36,341 nt of DNA from positions 1 to 36,341 of the forward strand of contig CAYYDH010000002.1 of NCBI GenBank assembly GCA_964470615.1. Direction: 5' to 3'. The position numbers were made by a program, and so were the translations under genes. This document shows, one piece after another, positions 1-36,341 of this stretch (its first letter is position 1; the number at the start of each line of letters is the position of its first letter). The notes under the pieces are model-generated. The model had not been told where the DNA came from, did not search any database, and was given only the letters and a program-made list of their open reading frames with translations. The stretch is from an uncultured Candidatus Saccharibacteria bacterium. Its GTDB lineage: Bacteria; Patescibacteriota; Minisyncoccia; Minisyncoccales; GWA2-38-27.

Positions 1-1
1 A

Positions 2-3000
2 ACCTATGTTGATAACATCGCTGATGCGGATTTAACTGGAACAGCGACAGAGGGATTTTGGAGACCCAATACGACAAATTCCGTATTCTTGGTTGACGGA
101 GTTTCGGCGGCAGTTATAAGCGACAGGGCGACCGTGTTCGGTGCGGGTGCAAAGGCGGGGCTTCAAGGAGTTGCTTTTGGACAAACCGCAGGAGCAGCCT
201 TAACCACAGGGGCATTAAACACTTTGATAGGAAACGGCACGGGCGACCAACTGACAACAGGAGGCTCAAATACCTATGTAGGCGACAATGCGGGTGGGCA
301 AGTAGTAGCAACAATCTCAAGTTGCACAGGTGTTGGAAGAAATGCCTTATATGCTACAGGTAGTTATAGTGTTGGCGTAGGATATTTATCTGCTGGATAT
401 AGCACAGGAATTGCCAATACTGCAATAGGTTATCAGGCAGGGCAAGGTGTAAGTGCAACAAGTAATTTTACCTATTCCACGTTTCTTGGATATAGGGCCG
501 GAAAAGAGTTTACAACTGGCGACAGGGCAATTTATATAGGTTCTAATGCCGGATATTACCAAACCACCGCCAATGACATACTGCTTATAGGAAATCAAGA
601 CTATGGTAACGCCGCAACAGAGCTGACTAACTCTATTATCTATGGGGTTATGGCAGCTACGCCTGCAAGTCAAAGCATAACTTTTAATGTTGGAAGCGCT
701 GATTTTGGAGCGGGCAACCTCACCACCACAGGCACAGGAACATTCAACAGCGTTAATATCGGCGGTGCGGCGACATTTCCTTTATATATTACAGCTACAT
801 CATCAACAGATAACTATGGCAGGATGGCAGACATAGTAAGGACAAATTTTGACTTGTCAGGTGGATATACCCAATATGCTGTTGACATACTCGCAAGAGC
901 TACAACTGGCGGCTCAAGAGGGATGTATGCTCTTAGTTTCCAATCAGGGTATTACGGAGCAGAAGCACAAACAGGAAGTATTTCTGGTATATATGGTCAG
1001 GTTTATAATGCAGGAACGGGTGATACGGGGACATCAGCGGCAATAGCAGGAAGGGTATATCTTGACGCCAATAGTCCTACAGTAGCAGGAACTTACTATG
1101 GACTTCAAACTGGCGGATATATTGTCAACACCAAAACAGGAACAGTTACCACTTATGTGGGACACAGGGACGGCGGTATAAACGCAGAAGATGGAACAGT
1201 AACAAATGCCTACAATATACAGACAGGCGCTCATACAGTAGACGGCGGCACTCTTACAAACGCTTATGGAGTTTATATAGGAAATCAAACAAACGCCACG
1301 ACAAGGAATATGGGTCTTGTATTATATGGAGATACCGATGTTTCCTCCAGATTAACCAGTGGAGCGGCAATAGTATTTGGTGCAGGATTTGATGCGGCGA
1401 TAGGATATGACGGGACAAATCTTGTTATAAATCCCTCACTTGTAGGAACTGGGAATTTGATAATCGGGACAGGAAAGGCGGCAACGGACTATTCCTTAAC
1501 CTTTGATGGTGAAACAAACGACGGTGTCTTTACTTGGATGGAAGACGAAGACTACTTCCAATTCTCTGACGATATCTTAATGAGCTCTGCTGAGAACATC
1601 TACTTTAGAGATACAGCTATCTCCATTAACTCTGCTGACGACGGACACATCGATTTTACAGCAGACGTAAGCGTTGACTTTAATACCCCATTATTGGCGC
1701 TTGGCTCTGCTGGTCTGACCACCACCGGTAGCATAACAGCCGGAGATATGCAGATAACAGGTACAGGAGTTTTCTCAAAGATACAAATAGACCAGGCTGA
1801 TGTCTATCTCGATAAAGACGGGTCAAACAACCTTATCTTTTCTGATCCTGTGACTGGGACCAAGACATTGGCCCAATTAGCAGCTGGAGGGGGCGGAACT
1901 CCGGGAGGAGATTCTGGAGATATTCAGTATAATAACGGAGGCTCATTCGGCGGATTCGGGGACTGGAACGGGACAACGCTTGATTTGGGCTCAGGCAATC
2001 TGACCACCACCGGTAGCATAACAGCCGGAGATATGCAGATAACAGGTACAGGAGTTTTCTCAAAGATACAAATAGACCAGGCTGATGTCTATCTCGATAA
2101 AGACGGGTCAAACAACCTTATCTTTTCTGATCCTGTGACTGGGACCAAGACACTAGCTGAGCTATCTACTGGAGGAGGCGGGACGCCAGGAGGCTCAGAT
2201 GGTCAGATTCAATATAACAACGGAGGTTCATTCGGAGGAGCTGCTCAGCTTTACTACAGCGATGGCGATAATAGAGTCGGCATAGGGACAGACAGTCCTG
2301 CCGGCACCTTAGACATTAGGGGTACATTAATCGTTGGAGTTGATGATACCGGCCAAGATGTTACTTTTTACGGCGCTACCAGCGGCAGCTATTTCCTTTG
2401 GGATGAAGACCAAGACCAGCTGAGATTGACTCGCAACAGCCACTATCTTTCGCTGTATTATGATGGGACGAACGGTATAATCACTACTGATTCTGGATGG
2501 TTAGAGCTTTCTGGCGCAGGAGGCAATGATGTGTATTTCTTTGACGGAGACGATGTCGGGGAAAACTACGAAGTAAGAGTTTACGGATACATCACAGCAA
2601 CCACTGGAGCGAGCTTTGCTGCTTTTAATCTTGATGATACTAATGATGAGTTTTTGATTGATGTGGCAGATGGTGATGGCAGCACCACTTTGGATGTGGC
2701 TATTAAACTTGATGACACCGGAGGCAGTTCTGTATTTAGAATAAGGGATTCTGCCGGAACAGAGGTTTTTTACGTGGATTCTGATGGATACGCCACAATG
2801 GTCGGTAGCACCGCCAAAACCTTAGTGACAAGAACAAAAGCTGGAGCTGCAAACGAGTCCGACGCAGATGGCGCATTAGTCGTAGATTCTACTAATGGTA
2901 GACTTTATTTCCGCTATGGCAGTGCCTGGCATTATACCAGTCAGACAGCTGGTTTCGAAATCCCGGCCTTTGAAAAAACAGATCCCATTTCAGGGGAGCA

Positions 3001-3682
3001 GATTGAAGTAGGTGATTTTGTGCTAGGCATGGTTAACGACACTTTTTCTGATGGCGCTCGTCACGGTGTATGGGTGAAATGGGATAACGTTAAACAAGAA
3101 TTAATAAAAGAGGTAAGCGGAGGAATATCCCTTGAGATGCTTAGCGGAGAAATGGGACAGGTCACAGAGGGTGATGAAGAAATAGTCGGAGAAACTGGAT
3201 TTGCGTCTTTGGTAAGAAGGGTTTTAGAAAAGCTAGGGCTGTTTGTCCAAGGGGGTATTGCTCAAGCCAAAGAGTTTATCGCCAAAACAATAACAGTCAA
3301 GACAGCCAAGATCGAAAAGATAGAAATGACAGACGCTATAACGGGCGAAGCCTATTGCGCTTGGATTGAAAGAGGAGAGTGGAAAAAAGTGAAGGCAAGT
3401 TGCGACCGGGTAAGATACGTCGATGGGCTAGTAGTTATTGATGGCGAAATCCCAGAAGGAAGTGATGATATCAAGGGCTGTATGGATTCTTACGCCTCGA
3501 ATTATAATCCAGAGGCCACCAAAGATGATGGTTCTTGTCGATATCCTGTTCCAACTCCCACTCCTACTCCAACTCCTGTCCCAACTCCCACTCCAACTCC
3601 AACTCCCACTCCTACTCCTACTCCAACTCCTGTCCCAACTCCGGATCCCGAGCCTGAACCAGAACCAATTCCTGAAGCTTAA
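2..3682 (+). CDS. Large Gly/Thr/Ala-rich surface repeat protein, 5'-truncated by the window edge (tail-fibre-like / adhesin-like, C-terminal Pro-Thr/Pro-Glu tract)
   Basis: The frame of the 89..3682 ORF stays open back to nt 2 ([29 protein letters not shown] precedes the TTG at 89), so the gene probably starts upstream of the window. It has N-terminal degenerate NTxIGxxAG-type repeats, G-GNLTTTG-x-T motifs and GGGTPGG[12 protein letters not shown] motifs. A 95-aa tandem duplication is present. [24 protein letters not shown] Cys motif is followed by [16 protein letters not shown]...[11 protein letters not shown] and the stop at 3680-3682. Confidence 0.85.
200..620 (+). repeat. Degenerate ~14-aa coding repeats ([10 protein letters not shown] / [10 protein letters not shown] / [10 protein letters not shown] / NTAIGYQAG / TFLGYRAG / IYIGSNAG / LLIGNQDYG)
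   Basis: A recurrent hydrophobic-x-I/V-G-x-x-A-G pattern shows in the translated ORF. It resembles repeats of trimeric-adhesin heads and phage fibres. Boundaries are approximate. Confidence 0.5.
1700..2269 (+). repeat. In-frame 2 x 285-bp (95-aa) tandem duplication with a 154-bp perfectly identical core
   Basis: nt 1714-1867 are identical base-for-base to nt 1999-2152 (checked by hand). The core encodes [51 protein letters not shown]. The flanks of each unit are homologous but clearly diverged. Confidence 0.95.
3545..3679 (+). repeat. Low-complexity (ACTCCN)n-like tract encoding the PT/PV/PE terminal linker
   Basis: The DNA reads cctgttccaactcccactcctactccaactcctgtcccaactccc... and contains an internal near-duplication. 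It translates to [45 protein letters not shown]. Confidence 0.9.
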
Positions 3683-3711
3683 TCAGTTTAATAATAATTT
3701 ACAAATTACCA

Positions 3712-4329
3712 ATGATATTAGTTAAAACAAAAAAAGAAAGGATAAAATTGGCTGTTTTGGTTATAACCGCCTTAATCATCGGGACAATAGTTGTCGGGTA
3801 TTTGATCAGAGGAGAGAATCCTAAAAAACAGGAACCTAACGCAAAAGAGAAATTAGAACAGATGAATTCTCAAACAGGTGAGATATCGGTTGTCCAAGGG
3901 GAGGAAATAAACAAAGAATACTCTTTTAAGGATTTTACCGGAAAATCTTTAAGAGATATCCCAGTTGAAGAGCTTAATAGCAGCATAATAATGGGCAGCT
4001 GTTTTTATCAAGAGAATAAACCCAATACTAAAGTGTTTCCTGATAATATGAGAGGGGTTGTTTTTAAAAGATGCAATCTTGATAACGCGTATATTCCTCC
4101 TGGAAACATGGTTGTTCTTGAGGGAGCAGATAAGTGCAGCAACAAAAACCTCAAAGAGCAGAATGACTGGGAAATGTGGATTGTTGATGGAAATATGAAT
4201 CCCATAGAGCCATTGGACAAAGAAGATAGAATAGCAGCAGGAGTAAGCATAGATCCAAAAGATATTCCCGCTAGAAGGTTTACCGAAGAAGAAAGAAGAA
4301 AGTTTGACGAAAAATTACTTGGACTATGA
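3712..4329 (+). CDS. Small N-terminally membrane-anchored protein of unknown function
   Basis: The 205-aa ORF has one N-terminal TM helix (LAVLVITALIIGTIVVGYLI), then a charged linker. A Cys-containing domain follows with weak pentapeptide-repeat-like periodicity (FKDFTGKSLRD...GSCFYQE...VVFKRCNLDNAYIP). Its stop overlaps the next start (ATGA at 4326-4329). Confidence 0.7.
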   Translation: MILVKTKKERIKLAVLVITALIIGTIVVGYLIRGENPKKQEPNAKEKLEQMNSQTGEISVVQGEEINKEYSFKDFTGKSLRDIPVEELNSSIIMGSCFYQENKPNTKVFPDNMRGVVFKRCNLDNAYIPPGNMVVLEGADKCSNKNLKEQNDWEMWIVDGNMNPIEPLDKEDRIAAGVSIDPKDIPARRFTEEERRKFDEKLLGL

Positions 4330-5726
4330 AAATAAATAAAATAATAATTATTCTATCAGTTGTCCTTTTCTTCTCCCCCATCCTCGCCAGGGCTGCAATT
4401 GCTGACAACACTGTCTGGGAGTTCAGGGCGACAGGAAGCAATAACAACGGAGGAGGATTCTACAACAGGAATCCTGGGACAAGCGTTGACTATTCCCAGC
4501 AAGACGCAGCCCAGCTTAATTTAACTAACTTAGCAACAAATGGAGCAGGAACAGGATTAAGCTCAGTCACAGGAGGGTTTACTGCTGCTATGGTAGGAAA
4601 CATCATCAATATCACAGCTGGAACAGGCTTTACCCCTGGCTGGTACGAAATCACAGCCTATGCAGATACCAACAACGTGACAATAGATAGAAGCGCTGGA
4701 GCCAGCGCCTCTTCTGGCACAGGATACATTGGAGGGGCCAGGGCTGTTCCCACTGACGCTTTCTTTGAACAGCTGACAGCAGGAAACATAGTATATTTTA
4801 AGATAGGGACTTATACGTTGACAGAGAATATTATAACTGCGTCTACCGTAGGTACTGCTGCTGATCCTGTTGTTGTTGAAGGATATAACTCCGCAAGGGG
4901 AGACAACCCCACAGGAGACAATAGGCCCACGATTGTTGCTAGTACTTATGACTGGCGATTTGTTGGGTCAGGTAATAATACCTATATGACCTTCCGCAAT
5001 CTAATAGTAACTAGCATTAACTCAAATGGTGCTTTTTACCTTTATGCCTACGCTACTGTAGAGAATTGCAAGGCGATCCAAAGCAGTGCTTCGGCCTACA
5101 ACGCTTTTTATATTGCTAGTGGGTTTGTCAAGATAATAAACTCTGAAGCAGTATCGACAAACGGGAACGCTATCGATGCTCGTGGTTACTCCGAGATTAT
5201 AGGATGCTACATACACGATAGTAGCGTAGGAATCTATACTTACGGCAGCGTCATCCTTATTCTCCACAACATTATTGATACCTGTACGACAGGGATATAC
5301 GGGGGTGATACAAATTATTTTAATAAAGCGGTTATGAATAATACAATATATAATTGCACTACAGGAATATCGGTGACAGTTGCTGAGCGGGGTTGGCTAG
5401 TTGCAAACAACATTATAGATTCTTGTACTACAGGGGCAAGTTGGAGTAGTGAGGTAAAGAATAGTTGGTGGGATTATAACAACTGGCATAACAACGGTAC
5501 TGATGTTTCAAATGTAACAAAAGGAGATAATGCCTTAGCTTTAGACCCTCAATTCACTGACGCTGCCAACGGCGATTTCTCAATTGGGACCAATCTTAAA
5601 GCTCAGGGGTTTTTAGGCGTTTTTCCAGGTTCCTTGTCGACAGGATACCTTGATGTCGGGGCTGCCCAGAGACAGGAGCCCGGCATTCCGGGAATTAAAA
5701 TAAAGGGAGGAGTTAAAATAAAATAA
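4326..5726 (+). CDS. Secreted right-handed parallel beta-helix repeat protein (pectate-lyase-fold / tailspike-like)
   Basis: It has a Sec-type signal peptide (MKINKIIIILSVVLFFSPILARA-AIA). Reiterated PbH1-like rungs are present: NIIDTCTTGIYGG, NTIYNCTTGISVT, NNIIDSCTTGASW. The C-terminal motif DPQFTDAANGDFSIGTNLKAQG is typical of this family. Confidence 0.85.
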   Translation: MKINKIIIILSVVLFFSPILARAAIADNTVWEFRATGSNNNGGGFYNRNPGTSVDYSQQDAAQLNLTNLATNGAGTGLSSVTGGFTAAMVGNIINITAGTGFTPGWYEITAYADTNNVTIDRSAGASASSGTGYIGGARAVPTDAFFEQLTAGNIVYFKIGTYTLTENIITASTVGTAADPVVVEGYNSARGDNPTGDNRPTIVASTYDWRFVGSGNNTYMTFRNLIVTSINSNGAFYLYAYATVENCKAIQSSASAYNAFYIASGFVKIINSEAVSTNGNAIDARGYSEIIGCYIHDSSVGIYTYGSVILILHNIIDTCTTGIYGGDTNYFNKAVMNNTIYNCTTGISVTVAERGWLVANNIIDSCTTGASWSSEVKNSWWDYNNWHNNGTDVSNVTKGDNALALDPQFTDAANGDFSIGTNLKAQGFLGVFPGSLSTGYLDVGAAQRQEPGIPGIKIKGGVKIK

Positions 5727-5731
5727 AAAGG

Positions 5732-5759
5732 TTGATTTTCTAGGATAATAAATTAAAAT
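5732..5759 (+). promoter_or_regulatory. Possible sigma70-type promoter TTGATT-16-TAAAAT
   Basis: The hexamers were read directly, about 29 nt upstream of the ATG at 5788. The AT-rich context makes chance matches likely. Confidence 0.3.
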
Positions 5760-5787
5760 AATAAAGTATAACTAGTAAAATAAAAAC

Positions 5788-8169
5788 ATGAAAAAAACAT
5801 CTTCTCGGGCCATGGAAATCTGCGAAAAGATTTCAAAGTACAGTATCTACGTTTTAGTGTTTCTTTTGCCTCTTTTCTTTTTACCTTGGACAGCAAATGT
5901 CCTTGATTTCAACAAGCAGCTGTTGCTTATGGTTTTGGTTTTAGTTTCCTTTTTTGCCTGGTGGTTAAGGATTCTAATGGCAGGAGAGTTTAGCTTTAAG
6001 ATAAGCTTAGTTAACTTGGCTCTTGCCGTCTTATTCTTAATTTATCTCTTAGCAACTATTTTCTCTTTGTGGGGATACGGAAGTTTCTGGGGCTTGCCTT
6101 TGAGCGCCTCTGATAGTCTGCTTACTTTGTTATGCTTGGCCATATTCTACCTTGTGCTGGTTAATGTTTTGGAAAAGAAAGAGATCTTTTATTCTTTTCT
6201 GGTGCTTACTGTTTCCGGGCTTTTGGCAATTGCTTTCGGAGTAGCTCAACTTTTCGGAAGATTCCTGCTTCCTTTTGATTTTGCTAAGACAGCTTCCTTC
6301 AACACGATTGGTTCTGTCAACAGCTTAAGTCTGTTCGCGGCTGTTCTGCTTCCCTTGATTATCAGCTTTATCATTAATACCAAGAAGCTGTTAAGGATAG
6401 CTTTTATCGTTTCTGCTGTTTTAAGCGCGCTATTGCTTATTTTAGTCAACTTTTCTATTGCTTGGTGGATTGCGATGATAGGATCTGCCTTGATAATCGT
6501 TTGCGGGACCCAGAGAAGAGAATTTTTTGATAACCGCTGGCTTATTCTGCCAATGTTTTTCTTAGCCTTGGGATTGTTTTTCGGATTTTTCAAGTTCCAG
6601 ATTCCGGGCCTTCCTGCCAGGCCGATTGAAGTTTACTTGAACCAGAAGACCAGCCTATCGATTGGCTGGGAGGCGGTTAAGGCAAGGCCTATTTTAGGTT
6701 CAGGACCTGGTACGTTTGTTTATGATTTTTCTAAGTACAAGAGCTCCGAGTTAAATCAGGGAATATTCTGGAATATAAGGTTTGATTCGCCTTCGTCAAA
6801 GATTGTCAATATTTTGGCGACAACAGGAGTGTTGGGGCTACTTTCTTTTTTAGCCTTGATCGGCCTTTTTATTCTTGAGGGATTGAAATATCTTTTTGGT
6901 ATCTCCATACTGAAGAAAGACCAGGAAGATCAAGCCCCCTCTATTAACGAGCCAATATGGTGGAATTTTGGTTTGGGTATTTTCTCTAGCTTTGTAGCAT
7001 TAACTATCGCCTATTTCATCTATTCGTCCAACCTGACAATGGGCTTTCTCTTTTTCTTGCTCTTAGGAGGTTTTATCTCCATTTTTGCTGCAAAGAAAAA
7101 AGAGTTTACCCTAGAATCATCTTCTTGGCTTACCCTGACTGTTACCTTTGTCTTTACTCTGGTGTTTATCTTTGGTTTGGGCCTTTTTATTCTTGAAGGA
7201 CAAAGATACATAGCTGAAATATTTTATCTTAAAGGAGCTCGGGCTTGGCAAGAGCAAAAGAGCGAAGAAAGCCTTAGTTATCTGGAGGGAGCGATAAGAA
7301 AGAACTCTAAAATGGATTTGTATTGGAGAGAATTATCGCAGATTTACCTCCAAGAGTTGGATAAAGAAGCTAGAAGAACAGATATATCAAAAGAAGAGGT
7401 GAGCCAGATAGCTCAGACAATCATTAACAGCGCGGTAACAGCGGCAAAGAACGCCACTGATTTGAACCCCAGCAATGTTGCCAATTGGTCAGTAAGAGGC
7501 CTTGTTTACCAAAATTTGATTGGGATAGTCGGAGGGATACAAGATTGGACTTCAGATATATATGATGAAGCGATAAAGTTGGAACCGACAAGCCCTTATT
7601 TCCCGACCCAAAAAGGGATTGCTCTCCGTCAAGCTGCTTTTCTTGAAGGGGTTAAGGAAAGCGAAAAAAACTCTTTGCTCGCTGGCGCTAAGGCGCAATT
7701 TGACAGGGCGATTGAGCTGAAATCAGATTATGCTCCCGCTCATTTCCAGATTGCGATGACCTATCAGGCGCAGGGCAAGCAGAAAGAAGCAATTACTAAA
7801 CTGGAAGAAACAAAGAAAATAGCTTCAGCTAACGATATTGGATTGGCCTTCCAATTGGGATTGCTCTATTATCAGTCCAAAGACTATACTTCAGCTAAAA
7901 CAGAGCTGGAGAGAGCAGTCAGCATTAATCCCAACTACTCTAATGCCCTTTATTTCCTAGGGTTAGCCTATGACCAATTAGGACAAAGGCAAAAGGCAAT
8001 TGATGCTTTCCAGAAAGTAGTGGATTTGAATAAGGACAATACCGAGGTCAAGAGCATTCTGTCTAATCTAAAAGCAGGGAAAGCAGCTCTAGACGGCCTT
8101 ACTCCGCAAACAGACACGGTTCCCATAGAAGAGAACCAGCCAGGGGTTAAAACCGGAAACGAAGATTAA
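5788..8169 (+). CDS. O-antigen ligase family (Wzy_C-like) polytopic membrane protein fused to C-terminal TPR repeats
   Basis: About 480 aa contain many TM helices and the loop motif ARPILGSGPGTFVYDF typical of the WaaL/Wzy_C family. At least 4 TPR-like units follow (SDYAPAHFQIAMTYQAQGKQKEAI..., NPNYSNALYFLGLAYDQLGQRQKAIDAFQKVVDLNKDN). Confidence 0.85.
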   Translation: MKKTSSRAMEICEKISKYSIYVLVFLLPLFFLPWTANVLDFNKQLLLMVLVLVSFFAWWLRILMAGEFSFKISLVNLALAVLFLIYLLATIFSLWGYGSFWGLPLSASDSLLTLLCLAIFYLVLVNVLEKKEIFYSFLVLTVSGLLAIAFGVAQLFGRFLLPFDFAKTASFNTIGSVNSLSLFAAVLLPLIISFIINTKKLLRIAFIVSAVLSALLLILVNFSIAWWIAMIGSALIIVCGTQRREFFDNRWLILPMFFLALGLFFGFFKFQIPGLPARPIEVYLNQKTSLSIGWEAVKARPILGSGPGTFVYDFSKYKSSELNQGIFWNIRFDSPSSKIVNILATTGVLGLLSFLALIGLFILEGLKYLFGISILKKDQEDQAPSINEPIWWNFGLGIFSSFVALTIAYFIYSSNLTMGFLFFLLLGGFISIFAAKKKEFTLESSSWLTLTVTFVFTLVFIFGLGLFILEGQRYIAEIFYLKGARAWQEQKSEESLSYLEGAIRKNSKMDLYWRELSQIYLQELDKEARRTDISKEEVSQIAQTIINSAVTAAKNATDLNPSNVANWSVRGLVYQNLIGIVGGIQDWTSDIYDEAIKLEPTSPYFPTQKGIALRQAAFLEGVKESEKNSLLAGAKAQFDRAIELKSDYAPAHFQIAMTYQAQGKQKEAITKLEETKKIASANDIGLAFQLGLLYYQSKDYTSAKTELERAVSINPNYSNALYFLGLAYDQLGQRQKAIDAFQKVVDLNKDNTEVKSILSNLKAGKAALDGLTPQTDTVPIEENQPGVKTGNED

Positions 8170-8204
8170 GCAGGGCAAAGGTTCAATTTATTCTATTTTA
8201 GCTA

Positions 8205-8233
8205 TTGACAGGGTTTCAAGGAAAGGTTAGAAT
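8205..8233 (+). promoter_or_regulatory. Promoter TTGACA-17-TAGAAT upstream of rpoB
   Basis: The consensus -35 (8205-8210) and a good -10 (8228-8233) have a 17-nt spacer. This implies a ~140-nt leader. Confidence 0.6.
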
Positions 8234-8263
8234 TTAAGTTAGTAAACTTCCCTATGATCTTAG

Positions 8264-8292
8264 GAGATATTTCGATAATAAATATCTCTTTT
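8264..8292 (+). promoter_or_regulatory. Hairpin plus U-tract in the rpoB leader (possible attenuator)
   Basis: gagatattt (8264-8272) pairs with aaatatctc (8280-8288) around a 7-nt loop and is followed by tttt. The stem is AT-rich, so stability is modest. Confidence 0.3.
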
Positions 8293-8377
8293 GGATATTC
8301 TTTGAGCTCAAATCTTTTTTGATAAAATTAAATAGAATTCGTTGCCCTAGGCTAAGGGTTCCTTTTGTTTTTTTATC

Positions 8378-11300
8378 ATGTCCGACCTCAAAATAAAAAA
8401 GTTCTCTAAGGCAAAAGTTTCTTTGCCTTTGCCTTATCTATTGTCTTTTCAGAAAGAGAGCTATAATTGGTTTTGGGAAGAAGGGCTAAGAGATCTATTT
8501 TTTGAGATTTCTCCGATCAGAGACTATACTAAAAAAGAGCTGGAGCTTTGGTTCTTAGATTACAAGCTGGACGAGCCAAAATACAAAACTGACTTGGAAG
8601 CTAAGAAAAACAACGAATCTTACGAAGCTGCTCTGCGAGTAAGAACTAAGCTTGTAAATCTGAAGACAAAAGAAATTAAAGAACAAGAAGTTTTCTTGAC
8701 TGATTTTCCCTTGATGACCGAGAGGGGCACTTTTATTGTTAACGGAGTTGAGAGAGTGGCGATTTCTCAGTTGATCAGGTCTCCCGGTGCCTTCTTCACT
8801 CTGCAAAACAGTTATCCTGACCGGAGTTGCTTTGGAGCTAAAATTATTCCCAACCGTGGCGCCTGGCTGGAGTTTGAAACAGAATACTCTGGCTTTATTG
8901 GAGTAAAGATAGACAGGAAGAGAAAAGTAGCTGCCACTACTTTGCTGAAGGCTTTGGCTGGTTACGACGATAATCAAATAAAAGAGATTTTCAGCGACCT
9001 TGAGGCGCAGGGGGATATAAAATACATTGAAGAGACGCTGAAAAAAGATACTGCCAAGAACCAAGGAGAGGCCTTGGTTGAAATCTATAAAAGATTGAGG
9101 CCTGGAGATTTGGTTACCCCAGATACTGCCAAAGAGCTTATTGAAAACACTTTCTTTAATTTTGAGAGATACGATCTTTCCAAGGTGGGCCGCTGGAGAA
9201 TGTGGCAGAGATTGGAAGAGCTGAAAAAGCCTGTTGAGGACAAAAAAGGTAAGAAGCAAGGAGAAGAAGTAACCAAAGAAAACCGGGTTTTAAAACCCGA
9301 AGATCTCGTTGCGGTTCTGAGAGAGGTGATACGGCTTAACAATACTCCAGATGCCAAGCCAGACCAAATAGATCATTTAGGGAACAGAAGGGTGAGGACC
9401 TTATCAGAGCTTTTGCAGAACAGACTGAGAGTCGGACTGATGAGAATGGAAAGGATTATAAAAGATAAAATGTCCACCTTAGACGTTCATACTCTAGCAC
9501 CGGTTCAGTTGATTAATCCAAGGCCAGTGATGGCAGTAGTCAAGGAGTTTTTCACTTCTTCACAATTATGCCAGTTTATGGATAATGAGAATCCTCTAGC
9601 TGAATTAGAACACAAGAGAAGACTTTCAGCTACAGGTCCTGGAGGATTAACTCGTGAAAGAGCGGGCTTTGAGGTAAGAGATGTACAGCCGTCGCACTAC
9701 GGAAGAATCTGCCCCATTCAGACCCCAGAGGGGCCGAACATCGGCTTAGTAAGCCATTTGGCAGGTTACGCCACAGTGAATCCTTATGGATTTATTGAAA
9801 CCCCTTATTACAAAGTAAAGAACAGGAAAATTACTGATGAGATCCAGTATCTCAATGCTTTTGAAGAGGAACGGCACAGTATTGCTCATGGCGGCGTTCC
9901 GATTGACGAAAAAGGTACAATAATTCCTTCTAGAGTAGAAGCTAGGATAAAAGGAGAACCAGGAGAAATTGAAAGAGACAAGATCGACTATATTGATGTT
10001 TCTGCCGAACAATATCTTTCTATCGGTGCTTCCCTTATCCCCTTTTTGCAAAATGATGATGCTAACCGCGCCTTGATGGGCTCTAACATGCAGCGTCAAG
10101 CCGTGCCTTTGGTAAGACCTGAGGTGCCTTTTGTTTCCACTGGTTCAGAAGAGTGGGTGGCCAAGGACTCTGGTCAGGCGATTGTAGCTAAAGAAGACTG
10201 CACGGTGTTAGAGGCCGATGCCAACCATATTAAGATTAAGACAAAGTCCGGGGAGATTATAAACTACGAACTTCGTATTTTCCTTAGAACAAATCAATAT
10301 ACTTGCTTTCATCAGCGGCCGATAGTGGAAAAAGGCCAGAAAATGAAAAAAGGAGAAGTACTAGCTGATGGTGGCGGCATTTCTCATGGTCGTTTGGCCC
10401 TGGGTCAGAATGTTTTAGTCGCCTTTGTTCCTTGGCGGGGATTGAACTATGAAGACGCCATTGTACTTTCTGAGAGACTGGTTGAAAACGATTATTATAC
10501 ATCAATTCATGTTGAGAATTTCAGCTGCGACATTCGGGAAACAAAGCTGGGTCCAGAAATGACGACCAGCGATATCCCCAATGTTTCCGAAGAGAAATTA
10601 AAAGATTTAGACGAAGAAGGTATAGTTAGAATCGGCGCCGAAGTTGGTCCTAATGATATTTTAGTAGGCAAGATATCGCCCAAGGGTGAGGCTGGCCTTA
10701 CTGCCGAAGAAAAGCTGTTAAGGGCGATTTTCGGCGAGAAAGCCAGAGATGTCAAAGACAGTTCTTTGATAATGGAGCACGGCAAAAGAGGCCGTGTTAT
10801 TGGCGTTAAGGTTTTTTCCCGAGATGAGGGGTATAAGTTGGAGCCAGGGATTATAAAAAGAATCGAAGTAGAAGTGGCAGAAATTAGAAAGATTCAGGCC
10901 GGCGACAAGCTGGCTGGCCGGCACGGCAACAAAGGCGTTATTTCCAAGGTAGTGCCGGTAGAAGAAATGCCCTATTTGGAGGATGGCACGCCAGTAGATA
11001 TTATCTTAAACCCTCTTAGCGTTGCCTCTAGAATGAATCTGGGTCAGATTTTAGAAACCCACTTGGGTTTAGCTGCTCAGAAACTGAATTACATCGCCGT
11101 TACTCCTTCAATGAGCGGTGCTCATGAAGGGGATATAAAAGAAGAGTTGAAAAAAGCTGGCTTTTCAGAAGATGGAAAGGTTGCTTTGTACGACGGCCAG
11201 ACTGGCTTACCGTTTCCTGAAAGGATAACTGTAGGGTACATATATATGATGAAGCTTATCCACATGGTAACAGACAAGATTCACATGCGCTCTATCGGCC

Positions 11301-11611
11301 CCTACTCTTTAATCACTCAACAGCCATTAGGTGGCAAAGCGCAATTCGGCGGTCAAAGATTCGGAGAGATGGAAGTTTGGGCCCTGGAAGGATACGGCGC
11401 AGCTCATATCCTGCAAGAGATGCTGACTATAAAGTCAGATGACGTGATGGGTAGAGCAGCTACCTATGAATCAGTGCTGAAAGGAGAGCCAATCAGAAAC
11501 CCCAATATTCCTGCCTCTTTTAATCTTTTAGTGGCAGAATTAAAGTCGCTTGGCCTTTCAGTCGAAATAAAAGAGAAAATAAGGGCGAGAGAGGCGAGAA
11601 AAGAAGGATAA
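8378..11611 (+). CDS. rpoB: DNA-directed RNA polymerase subunit beta
   Basis: Conserved blocks include [59 protein letters not shown] and [17 protein letters not shown]. Confidence 0.99.
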
Positions 11612-11615
11612 ATCT

Positions 11616-14600
11616 ATGTACGTTCAAGACCTAGAAGCCATAAGAATAAAACTTGCTTCGCCCGACGATGTTTTGAGCTGGAGCCACGGCGAAGTAACCA
11701 GGCCTGATACGATAAACTACAGGACTCAACGTGCTGAAGAGGACGGGCTTTTTGATGAGCGGATTTTTGGACCGGAAAAGGATTACGAATGTTATTGCGG
11801 CAAATATAGAAGAATCCGCTATAAAGGAATAGTTTGCGATCGCTGTGGCGTGGAAGTGACTAAGGCGTCCGTAAGAAGAGAAAGAATGGGGCATATCAAG
11901 CTTGCCTGTCCGGTTTCGCATATTTGGTTTCTAAGGGGTGTGCCTTCTAGGATGGGCATGGCTTTAGATGTTTCTATGCAGCAATTAGAGAAAGTTATTT
12001 ATTTTGCTGCGTATATTGTCACTAACGTAAACGAAGAAGCCAAAAGGGATATTTTGAATAAAATAGAAAAAGAATACAAGCAAAAGATTAAAATACTTAA
12101 AGTAGGAGATAAAGACAAGGTTGAAGTCAAAGAAGAATCAGCTGAGCTTGAAAAGAAAGAGCCAGAAAAAAAGAAAGCAGATGCAAAGCTGGAAGTCAGG
12201 CTTCAAGAATTAAAGAAAGTAAGGGATAGAGCCAGAGAAGAGGTCTTAAGCATTAAAAATTTGAAAATACTTTATGAAGTTGATTACTTTGATCTTTCTC
12301 TAAAATACGGGGAAATATTCGAAGCTGGCACTGGCGCTGAAACCTTGAGAAAAATCTTTGAAAAGATAGATTTGAAAAAAGAACTAGACAAAATTAAGGA
12401 AGGCTTGGAAAAAGCAACCCCGATAGCCAAAAAGAAGATATTGAGAAGATTAAGAGTTCTTCAGGGAATGCATAAGGCCGGTATAAGGCCAGAATGGATG
12501 TTTATGACCGTTTTGCCAATTTTGCCGCCAGACCTGAGGCCGATGGTTCAGCTGGACGGTGGTCGCTATGCTTCTTCTGACTTGAACGACCTTTACCGCC
12601 GGGTAATCAACAGGAATAATCGTTTGAAACACTTGTTAGAAATTGATGCACCCGAAGTTATCGTCAGAAATGAGAAAAGAATGTTGCAGGAAGCAGTGGA
12701 CGCTTTGATTGATAACGGAATGAGAAAAGGAATCTTAACCACTGCTACCACCGGCGGCCGAAGACTTTTAAAGTCGCTGGCTGATATGTTAAAGGGCAAG
12801 CAGGGAAGATTCCGCCAGAACTTGTTGGGCAAAAGAGTAGATTATTCTGGTCGGTCGGTGATTGTGGTAGGCCCAGAATTAAAACTTCATCAGTGCGGCC
12901 TTCCTAAAAAGATGGCCCTAGAGCTGTTTAAGCCTTTTGTTATTAAGAAAATTCTAGAAAGAGAATTGGCCTACAATGTCCGTGGCGCTTCAAGACTGGT
13001 TGAGCAGGAGACTGACGAGGTTTGGGCGATTCTGGAAGAAGTAGTAAAAGACAAATTAGTTTTGCTCAATCGCGCTCCGACCCTACATCGTTTGGGTATT
13101 CAGGCATTCCAGCCAGTTTTGACAGAAGGTGAATCAATCCGCATTCATCCTATGGTCTGCAAGGCCTTTAATGCAGACTTTGACGGTGACCAAATGGCTG
13201 TTCACGTTCCGCTCGGCGAAGAAGCGCAGAAAGAGGCCAAAAGTCTGATGCTTTCTACCCATAATTTATTAAAGCCGGCTACCGGCATCCCGGTTATTTC
13301 TCCAAGCCAGGACATTATTTTAGGCTGTTATTGGCTGACCAAGATAAAGCCTGGGACTAAGGGCGAAGGAAAGGTTTTTTCTAATACTGACGAGGCAATT
13401 TTAGCTTACGAATACGGCGAACTAGATTTAAAAGCCGAGATAAAAATTCGTTTGGCTGGTGGCTTGACGCAAACATCATTGGGCCGAGCGCTTTTTAACG
13501 AAACGTTGCCTAAAGACTTCCCTTTTGTCAACGATACGATGAATTCTAAAAAAGTGGAGAAAATAGTAGGAGATATAATCGACAGATACGATCAGCAAAC
13601 CATCGAAGATACTCTCGACCGGATTAAATACCTTGGGTTTCATAACGCCACCATTTCCGGAGTAACTTGGGGCATGGATGATCTAACGGTGCCCAAAGGA
13701 AAAGAAAAGATTCTTGAAGGCGCCGAAAAAGAGATAGAAGCGATTGAAACCCATTTTAGAAGAGGGTTGCTTTCTAGAGAGGAAAAAGGAAGCAAAGTAA
13801 TTGAAGTTTGGACCAAAACTAAGTCGGAGATTGAGAAACTGGTGCCAAAAACTCTTCCAGAGTTTGGGCCTATTTTCACCATTGTTGATTCGGGTGCCAG
13901 AGGTTCTTGGTCGCAACCTGTGCAGATGGCCGGGATGAAAGGCTTAGTTATCAACCCCGCCGGCCAGATCATTGAGCTGCCAGTCAGGAGTTCGTACAAG
14001 GAAGGGTTTGACGTATTGGAATATTTCATTTCCATTCATGGTGCCAGAAAAGGAACAGCCGATACCGCCTTGAGAACTTCAACAGCTGGTTATCTGACTC
14101 GTCGCCTGGTGGACGTGGCCCATGAAGTTATTGTTTCTGAAGAAGACTGTGGCGATAAGGAAGGTTTTGAAATAAGAAGAAAGGATGCCGACGAGCTGGG
14201 TCAAAACTTTGTTTTCAAGATCGTTGGCCGCGTTAGTTTGGAAGATATTATAGCCAAAGGAAAAACCAAGCCAATTATCGAAAAAGGAGGAATAATAAAT
14301 TGGGAATCTGCTAAGGAAATTAGCGATGCCGGAATTGAAAAAATACTAATCCGCAATCCTATTTCTTGCAAATCAGTGCGCGGAGTCTGCCGTCAATGTT
14401 ATGGTTGGGATCTGGGGCTGAACAAGCTGGTGAGAGAAGGAACGGCAGTCGGCGTTATCGCCGCTCAGGCGATTGGCGAGCCAGGCACTCAACTGACAAT
14501 GAGAACCTTCCATACCGGCGGTGTAGCGTCTGGAGGCGATATTACTTTTGGTTTGCCAAGAGTGCAGGAAGTTTTTGAAGCAAGAATTCCGGGTGGAAAG

Positions 14601-15278
14601 GCAGAGATTTCCCAAGTTAACGGAAAAGTTCTAGAGATAACCCCGGATCGGAATATAAGAATAAAGGTTTATCCTTCCCCTGATGGAAAAAAGATCAGGA
14701 AATCTAAAAAAACTAAATTGCTGGAAGACGACGTGATCGAATACCAGCTTCCTCCCAAAAATGCCCTTTTAGTTTCCAAAGGACAGGAAATAAAGCGAGG
14801 CCAGCAGCTTTGCGAAGGCAGTTTGGATCTAAAAGAGCTGTTTAAGGCCCGTGGCAAAGAAGATGCTGAAAGATATATCTTGAAAGAAATACAAAAGATT
14901 TATACTTCTCAGGGCGCCACCATTCACGATAAGCACGTCGAAGTAATTGTTAAGCAGATGTTTTCTCGCGTGAGGATAAAGGAGCCGGGCGATAGCCATT
15001 TCATACCCGGAGAAGTTATTGAGAAAAGCGTTTTTCTGGAAGAGAATATCCGCCTGAAAAAAGAAAAGAAATCTCCGGCTAAGGCCGTGGCCGTGCTGCT
15101 GGGGATATCTCGAGTGTCGCTGACAACAGATTCTTTCCTTTCAGCTGCTTCCTTCCAAGAGACATCAAGAGTTCTGATTAAAGCTGCTCTAGAGGGGAAG
15201 CAAGATAAAATGCGCGGCTTGAAGGAAAATGTGATTATCGGGAAGCTGATTCCGGCTGGAACTGGTTTTAAGAAATAA
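11616..15278 (+). CDS. rpoC: DNA-directed RNA polymerase subunit beta'
   Basis: The Zn-finger CYCGKYRRIRYKGIVCDRCGVEV, the catalytic NADFDGDQMAVH motif and the trigger-loop/bridge-helix blocks are present. The start is 4 nt after the rpoB stop. Confidence 0.99.
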   Translation: MYVQDLEAIRIKLASPDDVLSWSHGEVTRPDTINYRTQRAEEDGLFDERIFGPEKDYECYCGKYRRIRYKGIVCDRCGVEVTKASVRRERMGHIKLACPVSHIWFLRGVPSRMGMALDVSMQQLEKVIYFAAYIVTNVNEEAKRDILNKIEKEYKQKIKILKVGDKDKVEVKEESAELEKKEPEKKKADAKLEVRLQELKKVRDRAREEVLSIKNLKILYEVDYFDLSLKYGEIFEAGTGAETLRKIFEKIDLKKELDKIKEGLEKATPIAKKKILRRLRVLQGMHKAGIRPEWMFMTVLPILPPDLRPMVQLDGGRYASSDLNDLYRRVINRNNRLKHLLEIDAPEVIVRNEKRMLQEAVDALIDNGMRKGILTTATTGGRRLLKSLADMLKGKQGRFRQNLLGKRVDYSGRSVIVVGPELKLHQCGLPKKMALELFKPFVIKKILERELAYNVRGASRLVEQETDEVWAILEEVVKDKLVLLNRAPTLHRLGIQAFQPVLTEGESIRIHPMVCKAFNADFDGDQMAVHVPLGEEAQKEAKSLMLSTHNLLKPATGIPVISPSQDIILGCYWLTKIKPGTKGEGKVFSNTDEAILAYEYGELDLKAEIKIRLAGGLTQTSLGRALFNETLPKDFPFVNDTMNSKKVEKIVGDIIDRYDQQTIEDTLDRIKYLGFHNATISGVTWGMDDLTVPKGKEKILEGAEKEIEAIETHFRRGLLSREEKGSKVIEVWTKTKSEIEKLVPKTLPEFGPIFTIVDSGARGSWSQPVQMAGMKGLVINPAGQIIELPVRSSYKEGFDVLEYFISIHGARKGTADTALRTSTAGYLTRRLVDVAHEVIVSEEDCGDKEGFEIRRKDADELGQNFVFKIVGRVSLEDIIAKGKTKPIIEKGGIINWESAKEISDAGIEKILIRNPISCKSVRGVCRQCYGWDLGLNKLVREGTAVGVIAAQAIGEPGTQLTMRTFHTGGVASGGDITFGLPRVQEVFEARIPGGKAEISQVNGKVLEITPDRNIRIKVYPSPDGKKIRKSKKTKLLEDDVIEYQLPPKNALLVSKGQEIKRGQQLCEGSLDLKELFKARGKEDAERYILKEIQKIYTSQGATIHDKHVEVIVKQMFSRVRIKEPGDSHFIPGEVIEKSVFLEENIRLKKEKKSPAKAVAVLLGISRVSLTTDSFLSAASFQETSRVLIKAALEGKQDKMRGLKENVIIGKLIPAGTGFKK

Positions 15279-15294
15279 AAGGAAATGTTATAAT

Positions 15295-15324
15295 AAAGGC
15301 GTAATATAAGTTACGCTTTTATTA
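15295..15324 (+). terminator. Rho-independent-type terminator after rpoC
   Basis: gcgtaa (15299-15304) pairs with ttacgc (15311-15316). The stem can extend through the flanking A-run and T-run, and is followed by ttttatt. Confidence 0.55.
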
Positions 15325-15330
15325 TTTATA

Positions 15331-17568
15331 GTGGCTAAGAATAACAATAAAAAATCGGACAAAAAGCCGTTTAAAAAGAAACGCAGCCGTTTTTCTTTGC
15401 CCCATGAGACGAAACGATGGATAGGCGGGATTCTGATGATTCTTCTGGCAGTTTTGATGGGCTTAAGCTTTTTCAATAGGGCTGGCATAATCGGAGAATA
15501 TTTTATCAGAGGGGCAAGGCTTTTAATAGGCGAGACGGTTTTTTTAATTCCTCTAGTTTTTGTTTTAGGGGGGCTGGTTTTTCTAAACACCAAATACAAT
15601 TTAGGCCATTCCGGAAAAGCAAGAAGAGTTATCTGGCCGATTATTTTAGCCTCTTTATTCTTAACCGTCGGAGTGTCGGGGATTTTAGCTAATTTCAATC
15701 CAATCGTCAGAAATGGCGGCTGGCTTGGGTATCTTTTAAACTGGCCCTTGCTGAATTATCTGGGCATTTGGGCAACTGAAATTATTTTTTTGGCATCCAT
15801 TATTATCGGCATAATAATCTTTTGGCAGTTTCTGCGTTCTCCTCGTTTGGCTGGAGAGCTGACTGGAGAAGAGAAGGTTAAAATTGAAGTAGCGCCGAAA
15901 CCTTCAATAATCAGAAAGATTTTTGCGCCAAAGTTTAAGGTGACAGAGATTTCGCCGGCTGCAGCAGAGACAAAAAGCGGGGATAAACAGCCAGTTTCTT
16001 TGAAGATGGAAACAAAGACATCAACCGGGTCCAGAATTTTTTCTTATCAACCTCCACCCCTAGATTTGTTGGATCCTGACCGTGGCGTTCCGACTGGCGG
16101 AGACACGAGGGTGAATGCTTCTATAATCAAGAAAACATTGCAGAATTTTAGCATTGAAGTAGCAATGGGAGAAGTTAATACTGGCCCTACTGTTACTCAA
16201 TATACTTTCAAGCCAGCCGAAGGAGTAAAGCTCTCCAAGATTACTACGCTTTCTAACGATTTGTCTTTAGCTTTAGCTGCTCATCCCATTAGAATTGAGG
16301 CTCCTATTCCGGGTAGAGCGTTGGTTGGCATTGAAGTGCCCAACAAAGTCAGGGCGAGAATTGGGTTACGTAACATGCTGGAAAGTCCTGATTTCCAGAA
16401 GTCAGCTGCTAACTTGTTGATTGCCTTGGGTAAAGACGTTGCTGGCATTCCTTTTTACGCCGATTTGGCCAGGATGCCCCATTTATTAGTGGCTGGCAGT
16501 ACTGGTACCGGGAAAACAATATTTTTGAATTCTTTAATTTTGAGCTTGCTTTATCAGCCCAGTACCAATATTAAGAGCGCTGGTCCAGAAAATTTACGGC
16601 TGATTCTGGTTGACCCGAAAAGAGTGGAATTTCCGGCTTACCATGATCTCCCCCACCTTCTTTGCCCAGTCATTTATAACGCCACACAGACCGTTAATGC
16701 TTTAAGGTGGTTGACCGGAGAAATGGAAAGAAGGTTCGATGTTTTAGCAGCCGCTAAGTCCAGGGATATCGGCCGCTATAACGAGTATGCTTTGAAAGAA
16801 GAGATTGAGCCTATGCCCTTCATCGTTGTTGTTATTGACGAGCTGGCCGATTTAATGGCAGCCAAAGGAAGAGACATTGAGGCGGGGATCGTAAGGCTAG
16901 CCCAAATGGCCAGGGCAGTAGGAATTCATCTTGTTGTTGCTACTCAGCGTCCTTCAGTAGAGGTAATCACTGGCTTGATTAAAGCCAACATTACTTCCAG
17001 GGTCACGTTTCAACTGGCCTCTCAAGTTGATTCCAGAACCGTTTTGGATACGGCCGGCGCTGAAAAGTTGTTAGGCGCTGGCGATATGTTGTTTTCGTCA
17101 GCTGAAATAATTAAGCCCAAAAGAATACAAGCTGCCTATATTTCTGATAAAGAGGTGAGAAAGGTTATCGGTTATATCAATTCAAAGAATGGAGAGTTTG
17201 AGCCGAAAACCGAAGTCGAAGCAGAATTGATGCAAGAATTGGACAAAACACCTTCTGACGAACAGTCAACTTCAACTGGCAGCGGGTTTTCCGGCGACGA
17301 AGACCCTATATATGAAGAAGCAAAAAAACTGGTCATTGAAACCAAAAAAGCCTCAGCCTCTTTCTTGCAGAGAAGACTAAGGCTAGGTTATGCTCGAGCT
17401 GCTCGGATTCTGGATATTCTAGAAGAAAGAGGAGTAGTGGGTCCGGCCGATGGTGCTAAGCCTAGGGATGTTTATGGAGAGCCGATCGGGAAAGAAATCA
17501 CTGGCGTAGAGGATAGCGTTGAGGAAACAACTGAAAAAGAACCAGAAGAAGACTGGGAAAAAGTTTAA
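15331..17568 (+). CDS. ftsK: DNA translocase FtsK/SpoIIIE
   Basis: GTG start. It has N-terminal TM helices, Walker A (GSTGTGKT), Walker B ([11 protein letters not shown]) and a C-terminal winged-helix gamma domain ([30 protein letters not shown]). Confidence 0.95.
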
Positions 17569-17578
17569 TAATAAAAAT

Positions 17579-18580
17579 ATGGCAAAAAAAGAAAAAAAAC
17601 ACGAAGATAAAGCTAGTTTGCAGGAGGCGGTTGAAGAAATAAAACAGAAATTCGGCGAGGGAGCAATAATGAAGCTAAAAGATGTGCATCCAGTTGATAC
17701 CGGGGCTATTTCCACGGGCTCAATTTCTCTTGATTTGGCTTTGGGGATAGGAGGAGTGCCTCGTGGCCGGGTAATTGAGATTTTTGGTCCGGAATCTACT
17801 GGCAAAACAACGTTAGCCCTTCATATATTAAAGGAGTCCCAAAAGAAAGGAGGGGTTGGCGCTTTTATCGATGTTGAACACGCTTTAGATCCAGAGTACG
17901 CCGCCAAGATTGGCGTTAATATTGACGATCTTTTAATATCCCAGCCAGATTCAGGCGAACAGGCCCTACAGATTGTCGAAACCTTAGTAAGGTCAGGAGA
18001 GGTGGATGTGATAGTAGTCGATTCAGTTGCAGCATTAGCTCCTAAGGCCGAGATTGCCGGTGAAATGGGAGAGTTCCAAATTGGCCTTCAGGCCAGGTTG
18101 ATGTCCTCGGCTTTAAGGAAGCTTTCGTCAGTCGTTTCCAAAACAAAAACAGTTATTGTTTTCTTGAATCAGACAAGAATGAAGATAGGAATTATGTTTG
18201 GAAACCCGGAGACTACACCCGGCGGTCTAGCCCTTAAATTCTACGCTTCGGTTAGGATTGACTTAAGAAGAATTGCTCAGATAAAACAAGGGGAAGAAAT
18301 TACTGGTTCCAGGATAAAAGCTAAAATAGTTAAGAATAAAGTAGCTGCCCCCTTTAAGATAGTGGAGTTTGATATATTTTATAACGAAGGAATTTCTTAT
18401 CTCGGCGATATTCTAAACGCCGCTATTAAAAAAGAGATTGTTAAAAGATCAGGCAGTTGGTTTCAGTATGAAGATACTAAGCTGGGCCAAGGGGTTGAAG
18501 GAGCGAAAAAGTTTTTAGCCGAAAACCCAGCCTTGACGGAAAAAATTAAAAAGGCAATATTAGAAAAACCAACACCATGA
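17579..18580 (+). CDS. recA: Recombinase RecA
   Basis: IMKL...[38 protein letters not shown] and the L1/L2 loop regions are present. I prefer the ATG at 17579 (MAKKEKK...) over the track's TTG at 17519, which would overlap ftsK by 50 nt. Confidence 0.96.
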
Positions 18581-19554
18581 GGATTATTAGCGGCATTCAG
18601 CCGACAGGCAATCTCCATATAGGGAATTATTTGGGAGCGATAAAGCAATGGCTTGATCTTCAGAAAGATAACGAGTGCCTTTTTTTTATCGCTGACCTGC
18701 ATTCTTTGACGGTTCCTTATAAACCGGAAAATCTTAGGAATAATATTTTTGAAGTAGCCATAGCTTACTTGGCTGCTGGTTTAGATCCTGAAAAAAGCAT
18801 TTTCTTTATTCAGTCGCAGATCCCAGGGCACTCAGAGCTTTGCTGGCTTTTAAATACGATTACCCCTATCGGTGATTTAGAAAGGATGACGCAATACAAA
18901 GAAAAATCCAAGCAATTCAAGAAGGACCTTAACGCCGGTCTTCTTAATTACCCCATTTTAATGGCAGCGGATATTCTTCTTTATAAGAGCGACGCTGTGC
19001 CAGTTGGCAAAGACCAGGTTCAGCACGTTGAGATGACAAGGACTATCGCTAGGAAATTTAACAGCCGATTTGGAGAAATATTTAAGGAGCCAAAGGTTAT
19101 TTTGCCTAAAATGGGCGAGAAAATAATGGCCCTGAACGATCCTAAGAAAAAGATGTCAAAATCCCTTGGTCAGGAAAGTTATGTCTCTCTTTTTGAAGAT
19201 CCAAAATCAATTGAGAAAAAGATAATGTCGGCTGTAACCGACACTGGCAAAGAAATAAAGTATAATCCTTCTAAAAAGCCTGGCATTTCCAACCTTCTAA
19301 CTATTTATAGCCTATTCAGCGGCCGGGAGATAAAGTCAATTGAGAGAGAATTTAAAGGTAAGGGCTACGCCGCTTTTAAAAAGTCCCTAGCTGACCTTTT
19401 GATAAAATCCCTGGAAGTTTTCCGGAAGAAACAAAAAGAACTCCTTTCTAGGGAGGTTTATGTGCAAGAGGTTTTAAACCATGGAGTCAGGCGCGCCAAA
19501 ATTATTTCCGAATCAACCATGCAAGAGGTTCGAGGGAAGATGGGGTTAAGCTAA
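18577..19554 (+). CDS. trpS: Tryptophan--tRNA ligase
   Basis: The class I motifs [10 protein letters not shown] (HIGH) and KMSKS are present, with a TrpRS-like length of 325 aa. An ATGA overlap links it to recA. Confidence 0.94.
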
Positions 19555-19560
19555 CAAACA

Positions 19561-20901
19561 TCATTCAGAAATAAGAGCGGAAAGCTCTTTTTTCTTTTGT
19601 TCCAACAGCTCGTCTGTTTTGGCTTCAATTGTTAATCTTAGAAGCGGTTCGGTCTGGGAAGCCCTGACATTAAACCACCAATCATCATACTCTACTGTTA
19701 TTCCTTCCAAGAAGTCCTGACGTCCGTCTGAGTATTTTTCCTTTATTTTGCTTAAAATCAAGTCCTTGTTTTTGATTTCGAAATTAATTTCCGTCCCTTT
19801 GGCATAAGTAGCTAACTCCTTAACGATTTCAGAAACTTTTTTGCCTGATTCAGATATTATTTGTAGCAGGATTAAGAAAGAAATGAAGCCGGAATCAAAA
19901 TAGAAGTTATCTCTGAAAAGATAATGACCAGATACTTCGCCTCCCATTATCCCGTCTTTTTTCATCATTTCTCTTCTGATATAGATAACTCCAACTTTTG
20001 TTCTGATGGGTTTCCCGCCCCAGGTTTTTATAAATTCTGATACGGATTTTGAGCAGATTAGGTTATATGCGATTCCTTTACCCGGATTCTTTTCTAAAAG
20101 ATATTTAGCCAAAAGCAAAAGAGTAACGTCTCCTCTAATGAAGTGGCCTAGTTCGTCTATTAAATAAATTCGGTCAGCGTCTCCGTCAAAAATAAAGCCA
20201 AAATCCGCTTTTTTTTCTATGACTTCCCGGCTGATTTCATCGGTTGCCCCTTTTTCAAAAGCGTTAGAAGGGTGGGCAGGAAAACTCCCGTCCAATTTGA
20301 AGTTTAAGGAGACAATATCGAGAGGCAGCTTTTTCTTGATTAAAGGAATGACCTTTCCTGACATGCCATTGCCAGCGTCAATTACGACTTTAAACGGCTT
20401 TATTTTTTCAACATCAATAAAAGAAAAGATATGATTAATGTAATCTTGCCAGACATCAATATCGCTTGTTGCCCCTATTTTTTTAGCTTTTTTTAAATCA
20501 TTTTTTTCAATAAGCTCTCTTAAGCTTTTTCCGTCAACCATGTCAATTATTCCTTTTTCATTTTTGAGCAGTTTAAAGCCGTTATATTCTTTTGGATTAT
20601 GGCTGGCGGTTATCATAATTCCAGCATCGTAATTTTTGTTACTACCTACTGCAAAATACAGGTACTCGGTTGGGATTTCACCAAGTCCGTAAACATTGGC
20701 GCCCTGGCTGGTGATTCCTTTGACGAGCGCATTTGAAAGGGCAGGCGAAGAAAGGCGCATGTCTCTACCCACAACAACATTGATTGCTTTTGTGTGTTCA
20801 ACAAAAGCCTGGCCGATCTTGAAAGCGGCGTCTTCGTTTAGTTCTTCAGGGTAAATTCCTCTGATGTCGCGGGATTTGAATATTAAAGGATTGATTTCCA
20901 T
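19561..20901 (-). CDS. Phosphomannomutase/phosphoglucomutase (alpha-D-phosphohexomutase family)
   Basis: It has the active-site loop TASHNP, the metal-binding FDGDADR motif and a sugar-binding GGEVSGH-type loop. Confidence 0.9.
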   Translation of the reverse strand: MEINPLIFKSRDIRGIYPEELNEDAAFKIGQAFVEHTKAINVVVGRDMRLSSPALSNALVKGITSQGANVYGLGEIPTEYLYFAVGSNKNYDAGIMITASHNPKEYNGFKLLKNEKGIIDMVDGKSLRELIEKNDLKKAKKIGATSDIDVWQDYINHIFSFIDVEKIKPFKVVIDAGNGMSGKVIPLIKKKLPLDIVSLNFKLDGSFPAHPSNAFEKGATDEISREVIEKKADFGFIFDGDADRIYLIDELGHFIRGDVTLLLLAKYLLEKNPGKGIAYNLICSKSVSEFIKTWGGKPIRTKVGVIYIRREMMKKDGIMGGEVSGHYLFRDNFYFDSGFISFLILLQIISESGKKVSEIVKELATYAKGTEINFEIKNKDLILSKIKEKYSDGRQDFLEGITVEYDDWWFNVRASQTEPLLRLTIEAKTDELLEQKKKELSALISE

Positions 20902-20909
20902 AATGAATT

Positions 20910-20918
20910 ATTATAGCA
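20910..20918 (-). promoter_or_regulatory. Extended -10 element TGCTATAAT for the phosphohexomutase gene
   Basis: The minus strand reads ...ccgttaTGCTATAATaattcattATG. Only 8 nt separate the -10 hexamer from the start codon. Confidence 0.45.
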
Positions 20919-20948
20919 TAACGGGAGATAAATTTAAGTCAGAAAGAG

Positions 20949-20977
20949 TTGACCTGCTACTTATTTCCTGCTACAAT
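20949..20977 (+). promoter_or_regulatory. Promoter TTGACC-17-TACAAT for rpsF-ssb-rpsR
   Basis: The hexamers at 20949-20954 and 20972-20977 have a 17-nt spacer. The -10 ends 22 nt upstream of the ATG at 21000. Confidence 0.65.
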
Positions 20978-20999
20978 AGCTTTATCAATTTATAACAAT

Positions 21000-21900
<901 letters not shown>

Positions 21901-21938
21901 AATTCAAAACGCGGATTTTAAGATTTATATATTTATTT

Positions 21939-22136
21939 ATGACTTGCTATTTTTGCCAAAGAAACGTAAGAGAAATTGATTTTAAAGACACCGAACTTTT
22001 GAAGAAGTTCGTTTCTGGTTTGGCCAAGATAAGAGCCAAAAAAAGAACAGGAACCTGCTCTAAGCACCAAAGAAAGCTAGCTGCAGCCGTTAAAAGAGCT
22101 AGACACCTAGGGTTATTGCCTTGTACAACTAAATAA
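21939..22136 (+). CDS. rpsR: 30S ribosomal protein S18
   Basis: CYFC...IDFKD...LKKF...GKI-like...TGTCSKHQRKLAAAVKRARHLGLLP. Confidence 0.95.
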   Translation: MTCYFCQRNVREIDFKDTELLKKFVSGLAKIRAKKRTGTCSKHQRKLAAAVKRARHLGLLPCTTK

Positions 22137-22142
22137 CAAAAA

Positions 22143-22169
22143 AGACCCGCTACTGAGGCGGGCCTTTTT
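22143..22169. terminator. Bidirectional hairpin terminator between convergent rpsR and rnj
   Basis: cccgc (22146-22150) pairs with gcggg (22158-22162) around a 7-nt loop. An A-run lies upstream and ttttt downstream. Confidence 0.55.
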
Positions 22170-22171
22170 GT

Positions 22172-23869
22172 TTATACTTCAATAACAACCGGGAGAATCA
22201 TTGGGCGTCTTTTAGTTTTAGAGTGGAGAAACTCGCCTATTTTGTTCCTGATTTCGTCTTTCACGTAAACCCAGTTTACCGCTCCGCCCGTCCCAGCTGC
22301 TTTATCTATTATTTCGATAAGCTTTCTTCTGGTTTGAGCCAGCAAATCCTTTGATTCTCGAAGATAAACAAATCCTCTGGAGATTATATCTGGAGACCCG
22401 CAGACCTTGCCGGTTTGCCGGTCAATTACCGCCACAATGACAAACATGCCATCTTTAGCCAGCATCTGGCGGTCTCTTAAGACAACCTCGCCCACATCTC
22501 CAATGCCCAAACCGTCAACCATGATATAGTTTGAAGGAACGGTCTTTTTCTCAACGAAAAGCTCTTTTTTATTCAAGTTGATTATCTGGCCGTTTTCTGC
22601 AACCAGGATATTCTCAGAAGGAACGCCGGACATTTTTGCTATTTCGCCGTGGTTGATAAGCATTGAGTATTGCCCATGAATTGGGATAAAGAATTTTGGC
22701 TTCATTATTTTAATCATTTCCTTTAATTCTTCTATCTGAGCGTGGCCTCCGGCATGAATGTCCATCATTTTGTAGTTGAAAACCTTAGCGCCCTGGCGAT
22801 AAAGTTCGTCAATCAATATTTGAACGGTTCTTTCGTTGCCAGGTACTACCGAGGAAGACAAAATTACTTTGTCTCCTTTTTTCAGCCGCAGAAATTTATG
22901 TTCCTTATTGGCAATGCGCATTAGGACGGCTTGACCTTCTCCTTGGGCGCCAGTACAGACAACAGTTATTTTAGAATCAGGGTATCTATCAATATCTTTT
23001 ACGCCAATAAAGGTTCCCTTTTTGAATTTTAAGTAACCCAAGGACTTAGCCAATTCAACGTTAGTTTTCATCGAGTAGCCCTCAACGCAAACCTTTCTTC
23101 CGTATTTTTCAGAGATGTTAATTATTTGCTGCACTCTGCTTAAGAGCGAAGAAAAGGTGGCGGCTATCACCCGGCCCTCGGAGTTTTTGAATATTTCATC
23201 TAAGTCTTTTCCTATTGATTTTTCTGGAATTGAGTGCCCAGGTTCTTCAGCGCCCGTAGAGTCGGTCATCAAAAGACTGATTTTCTGTTTCCCGATTCTC
23301 TTCAGTTTTTCAAAGTCAGTCGGCTTGTCGTTTACCGGGCTGTCGTCAAACTTAAAGTCAGAAGCGTAAACTATATTACCGACCGGCGTCTTGATAAAGA
23401 GTCCAAAATCATCGGGGATATTGTGGTTTAGATGGAAGAGTTCAACCTCGAAGGGCCCTAGATTTATCCTATCTCCGTCTTTCACGGTCGTGATGTTTAT
23501 TTTCGGTCCGCCCGAAAAGTCTTCCTGTCTTTTCAAGATTATGCCGCGGGCAAAACCACCGGCGTAAAAACGGGGGTTGCCAAGCTGTTTTAAGAAGTAG
23601 GGAATAGCGCCAATATGGTCATAATGGCCATGAGTGATTATAACCCCCAGGATGTCTCTTGCTCGGCTTCTGAGGCAATCAATGTTGGGCAATATGTAGT
23701 CAATGCCCGGCATGTCTTCTCCTGGGAAGCGGAATCCCATGTCAGCAATTAAGATTTTCCGGCCATATTCAAAAACCGTCATATTACGGCCAATTTCGCC
23801 AAGCCCTCCGAGAGGGATTATTTTAAGATTTTCTTCCATTCTACTTTTCTGTTTAATTATTTTTTCCAT
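22172..23869 (-). CDS. rnj: Ribonuclease J (beta-CASP metallo-beta-lactamase)
   Basis: IIPLGGLGEIGRNM, the HGHYDHIG motif, beta-CASP motifs and a C-terminal domain are present. Length is 565 aa. Confidence 0.92.
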   Translation of the reverse strand: MEKIIKQKSRMEENLKIIPLGGLGEIGRNMTVFEYGRKILIADMGFRFPGEDMPGIDYILPNIDCLRSRARDILGVIITHGHYDHIGAIPYFLKQLGNPRFYAGGFARGIILKRQEDFSGGPKINITTVKDGDRINLGPFEVELFHLNHNIPDDFGLFIKTPVGNIVYASDFKFDDSPVNDKPTDFEKLKRIGKQKISLLMTDSTGAEEPGHSIPEKSIGKDLDEIFKNSEGRVIAATFSSLLSRVQQIINISEKYGRKVCVEGYSMKTNVELAKSLGYLKFKKGTFIGVKDIDRYPDSKITVVCTGAQGEGQAVLMRIANKEHKFLRLKKGDKVILSSSVVPGNERTVQILIDELYRQGAKVFNYKMMDIHAGGHAQIEELKEMIKIMKPKFFIPIHGQYSMLINHGEIAKMSGVPSENILVAENGQIINLNKKELFVEKKTVPSNYIMVDGLGIGDVGEVVLRDRQMLAKDGMFVIVAVIDRQTGKVCGSPDIISRGFVYLRESKDLLAQTRRKLIEIIDKAAGTGGAVNWVYVKDEIRNKIGEFLHSKTKRRPMILPVVIEV

Positions 23870-23889
23870 AATTTTTTAAGTTAATTTAG

Positions 23890-23973
23890 TGCGGACGGAG
23901 AGAGTTGAACTCTCACGGGCTTGCGCCCCTTGGCTCCTGAGGCCAAGGCGTCTGCCAGTTCCGCCACGTCCGC
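23890..23973 (-). tRNA. tRNA-Leu (anticodon CAG), class II with long variable arm, no encoded CCA
   Basis: The reverse complement folds by hand as follows. The acceptor stem GCGGACG/CGTCCGC has 7 perfect bp. The D-stem is GCG/CGC, with D-loop GAACTGGCAGA. The anticodon stem is TTGGC/GCCAA with loop CTCAGGA. The variable arm is GGGC-GCAA-GCCC. The T-arm is GAGAG-TTCAACT-CTCTC, and the discriminator is A. Confidence 0.95.
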
Positions 23974-24555
23974 TTATTTCAAAGAATCCAAGTTTTGAGG
24001 GATTTCTTTAAGGGAGCTTTCAAAGCGCAGTTCAGGAACCTCCTTATAATTCTCATTTTTTACCCAACCATTTTCCGTATAGTAATAGCAGGCGCCTTGC
24101 AAGCTTTCAAAAAGCGAGAAGTCGTTCCGGCAGTTTTTACAAATCCAATTAGCCATTTTGAGATCTTTTTCTGAGGGGTTGATAGTTACGTGGCCGTAAC
24201 CCGATGGGATAAGCGCGGCTTCGCCTTTTTTTGCTTTGATGGCGCAGACATCAGCAATTTTATTTTCGTCGCCTTTTTGCATCAAATAAATCGCTTCGCC
24301 TTCTAAAACTATATATAATTCGCCGTAGCTTTCAGTGTGGTTGTGCCCCTTTGTTTTAACAAACTCTTGGCCAAGCTTTCTAGCCGGGATAACAGTAATA
24401 TCGTATCTTAGGCCTTCTTTTTCTTCTAGCCCCCTATACATATAGTATAACTCAAGGTCTGGGGTTTTTCCCGCCCATTCCTGGTCGTACAAAACCGTCT
24501 TCATATCGCTTAGCTTCCTTATGCCAGGAGTTTTATTTTTTAGATCTATTTCCAT
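23974..24555 (-). CDS. pgi: Cupin-type (archaeal-type) glucose-6-phosphate isomerase
   Basis: The 193-aa protein has the cupin metal motifs TKGHNHTESYGELYIVLEGEA and IPSGYGHVTIN. Size and motif spacing match the cPGI family (Pfam GPI, PF06560), by recollection. Confidence 0.78.
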   Translation of the reverse strand: MEIDLKNKTPGIRKLSDMKTVLYDQEWAGKTPDLELYYMYRGLEEKEGLRYDITVIPARKLGQEFVKTKGHNHTESYGELYIVLEGEAIYLMQKGDENKIADVCAIKAKKGEAALIPSGYGHVTINPSEKDLKMANWICKNCRNDFSLFESLQGACYYYTENGWVKNENYKEVPELRFESSLKEIPQNLDSLK

Positions 24556-26540
24556 ACTCTTTTAGTTTTTATATACCAATTCTCAATTCCGGTGAAGCGC
24601 CTTGAAGGATCAGCTATTTCCTTAGCATCTATTCCTTTTATCTCGTTTGAAACGGAATAGATGTAAGACGGGCTGTAAAGAAATACTGCCGGGGCGTCGC
24701 TAATCAAGATATCCTGCAATTCAGCTAGTTTTTCATTGCGGGTTTTTTCATCCGACGTTTTTCTTATCGTTTCCAACAGTTCGTCAACTTTTTGGTTTTC
24801 GTAACCTGCTAAATTAAGACCCGGGTCTTTTTTCTGCGAGGAGTGCCAGAAGGGAAGAGGATCAGGTATAGCGCCCAATATTTCTCCGAAAAGAAGGATA
24901 TCGTAATTTCTCGGCTTGATAAAATCTTGTTCAATCTGGGTGCCAGATAACTTTTTGATTTCAAGCCTTACCCCGACTGCTTCCCACTGCTTTTTTAATG
25001 CTTCAGCTGCTTTGATCAATTGCGGTTGGTCTACGGTAATAAGGGAAAAGCTGAGAAGAGATGTTTCTGGAGAAGACTTGAAACAGACTTGGCTCAGCTT
25101 TTTTCTGGTGTTTTCTCCTACTACGCCGTTGCCGTTTTTAAACCCAGATGGCTCCAGTATTTCTTCAGCATACTTTTCCTGAAACTTTATAACCGCTTCT
25201 TTGGTTTTAGGCCCGAAATAGTTAGTCACTTCGCCGTTAGGATAAATGTCTAGGAAGGTAGCTAGGCACTTCTGGAGTTCGCCTACTTCCACTCCTTGGG
25301 AATCCTGCTTTAGGTTGCTTTTGAACTGGAAGGCCGGATCCTTTTTGACAACCTTTTCTCTTACGCCGTCTTGGTCTTGATCTTGGAATCCAGCTTTATC
25401 CAAAATATCTTTTGCCTGGTCTATATTATACTCGTAAACCTTGGAAGGGGCGGGCAAGCCGTAAACCTCTGGCAAGACAGGAGAATCAACGATTAGGGAG
25501 TTTTCTTCGCCAAACTCCAAGACCGTTCCGGCAATTTCATTTTTATCCGTCGCGTAGTTTAAAGCAATTCTTATTTGCTTATCAGCTAAAATGTCTGATT
25601 TAGCTAGATTGAAAAACACAGCAAAGTATCGCGGGAAGCGCAGATAATAATTTTGCCAGTTGCTATTCTCGGTCGGGCTGTTGGTTGACCAGCCCATTAT
25701 CTTTCCGTTCTTTGCCGCTTTCTCTAGTTCTTTTTCGTCATTGAAAAAAAGGAACTTTATCTTGGTAATATTGGGGCTTTTGCCAGAATAGTCTGAGCTT
25801 GAAGAAAGAGTCACCGAGCTTATATAGTCCGGTTTCTTCTGTTCTATGTCAACCAATCGGTAGGGACCTGATCCGACCGGCCTTAAGTTATAAATGGACA
25901 GATGAAAGCTTTGGGACGGGATGTTTTCCCAAATATGCTTTGGCAGTATCTTAAGAGTGCAGTTTTCCAAAAAAGCGCTATACGGTTTCTTCAATTTTAA
26001 CCTGAGTTCCCAATCGCTTATCTTTTCAGCTTCTACACCTACCCAGCTGGCTTGCAAGGGGCTTTTAAATTCCGGATTCTGGATTGTTTTTATCGTAAAG
26101 ATAACGTCGTCGGAAGTGAGAGGATACTTGTCTTGCCAGAGCAGGTCTTTTTTGAGGGTAAATTTGTAGCTTCTTCCGTCCTCCTCTATCTCATATTTTT
26201 CAACCAAGTCCGGCACTACCCGCATTTTTTCATCGTATTTCATCAAGCCGGCGAATATAAGCTGAACTAGGTCGCGGTCAGCATCAGAATTAGCATAGAT
26301 TGGATTAATGAAGCCTGGCTGTCCGATCAGCCCCTCTACGTAAGTTCCTCCGCGGCTGGGAACGGGCTTGGTATTTTGAAGATAGAAGGTCGAACAGATA
26401 AAAATCAGCGAAGAGAGAAAAAGAACAAAGAATGCGCCGAAAACAATCTTTTCTTTCCGGCTCAAAACCTTGAAAAGTTGGACCCATTGCTTCTTGCTGG
26501 GCCATTTCTCTGCCTTAAAGAGAAAATTCTCGATTATCAT
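24546..26540 (-). CDS. Membrane-anchored family-5 (peptide/nickel-type) solute-binding protein with an embedded peptidoglycan-binding domain
   Basis: An N-terminal TM anchor (IVFGAFFVLFLSSLIFICSTFYL) is present. SBP_bac_5-like blocks include GGTYVEGLIGQPGFINP, LMKYDEKMRVVPDLVEKYEIEEDGRSYKFTLKKDLLWQD and GSGPYRL. A PG_binding_1-like insert (GVEVGELQKCLATFL...YFGPKTKEAVIKFQEKY...VVGENTRKKL) lies at about nt 25095-25318. The start is set at the ATG at 26540, because the track's 26612 start would overlap secG. Confidence 0.85.
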   Translation of the reverse strand: MIIENFLFKAEKWPSKKQWVQLFKVLSRKEKIVFGAFFVLFLSSLIFICSTFYLQNTKPVPSRGGTYVEGLIGQPGFINPIYANSDADRDLVQLIFAGLMKYDEKMRVVPDLVEKYEIEEDGRSYKFTLKKDLLWQDKYPLTSDDVIFTIKTIQNPEFKSPLQASWVGVEAEKISDWELRLKLKKPYSAFLENCTLKILPKHIWENIPSQSFHLSIYNLRPVGSGPYRLVDIEQKKPDYISSVTLSSSSDYSGKSPNITKIKFLFFNDEKELEKAAKNGKIMGWSTNSPTENSNWQNYYLRFPRYFAVFFNLAKSDILADKQIRIALNYATDKNEIAGTVLEFGEENSLIVDSPVLPEVYGLPAPSKVYEYNIDQAKDILDKAGFQDQDQDGVREKVVKKDPAFQFKSNLKQDSQGVEVGELQKCLATFLDIYPNGEVTNYFGPKTKEAVIKFQEKYAEEILEPSGFKNGNGVVGENTRKKLSQVCFKSSPETSLLSFSLITVDQPQLIKAAEALKKQWEAVGVRLEIKKLSGTQIEQDFIKPRNYDILLFGEILGAIPDPLPFWHSSQKKDPGLNLAGYENQKVDELLETIRKTSDEKTRNEKLAELQDILISDAPAVFLYSPSYIYSVSNEIKGIDAKEIADPSRRFTGIENWYIKTKRVWK

Positions 26541-26545
26541 TCTAT

Positions 26546-26767
26546 TTAAACAAGAGAAAGATTCATTACGGCCAGAATGACAAAGATGACGCCGAGAACG
26601 ATAGTAGCCCAAAATATGTATTTTTGGACGCCTCGGCGGGTAGAATAAAAGCTACCACCGTCACCTCCAAAAGCGCCGCCTAAAGCAGTGCCTCTTTGCT
26701 GAAAGAGAATAAGCGCCACAATAGATATAGCAATCACTATTTGAGCAATTGGTAAAATTGTTTCCAT
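26546..26767 (-). CDS. secG: Preprotein translocase subunit SecG
   Basis: The 73-aa protein has two TM helices around a Gly-rich loop (LFQQRGTALGGAFGGDGGSFYSTRRG). Confidence 0.85.
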   Translation of the reverse strand: METILPIAQIVIAISIVALILFQQRGTALGGAFGGDGGSFYSTRRGVQKYIFWATIVLGVIFVILAVMNLSLV

Positions 26768-26792
26768 AAAAAGAAGTTATTTTAAGAGTTTT

Positions 26793-27158
26793 TTAATCCT
26801 TTTTTCGGTAAGATTCAACTAGTCCGAAGAGAAAGCTTAAGGCCCAAATTATGAGGGTTGTCCAGAAAAGTGCGATTAGGCCGTGGATTTCAAAGTCGCT
26901 AGGGAAGAAAATATCAGCTACTACCCAGACCAACACCATATTCACCACCAAGCTGAATAATCCGAGCGTCAGTATTTTCAAAGGGAAGGCAATGGTACTG
27001 AGAAGGGGCTTTATCAGAAAGTTTACTACTCCCAGGACCACTCCGATTATGACCAGAGTCTTAATAGTCCCATGGAATTCCACGTTTGGAACGTATCTTT
27101 GAGCTAAATACAAGCCTAAAATCCCGGAAATAATATGGAAGAGTAACTTTCCTAACAT
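26793..27158 (-). CDS. DUF360 / phage-holin-4_2 family small membrane protein
   Basis: It has four TM segments with the family signature ...VNFLIKPLLSTIAFPLKILTLGLFSLVVNMVLVWV.... The ATG at 27158 gives the typical ~121 aa. An alternative GTG at 27212 would overlap the uvrC stop (GTGA). Confidence 0.78.
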   Translation of the reverse strand: MLGKLLFHIISGILGLYLAQRYVPNVEFHGTIKTLVIIGVVLGVVNFLIKPLLSTIAFPLKILTLGLFSLVVNMVLVWVVADIFFPSDFEIHGLIALFWTTLIIWALSFLFGLVESYRKKD

Positions 27159-27208
27159 TATAGCAATGATAGCAGGCTTTTGGGTCGAGGTCAATACCCC
27201 GATCAAAA

Positions 27209-28435
27209 TCACGACAATAAGTTTTTTCTCCTGATTCTATGATGGTAGGCAACAGCAAAACGATGGGATTCATCCCGGATTTGGAGAATTATGTTGGAAA
27301 CTTCTCGAGGCAGGGTTTTAAGAAATATTGGTTTCTTTTCCCCTTCGATAAATAACTCGTTATTTCTTTTGGCTAAGCCCACAACTTTAAATCCTGCATT
27401 TTGTTTCCTCGCTTTTATGGCAGCGTTAAGCTGTGCCTTCCCTCCGTCAATCAGCATTAGCTCAGGGATAGGCCATTCTGAATGCCTTAACCTTCTGCTT
27501 ATAACCTCTCTTATCATAGCTGTGTCATTGGGTTTTCCAGCTATTTTTATCTTAAACTTCCTGTACAGGCTTTTATTCGGCAGGCCGTTGATAAAAACAA
27601 CCATTGAGCCGGTTGCTTCCTGGCCTTGGATATTAGAAATATCGTATCCTTCGATTCGGGAGATGTTTTGTTTTATCCCGACTGCTTTTTTAAAAAGCGC
27701 CTGGGTTTTTTGCCAATTAGTTATTGGCTCAAGAACCCTTGCATTTTCCATTATCCTTTCAAAGGTTCTAATTTGGTCTCTTAATCGGGCTGCTTTTTCA
27801 AAGTCCTGGCTCTTGGAAGCTGACTTCATTTCTTTTCTTAGCTTTTCTAAGACAGAACTCTTTTTTCCCCTTAAGACTTCAGTTAGGTTTTTTAAGCTTT
27901 TCTTGTACTGTTTTAAATCAGGGTCAGGTCCTGGGCAAAGCCCTAAATGGCACCAAAGGCATTGGTTTTTAGGATGCTTTTTTGAAGAGTAATAGGGAAA
28001 GGCCTTGCGGAGAAGGCGGAGTGCTTTCTTAAGCGCTGTTCCGTCTACAAAGGGGCCGGTGAGATTCAGAGTTCTTTTTGGCTGATGGGTTATTGAAACA
28101 AAAGGAGGCTTTTCTTTACTGATTACAACGTAAAAGTAGTTCTTGTCGTCCCGCCACATTATATTGTATCTAGGCCGGTGCTTCTTTATCAAGCTTGCCT
28201 CCAGCAGCAAGGCTCCTATTTCTGAGCCGGTTTCTAGGAATCCTATTTTCTTAACCTTGTCTAAAAACAAGTTATCCCGGTAGTTGGGTTGTTGAAAGTG
28301 GTTTTTTATTCTTTCTTTTAGGTCTGTTGCTTTGCCGATATAAAGGATTTCCTTGTTGTTTTTGAAGATATAAACGCCTGGCGTCCGCGGCAGCTTTTCT
28401 GTATTGCTTTTTGAGAAGAAAATAAAACCTTCCAT
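27209..28435 (-). CDS. uvrC: Excinuclease ABC subunit C, short form lacking the C-terminal (HhH)2 domain
   Basis: It has GIY-YIG (PGVYIFKNNKEILYIGKATDLKERIKNHF), a Cys motif (CLWCHLGLCPGP) and a UVR motif (FEKAARLRDQIRTFERI). The RNase H-like endonuclease domain is also present (IEGYDISNIQGQEATGSMVVF...YRKFKIK...LIDGGKAQL...IRDESHRFAV). The protein ends 15-20 aa after that last block. Confidence 0.9.
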   Translation of the reverse strand: MEGFIFFSKSNTEKLPRTPGVYIFKNNKEILYIGKATDLKERIKNHFQQPNYRDNLFLDKVKKIGFLETGSEIGALLLEASLIKKHRPRYNIMWRDDKNYFYVVISKEKPPFVSITHQPKRTLNLTGPFVDGTALKKALRLLRKAFPYYSSKKHPKNQCLWCHLGLCPGPDPDLKQYKKSLKNLTEVLRGKKSSVLEKLRKEMKSASKSQDFEKAARLRDQIRTFERIMENARVLEPITNWQKTQALFKKAVGIKQNISRIEGYDISNIQGQEATGSMVVFINGLPNKSLYRKFKIKIAGKPNDTAMIREVISRRLRHSEWPIPELMLIDGGKAQLNAAIKARKQNAGFKVVGLAKRNNELFIEGEKKPIFLKTLPREVSNIILQIRDESHRFAVAYHHRIRRKNLLS

Positions 28436-28444
28436 GGCTGCTTA

Positions 28445-28473
28445 ATCTTAGAACAGAAAGGGCTGCGTTTCAA
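28445..28473 (-). promoter_or_regulatory. Candidate uvrC promoter TTGAAA-17-TAAGAT (minus strand)
   Basis: On the minus strand, TTGAAA is 28473-28468 and TAAGAT is 28450-28445. Only 9 nt lie between the -10 and the uvrC ATG. Confidence 0.4.
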
Positions 28474-28483
28474 CCTGCTACTC

Positions 28484-28512
28484 TTGCAATTTCCTCTTAA
28501 AATCGCTATAAT
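28484..28512 (+). promoter_or_regulatory. uvrA promoter TTGCAA-17-TATAAT
   Basis: The hexamers at 28484-28489 and 28507-28512 have a 17-nt spacer. The -10 ends 25 nt upstream of the uvrA ATG. Confidence 0.65.
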
Positions 28513-28537
28513 GGATTACCAATTTTAATCTCCAATT

Positions 28538-31330
28538 ATGGAAACTGATGTAATAAAAATACGTGGAGCAAGGGTTCACAATCTGAAAAATATCGATGTT
28601 GATATTCCCCGCAACAAACTCGTTGTTATTATCGGCATTTCCGGCTCCGGCAAATCTTCCCTTGCTTTTGACACCTTGTACGCTGAAGGCCAAAGACGCT
28701 ATGTAGAAAGCCTGTCAGCCTATGCTAGGCAGTTTTTGGGAATAATGGATAAACCTGACGTAGATAGGATTGAAGGAATCAGCCCGGCGATTTCCATTGA
28801 CCAAAGAAAATCCTCTCATAACCCTCGTTCAACTGTGGGTACGATTACAGAGATATATGACTATCTCCGGCTTTTGTTCGCCAGGATCGGTAAGCCTCAT
28901 TGTCCCAAGTGTGGACGGGTGATTGCCCATCAAACCGTTGGCCAAATAGTAAACCAGGTTTTGGCTCTGCCTAAAGGTTCGGAAATTACTATTTTAGGAC
29001 CCGTTATTCGTTCCAAGAAAGGCGAGCATAAAGGAACCTTGGAAGAAATACAAAGAGGCGGGTTTGTAAGAGCAAGGATAGACGGGATTATTTATCGGTT
29101 AGAAGAGGCAGTAGAAAAAGAGCTTGATAGAAACAAAAAGCATGATATTGAGGTAGTAGTAGACAGGCTGGTTTTGGACAAAGGATTGGAGCGAGCTCGG
29201 TTGGCCGATTCCATTGAAACTGGCCTGAAGCTTGGCAAAGGAATAGTTTTTGTCTCTCGAGCTGGCAAAAAGCCAGAAGATTTCACTTTCAGCGAAAGAT
29301 TCGCCTGCGAGCATTGCTCGATATCCGTGCCTGAACTGGAACCGCGTTTGTTCTCTTTTAACAGCCCCTACGGTGCCTGCCCCGAATGTACTGGTTTGGG
29401 CGAAAAGCTTGAGGTTGATCCAAAACTGGTTATGCCAAACCCCAATCTGACCCTGGCTGAAGGCGCAGTGATCCCCTGGATGCGGGCTTCTCACAAAGTT
29501 GGCAGACAAGGATATTATTGGTGGAAGCTTTCAGAGCTTGCTCAGAAGAATAACTTTTCTTTGGACGAACCGGTGAAAAACCTTTCTTCTAAAATTATCA
29601 ACCTTATTCTTAACGGCGACGGAAAGAGCTTTGAAGGCGTTATTCCTAATCTGGAAAGAAGATACCACGAAACCGATTCTGACTGGACTCGTCAAGAGAT
29701 TGAACAGTATATGGTAGTAAAAAAATGCCCCGAGTGCTTGGGTAAGAAGCTGAAACCCGAAGTTTTGGCAGTAACGGTTTTTGATAAATCAATCAGCGAT
29801 GTAGCAGAAATGCCCATCAATCAGCTAAAAGAGTTCTTTTCTAAGAGGCGCCAGGTTAAAAAATCTGAAGAAGAAATAATTCAGCCGATCGTAAAGGAAA
29901 TAATAAACAGAATTCAGTTCTTAATTGATGTTGGATTGGACTACTTGACCTTAGACCGGAGGGCGATGACTTTGGCCGGCGGAGAAGAGCAGAGAATACG
30001 TTTGGCAACTCAAATCGGTTCAAAACTTACCGGCGTTCTATATATCTTAGACGAGCCATCAATCGGGCTTCATCCTCGGGACCAGCATCGACTTATCGGA
30101 ACCTTAAAAAAACTAAGAGATTTTGGTAATACCGTGGTAGTGGTTGAGCACGATCCGCAGACAATCCGAGCAGCTGATTGGATTGTGGAAATCGGTCCGG
30201 GCGCAGGGAAGCACGGCGGCAAGGTTATTTTTGAAGGAACGCCAAAGCAAATCTTGAAGAGCCGCACTTTAACTGGAGATTATCTTTCTGGCAGGAAGCA
30301 AGTCGTGGTTCTCGGTTTTGGGGACAACAAGGCCAATGATCAAAAATTCCTGATTGTTAAGGGTGCCCAAGAACATAATCTTAAAAATATTGATGCAAAA
30401 ATACCTTTGGGCAAATTCGTCTGCGTTACCGGAGTTTCTGGTTCCGGGAAAAGTTCGCTAGTAAACGATGTTTTAGCTAAAGCTTTGCTGAAGAAATTTT
30501 ATCGCGCCAAAGACGAGCCTGGGAAATTTAAAGAGTTGTTGGGTGCAGAACATTTGAATAAAGTTGTGCTGGTTGATCAGTCGCCCATTGGTCGGACCCC
30601 GCGCTCCAATCCGGCTACCTATACTGGCGCTTTTGCCTACATCCGTCTGCTTTTTGCCAAGACAAGAGAAGCTAGAATTAGAGGATACACCCAGGGCCGC
30701 TTCAGCTTTAACGTCAAGGGGGGGCGTTGCGAGGCTTGCGAAGGCCAAGGTCAAATTAAAGTAGAAATGTATTTTCTGCCTGATATTTACGTTGAATGCC
30801 AAGAGTGTAAAGGCAAGAGGTATAACAAAGAAGCATTGGAAATTCAGTATAAAGGAAAGAACATTGCCGATATTTTAGAGATGACTATTGAGGAGGCGAT
30901 GGAGTTTTTCAAAAACATTCCAGGCCTTTATCAGAAAATGAAGACGCTTCATGAGGTCGGGCTATCATATATTCAATTAGGCCAGCCAGCTCCTTCTTTG
31001 TCAGGAGGAGAGGCGCAGAGAATAAAGCTGGCAGCCGAGCTTTCCCGCAAAGCAACCGGTCGCACCTTGTATATCCTAGACGAGCCGACCACTGGGCTTC
31101 ATTTTGAGGATATAAAGAAATTGGTTCAGGTTCTTAGGGGTTTAGTAGAAAAAGGGAACAGTGTTTTAGTTATCGAACACAATTTGGATTTGGTTAAAAA
31201 CGCAGATTGGATTTTAGACTTAGGGCCAGAAGGAGGGGACGACGGAGGCAGTGTTATTGCCGAGGGAACACCGGTTGAGATTGTGAAAAATAAAAAGAGC
31301 CATACGGGTAAGTTTTTGAAGGCCTCTTGA
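28538..31330 (+). CDS. uvrA: Excinuclease ABC subunit A
   Basis: There are two ABC ATPase modules ([23 protein letters not shown]; [13 protein letters not shown]). Signature motifs ([12 protein letters not shown]) and Zn-finger Cys clusters (CPKCG, CEHC...[12 protein letters not shown]...CQECKGKRY) are present. Confidence 0.98.
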
Positions 31331-31361
31331 CAAATTCAAATATTTTACCAAAATAGTAATA

Positions 31362-31388
31362 TTATCACTTAAAAAACGCTAGTGCTAA
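31362..31388 (+). promoter_or_regulatory. CIRCE-like inverted repeat (HrcA operator) upstream of groES
   Basis: TTATCACTT-N9-TAGTGCTAA compares with the CIRCE consensus TTAGCACTC-N9-GAGTGCTAA at 7/9 and 8/9 positions with correct 9-nt spacing. It ends 4 nt before the groES ATG. Possible promoters are TTCAAA-16-TAATAT (31335-31362) or TTGACA at 31327-31332. Confidence 0.6.
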
Positions 31389-31392
31389 ATAT

Positions 31393-33304
<1,912 letters not shown>

Positions 33305-33326
33305 AAAATTACGACGTAAAGATTAA

Positions 33327-33354
33327 GAACCCCACCGTTTCAGCGGTGGGGTTC
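33327..33354 (+). terminator. 11-bp GC-rich hairpin after groEL
   Basis: gaaccccaccg (33327-33337) pairs with cggtggggttc (33344-33354) around a 6-nt loop. Only a short T-rich run (ttctt) follows. Confidence 0.5.
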
Positions 33355-33382
33355 TTGACACCGTTGTTTCGGAGGATATAAT
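33355..33382 (+). promoter_or_regulatory. Consensus promoter TTGACA-16-TATAAT upstream of greA
   Basis: Both hexamers are perfect (33355-33360 and 33377-33382). The -10 ends 42 nt upstream of the greA ATG. Confidence 0.7.
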
Positions 33383-33424
33383 TATAACTACATTAAAATT
33401 TTTGCCTGATAGTCGAAAACCTCT

Positions 33425-33895
33425 ATGCCAGATGAAAAAAAATTCTATCTAACAAAAGAGGGATTGAAGAAAGTAAAAAAGGAATATGAGTTCCTAAAGG
33501 AGCTTAGAGTAAGCAAAACCAAGGGAGATGTCCCGGGTATTTGGCAATCAGAAGACTTAAACCCCGAGTATCTTTCATTCCAAGAAGATCTGGATTTTAT
33601 TGAAAAAAGAGAGTCGGAACTGGAGGCTGTTATCAAAAACGTTGTTTTGATAAAAGCGCCTAAGGGTGATAAGAAAAAAGAAGTGGACCTTGGTGCTAAA
33701 ATTGCTTTGGAGGTTAACGGGGAGAAAGATGAATTTATTATTGTCGGCACTGTGGAAGCCAATCCTTCCCTAGGAAGGATTTCCAACGAGTCTCCGGTTG
33801 GTAAAGCCCTGTTGGGGCACAAAGCCGGAGACCTGGTGATTATTTCTTCCCCGATAAAGACGACTTATAAGATAAAAAAGATTTTCTATTCGTAA
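33425..33895 (+). CDS. greA: Transcription elongation factor GreA family
   Basis: It has an N-terminal coiled coil with an acidic tip region (SEDLNPEYLSFQEDL). The C-terminal domain motif is ISNESPVGKALLGHKAGDLV. Length is 156 aa. Confidence 0.85.
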   Translation: MPDEKKFYLTKEGLKKVKKEYEFLKELRVSKTKGDVPGIWQSEDLNPEYLSFQEDLDFIEKRESELEAVIKNVVLIKAPKGDKKKEVDLGAKIALEVNGEKDEFIIVGTVEANPSLGRISNESPVGKALLGHKAGDLVIISSPIKTTYKIKKIFYS

Positions 33896-33907
33896 TTTAG
33901 CAAAGTT

Positions 33908-33937
33908 CTCCGGTGTTCGCCGGAGGATTTTGTTTTT
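33908..33937 (+). terminator. Rho-independent terminator after greA
   Basis: ctccgg (33908-33913) pairs with ccggag (33920-33925) around a 6-nt loop and is followed by gattttgttttt. A TATAAT hexamer at 33950-33955 follows, ahead of the next gene. Confidence 0.65.
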
Positions 33938-33969
33938 CTTGAAGTGGGGTATAATAAAATAACCTAATT

Positions 33970-34605
33970 ATGCTCAGATCAATAAACAGTTTTATCAGGA
34001 CAATGGTTATAAGCGACTTTTTCCTTAACTACGGGTTGGGTTTGTTAGGTCCGATTTTTGCTCTGTTTGTCGCTCAGACAATAACTGCCGGCAGTACTGC
34101 CGAAGCCGCTAAGATAGTTGGTATTGCTTCGCTATTATACTGGATTCCCAAGTCATTTCTTCAGATTCCTGTCGGCCGCTATTTAGATAGAAATCACGGA
34201 GAAAGAGATGATTATTGGTTTATGATTTCCGGACTTTTGATAACCACGACAGTTCCTTTTGGTTATCTTTTTTCATCTCTTCCATGGCATATTTATTTTT
34301 TCCAATTTATCCAAGGAATTGGTATGGCCCTGGCTCTTCCGCCCTGGCTATCTTTATTTACAAAAAGACTTGATAAAGGGAATGAAGCGTTTGAATGGGC
34401 CACGGAAAGCACTTTTTTGGGCTTAGGCGCTGGTATTGGCGGGATAGTGGGTGGTACTGTCGCTGCCTTATTCGGCTTTAGAATTGTTTTTATGGGCGTG
34501 GGTCTTTTTTCCCTGCTCTCGGTTTTCATACTATTACTGCTTCGTAAAAAGGTTACCAAAGATCCCACCAGAACCATTCTTATGCCAGTTGAGCGTCCTC
34601 GTTAA
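33970..34605 (+). CDS. Six-TM MFS-like half-size membrane protein
   Basis: The 211-aa protein has about 6 predicted TM helices. An MFS motif-A-like loop (GRYLDRNHGERDD) follows TM2. Confidence 0.6.
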   Translation: MLRSINSFIRTMVISDFFLNYGLGLLGPIFALFVAQTITAGSTAEAAKIVGIASLLYWIPKSFLQIPVGRYLDRNHGERDDYWFMISGLLITTTVPFGYLFSSLPWHIYFFQFIQGIGMALALPPWLSLFTKRLDKGNEAFEWATESTFLGLGAGIGGIVGGTVAALFGFRIVFMGVGLFSLLSVFILLLLRKKVTKDPTRTILMPVERPR

Positions 34606-34608
34606 AGT

Positions 34609-36321
34609 ATGAAGAATAAAGAAATAGCGCGCTTGTTCTATAATATCGCCCGCTATTTGGAAATGGAGGAGGTTGCTTTCAGGCCCTATGCCTATCAGAG
34701 GGCAGCTTTGTCTTTGGAGGCTCTGGAAGAGGATATAGAGGATGTTTATAACAAGGGCGGTTTGAAAGCCGTAGAAGATATTCCCGGAGTGGGTAAAAGC
34801 TTGGCTGAAAAGATAGAGGAATATCTCAAAACAGGAAAGATAAAGTATTACGAGCAGTTTAAGAAGAAACTGCCTATTGATTTAGACGAGATAATTGCCG
34901 TGGAAGGAGTAGGGCCGAAAAAAGCAAAAGTTCTTTGGCAGAAACTGGGAGTGAAGAATATAAAAATCCTAGAACGGGTTGCCAAAGACGGGAAGATCAA
35001 AGGGTTAGAAGGTTTTGGAGAAAAGACAGAAAAGAACATTCTAGAAAGCATTGCTTTTTTGAAACGCGACCGAGGAAGATTTCTTTTAGGAGAAATTGAG
35101 CCTGTCGTAGAGGAGGTTTTAGAAAAGATAAGGAAAGTAAGGGGAGTAAAAGAAGCAAGCGTGGCCGGTTCAGTGAGGCGGATGAAAGAAACAATTGGCG
35201 ACGTAGATTTTTTGGCTGTATCCGAAAACCCAAAGACAGTGATGGATTTTTTTGTTTCTTTACCTGGCGTTGAAAAGATTTGGGGAAAGGGCGCAACTAA
35301 GGCATCAATCAGAATGAGAGAGGGTTTTGATATGGATTTAAGGGTGGTTTCAGAAAAAAGCTATGGAGCTGCACTTCAGTATTTTACCGGGTCAAAAGAG
35401 CATAATATTGCAACCAGGAAAATTGCCATGGACAAAGGGTTAAAGCTGAATGAATACGGATTGTTCAGGGGTTCCAGAATGATTGCCAGCCGAAGCGAGG
35501 TAGAGGTTTACAAAGCTCTTGGGCTGCCTTTTATTGTTCCTGAACTGAGAGAAGACAGGGGCGAGATTGAAGCCGGGCTGAAAGGAAACCTGCCAGCTAT
35601 AATCGGCTACGACGATATTAAGGGCGACTTGCATTGCCATTGCAATTGGGACGGCGGAGTAAATTCCATTGAAGAATTGGCTAAAATGGCTCAAACAATG
35701 GGCTACGAATACATTGGTATTGCCGACCATACCAAGTTCTTGAGAATAGAGCATGGCCTAGATGAAAAGAAACTGGAGAAGCGCAACAAAGAGATTGATT
35801 TGATAAACAAAAAGCTGGCTGGTTTCAGGATTCTGAAGGGCTGTGAGGCGAATATAATGGCTGATGGAACGATTGATATAAAAGACGAAGCGTTGGCAAA
35901 GCTGGATTTTGTTATTGCCGGTGTCCATTCCAGCTTCAAGCCGGATAAGAAACAAATGACAGAAAGGATTATCCGGGCAATGAAGAATCCGCACGTTGAT
36001 ATTATTTCCCACCCGACCGGCCGTCTTATCCAGAAACGCGATGAATACCAGATTGATTTCGATAAGATTTTAAAGGTAGCAAAAGAAACCGGTACGATTC
36101 TGGAAATAAACTCGTATCCAGAACGGCTTGATTTAAATGACAGGAATATTAGACGGGCCAAAGAAGCCGGGGTTAAGATGGCAATAAATACCGATGCCCA
36201 TCAAAAAGACCAGATGAGGTTTATTGAATACGGAATAGCTCAGGCAAGAAGAGGGTGGGCAGAGAAGGAGGATATCATAAATACCAGGTCCTTAAAGGGG
36301 TTATTAGGGTTTTTTAGGTAA
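34609..36321 (+). CDS. polX: Family X DNA polymerase with C-terminal PHP domain (PolX)
   Basis: HhH motifs (IPGVGKSLAEKI, VEGVGPKKAKVL), the nucleotidyltransferase core (GSVRRMKETIGDVDFL) and the PHP motifs (GDLHCHCNWDGG ... GIADH ... INTDAH) are present. Confidence 0.93.
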   Translation: MKNKEIARLFYNIARYLEMEEVAFRPYAYQRAALSLEALEEDIEDVYNKGGLKAVEDIPGVGKSLAEKIEEYLKTGKIKYYEQFKKKLPIDLDEIIAVEGVGPKKAKVLWQKLGVKNIKILERVAKDGKIKGLEGFGEKTEKNILESIAFLKRDRGRFLLGEIEPVVEEVLEKIRKVRGVKEASVAGSVRRMKETIGDVDFLAVSENPKTVMDFFVSLPGVEKIWGKGATKASIRMREGFDMDLRVVSEKSYGAALQYFTGSKEHNIATRKIAMDKGLKLNEYGLFRGSRMIASRSEVEVYKALGLPFIVPELREDRGEIEAGLKGNLPAIIGYDDIKGDLHCHCNWDGGVNSIEELAKMAQTMGYEYIGIADHTKFLRIEHGLDEKKLEKRNKEIDLINKKLAGFRILKGCEANIMADGTIDIKDEALAKLDFVIAGVHSSFKPDKKQMTERIIRAMKNPHVDIISHPTGRLIQKRDEYQIDFDKILKVAKETGTILEINSYPERLDLNDRNIRRAKEAGVKMAINTDAHQKDQMRFIEYGIAQARRGWAEKEDIINTRSLKGLLGFFR

Positions 36322-36341
36322 CTTGTTTTAGTTTCTGTTAA

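Follow-up and report, generated by a model that had tools for sequence, protein, structure and literature searches.

A probable mosaic of backbone, fibre and exported phage-type genes upstream of rpoB in an uncultured Saccharibacteria bacterium

The locus and its closest described counterparts

The right-handed parallel beta-helix is the fold of bacterial PL6/PL9 lyases, e.g. BcAlyPL6 and Pel9A, and also of phage tailspikes and capsule depolymerases such as Klebsiella phage K64-1 S2-4, the K1-specific lyase and Pseudomonas phage LKA1 gp49. The Wzy_C family (PF04932) includes the WaaL O-antigen ligases and the protein O-oligosaccharyltransferases PglL/PilO. A further group comprises phage tail fibres in which Gly-rich repeats are combined with Peptidase_S74 chaperone domains, and YadA-like trimeric adhesin heads. 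Products reminiscent of all of these are encoded side by side at one end of a 36,341-nucleotide stretch from an uncultured Candidatus Saccharibacteria bacterium, referred to below, in its entirety, as the window. Four ORFs, designated P1 to P4, run in the same direction on the + strand, as do all features described here (2–3682, 3712–4329, 4326–5726 and 5788–8169); the first-pass annotation had noted their tight spacing, and the coordinates agree (29 nt for P1/P2, -4 nt with an ATGA overlap for P2/P3, and 61 nt for P3/P4). Each product departs from its counterparts. P3 has a beta-helix like that of the lyases, and its homologues, like phage tailspikes and depolymerases, are encoded in phage structural regions; however, it bears a Sec signal peptide, which virion tailspikes do not, and it is paired with the small protein P2, for which we know of no counterpart in characterized depolymerases. 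P4 is polytopic like the Wzy_C enzymes but is fused to a TPR domain of ~300 aa and is encoded beside rpoBC instead of in a glycan biosynthesis cluster. P1 lacks Pfam-detectable domains of the S74, T7-fibre or YadA kinds, lacks the autotransporter anchor of YadA-like trimeric adhesins, and, unlike phage fibres, ends in a lineage-specific cellular module and then a Pro-Thr tail.

The remaining genes of the window are housekeeping genes (FtsK, RecA, a class I tRNA synthetase, PGM, RNase J, UvrC, UvrA, GroEL and PolX). The four genes had been described as the only non-housekeeping block, which is accurate for the rest of the window and not for P4: this gene is syntenic with rpoBC across relatives and is therefore conserved backbone. 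They had further been proposed to form a self-contained glyco-adhesin system, with the annotation itself naming a lack of co-localization in relatives as the finding that would speak against it. Co-localization of the four was in fact never seen in relatives: none of their 78 genomic P4 loci contains P2 or P3, and neither P4 nor rpoB occurs at any of the 78 viral or 63 metagenomic loci with P2/P3 genes. The block is probably a three-layer mosaic, not one system, built of a backbone gene (P4), a native giant fibre (P1) and an exported phage-type P2–P3 cassette, which would have been inserted between P1 and P4, beside a core envelope gene. The suggestion that all four products face outward stands for P2, P3 and P4, whose anchor, signal peptide and transmembrane segments, respectively, place them at the cell exterior; the N-terminus of P1 is missing, and its complete relatives are N-terminally anchored.

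P4, its synteny with rpoBC and the P1 fibre family

P4 (5788–8169; 793 aa) joins a polytopic membrane domain with ~12 predicted transmembrane segments to strong C-terminal TPR repeats (residues ~476–765, 7213–8082). Its match to Wzy_C spans the whole Pfam model at residues 211–355 (6418–6852) and scores 10.1 bits (E 0.72) against a threshold of 31.7, and comparing P4 with E. coli WaaL by profile gave no significant match. The orthologue P0088 (52% identical) scores 32.6 bits over residues 224–356, above threshold, and two other proteins reach 28.9 bits (P0102) and 26.8 bits (L045) at the same position. Of the earlier label, a polytopic Wzy_C protein fused to TPR repeats, the membrane and TPR parts are confirmed; P4 itself falls below the threshold, and the Wzy_C part is remote and holds only through the orthologues. 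Homologues (837 matches) share the same ~790-aa architecture, and the gene is conserved across Paceibacteria-type Patescibacteria directly ahead of rpoB–rpoC; among the 42 loci at which P4 identity is at least 40%, 28 have rpoB no more than 3 kb downstream. The genes on the upstream side differ (FtsW/RodA, an ADK-like gene, comFC-dprA-comM-yraN, IS200, AbiEii or a giant fibre gene), and P4 stays ahead of rpoB–rpoC whether it follows FtsW, comFC-dprA-comM-yraN, IS200 or a giant fibre gene. In the P3–P4 gap, a consensus scan located a promoter-like site, TTGATT-16-TAAAAT (5732–5759), a consensus match only; similar TTGAC(T/G)...TAAAAT elements precede P4 in L008, L011, L014, L017 and L032 regardless of the upstream gene, and P4 probably has its own promoter. 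The block had been said to end at an independent rpoB promoter. A promoter-like site is indeed present there (TTGACA-17-TAGAAT, 8205–8233, 11 of 12 positions in the consensus scan), but P4 has a promoter-like site of its own and is syntenic with rpoBC, which places it in the conserved backbone instead of the block. Judged from family membership, P4 would most likely act generally in the envelope, as a ligase or polymerase of glycans or glycoproteins.

P1 (2–3682) is open from base 2, its 5' end being cut by the contig edge, and all public contigs bearing P2 likewise end within the P1 gene; a search for a public contig extending P1 upstream found none. The visible 1226 aa contain 14.6% Gly and 12.2% Thr, and the final 56 residues 39% Pro and 25% Thr, in accord with the earlier description of a Gly/Thr-rich repeat protein of >1200 aa ending in a Pro-Thr tract. 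Gly/Ala/Thr-rich repeats at residues ~30–240 (89–721) are common to tail-fibre-like and YadA-head-like large proteins: 126 large proteins match this region, internal repeats of Peptidase_S74-type tail fibres and of YadA-like proteins align to it at 30–58% identity, and many of the matching proteins have Peptidase_S74 or T7-tail-fibre Pfam domains (PF13884 Peptidase_S74, PF03906 or PF05658). Among the 120 P1 matches listed, up to 119 are confined to these residues. Repeat detection also identified a tandem duplication of a 285-nt (95-aa) unit (1703–2239, 88–89% identical) and a low-complexity tail, first Pro-Thr and then Pro-Glu (3538–3654), whose length differs among samples, the tract in contig L005 being longer by at least ~100 nt. 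Between these lies the lineage-specific C-terminal module (residues ~1070–1152, 3209–3457), defined by alignment with 16 large proteins upstream of P4. It is a conserved stretch of ~80 aa with two cysteines (LGLF..GI..KE.I..K.T.KTA.IEK.EM.D..TGE.YC.WIE.GEW.KVK..C). Of 40 close relatives, 17 encode it in large same-direction ORFs ahead of P4, the gene abutting P4 in 7. P1 is best read as a member of a family of giant cell-surface fibres that is specific to this lineage and occupies a variable slot upstream of P4, and whose members would combine very variable phage-fibre-like N-terminal parts with the conserved module and a low-complexity Pro/Thr/Glu/Asp-rich tail.

The P2–P3 pair

P2 (3712–4329; 205 aa) comprises an N-terminal membrane anchor, a linker and a conserved core of ~135 aa (residues 66–200). 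The single N-terminal anchor assigned by the first reading is borne out by hydropathy, which gives one hydrophobic segment (residues 14–32), and by an AlphaFold2 model (pLDDT 91) with a helix at residues 7–32. Although 510 cluster representatives match the core, P2 had no match to a Pfam or PHROG family, and Foldseek returned no significant PDB match for the core; the top matches were the pentapeptide-repeat proteins MfpA, Qnr and Rfr, none of them significant (best E 0.45, probability at most 0.18), and the Pfam Pentapeptide model was marginal in 2 of 32 family members (E 0.03). P2 is best regarded as representing a family not yet described.

P3 (4326–5726; 466 aa) has a signal peptide (residues 1–23; hydrophobic signal at 6–24, with ARA|A), a conserved N-terminal beta domain (~24–135) and a right-handed parallel beta-helix (~150–400), the last recovered in a structure model with pLDDT 85 and pTM 0.83. 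Beta_helix, NosD, DUF5123 or Pel9A-like Pfam domains occur in its ~1000 homologues, and nothing in PHROGs v4 matched the family. Foldseek matched the model to PL6/PL9 lyases and phage depolymerases, including 7dmk (E 8e-6), Pel9A (1ru4; target-normalized TM-score 0.56) and an uncultured Caudovirales beta-helix protein (E 3.5e-10), with sequence identity to all solved structures at or below 17%. Signal, model and Foldseek matches all agree with the initial call of a Sec-secreted parallel beta-helix of the lyase, depolymerase and tailspike fold, and P3 models as a polysaccharide-lyase/depolymerase-like protein.

Elsewhere, P2 and P3 form a two-gene cassette that is found mainly in structural regions of tailed phages, typically behind a large protein. 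A P3 relative was encoded on 94 viral stretches, of which 78 loci were retained; a P2 homologue lies immediately upstream in 23 of these, and a P3 homologue immediately downstream of a P2 relative in 39 of 63 metagenome loci. Contigs with these relatives also encode capsid, portal or neck proteins, and in L105, L169 and L165 a gene for a large protein is followed by a P2-like and then a P3-like gene. The phage origin that the first-pass annotation had listed as an alternative is therefore at least half true. Signal-peptide status is concordant in all 65 distinct P2–P3 pairs, 14 having signals on both proteins, 51 on neither and none on one alone (Fisher p = 1.6e-14). The window encodes the exported form, with P2 membrane-anchored and P3 Sec-secreted; this form occurs in true phage contigs as well (L086, L105 and L169), and the signal peptides are therefore no evidence of domestication. 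We infer that the two proteins would work together outside the cell, P2 tethering or assembling P3 at the membrane and P3 serving as a candidate glycan-binding or glycan-cleaving beta-helix. Such a pair may act beside the P1 fibre, possibly during attachment, on the surface polysaccharide of a partner cell or of the cell itself.

Alternative readings of the block

Alternatively, a prophage or its remnant might be integrated just upstream of P4, with P1–P2–P3 as its tail-fibre or receptor-binding end; the three genes would then serve the phage, whether in virion or release roles or through surface proteins of lysogenic conversion, instead of the cell. The gene order typical of phage structural regions and the kinship of the P1 N-terminal repeats with tail-fibre-domain proteins both fit such an origin, as does viral locus L099, where a unit resembling the 95-aa repeat (49–54% identity) directly precedes a P3-like gene. 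The contig also ends inside P1, leaving the upstream region beyond it, and P1–P3 depart from the housekeeping genes in GC3 (0.34–0.40, below that of housekeeping genes) and codon-usage distance (0.27–0.30 vs 0.09–0.19); this deviation is in part an effect of amino-acid composition, and the whole trio could be foreign. We nevertheless consider a prophage unlikely. The P1 module family recurs at the same chromosomal slot among cellular neighbours, one example being the complete 639-kb genome L064, its full-length members L055, L022 and L036 have hydrophobic N-terminal anchors, and a search of 2.9 million viral contigs yielded no relative of the module. P1 also lacks the ~130-aa C-terminal domain common to the large proteins that precede exported phage pairs, the anchor of P2 and signal peptide of P3 are at odds with the rarity of Sec export among virion proteins, and the 28 kb of the window downstream of the block are devoid of phage genes.

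A single four-gene system, in which P4 would O-glycosylate the Pro-Thr tail of P1 and P2/P3 would complete a glycosylated attachment fibre, gains some plausibility from the PglL/PilO members of the remote Wzy_C kin of P4, the Pro/Thr/Glu-rich tails of the P1-like proteins encoded upstream of P4 in the 17 relatives, and the shared direction of the four genes, between which no terminator-like sites were found on the + strand. It is very doubtful in view of the absence of P2/P3 from the 78 P4 loci and of P4 from the 141 viral and metagenomic ones, the apparent promoter of P4, and the retention of P4 with no adjacent P1-like gene in 23 of 40 close and 24 of 26 distant loci. Where a P1-like gene does recurrently adjoin P4, the adjacency could reflect a functional link rather than mere synteny.

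It is equally improbable that P2–P3 is an exported lyase or epimerase, acting in the manner of AlgL/AlgG or RbmB on the cell's own extracellular polysaccharide and neutrally inserted with no relation to P1 or attachment: the P3 model does match alginate lyases, AlgG/AlgE4 epimerases and RbmB as well as phage depolymerases, the slot upstream of P4 does take unrelated insertions (IS200, AbiEii and competence genes), and one close cellular P3 homologue lies beside PMT genes and those for a type IV pilus instead of a fibre gene, but the trio of P1 with a Pro-rich tail, anchored P2 and signal-peptide-bearing P3 recurs at ~50% identity in a second organism (L168), and in the three exported phage cases examined (L086, L105 and L169) the large protein preceding the pair also has a signal peptide, which suggests that the pair and the fibre encoded upstream are functionally linked.

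P4 and its variable upstream slot

Inspection of the open reading frames bore out four co-directional genes at 2–8169, with the coordinates and spacing first proposed for them: P1 (2–3682, + strand), which encodes a giant fibre protein and is cut by the contig edge, so that 1226 aa are visible; P2 (3712–4329, + strand), encoding a small anchored protein of 205 aa; P3 (4326–5726, + strand), encoding a secreted beta-helix protein of 466 aa; and P4 (5788–8169, + strand), encoding a 793-aa membrane-plus-TPR protein. The successive junctions are a 29-nt gap, a 4-nt ATGA overlap, and a gap of 61 nt, and Rfam and repeat scans of the region returned nothing relevant. Close co-directional spacing in streamlined genomes is no proof of a functional module, and the tight P1–P4 arrangement reflects such a genome rather than an operon-encoded system. 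Outside the block the window is occupied by housekeeping genes (FtsK, RecA, an aminoacyl-tRNA synthetase, PGM, RNase J, UvrC, UvrA, GroEL, and PolX). An unusual combination is found at 24549–26612 (- strand), where a 688-aa family-5 solute-binding protein contains an internal PG_binding_1 (peptidoglycan-binding) domain.

By comparison across genomes, P4 is a conserved backbone gene. Its membrane domain has 837 homologues, and the 120 listed are 47–59% identical, with one at 93%. Nearly all are ~780–830 aa long and share the membrane-plus-TPR architecture, a few are shorter (~640–670 aa), and their sources are named Patescibacteria, Nealsonbacteria, or Parcubacteria. A scan of genome collections yielded 78 P4 loci; in 28 of the 42 that combine a P4 identity of at least 40% with enough downstream sequence, rpoB lies no more than 3 kb downstream of P4 and is followed by rpoC. 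The first-pass annotation had closed the block at an rpoB promoter, and a consensus scan does place a promoter-like site at 8205–8233, but this synteny shows that P4 does not stand outside the conserved rpoB neighbourhood. The P3–P4 gap also carries a promoter-like consensus match, TTGATT-16-TAAAAT, and TTGAC(T/G)...TAAAAT elements are similarly located upstream of P4 in relatives L008, L011, L014, L017, and L032.

The upstream neighbour of P4 varies by genome: FtsW/RodA, an adenylate-kinase-like protein, comFC-dprA-comM-yraN, IS200-type transposases, an AbiEii toxin, or a giant ORF. AbiEii and IS200-type Y1 genes occupy the slot in some relatives (L058 4996–5733 and 8847–9566; L033 1670–2302), which suggests that it is an insertion hot spot. 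In L032 (2829–6601), and likewise in L014, L017, L011, and L058, comFC, dprA, comM, and yraN lie between a giant fibre gene and P4; these four genes are absent from the window's P1–P4 slot and from the remainder of its 36 kb. Many TPA MAG records among L008–L058 bear the title 'uncultured Candidatus Saccharibacteria'; in their P4-rpoB-rpoC loci rpoB is 74–78% identical to that of the window, and in records named Nealsonbacteria the range is 71–79%; the Saccharibacteria label on such records looks like a generic placeholder.

P4 had been described as a Wzy_C protein fused to TPR repeats. The TPR part stands, with strong matches, whereas membership in Wzy_C is supported only indirectly, through orthologues. 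P4 itself scores 10.1 bits against PF04932 (E 0.72; residues 211–355 on model positions 3–149 of 149), below the gathering score of 31.7, and a full-length Pfam scan gave no Wzy_C match at E ≤ 0.1. The homologue P0088, however, which is 52% identical to P4 (E 9.7e-161), passes that threshold with 32.6 bits at residues 224–356, and the homologous position scores 28.9 bits in P0102 (205–350) and 26.8 bits in L045 (209–353); membership by transitive homology is thus indirectly supported. Precomputed Pfam data annotate PF04932 in just 2 of the 120 listed homologues, and Pfam found no Wzy_C in ten distant relatives. Hydropathy predicts 12 hydrophobic segments in P4 (threshold, at least 10 TM) and a 77-residue loop (271–347) within the Wzy_C region that holds a family-invariant GSGPGTF motif. 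Alignment by hhalign of the P4 family profile with Escherichia coli K-12 WaaL was not significant (probability 0.45%, E 0.13, only 32 columns), though the single-sequence template makes this a weak test, and PDB sequence searches with P4 and its family profile matched only the TPR part.

The chimeric fibre protein P1

P1 is, as first described, a Gly/Thr-rich repeat protein (Gly 14.6%, Thr 12.2%) that ends in a Pro-Thr/Pro-Glu tract, and it holds a 285-nt tandem duplication. Database searches match residues ~30–240 only, a stretch of Gly-rich repeats common to large proteins in which Peptidase_S74, T7 tail-fibre, or YadA-head domains are frequent, and likeness to phage structural modules is confined to these N-terminal repeats and one repeat unit. 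Pfam detects no C-terminal S74 domain in P1, though many of the repeat-sharing proteins have one. Segments in relatives' P1-like proteins that looked S74-like by eye were also rejected, as Pfam left the L036 protein without any family and that of L055 without S74.

The C-terminal ~300 residues have a different distribution. In 17 of 40 close loci they match a large ORF that precedes P4 and is read in the same direction, and in seven of these loci (L009, L022, L026, L030, L036, L055, and L064) a P1-like gene of 583–2337 aa runs right up to P4. The core common to these proteins is a module of ~80 aa in which two cysteines are conserved; low-complexity tails rich in Pro/Glu, Thr/Gly/Asp, or Pro/Thr come after it, and the complete relatives in L055, L022, and L036 possess N-terminal hydrophobic anchors. 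Their neighbours are cellular; in the complete 639-kb genome CP179888.1 (L064), the order is FtsW, the 2337-aa protein, P4, and rpoB. Queried with P1 itself and with a 16-sequence profile, 2.9 million viral contigs yielded no relative of the C-terminal region or of the module. On these comparisons P1 is a chimera whose C-terminus is cellular and lineage-specific.

Public contigs carrying P2 (seven of seven) and P3 (two of two) all end inside P1, and the first 48 nt of the window, sought as an exact string in JGI metagenomes, gave no match. L005 was considered as a contig lacking P1 and rejected, as it starts inside a longer Pro-Thr tract. The tract at the end of P1 (window 3538–3654) differs in length among samples: the Pro/Thr/Glu-coding repeat of L005 1–230 (JGI 3300028162) exceeds that of the window by at least ~100 nt, with identical flanks.

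The P2–P3 pair and its two forms

An AlphaFold2 model (pLDDT 85, pTM 0.83) and Foldseek confirmed that P3, which carries a typical signal peptide, is a parallel beta-helix protein. In the model an N-terminal beta domain (residues ~30–135), predicted with very high confidence, precedes a right-handed helix of three strands per turn over residues 150–400. Foldseek matches it to PL6/PL9 lyases with a probability of 1.00; among the best PDB matches are 7dmk, a PL6 alginate lyase (E 8e-6), and Pel9A, a pectate lyase (target-normalised TM-score 0.56), together with chondroitinase B, Klebsiella capsule depolymerases, LKA1 gp49, and the AlgG/AlgE4 epimerases. Of the viral matches, the best is a beta-helix protein of an uncultured Caudovirales (E 3.5e-10). 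About 1000 homologues at 40–56% identity carry Pfam Beta_helix, NosD, DUF5123, or Pel9A-like domains (PF13229, PF05048, and PF22842 among the families), the family-invariant residues include H297/D298, and the family has no match among PHROGs.

P2 has, as anticipated, a single N-terminal anchor (one hydrophobic segment by hydropathy, residues 14–32) and belongs to a family with 510 cluster representatives. Its model (pLDDT 91) has no significant neighbour in Foldseek, where pentapeptide-repeat proteins top the list (best E 0.45), and P2 does not qualify as one of these, with 2 of 32 family members matching Pfam Pentapeptide (best E 0.029). Searches of P2 against Pfam and PHROG found no family, and PDB sequence searches with P1, P2, and P3 returned low-complexity matches or none. 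An NNGG(S/G)F-coding motif occurs at window 1929–1948, 2214–2233, and 4441–4460; each of the two copies of the P1 tandem repeat contains it, and its counterpart in the P3 N-terminal domain, NGGGF, is nearly invariant. The motif may be a chance likeness or a common fibre motif.

The proposal that all four genes form one co-localised system is not supported: none of the 78 P4 loci has a P2 or P3 relative (tblastn, E ≤ 1e-5; phmmer, E ≤ 1, 427 upstream ORFs). Gene neighbourhoods establish instead that P2 and P3 travel together, mostly in phages and not with P4. When IMG/VR was scanned, 94 viral stretches proved to encode a P3 relative; 78 loci were kept (27–50% identity), and in 23 of them a P2 homologue lies directly upstream of P3, with a core at residues ~65–200 and 32–50% identity. 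In the reverse direction, a P3-type gene is immediately downstream of P2 in 39 of 63 metagenome loci and nearby in 5 more. Hallmark genes on the same contigs identify these as phages: a major head protein and an internal virion protein (L086, L105), a T4 neck protein and GH108 lysozyme (L165), a Mu F protein and prohead protease (L166), and a P22-type portal and capsid (L169). The P3 family and the pair thus lie in phage structural modules, and in L105, L165, and L169 a large protein (1471, 859, and 933 aa, respectively) precedes the P2-like and P3-like genes, an order that mirrors P1-P2-P3. The viral contig L110 (10001–13829) has three tandem P3 paralogues, 42–43% identical to P3, behind one P2-like gene.

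Most phage copies of the pair begin at the conserved core without a signal peptide, and a minority bear N-terminal hydrophobic signals. Among 65 distinct pairs, export signals are present in both proteins in 14, in neither in 51, and discordantly in none (Fisher p = 1.6e-14). This concordance argues that P2 and P3 would act in the same compartment and have a joint function. The window encodes the exported version, unlike virion tailspikes, which are normally assembled in the cytoplasm and lack export signals. Translation of P2 from Met51 would leave it without the anchor; such a start is unlikely, as the closest relatives P0361 and P0388 keep the N-terminal anchor and linker and the two proteins always agree in export status.

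In the three exported phage loci examined (L086, L105, and L169), a signal peptide is present on the preceding large protein too. A C-terminal domain of ~130 aa, absent from P1, is common to these large proteins. The domain is conserved at 46–66% identity, and in L086, L105, L108/L109, and L169, which carry capsid or portal genes, the large, P2-like, and P3-like genes are consecutive and all encode signal peptides; exported proteins within a phage structural region are unexpected.

Origin and possible roles of the locus

The most economical reading is that a native giant fibre gene, P1, occupies a variable slot beside a core Wzy_C-TPR envelope gene, P4, and that an exported, phage-type P2–P3 cassette was inserted between them. 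P3 would bind or cut polysaccharide outside the cell, and P2 could tether or assemble it. The pair may also work with the upstream fibre, as the large-P2-P3 order of the phages and the recurrence of the trio in L168 would suggest. This short contig bears the closest P2 relative, P0361 (52% identity), and repeats the window's layout: an upstream protein with a Pro/Thr/Glu-rich end, a P2 with anchor and linker, and a P3 with signal peptide.

That P1–P3 are instead the remnant of a prophage is unlikely, though it deserves some weight, for the contig ends inside P1 with the upstream side missing and the codon usage of P1–P3 deviates somewhat; the 28 kb downstream, however, contain no capsid, portal, terminase, or integrase gene, and no attachment-type repeat is present. 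Beyond the insertion of the P2–P3 cassette, one may imagine that an episymbiotic Patescibacterium co-opted and exports a phage receptor-binding/depolymerase cassette, which with the native P1 would attach to, or open, the partner cell's surface glycan layer, and that P4 would glycosylate the Pro/Thr/Glu-rich fibre tails, a role that would account for the repeated occurrence of giant-fibre genes immediately upstream of P4; as a whole we consider this joint scheme quite improbable. Its last element, drawn from the earlier idea of P4 as a PglL/PilO-type O-oligosaccharyltransferase acting on the P1 tail, is conceivable; it gains a little from the recurrent adjacency of Pro/Thr-tailed P1-like genes and P4 (17 of 40 relatives), which is only suggestive, yet P4 is conserved without fibre neighbours in most loci and is therefore unlikely to be dedicated to the P1 fibre.

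Beta-helix depolymerase-like proteins, fibre adhesins, and Wzy_C membrane enzymes are known kinds, and we found nothing specific in the literature on Nealsonbacteria adhesins, O-antigen ligase-TPR proteins of Patescibacteria, or tail-fibre-like surface proteins. What is new is the obligate P2–P3 pairing with its exported/non-exported switch, the lineage-specific C-terminal fibre module at a fixed slot, and the combination of the two in one Patescibacterial chromosome. Little has been learned about the means by which ultra-small episymbiotic bacteria attach to their partners, and the locus supplies candidates: giant fibres of a hypervariable family, whose C-terminal module is conserved and whose chromosomal slot is fixed, and an exported beta-helix resembling depolymerases that is obligately paired with a small protein. 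As an abundant pair of no described function whose members switch together between export and non-export, P2–P3 is also a tractable target for phage receptor-binding and depolymerase biology. Among named cellular homologues of P3, the closest (56% identity) is located at a contig start (L164 1–11131, GCA_043811915.1), where it adjoins a PMT-family glycosyltransferase, Calx-beta proteins, and a type IV pilus set (T2SSE, T2SSF, and N_methyl pilins).
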